From: Kistimonas scapharcae
GTDB taxonomy: Bacteria; Pseudomonadota; Gammaproteobacteria; Pseudomonadales; Endozoicomonadaceae
Length of the DNA: 24,000 nt
Reading direction: 5' to 3'
Assembly: GCF_039540975.1 (NCBI RefSeq)
Contig: NZ_BAABFL010000478.1
Span: 34,789-58,788, forward strand
The notes under the pieces are model-generated. The model saw nothing but the letters and a program-made list of their open reading frames with translations. It was not told where the DNA came from and searched no databases. The position numbers and the translations under genes were made by a program. Below are positions 1 through 24,000 of the stretch, one piece after another (the first letter of the stretch is position 1; every line of letters begins with the position of its first letter).

Positions 1-501
1 CAGCGGGTCATGATTGCCATGGCATTGCTGTGCCAACCCAAACTCCTGATTGCCGATGAGCCGACAACCGCATTGGACGTCACGGTACAGGCACAGATCA
101 TGGCGCTGCTCAACGAGCTGAAGCAAGACTTCAATACGGCCATCATCATGATCACCCATGACCTGGGCGTGGTCGCAGGTATCTGTGACAAAGTACTGGT
201 CATGTATGCCGGCCGTACCATGGAGTATGGCTCCACCCGGGATATTTTCTATACCCCCGAGCACCCGTACACGATTGGTCTATTGGAATCCATTCCCCGC
301 ATTGACAGCAGCGATACCACACTACCTACCATCCCCGGCAACCCTCCTAACCTGCTCAGACTACCCGAAGGGTGTCCATTCCAGGATCGCTGCCCTCATG
401 TCATGACGGAATGCAGACAAACAACACCTGCACTGGTTACCCACGGCGAACGTCAAAAAGCCTGCTACTGGACCCATAATACGACGGAGGATGTCTTATG
501 A
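1..501 (+). CDS. Dpp/Opp-type peptide ABC transporter ATP-binding protein (DppD/OppD-like), 5'-truncated by window edge
   Basis: Frame 1 is open from base 1. [27 protein letters not shown] covers the region after the ABC signature plus Walker B. H-loop is ITHDLG. The C-terminal oligopeptide-ABC extension has Cys motif [14 protein letters not shown]. Stop overlaps the next start (ATGA at 498-501). Confidence 0.9.
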
Positions 502-1502
502 GCGCAAGACAGCCGATTCTGCAGGTTAAAAATGTTCGGGTTCATTTTCCTGTACCGAAGTCCCGCGACTGGCCGTGGGAACCCATGCCTATGCTGAAAG
601 CCGTTGATGGTGTCAGCTTTGATCTTTACGCCGGTGAAACACTGGGCATTGTGGGTGAATCCGGTTGTGGTAAATCCACCCTTGCGCGAGCACTGATTGG
701 CCTGGTGAAAACCCAGTCTGGCGAAATTCTCTGGCAAAACCAGAACCTGGTTGGCTGCGACGACAAAACGTTCAGAGCGGTTAGAAAAGATATCCAGATG
801 ATCTTTCAGGACCCACTGGCATCACTGAACCCCAGGATGACCATTGGCGACATCATCGCGGAACCCCTGCGCAACTATTACCCGAACATGCCCCGGGACG
901 AGATACGACAGCAGGTTCGTCAGATGATGGACCGTGTCGGACTGCTGCCCAATGTTATCAACCGTTATCCCCACGAATTTTCTGGTGGACAATGTCAACG
1001 GGTCGGCATCGCCCGGGCTCTGATTCTCAAACCGAAACTGGTCATCTGCGACGAACCAGTCAGCGCTTTGGATGTGTCGATACAGGCACAGGTAGTGAAT
1101 CTGCTGAAAGAACTGCAGGAAGCCATGGGGCTGTCACTGGTATTCATCGCCCATGACCTGAGCGTGGTAAAACATATCAGCGATCGTGTACTGGTCATGT
1201 ACCTTGGCAATGAAGCCGAGTTAGCTACCGAAGATGAACTTTACAGTAATCCAAGACATCCCTACACAAGGGCACTTCTCAGTGCAGTGCCACTGCCTGA
1301 TCCGGACAAGGAGAAAGGCAAACAGATTGAGCTGCTGGAAGGCGATTTACCGTCACCCATCTCTCCGCCGTCCGGCTGCGTGTTCCGAACTCGCTGCCCC
1401 ATTGCTTTGGCATCCTGCGCTGAAAGTAAACCCGATACCGTAATCCTCAACGATTCCCAACACAGAGTCGCTTGTTTACGGGCAGATTTCACTCCTTGTT
1501 AG
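498..1502 (+). CDS. Dpp/Opp-type peptide ABC transporter ATP-binding protein (DppF/OppF-like), 334 aa
   Basis: Walker [10 protein letters not shown], signature [15 protein letters not shown], Walker [14 protein letters not shown]-loop IAHDL, C-terminal HPYTRALL and GCVFRTRCP motifs typical of the family. 4-nt ATGA overlap with the upstream ATPase gene. Confidence 0.92.
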
Positions 1503-1515
1503 GCCTTCATCACTA

Positions 1516-1544
1516 CCTGGTTCCTGTCGCCCACAGGAACCAGG
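1516..1544. terminator. Perfect 12-bp inverted repeat with 5-nt loop between convergent genes; probable transcription-stop or mRNA-stabilising hairpin without a U tract
   Basis: CCTGGTTCCTGT (1516-1527), loop CGCCC, ACAGGAACCAGG (1533-1544). Lies between the stop of the + strand ATPase gene (1502) and the stop of the - strand kinase gene (1557). No T-run on either side. Confidence 0.4.
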
Positions 1545-1556
1545 GCAGCACTGAGG

Positions 1557-4500
1557 CTATAAAACAATCGGAGCCTCAACATCTGCAGCAAAACGACGAG
1601 AAAGGTTTTCAAGTCGATCAAAACTGAACGTACGACATAAAAAACCTATCAGTCTGGCAAGCTGGCGGGTACCTTTATGAATCTGTAATTCACCGACCAC
1701 TTGCATCATCTGATTAATATCACCCAGCTCTGCAGCCTTGGACAATACATCAAAAAGGCTTATATCCAGTTTGTTCTCATGCGATGAACAGAAAGCATTG
1801 ATATTTTCAAAGCTTTTCATAATGCATGTTTCTACCAAACCGATAAATTGCTCCAGTGTAAACGGATTAACCAGATAACCATCAAAACCATCCCCTTGAA
1901 TATGTCGAGAGAAAGCGTCATCGGTTTCTGAAGACATGGCAATGAGCCATACCGTCTCGTTCTCTGGCATAGCCCTGATCGTTTTCAGTACATCCAGATT
2001 GCAGACTGACACAGCGTCAGCCAGTAACACCATATCAGGCAACTGTTTACGTATTTCAGAGAGGGCGGCATTAACGTTTGCTGCCTGGTATACGATCTCG
2101 CCAGTATGATCCAGACAGGTAAAAATAATCTCTTGATGGGTCTTGGAAGGATCAACAACCAACACTCTCAATGAATTGGCAGTCTTTCCTACAGCCAGGT
2201 CACCACTTTGATCGAGAATGGCCTGAGTAATAACACCAGGCGTTGCCATGCTTAAAGCTGTCAGCGGCAAGCTGAAATGAAAGGTGCTTCCACATCCCGG
2301 CTGACTACTCACACTGAGTTCCCCTCCTAAAGCGTTGACCAGCCAGCGGCTGATCGCCAGACCCAATCCGGTTCCTCCCGGATGACTGCAGGCATTAATT
2401 TGCAGAAAAGGTGCGAAGATATGCTGCTGGTCATCCTGGGCAATACCAATGCCACTGTCACTGACAGAAAACGAAACCTGTCGTTCATTAAGTGCCAATG
2501 TCAGCATGACATAACCACTTTCCGTAAACTTGATCGCATTGCCCAACAAATTGATGAGAATCTGTCGTAACTTGGTAGGGTCCGTCACAATCGAATCAGG
2601 TAAACCTTCATCCACAACAACTCTGAGATCCAGTCCTTTCGCGTCAGCACGCTGTCCGACGATACGCTTGACACTTTCAACCAATTTATGAAGCGTTACC
2701 GGCACCATACGCACCTTGATACCATTGGCCTCCATTTTTGACAAATCCAGAATGTCGTTAATCATGGTCAGCAGGTGCTGACCACTACTTTCTATGGCCA
2801 GTAAACTCTCGCGCTGCTGCTGTGTCAGGGGTGTTTTTTTCAAAAGGATCTGGGTATATCCCAGCACGCCGTTCAAAGGGGTACGCAACTCATGACTCAT
2901 GTTTGAGAGGAATACACTTTTGGCATGGTCCGCGACCTGCGCATCATCACGAGCCTGGCGTAACGCGGCTTCGGTTTTCTTTCGCTCGGTGCTATCCCTG
3001 ACAGCAATGGAAACCAGTCGTTCGTCATCAATATCCAGCCGATTACAGGTGATGTCTGCCGGGAATACCTCTCCCTGTCGTGTTTGCAGGATCGTTTCAA
3101 ATCCAGCAACAGGCTCATTGCTGACAATCCGATGAACCAGCTCCGCAATATTCTCGTCCTCTTCTGAGGTTCCCAATATCGCCAGAGAATGTCCCAGCAA
3201 CGTCTTGCGATCATACCCAAACAACTCTTCAGCCCGGGCATTGGCCATCGTGATATCACCGGCATTCGTGGCAATCACCATCGCATCCGGCGCTGACTCC
3301 AGCAAACTGCGAAAGCGCCGGGAATCACTGACAATATCAGTAATGTCATGAGCCATGCCTTCCATACCGGAGATACGGTTGCCCGGCTCAATCACCGGCA
3401 CACCGATGACCTCCATCGTGCGTAAGGTGCCATCCTTATGTGGCATATCCAGCTGCATGAAACGGTCCATCGCGCGGCCCAGCAGGACATCATTCATGAC
3501 GCACTTACCTTCAGCATCCAGCGCATACGCCTGAAACAGTTCCGCCTGACGCGACAGAAACTCCGGCGGCGTATATCCCAGGATCTCTGATATGGATGAG
3601 CTGACATACGTCATACGTCCCGTGTCATCAAAGACAAAATAGATATACTTGCCCCGTAACCGCTCGGCAATACGGCTGATGTTGCTGGCCCTCAGTTGAC
3701 GAAGGCTCTCTTCCCGGTCTTCCAGTCGTCTGGCCATCGTCGATAGGGTTCTGGCCAGGTGACCCGTTTCATCATCCGCATAACTGTCGGTATCCATCTG
3801 CCAGACACCATCACCCAAACGCCGAACGGCCTGGCGAAGACGCGTCAAAGGCCGGGTGATCGTGCCGGACACCTTGCAGATACAGCAACTGATGACAATC
3901 AATGACAGAATCATCAAGACGGCACTCACAATTGCATAACGTATATGCTCAGCAAGTGCAGCCGTTTCCCGTATCTTGACCACCAGCGCCCAGTCAGATG
4001 CCGGTACAGGACTGGAGAAATACCAGACTCGCCAGCTCTTATATCTGTCCGTCGTGTGCGCCTCCTGGCCATCGCGCAAAGGGCCGCTAATCAGTGTCTC
4101 AAGCGCTGACGCGCCGAGCCTTCGTGCTGAATCCAGAAATGTTCGATCAACGATCGTAGAACGAATATCGGAATGAATGAAATTTGCCTGCCGGTCAACA
4201 AGGACAAATTTCAGCTTTCTGGGATTATCCTCTTTTAATAAATTGATCAGATCAGACACCCTCACCAGCAGGCCTATTCCTTCTCCCTGTTCCAGCGGTT
4301 GATGGTGGAATATGACCTTTTGGGTAGAAAACAAGATGTCTATCGGCTGACTCCAGCTGCTATAAGGGTGCGTATCCGGAAACTGCCATGTATCGCTTAT
4401 CCGGTTGGTCACGAGCTGATTATCGACCAGCTGGTAAAGCAACGGTTCATCATGACTATCCGGATCATCCATCACGATCCCGTATATCAATGGGTTTTCT

Positions 4501-4781
4501 GCCAGTATCTCCTTAACAATCGGCAACACCCCATATTTGGCGCCGGGTAAGGTGGCATACCGTAAATAGCGATTCAGGGATACGCCCTGCAACTGAATCT
4601 GACGCAACTGTGTATCAATCAATTCTGCGTAGCGTCGGGTTTCATCGATCAGGATCTCTTCCACATCCTGGCGGGAAAGAATGAAGGTGTGGTAGATGTG
4701 AAGGCCGCTAATCAATCCATAGAGCAGGGTAATCGGGACAATGGTAAACAGAATGATCTTATTCCGGATCGACGACCACAT
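1557..4781 (-). CDS. Hybrid sensor histidine kinase (TM - periplasmic sensor - TM - HAMP - 2x PAS - HisKA - HATPase_c - atypical receiver - C-terminal helical tail), 1074 aa
   Basis: - Two hydrophobic segments (aa ~8-32 and ~283-303) bracket a ~250-aa extracytoplasmic region.
- H-box is SNMSHELRTPLNG (His630).
- N-box is LINLLGNAIKFT; G-boxes are DSGIGI and GGTGLGLAI.
- PAS-like blocks sit at aa ~370-480 and ~490-600.
- Receiver-like region is aa ~871-985 (LRVLVVDPSK ... PDMVLLAD ... LIAMSS ... GYLVNPF). Confidence 0.9.
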   Translation of the reverse strand: MWSSIRNKIILFTIVPITLLYGLISGLHIYHTFILSRQDVEEILIDETRRYAELIDTQLRQIQLQGVSLNRYLRYATLPGAKYGVLPIVKEILAENPLIYGIVMDDPDSHDEPLLYQLVDNQLVTNRISDTWQFPDTHPYSSWSQPIDILFSTQKVIFHHQPLEQGEGIGLLVRVSDLINLLKEDNPRKLKFVLVDRQANFIHSDIRSTIVDRTFLDSARRLGASALETLISGPLRDGQEAHTTDRYKSWRVWYFSSPVPASDWALVVKIRETAALAEHIRYAIVSAVLMILSLIVISCCICKVSGTITRPLTRLRQAVRRLGDGVWQMDTDSYADDETGHLARTLSTMARRLEDREESLRQLRASNISRIAERLRGKYIYFVFDDTGRMTYVSSSISEILGYTPPEFLSRQAELFQAYALDAEGKCVMNDVLLGRAMDRFMQLDMPHKDGTLRTMEVIGVPVIEPGNRISGMEGMAHDITDIVSDSRRFRSLLESAPDAMVIATNAGDITMANARAEELFGYDRKTLLGHSLAILGTSEEDENIAELVHRIVSNEPVAGFETILQTRQGEVFPADITCNRLDIDDERLVSIAVRDSTERKKTEAALRQARDDAQVADHAKSVFLSNMSHELRTPLNGVLGYTQILLKKTPLTQQQRESLLAIESSGQHLLTMINDILDLSKMEANGIKVRMVPVTLHKLVESVKRIVGQRADAKGLDLRVVVDEGLPDSIVTDPTKLRQILINLLGNAIKFTESGYVMLTLALNERQVSFSVSDSGIGIAQDDQQHIFAPFLQINACSHPGGTGLGLAISRWLVNALGGELSVSSQPGCGSTFHFSLPLTALSMATPGVITQAILDQSGDLAVGKTANSLRVLVVDPSKTHQEIIFTCLDHTGEIVYQAANVNAALSEIRKQLPDMVLLADAVSVCNLDVLKTIRAMPENETVWLIAMSSETDDAFSRHIQGDGFDGYLVNPFTLEQFIGLVETCIMKSFENINAFCSSHENKLDISLFDVLSKAAELGDINQMMQVVGELQIHKGTRQLARLIGFLCRTFSFDRLENLSRRFAADVEAPIVL

Positions 4782-4810
4782 AGATTAAGGAATCCATACG
4801 CCTTGTCAGT

Positions 4811-4834
4811 GCTGACTGATGAAATTCAGTCAGC
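4811..4834. repeat. 9-bp perfect inverted repeat (hairpin) downstream of the acyl-CoA synthetase gene and upstream of the kinase gene
   Basis: GCTGACTGA (4811-4819), loop TGAAAT, TCAGTCAGC (4826-4834). No adjacent T tract, so the role (terminator versus operator) is undecided. Confidence 0.3.
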
Positions 4835-4919
4835 CTAGTCGATGCCGGTCACTCGCGCCAAACAGGAGACTGCACAGGCCGTTGCCGGGTGACCAGCCTC
4901 GCCCTGTACAGTTATCCGT

Positions 4920-6542
4920 TTATCGGGTTGTGACGAACTGCTCTCTCAATGCCAGCTTTTTCACTTTACCCGTGGCGGTATGGGGTAATTCATGAACGAA
5001 GATGACATCATCCGGTATCCACCATTGCGCCACCTTGCCTTCATACCACGACAGCAGACTTGTCTTGTCGAGAGTTTCACCTGCTTGTTTCACCACGACC
5101 AACAAGGGGCGTTCATTCCACTTTTCATGGGGCACGGCGATAACCGCGGCTTCAGCCACCGCGGGGTGACTCATGGCCAGGTTTTCCAGTTCGATGGAGC
5201 TGATCCATTCACCACCTGATTTGATGACATCCTTACTCCGGTCGGTAATGTGCAAATAACCTTCATCATCTATGGCAGCCACATCTCCGGTGGCAAACCA
5301 GCCCTCTTTATCGTGGGTATTGCTGACTTCGCTTTCCCGCTGATAATAAGCACTGCAAACACCCGGACCGCGGACATAGAGATCCCCGACGGCAACGCCA
5401 TCATGCGGCAAACGCTCACCGGTATCGTTGACGATTTTCATCGCTACCCCAAAGATGGCACGCCCCTGTGACAGACGTAATGCGTCTTTGGTGTCCTGCG
5501 CAATATCGGACAGACTGGCTTTGAGATTATTCAGGGTACCAATGGGACTCATCTCCGTCATTCCCCAGGCATGATGGGTATCCACACCGTATTCACGCAA
5601 TCTATCCATAATGCTTTGCGGGCAGGCTGCGCCACCGACGATGACCCGGCTCAGGCTTTCCAGACCCTTGCCACTCTCTTTGAGGAAATTCAGTAACGCC
5701 AGCCAGACAGTCGGAACCCCAAGGGCAAGGGAAACCTGTTCCTGTGAAATTAACTGATGCAATGACGCACCGTCGCCCATCTTAGGCCCGGGCAATACCA
5801 GCCTTGCGCCTGCCAGAGGCGCCGTATACGGCAAGCCCCAGGCATTGACATGAAACATCGGCACTACGGGCATCACCACATCACGATCAGACAATCCCAC
5901 CACCGAGGGCATCACCGCGGTGATGGCGTGAATCACGGTAGAACGATGACTGTAGAGCACACCTTTGGGGTGACCTGTCGTGCCCGATGTATAGCAGAGT
6001 GAACTGGCCGTCTGTTCATCCAGTACCGGCCATTCGTACTCATCGGTCTCATCACTGATCAGGGCTTCATAACTGATGGCATTTTTCAGTGAAGTGTCTG
6101 GCATCTGCGCCTGATCGGTCAGAATGACAAAACCTTCCACACTGGGAAGCTCTGTCTGTAACCCTTCCAGCAGTGGAATAAACAGCGGATCGGTAAAGAC
6201 CCAACGGTCTTCTGCATGATTGATGATATAAGCCAGTTGATCCGTAAAGAGCCGGGGATTAATGGTATGTAAAACGGCCCCAGAACAGGAGACACCGTAA
6301 TAGAGCTCAAAATGGCGGAAGTCGTTCCACGCCAGTGTGGCTATCCGGTCCCCTTGTTGCATGCCCAGACGATCAAGGGCATTGGCCAACTTGCGGGCCC
6401 TGCGAAACGCATCACGATAGGTATAGCGGTGCTCAGGATGGTCATGGGTAACCGACACCACTTCCGACTCCGGAAACGCCTGTTCGGCATACTTCATGAT
6501 CATGCTGATCAATAATGGCTGGTCCATCATCAGGCCATGCAT
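4920..6542 (-). CDS. AMP-dependent acyl-CoA synthetase / fatty-acid--CoA ligase, 540 aa
   Basis: AMP-binding motif YTSGTTGHPKGV, GWFATGD and TATGKVKK motifs of the adenylate-forming (ANL) superfamily. N-terminus MHGLMMDQPLLIS resembles long/medium-chain fatty-acid CoA ligases. AGGAG lies 7 nt upstream of the ATG on the minus strand. Confidence 0.88.
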   Translation of the reverse strand: MHGLMMDQPLLISMIMKYAEQAFPESEVVSVTHDHPEHRYTYRDAFRRARKLANALDRLGMQQGDRIATLAWNDFRHFELYYGVSCSGAVLHTINPRLFTDQLAYIINHAEDRWVFTDPLFIPLLEGLQTELPSVEGFVILTDQAQMPDTSLKNAISYEALISDETDEYEWPVLDEQTASSLCYTSGTTGHPKGVLYSHRSTVIHAITAVMPSVVGLSDRDVVMPVVPMFHVNAWGLPYTAPLAGARLVLPGPKMGDGASLHQLISQEQVSLALGVPTVWLALLNFLKESGKGLESLSRVIVGGAACPQSIMDRLREYGVDTHHAWGMTEMSPIGTLNNLKASLSDIAQDTKDALRLSQGRAIFGVAMKIVNDTGERLPHDGVAVGDLYVRGPGVCSAYYQRESEVSNTHDKEGWFATGDVAAIDDEGYLHITDRSKDVIKSGGEWISSIELENLAMSHPAVAEAAVIAVPHEKWNERPLLVVVKQAGETLDKTSLLSWYEGKVAQWWIPDDVIFVHELPHTATGKVKKLALREQFVTTR

Positions 6543-6667
6543 ACCCGTACTCCTGTTTTATTTTTCTTTTTCGTGAAAAACCAGTGTAACGGGCAGCCGC
6601 GCCAGTAGACAAATCACATCCAGTGATGAAAAGAGAACCTGTGTATAAGCCGGAAAGATGAATAAGC

Positions 6668-6691
6668 AAACCGGCCACTATGGCCGGTTTT
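6668..6691 (-). terminator. Rho-independent-type hairpin downstream of the FNT channel gene
   Basis: AAACCGGCCA (6668-6677), loop CTA, TGGCCGGTTT (6681-6690). GC-rich core flanked by A/T runs. Sits 30 nt past the stop at 6720. Confidence 0.5.
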
Positions 6692-6719
6692 CAAACAGCA
6701 TCAACGCAACGTATCAGGC

Positions 6720-7583
6720 TCAGTGTTTTCTGAGGAATACAAACCAGTTGCTCAAACCGACCAGGATACCGCCGCCAATAATGTTGCCGATGGTGGCAGG
6801 AATGATGTTGTTGAAGATCATATTGTGCAGTGTGATATGCGGGAAATCCGCTGGTGTCATGCCAATACCCTGCCAGAAAGCGGCATCGCCCAGGTTGTGC
6901 ACCATCCAACCCATCGGCAGCAGATACATGTTGGCGATGGAGTGCTCGAAACCTGCGGCAATAAACGCGGCAACGGGCAAGATCATGGCCAGCATCTTGC
7001 CACTGGCGCTACGGGCGCTGTAGCTCATCCAGACACTCAGGCAGACCATGATGTTACACATAATGCCCAGCACCAGTGCCTGACCAAAACTGTGTCCCAT
7101 CTTGGCATCGGCAATGTACATGGCAGACGCACCGACCTGGCCATGGGCGCCCAGCCACTGGCCGGTATAAATAATCATCGACACCATAACGATGGAGCCG
7201 ACGAAGTTACCCAGGTAAACCACGCACCAGTTGCGGACCATGGCAGAAAACGGCACGCGGCCAGATGCACAGGGAATGGAGATCATGGTGCTGCTGGTAA
7301 ACAGCTCAGCGCCACACATGACCACCAGCATCAAACCCATGCTGAATGAGATGCCGCCAATCAGCTTTGAGATACCGTAAGGCAATGCATTCGGGCCATG
7401 GGAACCGGTGGAGACGATGGTGTAAAACATACCGGCCAGGGAGATAAAGACACCGGCCATGATCGCCAAAACGAAGGTCTTGTATAACGCTTTCTCAGCC
7501 TTACCAATCGCGACGTTTTGCGCCAGCTCGGCCATAGCGAGAGGCGAACGCGCCTCAAAGTAAGAGGGTTCGATGCTGTTCAT
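6720..7583 (-). CDS. Formate/nitrite transporter (FNT) family channel (FocA/NirC-like), 287 aa
   Basis: Six predicted hydrophobic helices. FNT signature blocks are GAELFTSS and FEHSIANMY (central His). The size is typical of FocA/NirC. Substrate cannot be assigned from sequence alone. Confidence 0.88.
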   Translation of the reverse strand: MNSIEPSYFEARSPLAMAELAQNVAIGKAEKALYKTFVLAIMAGVFISLAGMFYTIVSTGSHGPNALPYGISKLIGGISFSMGLMLVVMCGAELFTSSTMISIPCASGRVPFSAMVRNWCVVYLGNFVGSIVMVSMIIYTGQWLGAHGQVGASAMYIADAKMGHSFGQALVLGIMCNIMVCLSVWMSYSARSASGKMLAMILPVAAFIAAGFEHSIANMYLLPMGWMVHNLGDAAFWQGIGMTPADFPHITLHNMIFNNIIPATIGNIIGGGILVGLSNWFVFLRKH

Positions 7584-7621
7584 AAAAATATGGGGAATTC
7601 AGAAGACAAAAGAGAGTTTAA

Positions 7622-7663
7622 AGTTTAAAAAAACCTTGAACGCAGACTGTTGACTTATATCAA
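7622..7663 (-). promoter_or_regulatory. FNR/Anr-type box (TTGAC-N4-ATCAA) plus -10-like hexamer in class II spacing upstream of the FNT gene
   Basis: TTGACTTATATCAA at 7650-7663 matches 9/10 of TTGAT-N4-ATCAA. Minus-strand TAAACT lies at 7627-7622. Box centre to hexamer centre is 32 nt, as expected for a site at -41.5. The ATG is at 7583. Confidence 0.55.
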
Positions 7664-7733
7664 TCCCCAGCCAATCGACTGTCAGCAATAACCCGTAACG
7701 GGAAACCGAATAAACCTGCTTGATACCAAACAA

Positions 7734-7753
7734 AAAAGGGCCGAAGCCCTTTT
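7734..7753 (-). terminator. Rho-independent terminator of ssb
   Basis: AAAAGGGC (7734-7741), loop CGAA, GCCCTTTT (7746-7753). On the minus strand the stem is followed by a T-run. It lies 30 nt downstream of the ssb stop (7783). Confidence 0.75.
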
Positions 7754-7782
7754 CTTATGTGGTTATTTAAAACCCAGATTTT

Positions 7783-8325
7783 TTAGAACGGAATATCATC
7801 ATCAAAATCATCAAAGCCGCCGGCCGGTGCTGACTGTGGCTGCGCCTGGGGAGCCTGTTGCGGCGCCTGCTGCTGAGGCTGGCCACTAAACCCGCCCTGC
7901 TGCTGTTGAGGCTGCTGGTAAGACTGCTGCTGACGAGGCGCACTCTGCTGCTGGTAGTCACCACCGCCCATGCCGTCCTGACGGCCGTCCAGCATCTGTA
8001 GCTGACCATTGATATCCACCACGATCTCAGTCGTGTAACGGTCCTGTCCCTGCTGATCCTGCCACTTGCGGGTCTGCAGCTTGCCTTCGATATACACTTT
8101 GGAGCCTTTGCGCAGGAACTGTCCTGCAATCTCCGCCAGCTTGCCAAATACCACGATCCGGTGCCACTCGGTCCGCTCGACCGGCTGGCCGGTCTGGCGA
8201 TCCTTCCAGGATTCACTGGTCGCCAGACTCAGGTTGCAGACCGCACTGCCATTGGGCGTGTAGCGGACTTCCGGATCGCCACCGAGATTGCCTATCAGGA
8301 TAACCTTGTTAACACCACGAGCCAT
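7783..8325 (-). CDS. ssb: Single-stranded DNA-binding protein SSB, 180 aa
   Basis: - [40 protein letters not shown] is the canonical OB-fold N-terminus.
- The linker is Gln/Pro/Gly-rich and disordered.
- The acidic tip is DDFDDDIPF.
- I place the start at the ATG at 8325 (MARGVNK), not the upstream in-frame ATG at 8352 used by the ORF track. Confidence 0.95.
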
Positions 8326-8790
8326 GTAACTCTCCCACCATTCAAGAATCAATAACCAGTTCTCTGGGCCAGACCATTCACTTCAGTCTACCCCGGATCG
8401 TCAAAACGCCGACACCTCGTACCTGACCTGCCACAGCCCGTGAACCCATGCCATCGTCCGCCCAGAGTCATAGGGTAACTGTTTATTATCCCAAACTCAG
8501 CGCATTTTCCAATTGGGAAATCATAGTATTACCCGTTTAGCCCTACTTATCTGACCCATTCTCCCGATACGGGTTCACCGCCCCGTCCTATGAAAAAATA
8601 AATATTTTTAAAAACAATGAGTTACCAGAAAAACAACGGACAAACCCTATAACCTTTTGATTTTATTGAACATTTTACATTTCCCGACATCCCTCAAGCG
8701 CTCCCGCACGTTAAATACGCCTAAACTCAACATATTAGGGGCAGTTTCTCATGGCATAGGCCATAAACACCATCAGAAGCCAGTACCAGC

Positions 8791-9837
8791 GTGAATAAAG
8801 GACAGCATTCAATCCAGGGGATCAGTCTTGTCGAAGCCATGATCGTGCTCTTCGTGATGGGCGTGGTCTCGGCGTTTGCTGTCACTACCTACCAGAAATA
8901 CACGACCCGAGCGAAAGTCATGGAGGCCAGCCAGCTGGCCTATGAGGTCAGACAGGCCGTAGAAGCCCATGTTTCCACCCGTCGGACGTTGCCCTCCAAT
9001 CTGAACCGCGTCTACAGCAGTAAAAATATGAAGGTCGTGGAGCGCCTGGAAGCCATCCGAACAGGACCGACAGAATTCAGAATCAACGTTTATATCAGAA
9101 AGGACGTTTTTCCGGATAAATCCGAGCAGCAGGTCTTTACTTTGCACGGTAATCTTATTGATGGCGCCATTCGCTGGAATGATTGCGGCGCTAATAATTG
9201 TATTACGGATGTGTCCAACCTGCCTGTAACCCAGTCAAACCTGCCCCCCATAGCGACGGCGGGAGATATCGTCATTGCCACTGCACCACCAGCGCCGGCT
9301 CCGGTGCCGGTGCCGGTGCCGGTGCCAGTTCCAACACCGACCCCAGCGCCAGCACCCGTGCCTGCGCCAGTTCCAGCACCCACTCCAGCACCTCCACCGG
9401 TTCCAGCTCCCAAACCGACACCATCGCAAAAACCCGTGCAGGCTCCTGTTCCTACACCGTATCCAGCCCCAACACCGGTGCCAACACCAACGCCATCGTC
9501 TGGGGGCGGCGGTTCAGAAACCTTTGTCACCAAAAACAAGGATCCGATCTGGAGCGATACACACGCCCTGTCCGAGTGCCCCGGCCGCTGTGGCGCAGAG
9601 CATGGCAAGTGGAATGGGCAGTGGTGGACTATCGTCTATGGCAAACATTCTGTGTGTCAGTGCACGCCTCTGGATGTCTTTGTCACAGAAAATACCGCGC
9701 CGATCTGGAGTGATTCGGATGCAGAGGCTAAATGCCCTTCACGCTGTAATGCAGAGGATGGGAACTGGACAGGGCACTGGTGGACCACCGTGTATGGCGC
9801 ACACTCTGTTTGCCAATGCGAAGAGCAGTACCCCTGA
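8791..9837 (+). CDS. Modular type IVa pilin: prepilin N-terminus and small pilin head, Pro/Ala/Val-rich linker, two MVL-like Cys-containing lectin modules, 348 aa
   Basis: - GTG start; leader MNKGQHSIQG then ISLVEAMIVLFVMGVVSAFAVTTYQKYTTRAKV. This gives Gly-1 and Glu+5, a hydrophobic alpha-1 helix, and YQKYTTRAKV resembling PilA YQDYTARTQV.
- Short Cys loop C132-x4-C137.
- Proline-rich linker at aa ~165-236, followed by GGGGS.
- Two ~50-aa repeats, each with 4 Cys and an NGQW/TGHW motif. Confidence 0.8.
   Translation: MNKGQHSIQGISLVEAMIVLFVMGVVSAFAVTTYQKYTTRAKVMEASQLAYEVRQAVEAHVSTRRTLPSNLNRVYSSKNMKVVERLEAIRTGPTEFRINVYIRKDVFPDKSEQQVFTLHGNLIDGAIRWNDCGANNCITDVSNLPVTQSNLPPIATAGDIVIATAPPAPAPVPVPVPVPVPTPTPAPAPVPAPVPAPTPAPPPVPAPKPTPSQKPVQAPVPTPYPAPTPVPTPTPSSGGGGSETFVTKNKDPIWSDTHALSECPGRCGAEHGKWNGQWWTIVYGKHSVCQCTPLDVFVTENTAPIWSDSDAEAKCPSRCNAEDGNWTGHWWTTVYGAHSVCQCEEQYP
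9301..9324 (+). repeat. Perfect hexanucleotide tandem repeat (CCGGTG)x4 inside the pilin linker, encoding (PV)4
   Basis: Read directly: ccggtg ccggtg ccggtg ccggtg at 9301-9324. It is embedded in a longer degenerate CCN-GYN repeat region, ~9283-9498. Confidence 0.95.
9517..9822 (+). other. Tandem duplicated MVL-like (mannan-binding lectin type) modules of the pilin
   Basis: - Module 1 (aa 243-292): ETFVTKNKDPIWSDTHALSECPGRCGAEHGKWNGQWWTIVYGKHSVCQCTP.
- Module 2 (aa 293-344): LDVFVTENTAPIWSDSDAEAKCPSRCNAEDGNWTGHWWTTVYGAHSVCQC.
- The pattern PIWS-D...A...CP..C.AE.G.W.G(Q/H)WWT.VYG.HSVC.C parallels the Microcystis viridis lectin repeat GPLWSN.EAQ...FTGQWTT.V...MSV, recalled from memory. Confidence 0.6.
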
Positions 9838-9848
9838 CCATCAGATGA

Positions 9849-9880
9849 TAAAAAAAGCCATGCCCCTCAGACACATGGCT
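9849..9880 (-). terminator. Rho-independent terminator of the ABC/ARH operon, located between convergent genes
   Basis: AGCCATG (9856-9862), 11-nt loop, CATGGCT (9874-9880). On the minus strand the stem is followed by seven T (9850-9856 are A on the plus strand). It lies 22 nt after the stop at 9902. Confidence 0.55.
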
Positions 9881-9901
9881 CTCTTAGCGGATAATTAAAC
9901 A

Positions 9902-11278
9902 TCAAGAAATCAGTGCAACCGTCTGACGCGCCAACTCAGAAATCCGGACTTTCTCATAACCCGGCACGTAGGTTTCCAGCTGGTCGGCCAACGGTTCTGC
10001 CCACTCTGGTGTCACACAGGCTGGGTTCATCACACCCAGCACGGTTCCCACTTCACCGGCATTGCAATCCACATCTTCACCGCAATCCCCCAGGATCCGC
10101 ATGGCGCGGGTAAAGTTGTTGTCGCAGAACCACAGCGAAAGCACAACCGCTACCATATTCGGGAACGTATGAATCCAGTTGTAAGTTCGCAGTTCATTCT
10201 GCTTCATGGACTGCCAGACTTCCCGATGATCGCCATATTGCTCAGACAATTCGACGGTCCGGTCAAACAGATGCGCAAATAACGTGTTATCGGGAATATA
10301 ACCGCGGGAAGCCCGCACAACGGCACGGGCATCATCCATGATAAACGCCAGTGAGGTCAGAACCGCTGCATGGATTCCGCCATATACACCGTTTTTCTCA
10401 TGGGAGATCACACTGTCGCGATACGCCAGCTCAGCAGCCCGCCAGGGTTTGCCGGGCGCAAGCATGCCGTGAACCATGGTGCGCATCTGGGCACCAATCC
10501 ATTCCGAGTAAAAATTCAAACAGGTTCCTGACTGCGGCGGCATAATGCCACGGCGCAGGTTCTCCAGCGCAAAGTGCTCAGCAGACCAGCCATAGGGAAT
10601 ATAACGCAGCCACTCTTCCGCGATATCCTGGCTGGAAAAATTCGCATTCTTCCGTGCCGCTTCAAGGACACACAGTTCATAGGTCACATCATCATTCATG
10701 GTTTCCGGTTCCCGGACATAGCCGTTCAACCGATCCCCATAAAACGCATTCAGCTGTTCGCCCGAAAAACCTTCCAGCGCTGTGCCATAAGCACCACCGG
10801 CAATCTGACCCAGCCAGCCGCCATAAACTTTCTCACTCAGGCAATGGCCAGCCGTATCACCATCCAGCTTATCCACTGCCGGGCAAGCCGCGCGGATCGC
10901 CTCAAACGTTTCCGGTGCCTGATATTGCCAGTACACACTGCTTTCATCTTTAGGGGCATTAGCAAGGGCCTGCTGGATTCTCGCCCCCAGCACTTCCATG
11001 GTTCCGTGATCATTCTGTTCACGGGCATCACGGCCGACGGAGAGCCATTGTTCCGCTTCACTGACATCGTAGCCCCTGTTGTGCCAGGCCTGAATCATTT
11101 CCATGAAGGGGATTTCCGGCGCATTGGAACCGGGTACTTCACTTTTCCAGAACTTGGCCATCATGTTGCGGCGAGCCTTCAGAATGCCGTCCACAAACGA
11201 CCAGTCGGAAGGTTTTTCCTCAAACGGCTTGGGTACCGCATTCAGACGAATATCCCGGTCTTGTTCCCAGGCTTTCAT
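9902..11278 (-). CDS. ADP-ribosylglycohydrolase (ARH/DraG) family protein with ~150-aa N-terminal extension, 458 aa
   Basis: ARH-family blocks are GGWLGQIAGGAYGTALEG (motif 1), TMNDDVTYE (metal-binding DD), HEKNGVYGGIHAAVLTSLA and CGEDVDCNAGEVGTVLG (equivalent to GGDTDT.A). The start overlaps the upstream permease stop by 4 nt (ATGA, 11275-11278). Confidence 0.8.
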   Translation of the reverse strand: MKAWEQDRDIRLNAVPKPFEEKPSDWSFVDGILKARRNMMAKFWKSEVPGSNAPEIPFMEMIQAWHNRGYDVSEAEQWLSVGRDAREQNDHGTMEVLGARIQQALANAPKDESSVYWQYQAPETFEAIRAACPAVDKLDGDTAGHCLSEKVYGGWLGQIAGGAYGTALEGFSGEQLNAFYGDRLNGYVREPETMNDDVTYELCVLEAARKNANFSSQDIAEEWLRYIPYGWSAEHFALENLRRGIMPPQSGTCLNFYSEWIGAQMRTMVHGMLAPGKPWRAAELAYRDSVISHEKNGVYGGIHAAVLTSLAFIMDDARAVVRASRGYIPDNTLFAHLFDRTVELSEQYGDHREVWQSMKQNELRTYNWIHTFPNMVAVVLSLWFCDNNFTRAMRILGDCGEDVDCNAGEVGTVLGVMNPACVTPEWAEPLADQLETYVPGYEKVRISELARQTVALIS

Positions 11279-12222
11279 ACTGCAACTGCCTCTTTATCCA
11301 TACCGGCCTGCTGGCTGGTATTTACTTGTTTTCCGTTTCGTTTCTGTTTTTCCCGGGAATACCAGTACAGCGCCAGCAAGGTCACGATATACGGCACCAT
11401 CTGGGTAAATTCAGAAGGAATGATGGAATCCTGCAACGCGAATCCAAGACCATCCGTAAAACCGAACAGCAGGGACATGACCAGGATACCGATGGGACGT
11501 CCACGGGTCAGGATGATCACGGCCAGGGATATCCAGCCCCGTCCGTTCGACATATCTTCAGCAAAAAGGCGAACATAGCCCAGTGACAGGAACACACCTG
11601 CCAGACCACAGAGAGCTCCGGACAACAGCAGCGACTGGATCTTGAGCCGGTCGGAACTGATACCCACGGCATCCACAGCCCGGCTTTCTTCACCTGCCGC
11701 CCGCAGTCTTAGACCGAAGCGGGTATGGAACAGGTGGAAATGCACCAGGAAAACAACGACAAATGTCATATATAACAGAAAGGGGTGACCGCTCACGATA
11801 TCGCCAATAACCGGGATATCCTGCACCAGCGGGATATTCCAGACGGGCAAACCCTCGATGCGCGGAGACACAAACGCACCTTTTACATGAAACAGCTGTC
11901 GTAGAAGATAGGTTGTGCCGCCTGCTGCCAACAAGTTCATGGCGATACCAGTGACAAATTCATCCGTTTTCATTTTCACGGCAAAAAAGGCTGTCACGGA
12001 CGCCGCCAGCAAACCGCCTGCCATACCGAACAACAAACCGCCCATCCAGGACCCGGTCACGTAACTGCCCGCTACGGCACAAAAAGCACCTATCAACATC
12101 ATCCCTTCCATGGCGATATTGAAAACATTGGCGTGATGGGTATACAAACCACCCAGTGCCGCCAGCAGAATCGGCACCGCAGCAGGCAGGGTTGCGCGGA
12201 ACAACTCAAGAAACAGATCCAT
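11275..12222 (-). CDS. ABC transporter permease (BMP/nucleoside-type importer, second permease), ~315 aa
   Basis: Multi-span hydrophobic protein of the branched-chain/sugar (BPD_transp_2-like) permease type. I prefer the ATG at 12222 (MDLFLELFRATLPAAVPILLAALGG), which overlaps the upstream permease stop (12206) by 17 nt, over the upstream in-frame ATG at 12276 used by the ORF track. Confidence 0.85.
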   Translation of the reverse strand: MDLFLELFRATLPAAVPILLAALGGLYTHHANVFNIAMEGMMLIGAFCAVAGSYVTGSWMGGLLFGMAGGLLAASVTAFFAVKMKTDEFVTGIAMNLLAAGGTTYLLRQLFHVKGAFVSPRIEGLPVWNIPLVQDIPVIGDIVSGHPFLLYMTFVVVFLVHFHLFHTRFGLRLRAAGEESRAVDAVGISSDRLKIQSLLLSGALCGLAGVFLSLGYVRLFAEDMSNGRGWISLAVIILTRGRPIGILVMSLLFGFTDGLGFALQDSIIPSEFTQMVPYIVTLLALYWYSREKQKRNGKQVNTSQQAGMDKEAVAV

Positions 12223-13291
12223 GAACCCTCTCCTCAGCCGGCTGCCGGGTGGTGGCCAGCGCATCACTGGCGACACGACGGGCGATCAACTGGTTCACCA
12301 ATCGCCGTGAAACCTCCCGCGACGCAACAACAAACAACACGATAATGGCCTGGAAGACCATGATGAATTCAGACGGCACCCGGGTTTCCAGCTCCATGCC
12401 CAGTGCGCCATTTTGAAGGACAGCAAACAACAGCGCGTACAAAGATGTCGCCAGTACCTGACAGTTGGCGATAATCGCCAGCATGACGCCATCCCAGCCA
12501 TAAGTACCACCAATACCGATCAGGAACTGATGCTGAATGCCACCCATAATCAGCAACCCGCCTGCCAGACCGGCCAAAGCACCAGAAATCATCATGGCAC
12601 GGGTGAAATTCTCCCGATTATGGCAACCACCGATCCGGGTAAAGACCGGGTTCAATCCCATCATCCGCATTTCATAGCCGGCACGTGACCGGTTCCAGAG
12701 GATATAAATGCCTCCCAAAGCGACCAGTGCGACAAGAATCGAACTGCTGATACTACCCAACGCCGGTAGATGGCCACCATCGGCAATCGGCGGCGACATC
12801 GGGGTATTGGCATTGGCCATCTTGACGGGGCCGCGCACCATCCACAGGGTAAAGTACTCCGCCAGGAAGTTGAGCATCAGGGTTGAGATGAACTCATTCA
12901 TGTTAAATCGATTGCGCAGCCAGGCTGCGATACCACACCACAGTCCACCAGCGATAGCAGCTGTGGCTAACAACAACGGCAGCATCAATGGCGCCGGCAG
13001 ATCCACGACCAATCCAACCGTGGTCACCGCCATGGCGCCCATCAGCACCTGCCCCAACTGCCCCAGGTTGACAGCGTTGCTGCCAAAGGCAGCAGTGGCC
13101 GACAATCCCGTCAGTATCAGCGGCGCCGCACGTTGCAGGGTGCCACCCAACGACATTTCCGACATCAGGCTGTATTCAATCAGCGCCATGAAGCCACGCG
13201 GTGCGTCATAGCCCTGTGCAGCCAGAATGGCCATACCTGCCAAAAAGGCACAGAGCACACCAGCCAGGGCGATTAACAGGTCTTTTTTCAT
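12206..13291 (-). CDS. ABC transporter permease (BMP/nucleoside-type importer, first permease), 361 aa
   Basis: About 8-10 hydrophobic helices, in operon context. ATGA overlap with the ATPase gene stop at 13288-13291. Confidence 0.85.
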   Translation of the reverse strand: MKKDLLIALAGVLCAFLAGMAILAAQGYDAPRGFMALIEYSLMSEMSLGGTLQRAAPLILTGLSATAAFGSNAVNLGQLGQVLMGAMAVTTVGLVVDLPAPLMLPLLLATAAIAGGLWCGIAAWLRNRFNMNEFISTLMLNFLAEYFTLWMVRGPVKMANANTPMSPPIADGGHLPALGSISSSILVALVALGGIYILWNRSRAGYEMRMMGLNPVFTRIGGCHNRENFTRAMMISGALAGLAGGLLIMGGIQHQFLIGIGGTYGWDGVMLAIIANCQVLATSLYALLFAVLQNGALGMELETRVPSEFIMVFQAIIVLFVVASREVSRRLVNQLIARRVASDALATTRQPAEERVHGSVS

Positions 13292-14838
13292 GCGGCTTTC
13301 TCCCTGGAGCCCAACATGTACTCCCCAACCTGCTCCCGCGTGACGTCAGCCGGGTTGAGATCCGCCACAATACTTCCCTCATAAATAACCAGTATCCGGT
13401 CACTCAGGCTGAACAACTCATCCAGATCGGCAGAAATCAGGAAACAACCTGCACCCGCATCCCGCTTTTCCACTATGCGCTGCTGAATGTATTCAATGGA
13501 ACCCACATCCAGTCCGCGTGTTGGCTGATCAAGAATGATGAAGCGGTTATCTAATTCAAATTCCCGCCCGACGATGATCTTCTGCTGGTTACCGCCTGAA
13601 AGATCACCAATCGCCGTCTCCGGCCCTGCAGCCACGACACCGAAGTGTTGCATCAGTTGTTGGGTAAATTCACGACACCGGCTCCGTGACAGTAATCCCT
13701 TCTTGCCATTCCCAAGTGAAGGATTGCTGTAGTGATGGGTCATTACCGCATTATCAATAAGGCTGGATTTCAGTGAGCTGCCGGATATTTTGCGATCCTG
13801 CGGCACGTACGACATCAGTCGACGGCGAGAGCGAATATCACAATCAGTAATATCCTGACCTGACAGGTAAATACGGCCAGCAGCGACAACCGCCTGCCCT
13901 GTCATTACCTGAACCAGCTCAAACTGACCATTACCTTCTACACCGGCCAACCCGACTATTTCACCGGCACGCACCTGCAGGCTGATCTCATGGAGGCGTA
14001 ATTTTTCCTGCGAATCCCGCGCTTCCACCAGTTCCATTTCAAAGACGGTATTACCGGGTGCTGCCGGTGCCTTGTCGATCGCAAAGACCACGTCACGCCC
14101 AACCATGGCACGGGCCAGATCAGCCTTGGTCAGTCCCGGTGTATTCCGGAAGGTCCGAATATGCTGCCCCTTACGCATGACCGTGATCGTATCGGAAAGC
14201 GCCAGCACCTCGTCGAGCTTATGACTGATAAACACGACGGTTTTACCATAATCCCGCAGGGCCTTGAGTCGCTCGAACAGCTGACGGATTTCCTGTGGCG
14301 TGAGGACGGCGGTGGGCTCATCCATGATCAAGACGTCTACGTCCCGATAAAGCAGTTTCAGAATTTCTACTTTCTGCTGGGCAGCAACGGACAGATCTTC
14401 CACCTTATCGGTCACACGCAGATTCAGTGCATACTGGTCAGCGATGGCCTGAACAGCCTCAATATCCTTCTGCCGATTCAGAATACCGGCAGACCAGCGG
14501 CCAGAACGCTTGACCGATTCCATTCCCAACACCACGTTTTCATAAATGCTGTAGGACGGCACCAGCATGAATTCCTGATGCACCATCCCAATACCCGCAG
14601 CAACTGCTTCCATGGGGTTGCGAAAAGCGACCTGCTGACCGCGGTACCACATTTCTCCTCCGTTGATGCTGTTTATGCCGTATAACACTTTCATCAGCGT
14701 GGATTTGCCCGCACCGTTCTCGCCTATCACAGAATGGATTTCACCGGCATTGATCGTGACGGAGACGTCATTCAACGCCAGTGTCGCTGGCGGATACACC
14801 TTAACCAGGTGTTTCAGTTCAATAAGGGGATCAGACAT
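13288..14838 (-). CDS. ABC transporter ATP-binding protein with duplicated ATPase domains (sugar/nucleoside importer type), 516 aa
   Basis: - Domain 1: Walker A GENGAGKST, signature LSVAAQQKVEI, Walker B LIMDEPTAVL.
- Domain 2: degenerate P-loop GVEGNGQFEL, signature LSGGNQQKIIV, Walker B IILDQPTRGLD.
- AGGAG lies 6 nt upstream of the ATG. Confidence 0.92.
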   Translation of the reverse strand: MSDPLIELKHLVKVYPPATLALNDVSVTINAGEIHSVIGENGAGKSTLMKVLYGINSINGGEMWYRGQQVAFRNPMEAVAAGIGMVHQEFMLVPSYSIYENVVLGMESVKRSGRWSAGILNRQKDIEAVQAIADQYALNLRVTDKVEDLSVAAQQKVEILKLLYRDVDVLIMDEPTAVLTPQEIRQLFERLKALRDYGKTVVFISHKLDEVLALSDTITVMRKGQHIRTFRNTPGLTKADLARAMVGRDVVFAIDKAPAAPGNTVFEMELVEARDSQEKLRLHEISLQVRAGEIVGLAGVEGNGQFELVQVMTGQAVVAAGRIYLSGQDITDCDIRSRRRLMSYVPQDRKISGSSLKSSLIDNAVMTHHYSNPSLGNGKKGLLSRSRCREFTQQLMQHFGVVAAGPETAIGDLSGGNQQKIIVGREFELDNRFIILDQPTRGLDVGSIEYIQQRIVEKRDAGAGCFLISADLDELFSLSDRILVIYEGSIVADLNPADVTREQVGEYMLGSREKAA

Positions 14839-14869
14839 CAGGGGCTCCTGACAGACCGGGTATAACAGC

Positions 14870-14889
14870 GGCCTCCGCAGAGGGAGGCC
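14870..14889 (-). promoter_or_regulatory. GC-rich intercistronic hairpin between the binding-protein gene and the ATPase gene
   Basis: GGCCTCC (14870-14876), loop GCAGAG, GGAGGCC (14883-14889). It lies in the 65-nt gap between the stop at 14904 and the start at 14838. Confidence 0.45.
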
Positions 14890-14903
14890 ATAGGTGAAAA
14901 CAA

Positions 14904-15962
14904 TCAGGCGCCCTTGTAAGGCTCTACCACAATCTCGCCGGCAACGACTTTAGCCTTGACAGTCTCAAGCTGCTCCAACATCGCGGCTGGCATAATCGCA
15001 CGGCTGTGTTCATCAATCGCCAAACCCACGCCATCCTGCGCCAGCCCGGAATAAATCACCGCTCCCTTTTCAAAGGTACCGTTTTCCATAGCAGCAAATG
15101 TGTCGTAGATTGCGTTGCCTACATTTTTGAGCATCGACGTTGGGATATGACCTGGTTTGATGCCGTTCTGGTTGGAATCCACACCGATGGCATAGAGACC
15201 ACTTTCCGCTGCGGCTTCAAGCACACCCGTACCGGTCAAAGCCGCCACCTGGAACACGACATCAACACCCTGTGAATAAAGTTGCTTGGTCGCCTGCTTG
15301 CCTTTGACGGGGTCAGACCAGCTGCCAACATAGATATTTTTATATTCAATCGTGTCATCAATGTAAGCAACACCCTGACGGAAACCATGCAGGAAAGCAT
15401 TAACGACCACGTCATTCATACCGCTGACTGTTCCGACTTTTTTCTCCTCGTTTATGCCCTTGATGGACGGATCAGACGTCATTAATGCCGCTGCGACACC
15501 CGCCATGAAGGAACCTTCTTCCTCAGAGAAGTTGATGCTGGTAATCGTACCCTTGCTGTTTTCCACGACAGTATCAATGTTTACAAAGGTAATATCCGGA
15601 TAACGATCCGCATACTGACGTACCAGTTCTTCATAGCCATAGGAAATCACATAGATCACGTCAGCACGCCATTTGACGGCAGATTCCAACGACTGTGGGT
15701 ATTTGGCTGCGTCAAAGTTGTTTTCAATCGTGATGGTCTCAATGCCGTAATCCGCTACCAGACGATTGATACCTGCCTGACCGGAGTCATAGAATGACTG
15801 ATCACCCAGTGCACCATTCAGCACATAAGCGACACGAACCGGGTCTTTACCCTTTTCCTGACCATCTGCAGCCGTTTCACCGCTGTCGCTGCAGCCTGCG
15901 ATCAACACGGCCATACAACTGCCCAGAACCAGACTCCAGATCGACTGCCAGCGCTTAAACAT
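14904..15962 (-). CDS. BMP-family (basic membrane protein / PnrA-Med-like) ABC substrate-binding lipoprotein, ~352 aa
   Basis: Signal peptide with lipobox LIAGC (MFKRWQSIWSLVLGSCMAVLIAGCSDSG). The mature part has the periplasmic-binding fold pattern typical of BMP/PnrA nucleoside binders. I chose the start at 15962 because GGAG lies 7 nt upstream; the ORF track start at 15986 is also in frame. Confidence 0.85.
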   Translation of the reverse strand: MFKRWQSIWSLVLGSCMAVLIAGCSDSGETAADGQEKGKDPVRVAYVLNGALGDQSFYDSGQAGINRLVADYGIETITIENNFDAAKYPQSLESAVKWRADVIYVISYGYEELVRQYADRYPDITFVNIDTVVENSKGTITSINFSEEEGSFMAGVAAALMTSDPSIKGINEEKKVGTVSGMNDVVVNAFLHGFRQGVAYIDDTIEYKNIYVGSWSDPVKGKQATKQLYSQGVDVVFQVAALTGTGVLEAAAESGLYAIGVDSNQNGIKPGHIPTSMLKNVGNAIYDTFAAMENGTFEKGAVIYSGLAQDGVGLAIDEHSRAIMPAAMLEQLETVKAKVVAGEIVVEPYKGA

Positions 15963-16060
15963 GATTTTCTCCGCACAGGAACGCATGCAATGGTTTCAAC
16001 CAACCAGTCCTTTGAACTGATCGGTTAACCGCCACGTATAGAAGGAAATAAATTGCGCGG

Positions 16061-16104
16061 ATTATGACGAGCAAGCCCACTGTTCATCTTTGATAAAAAT
16101 CAAA
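16061..16104 (-). promoter_or_regulatory. Perfect FNR-consensus palindrome plus -10-like hexamer upstream of the ABC/ARH operon
   Basis: TTTGATAAAAATCAAA at 16089-16104 contains an exact TTGAT-N4-ATCAA (16090-16103). Minus-strand CATAAT lies at 16066-16061. Centre-to-centre distance is 33 nt, close to class II geometry. The operon start codon is at 15962. Confidence 0.55.
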
Positions 16105-16169
16105 CAGATTGCATTCAAGACAAACAAAAACAACCATTTTTAGGGATTATTTGTCAGCTGGCAGTGTTT

Positions 16170-24000: not shown

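Follow-up and report, generated by a model that had tools for sequence, protein, structure and literature searches.

A putative type IV pilin with two MVL-family lectin modules on a proline-rich stalk, and its gene family in Kistimonas

Introduction

Type IV pili are major organelles of adhesion, and it is still debated how a simple filament acquires binding specificity. Modular pilins, which have been studied mainly in one Gram-positive species, are one answer. A gene of the clam-associated bacterium Kistimonas scapharcae raises this question in a Gram-negative lineage. Its product is identical to the NCBI entry 'mannan-binding protein [Kistimonas scapharcae]', whereas an initial annotation made from the DNA sequence described it as an orphan type IV pilin fused through a long linker to two lectin-like repeats. 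The questions are whether a single gene encodes both a pilin and a lectin and, if so, where such a protein would act. Kistimonas lives in association with marine invertebrates, for which it is a possible pathogen. All positions given below refer to the analysed stretch of 24,000 nt (the window).

Results

A single reading frame with a conserved GTG start

Positions 8791-9837 of the forward strand form a single intact open reading frame (ORF) of 348 codons with a GTG start, which runs from the pilin part through the stalk into the repeats without a frameshift, as had been proposed (Table 1). Ahead of the class III motif, the GTG at 8791 is the only start codon in this frame, and an in-frame TAA is located at 8764-8766. 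No clear Shine-Dalgarno sequence was found before the GTG, and a scan for promoters and terminators gave counts similar to those of shuffled sequence, with no site on the forward strand adjoining the gene. The position of the start codon is well conserved: a GTG lies 9 codons ahead of the Gly codon in 21 of the 23 genes of the family described below. Residues 1-35 showed dN/dS values of 0.08-0.14 in five informative ortholog pairs. This purifying selection at the codon level speaks for translation initiating ahead of the pilin N-terminus and counters the objection that it might begin downstream of it.

Table 1 Features of the gene for the putative stalked pilin
Feature	Position (nt)	Strand	Basis
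GTG start and 10-residue leader (M)NKGQHSIQG, Gly(-1) last	8791..8820	+	Predicted prepilin peptidase cleavage after nt 8820
Alpha-1 helix of mature pilin, residues 11-64	8821..8982	+	PilE alignment, family profile, AlphaFold2
Globular pilin head, residues 65-165	8983..9285	+	AlphaFold2 model, Foldseek, conserved Cys
Pro-rich stalk, residues 166-242	9286..9516	+	Composition: 77 aa, 45% Pro, SSGGGGS end
MVL lectin module 1, residues 243-294, 52 aa	9517..9672	+	Pfam PF12151, 1zhq sequence match, AlphaFold2 model
MVL lectin module 2, residues 295-348, 54 aa	9673..9837 including stop 9835-9837 (module nt 9673-9834)	+	PF12151, 1zhq, model

Orthologs in the same gene order (ssb / gene / ADP-ribosylglycohydrolase) were found in K. 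asteriae and in two metagenome-assembled genomes (MAGs) of uncultured Kistimonas. Among the orthologs, the pilin part had dN/dS values of 0.04-0.07 and the MVL part had values of 0.06-0.17, which indicates strong purifying selection on both. The fusion of pilin and lectin genes could in principle be an assembly artefact or a pseudogene, and one paralogue in a MAG is indeed split by a frameshift within the linker. However, the same uninterrupted ORF of 348-352 aa with a GTG start is present, under purifying selection, in four independent Kistimonas assemblies (two isolates and two MAGs). An artefact is thus extremely improbable and we rejected this explanation.

The N-terminal pilin module

According to sequence comparison and structure prediction, the N-terminal part is a type IVa pilin module with a class III signal peptide. 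The elements described initially, i.e. the class III signal (Gly -1, Glu +5), a PilA-like alpha-1 helix and a small head with a C-x4-C loop, are all present. The leader is followed by I11-S-L-V-E15 and then by AMIVLFVMGVVSAFAV, and both G10 and E15 are invariant across the family alignment. The alpha-1 helix, with Ile at +1, contains a hydrophobic alpha-1N segment and continues into YQKYTTRAKVMEA, which is aligned with YQDYTARAQVSEA of PilE. In a sequence search of solved structures, residues 12-70 matched mature residues 2-60 of Neisseria PilE in register (E=3.5e-6). The match of the family profile to Neisseria PilE was stronger (E=7e-12), the alignment with N. meningitidis PilE spanning profile positions 11-133, whereas the match to GspG was far weaker (E=0.87) than that to this type IVa major pilin.

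The AlphaFold2 model of the pilin part (mean pLDDT 74, moderate confidence) contains a helix at residues 13-64 and a head with a beta-sheet of 4-6 strands, strand residues being 71-74, 83-90, 95-102, 114-123, 126-129 and 138-140. The top five matches of the model in a Foldseek search against the PDB were all type IVa major pilins, with probabilities of 0.97-1.00 for four of them and 0.91 for one; the TM scores were 0.40-0.54 but the E values were weak (0.026-0.2). The C132-x4-C137 loop (nt 9184-9201) is just 4 residues long, and 90% or more of the family members have both Cys. A conserved G-D-I-V-I-A-T-A segment directly precedes the stalk.

The comparison of the N-terminus with prepilin N-methylation profiles, which had been suggested as a check, gave scores below the cut-offs. 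The score with Pfam N_methyl (PF07963) was a near miss (18.8-20.2 bits vs the cut-off of 21.2) although the motif itself is present, and that with TIGR02532 was also below its cut-off (9.9-11.4 vs 16.3); the pilin assignment was borne out by the PilE match and the pilin fold instead. The PF07963 cut-off was passed by the paralogues P0095 (25.3 bits), P0101 (21.7) and P0111 (30.1). The residue at +1, Ile in this protein, is Tyr, Phe or Met in most paralogues.

These data bear on the view implied by the NCBI name, namely that the gene codes for an ordinary secreted mannan-binding protein translated from Met17, in which the hydrophobic stretch serves as Sec signal or anchor while the likeness to pilins is fortuitous. 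The GTG lacking a clear Shine-Dalgarno sequence would agree with such a start, as would the fact that a motif screen found the class III motif in none of the top MVL matches outside the stalked-pilin family, whose N-termini resemble ordinary signal peptides. It conflicts with the purifying selection on residues 1-16, the GTG shared within the family, the in-register alignment of the profile with PilE, the pilin fold of residues 11-140 and the scores of those paralogues that exceed the N_methyl cut-off. We consider a Sec-secreted lectin starting at Met17 very unlikely and rejected it.

The stalk

The linker of about 70 residues described as PAPAPVPVPV, TPTP and GGGGS segments was confirmed, and its full extent is given in Table 1. 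Its DNA is repetitive: (CCGGTG)x4.3 occurs at 9301-9326, and at 9319-9490 a unit of 78 nt is repeated 2.2 times. Residue identity among the ortholog stalks is only 42-71%, but they have remained similar in length (73-78 aa) and in Pro content (43-51%). Across the family members, the linker varies from 4 to 100 residues.

Two MVL-family lectin modules

The two repeats of about 50 residues with 4 Cys each had been likened to those of the Microcystis viridis lectin MVL, and the profile and structural comparisons were both positive. The Pfam MVL family (PF12151; presumably IPR021992 in InterPro) matched the whole protein in two stretches with 69.7 bits (E=2e-19) and the C-terminus alone with 74.4 bits, the cut-off being 25. 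The best stretch lies in module 2 (residues 309-343 vs profile positions 2-36 of 36). A sequence search of solved structures found MVL (1zhq, E=3.8e-11). With the AlphaFold2 model of this part (pLDDT 90), 1zhq_A was the only significant Foldseek match (E=1.1e-8, probability 1.00), every other E value being at least 0.3. From sequence and model together, the C-terminal repeats are assigned as two MVL-family lectin modules and putative sugar binders.

The modules are identical at 31 of 52 aligned positions and their Cys residues are C263, C267, C289 and C291 in module 1 and C315, C319, C341 and C343 in module 2. In the alignment to MVL, P-[IL]-W-S-[ND] and T-G-[QH]-W-x-T are kept in both modules, and P-[IL]-W-[SN], G-[QH]-W-x-T and S-V occupy near-invariant columns in each module in an alignment of 45 sequences. 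These conserved motifs of the MVL cleft probably include the sugar-contacting residues. In the model, the two domains of the tandem are arranged differently from those of MVL (whole-chain TM score 0.41); the geometry and specificity of binding may therefore differ from those of MVL, which recognises cores containing GlcNAc-beta(1-4)GlcNAc (PMC3407925).

A family of stalked pilins in Kistimonas

Searches by word index were of limited use for finding relatives: the full-length query returned mostly unrelated Pro-rich proteins, the pilin part alone gave 0 matches and the MVL part alone 2. The family was collected by exhaustive HMMER searching with a linker-free query. Kistimonas genomes contain at least 5-8 paralogues with this pilin chassis (P0244 being one in K. 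scapharcae), most of them with a Pro-rich stalk. The heads vary and comprise MVL and at least two further types without a recognised identity; the 29 members compared formed three head clusters and others. The chassis of an MVL-headed paralogue is 72-79% identical to chassis bearing unrelated heads. Judging by sequence, the gene thus belongs to a small family of stalked pilins whose heads differ, which had not been described before and is restricted to Kistimonas. The label 'orphan' holds for the locus only, since the gene belongs to a multi-copy family.

As stated initially, the window contains no pilus assembly genes. None adjoined the paralogues examined either, their neighbours being genes for transporters, oxidoreductases and CCP_MauG/FG-GAP/ASPIC proteins. 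The isolated position of the gene, together with the N_methyl score below the cut-off, could point to a lectin anchored in the inner membrane and spanning the periplasm. The pilin-like N-terminus, cleaved by PilD or not, would then be a mere anchor, and a TonB-like Pro-rich spacer would take the MVL heads to GlcNAc-containing envelope polymers or to the outer membrane. The N-terminal hydrophobic helix with the long Pro-rich spacer and the GlcNAc-beta(1-4)GlcNAc preference of MVL fit such a protein. On the other hand, the low dN/dS values given above cover the entire pilin module of 150 residues, not the anchor alone, and Gly -1 and Glu +5 are invariant in the family. Moreover, many paralogues with unrelated heads have the same chassis, which is easier to reconcile with a shared scaffold for display than with several periplasmic tethers. 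A periplasmic lectin is consequently an unlikely explanation.

Pilus machinery of the genome

If the protein is a pilin, its machinery has to be encoded elsewhere, and the published gene counts for K. scapharcae JCM 17805 do give both a prepilin peptidase and a complete set of type IVa pilus components (PMC12491435). The table lists one prepilin peptidase (COG1989), one each of PilM, PilN, PilO and PilP and one HofQ-type secretin (Supplementary Data 4). It further contains one PilT, two PilU, three GspE/PilB ATPases, two PulF/PilC platform proteins and four secretins, as well as homologues of PilW, PilX, PilE and PilY1.

The number of ATPases, platform proteins and secretins leaves room for a second type IV filament. 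The protein might be a subunit of a type II secretion pseudopilus or of a dedicated, uncharacterised system which displays or releases the heads rather than of a retractile adhesive pilus. Weak N-terminal NCBIfam matches to PpdD and to GspH/GspG and the NCBI name 'GspH family' of one paralogue are in line with this. However, the family profile clearly preferred the type IVa major pilin PilE to GspG, and the top structural matches were all type IVa pilins. We regard another filament as improbable, to the same degree as the periplasmic lectin.

Discussion

We consider it likely, though by no means certain, that the gene product is a modular type IV pilin, i.e. a filament subunit displaying stalked lectin heads. 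The protein probably serves attachment to host or environmental glycans, its incorporation into a filament and its sugar binding being inferred. The hydrophobic alpha-1N segment would insert the protein into the inner membrane, and prepilin peptidase would cut off the 10-residue leader after Gly10. In the periplasm, C132 and C137 as well as two pairs of Cys per MVL module may then become oxidised. Via its alpha-1 helix, the subunit would be built into the filament by the type IVa pilus machinery, most likely in low abundance and at or near the tip. The tip position is favoured because a 12-kDa head mounted on the side of the filament would have to pass the secretin. The extended proline-rich stalk would keep both lectin heads clear of the filament, with invertebrate host tissue, mucus or chitinous surfaces as presumed targets.

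As stated in the initial annotation, pilins with grafted adhesive modules are known, and lectin-bearing ones also have precedent (PMC8179133; PMC9934059). The closest one is PilC of Streptococcus sanguinis, which likewise combines an N-terminal class III signal and pilin module with a C-terminal carbohydrate-binding module and a proposed function in adhesion to host glycans (PMC9934059). PilC differs in having an Ig-like module and a ConA-like lectin with short linkers, and it is encoded in the pil locus of a monoderm and forms a tip complex stabilised by PilA (PMC9934059). The Kistimonas protein carries two copies of the unrelated MVL lectin on a long Pro-rich stalk, and its gene is located away from the pilus genes of a diderm gammaproteobacterium. 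The grafting of a functional module on a pilin carrier is also seen in PilB of S. sanguinis and in a catalogue of 264 modular-pilin architectures drawn from InterPro (PMC8179133). In terms of the definition of Raynaud et al. (2021), an extra module on a pilin, the pilin module with two copies of PF12151 is a modular pilin.

Several observations nevertheless speak against the modular-pilin reading. Known modular pilins are described with short linkers (PMC8179133), whereas that of the Kistimonas protein has 77 residues, 45% of them Pro. An appendage of 190 residues would have to pass the secretin. The N_methyl and TIGR02532 scores below the cut-offs, Ile at +1, the moderate confidence of the pilin model, its weak Foldseek E values and the lack of an adjoining pilus gene belong here as well.

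Other known proteins resemble parts of this architecture. MVL of M. viridis (PDB 1zhq/1zhs) also consists of two tandem modules of about 54 residues of the same Pfam family, and the modelled fold and the conserved motifs are alike. In contrast to the Kistimonas modules, which are tethered to a pilin and contain 4 Cys each as in most bacterial relatives, MVL is a free cytoplasmic or secreted lectin of 113 residues without Cys, forming a domain-interlocked homodimer (PMC3407925). CofB of enterotoxigenic E. coli (ETEC) is a minor pilin with a flexible linker, extra beta-rich C-terminal domains and a proposed location at the pilus tip (PMC8179133). It is, however, a trimeric type IVb pilin from the cof operon, and its extra domains are not of the MVL type. 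A long Pro-rich stalk is not known from CofB. In PilY1/PilC tip adhesins, a pilus likewise displays a variable adhesive module, and modular N-termini are shared with modular pilins (PMC8179133). PilY1, homologues of which are present in K. scapharcae too, is not a pilin but docks with its beta-propeller on the minor-pilin tip complex.

No published pilin-MVL architecture was found in the literature, including the modular-pilin catalogue, whose Dataset S1 has no entry with PF12151 or IPR021992 (PMC8179133). A search based on IPR012902 would miss the Kistimonas protein owing to its sub-threshold N_methyl score. Modular and even lectin-bearing pilins are thus already known; what is new are MVL heads on a stalk and a multi-copy family built on one chassis. 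In this Gram-negative lineage, the idea of the modular pilin has been enlarged to a gene family with one carrier, a long proline-rich stalk in most copies and several alternative heads, including a recognisable lectin of known sugar preference. Together, the family members would provide a range of adhesins displayed on pili, which offers a testable hypothesis for the attachment of Endozoicomonadaceae to invertebrate hosts.

A more far-reaching possibility, which we put forward tentatively and hold to be rather doubtful, is that the 5-8 or more stalked pilins of a genome form a combinatorial adhesin display. A single machinery would polymerise one conserved chassis, on which heads in 1-5 copies (MVL and at least two Cys-containing types) would be swapped by recombination in the repetitive linker DNA, with repeat slippage varying the length of the stalk. 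If this were true, the binding of the pilus could be redirected among glycans or tissues of the host.

The case also reveals an annotation gap: the protein is named after its lectin part only, and surveys that rely on the N_methyl motif, for which it scores just below the cut-off, will overlook it. Finally, the combination of chassis and stalk is a natural template for showing protein modules on pili.

Organization and conservation of the pilin-MVL gene

The layout proposed in the initial annotation, a pilin joined through a Pro-rich stalk to two modules of the Microcystis viridis lectin (MVL) type, was found to be exact, each part being located in the translated ORF (table below). The product is identical (100%, full length) to the NCBI entry 'mannan-binding protein [Kistimonas scapharcae]', and its two lectin modules share 31 of 52 aligned positions (counted from the alignment). 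The GTG start codon is the sole in-frame start ahead of the pilin motif, with an in-frame TAA nine codons upstream. In 21 of the 23 family genes (window 8791 and loci L002-L014), a GTG is located exactly 9 codons before the Gly(-1) codon; 9 of these 21 genes have no other in-frame start. Owing to this fixed distance, a GTG start and a 10-residue leader appear to be the rule in the family.

Features of the pilin-MVL gene, its surroundings and loci of homologous proteins (L-numbers)
Feature	Position	Details
Pilin-MVL gene	window 8791-9837 (+)	single 348-codon ORF, GTG start
Leader	residues 1-10	MNKGQHSIQG
Predicted mature pilin N-terminus	from residue 11	I11-S-L-V-E15, then hydrophobic stretch
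Pilin head		C132-x4-C137
Linker	residues 166-242	45% Pro, C-terminal end SSGGGGS
MVL module 1	residues 243-294	four Cys
MVL module 2	residues 295-348	four Cys
Linker DNA repeat	window 9301-9326	(CCGGTG)x4.3
Linker DNA repeat	window 9319-9490	78-nt unit x2.2, 73% match
ssb	window 7783-8352 (-)
IpgD/SopB homologue	window 18356-20197 (-)	613 aa, PF05925 E=2.2e-79
uvrA	window 20329-23169 (+)
Paralogue linker	L004 from 12238	~18 x PPAG
Paralogue linker	L014 from 10028	~60 consecutive Pro
Split paralogue	L004 10001-11588	ORFs of 282 and 252 aa
Free MVL tandem protein (P0107)	L019 5534-5917	127 aa
Stalkless paralogues and large proteins	L012 6426-20135
Giant member	L015 9932-12211	733 mature residues
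Giant member	L016 about 10000-12565	848 mature residues

Orthologs are present in three further genomes (K. asteriae KMD 001 and two uncultured Kistimonas MAGs) in the shared order ssb, pilin-MVL gene, convergent ADP-ribosylglycohydrolase gene and Bmp/ABC transporter operon. All four orthologous genes start with GTG, are uninterrupted and comprise 348-352 codons. The dN/dS values of ortholog pairs were 0.04-0.07 for the pilin module and 0.06-0.17 for the MVL modules. The linker diverges fast (42-71% identity), with its length (73-78 residues) and Pro content kept. A chance fusion, or a sequencing frameshift splitting the pilin from the lectin as considered in the initial annotation, is ruled out by this single conserved ORF with low dN/dS in four genomes. 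The conservation includes residues 1-35 (dN/dS 0.08-0.14 in five of six pairs, the sixth showing no amino-acid change), which argues that the leader is translated.

The pilin and lectin modules

The short Pfam N_methyl profile scored just under its cut-off (18.8-20.2 vs 21.2 bits) and the NCBIfam matches of the N-terminus (PpdD, GspH and PilA) were weak only. The pilin assignment is upheld by the alignment to Neisseria PilE and by a pilin-like model. An ungapped alignment pairs residues 12-70 with mature residues 2-60 of PilE (E=3.5e-6), and in this register the predicted cleavage falls directly behind Gly10. The AlphaFold2 model (pLDDT 74) consists of a helix (residues 13-64) followed by a beta-sheet, and type IVa major pilins make up all five of its top PDB matches (probability 0.91-1.00, with weak E-values). 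The family profile matched PilE with E=7e-12, the N. meningitidis PilE alignment covering profile positions 11 to 133, as against E=0.87 only for the type II secretion pseudopilin GspG. One of the two main rival readings, in which a different type IV filament system assembles the protein, is thus considered unlikely, and the type IVa pilus is preferred.

The MVL-type identity of the repeats was borne out at the levels of profile, sequence and model. Pfam family PF12151 (MVL, 'mannan-binding protein'; its InterPro identifier is presumably IPR021992) matched twice (69.7 bits vs the curated cut-off of 25, E=2e-19), and among all solved structures only MVL (1zhq/1zhs) was found by sequence search (E=3.8e-11). 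Both modules keep the P-[IL]-W-S-[ND] and T-G-[QH]-W-x-T motifs when aligned to MVL. Residues 239-348, modelled by AlphaFold2 from 45 relatives (mean pLDDT 90), had apo-MVL as its only significant Foldseek match in the PDB (E=1.1e-8, probability 1.00); the whole-chain TM-score of just 0.41 is attributed to an apparently different angle between the two lectin domains. In contrast to MVL itself, the Kistimonas heads have four Cys per module, as do most bacterial relatives in the alignment, which fits folding in an oxidising compartment.

The stalked-pilin family and possible exchange of heads

The pilin-MVL gene is not a singleton but belongs to a family. When 1.84 billion representative proteins were searched exhaustively by HMMER with the linkerless pilin-MVL protein as query, about a dozen proteins matched the whole pilin module (E 1e-62 to 1e-17). 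These matches, together with a one-genome-per-species scan, placed the family in Kistimonas, one 'Oceanospirillales' MAG and ENA metagenome contigs only, the contigs including some from the sample holding the Kistimonas MAGs. All members share Gly(-1), Glu(+5), a chassis of ~150 residues, a C-x3-4-C loop and a G-G-I-x-I-A segment. In most copies a Pro-rich linker of up to ~100 residues and variable heads follow; the eight cluster-1 copies are nearly linkerless (4 residues in six). Each Kistimonas genome examined carries at least five and up to eight copies over three or four loci, two or three of them in tandem between an SNF-family transporter gene and lipA. At least one more member, P0244, is found in K. 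scapharcae.

Among 29 members compared, seven carry MVL heads (two modules, or one in P0100), 12 carry one or two Cys-containing modules with the motif 'YP..DF.P...CY' (in L016 together with other modules) and eight carry the P0104-type head, which gave no Pfam match (P0104 and P0106 scanned). One copy is frameshifted and one, L015, has a multi-repeat head. The L015 and L016 giants have the cleavage motif G/HSALE and four or more repeated head modules; those of L015 gave no Pfam match. At L012, two stalkless P0104-type paralogues are interleaved with three large proteins (1148-1221 aa), in each of which a MauG-like di-haem cytochrome c peroxidase domain is combined with FG-GAP repeats and an ASPIC/UnbV domain.

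The histories of head and chassis disagree. The chassis of the MVL-headed gene at the SNF-lipA locus is 72-79% identical to chassis with unrelated heads and only 40% identical to that of the window gene, and the single MVL module of P0100 is on a third chassis type. This disagreement points to exchange or repeated acquisition of heads. A motif screen found no class III motif in the top MVL-family matches outside the family, the N-termini of which look like ordinary signal peptides, so the pilin-MVL combination is rare. The free protein P0107, with an ordinary-looking signal peptide, is 50% identical to the pilin heads and shares their unusual module start 'F-S/V-T-x-N-x-D-P-I-W-S'; the MVL head may have come from a donor like it. 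Its gene adjoins a eukaryote-like Ser/Thr kinase gene.

The repetitive linker DNA, with much longer perfect repeats in paralogues, suggests that stalk length varies in frame. For the L004 paralogue from a Kistimonas MAG, split by a frameshift inside the Pro-rich linker, the choice lies between a pseudogene, misassembly of the repeat and a phase-variable switch.

The concept of the modular pilin is already established, as exemplified by Streptococcus sanguinis PilB, a pilin with a vWA module (Raynaud et al., PMC8179133), and PilC, which bears a ConA-like lectin and is modelled in a tip complex (PMC9934059). Raynaud et al. catalogued more than 1,200 InterPro proteins with 264 modular architectures, several carbohydrate-binding modules among them, and use a short linker to define modular pilins (PMC8179133). 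Neither PF12151 nor IPR021992 was found in that dataset, and no paper in the text-searchable literature collection used contains both 'pilin' and 'PF12151'. From PilB, PilC and the catalogued modular pilins, the Kistimonas protein differs in its MVL lectin, its long Pro-rich stalk, its diderm host and the lineage-specific expansion with different heads.

Pilus machinery, proposed function and neighbourhood

As initially stated for assembly genes, no pilus genes were found within the window. A genome devoid of prepilin peptidase or machinery, which would have refuted the initial annotation, is contradicted by the published gene-count table for K. scapharcae JCM 17805, which lists one prepilin peptidase, PilM, PilN, PilO, PilP and a HofQ-type secretin, PilT and two PilU, three GspE/PilB-type ATPases, two PulF/PilC platform proteins, PilW/X/E-type minor pilins and PilY1 (PMC12491435 Supplementary Data 4). 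Among its 47 Endozoicomonadaceae genomes, COG4969 'major pilin PilA' counts are highest in K. asteriae (5) and K. scapharcae (4), one Parendozoicomonas genome also having 4 (PMC12491435 Supplementary Data 4). These counts fit the expansion of the stalked-pilin family.

With the arrangement of domains, the conservation of that arrangement and the pilus machinery in the genome all established, the leader would be cleaved after Gly10, disulfides would form and the subunit would join a type IVa filament, the Pro-rich stalk acting as a spacer for heads that would bind glycans. The other main rival reading, that the protein is instead a periplasm-spanning, membrane-anchored lectin, is improbable. 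For the filament subunit, a place along the shaft seems less likely than one at or close to the tip, since a head mounted on the side would have to go through the secretin together with the fibre, an argument resting on general pilus dimensions.

The IpgD/SopB inositol-phosphate phosphatase effector homologue, also present at the syntenic MAG locus L001, fits a host-interacting lifestyle. Many gammaproteobacteria have ssb next to uvrA in divergent orientation. In the window the two genes lie about 12 kb apart, with the pilin-MVL gene, the ADP-ribosylglycohydrolase gene, the Bmp/ABC transporter operon and genes for a GNAT protein, an MFS transporter and the IpgD homologue in between, and this interval may be an insertion-prone region.
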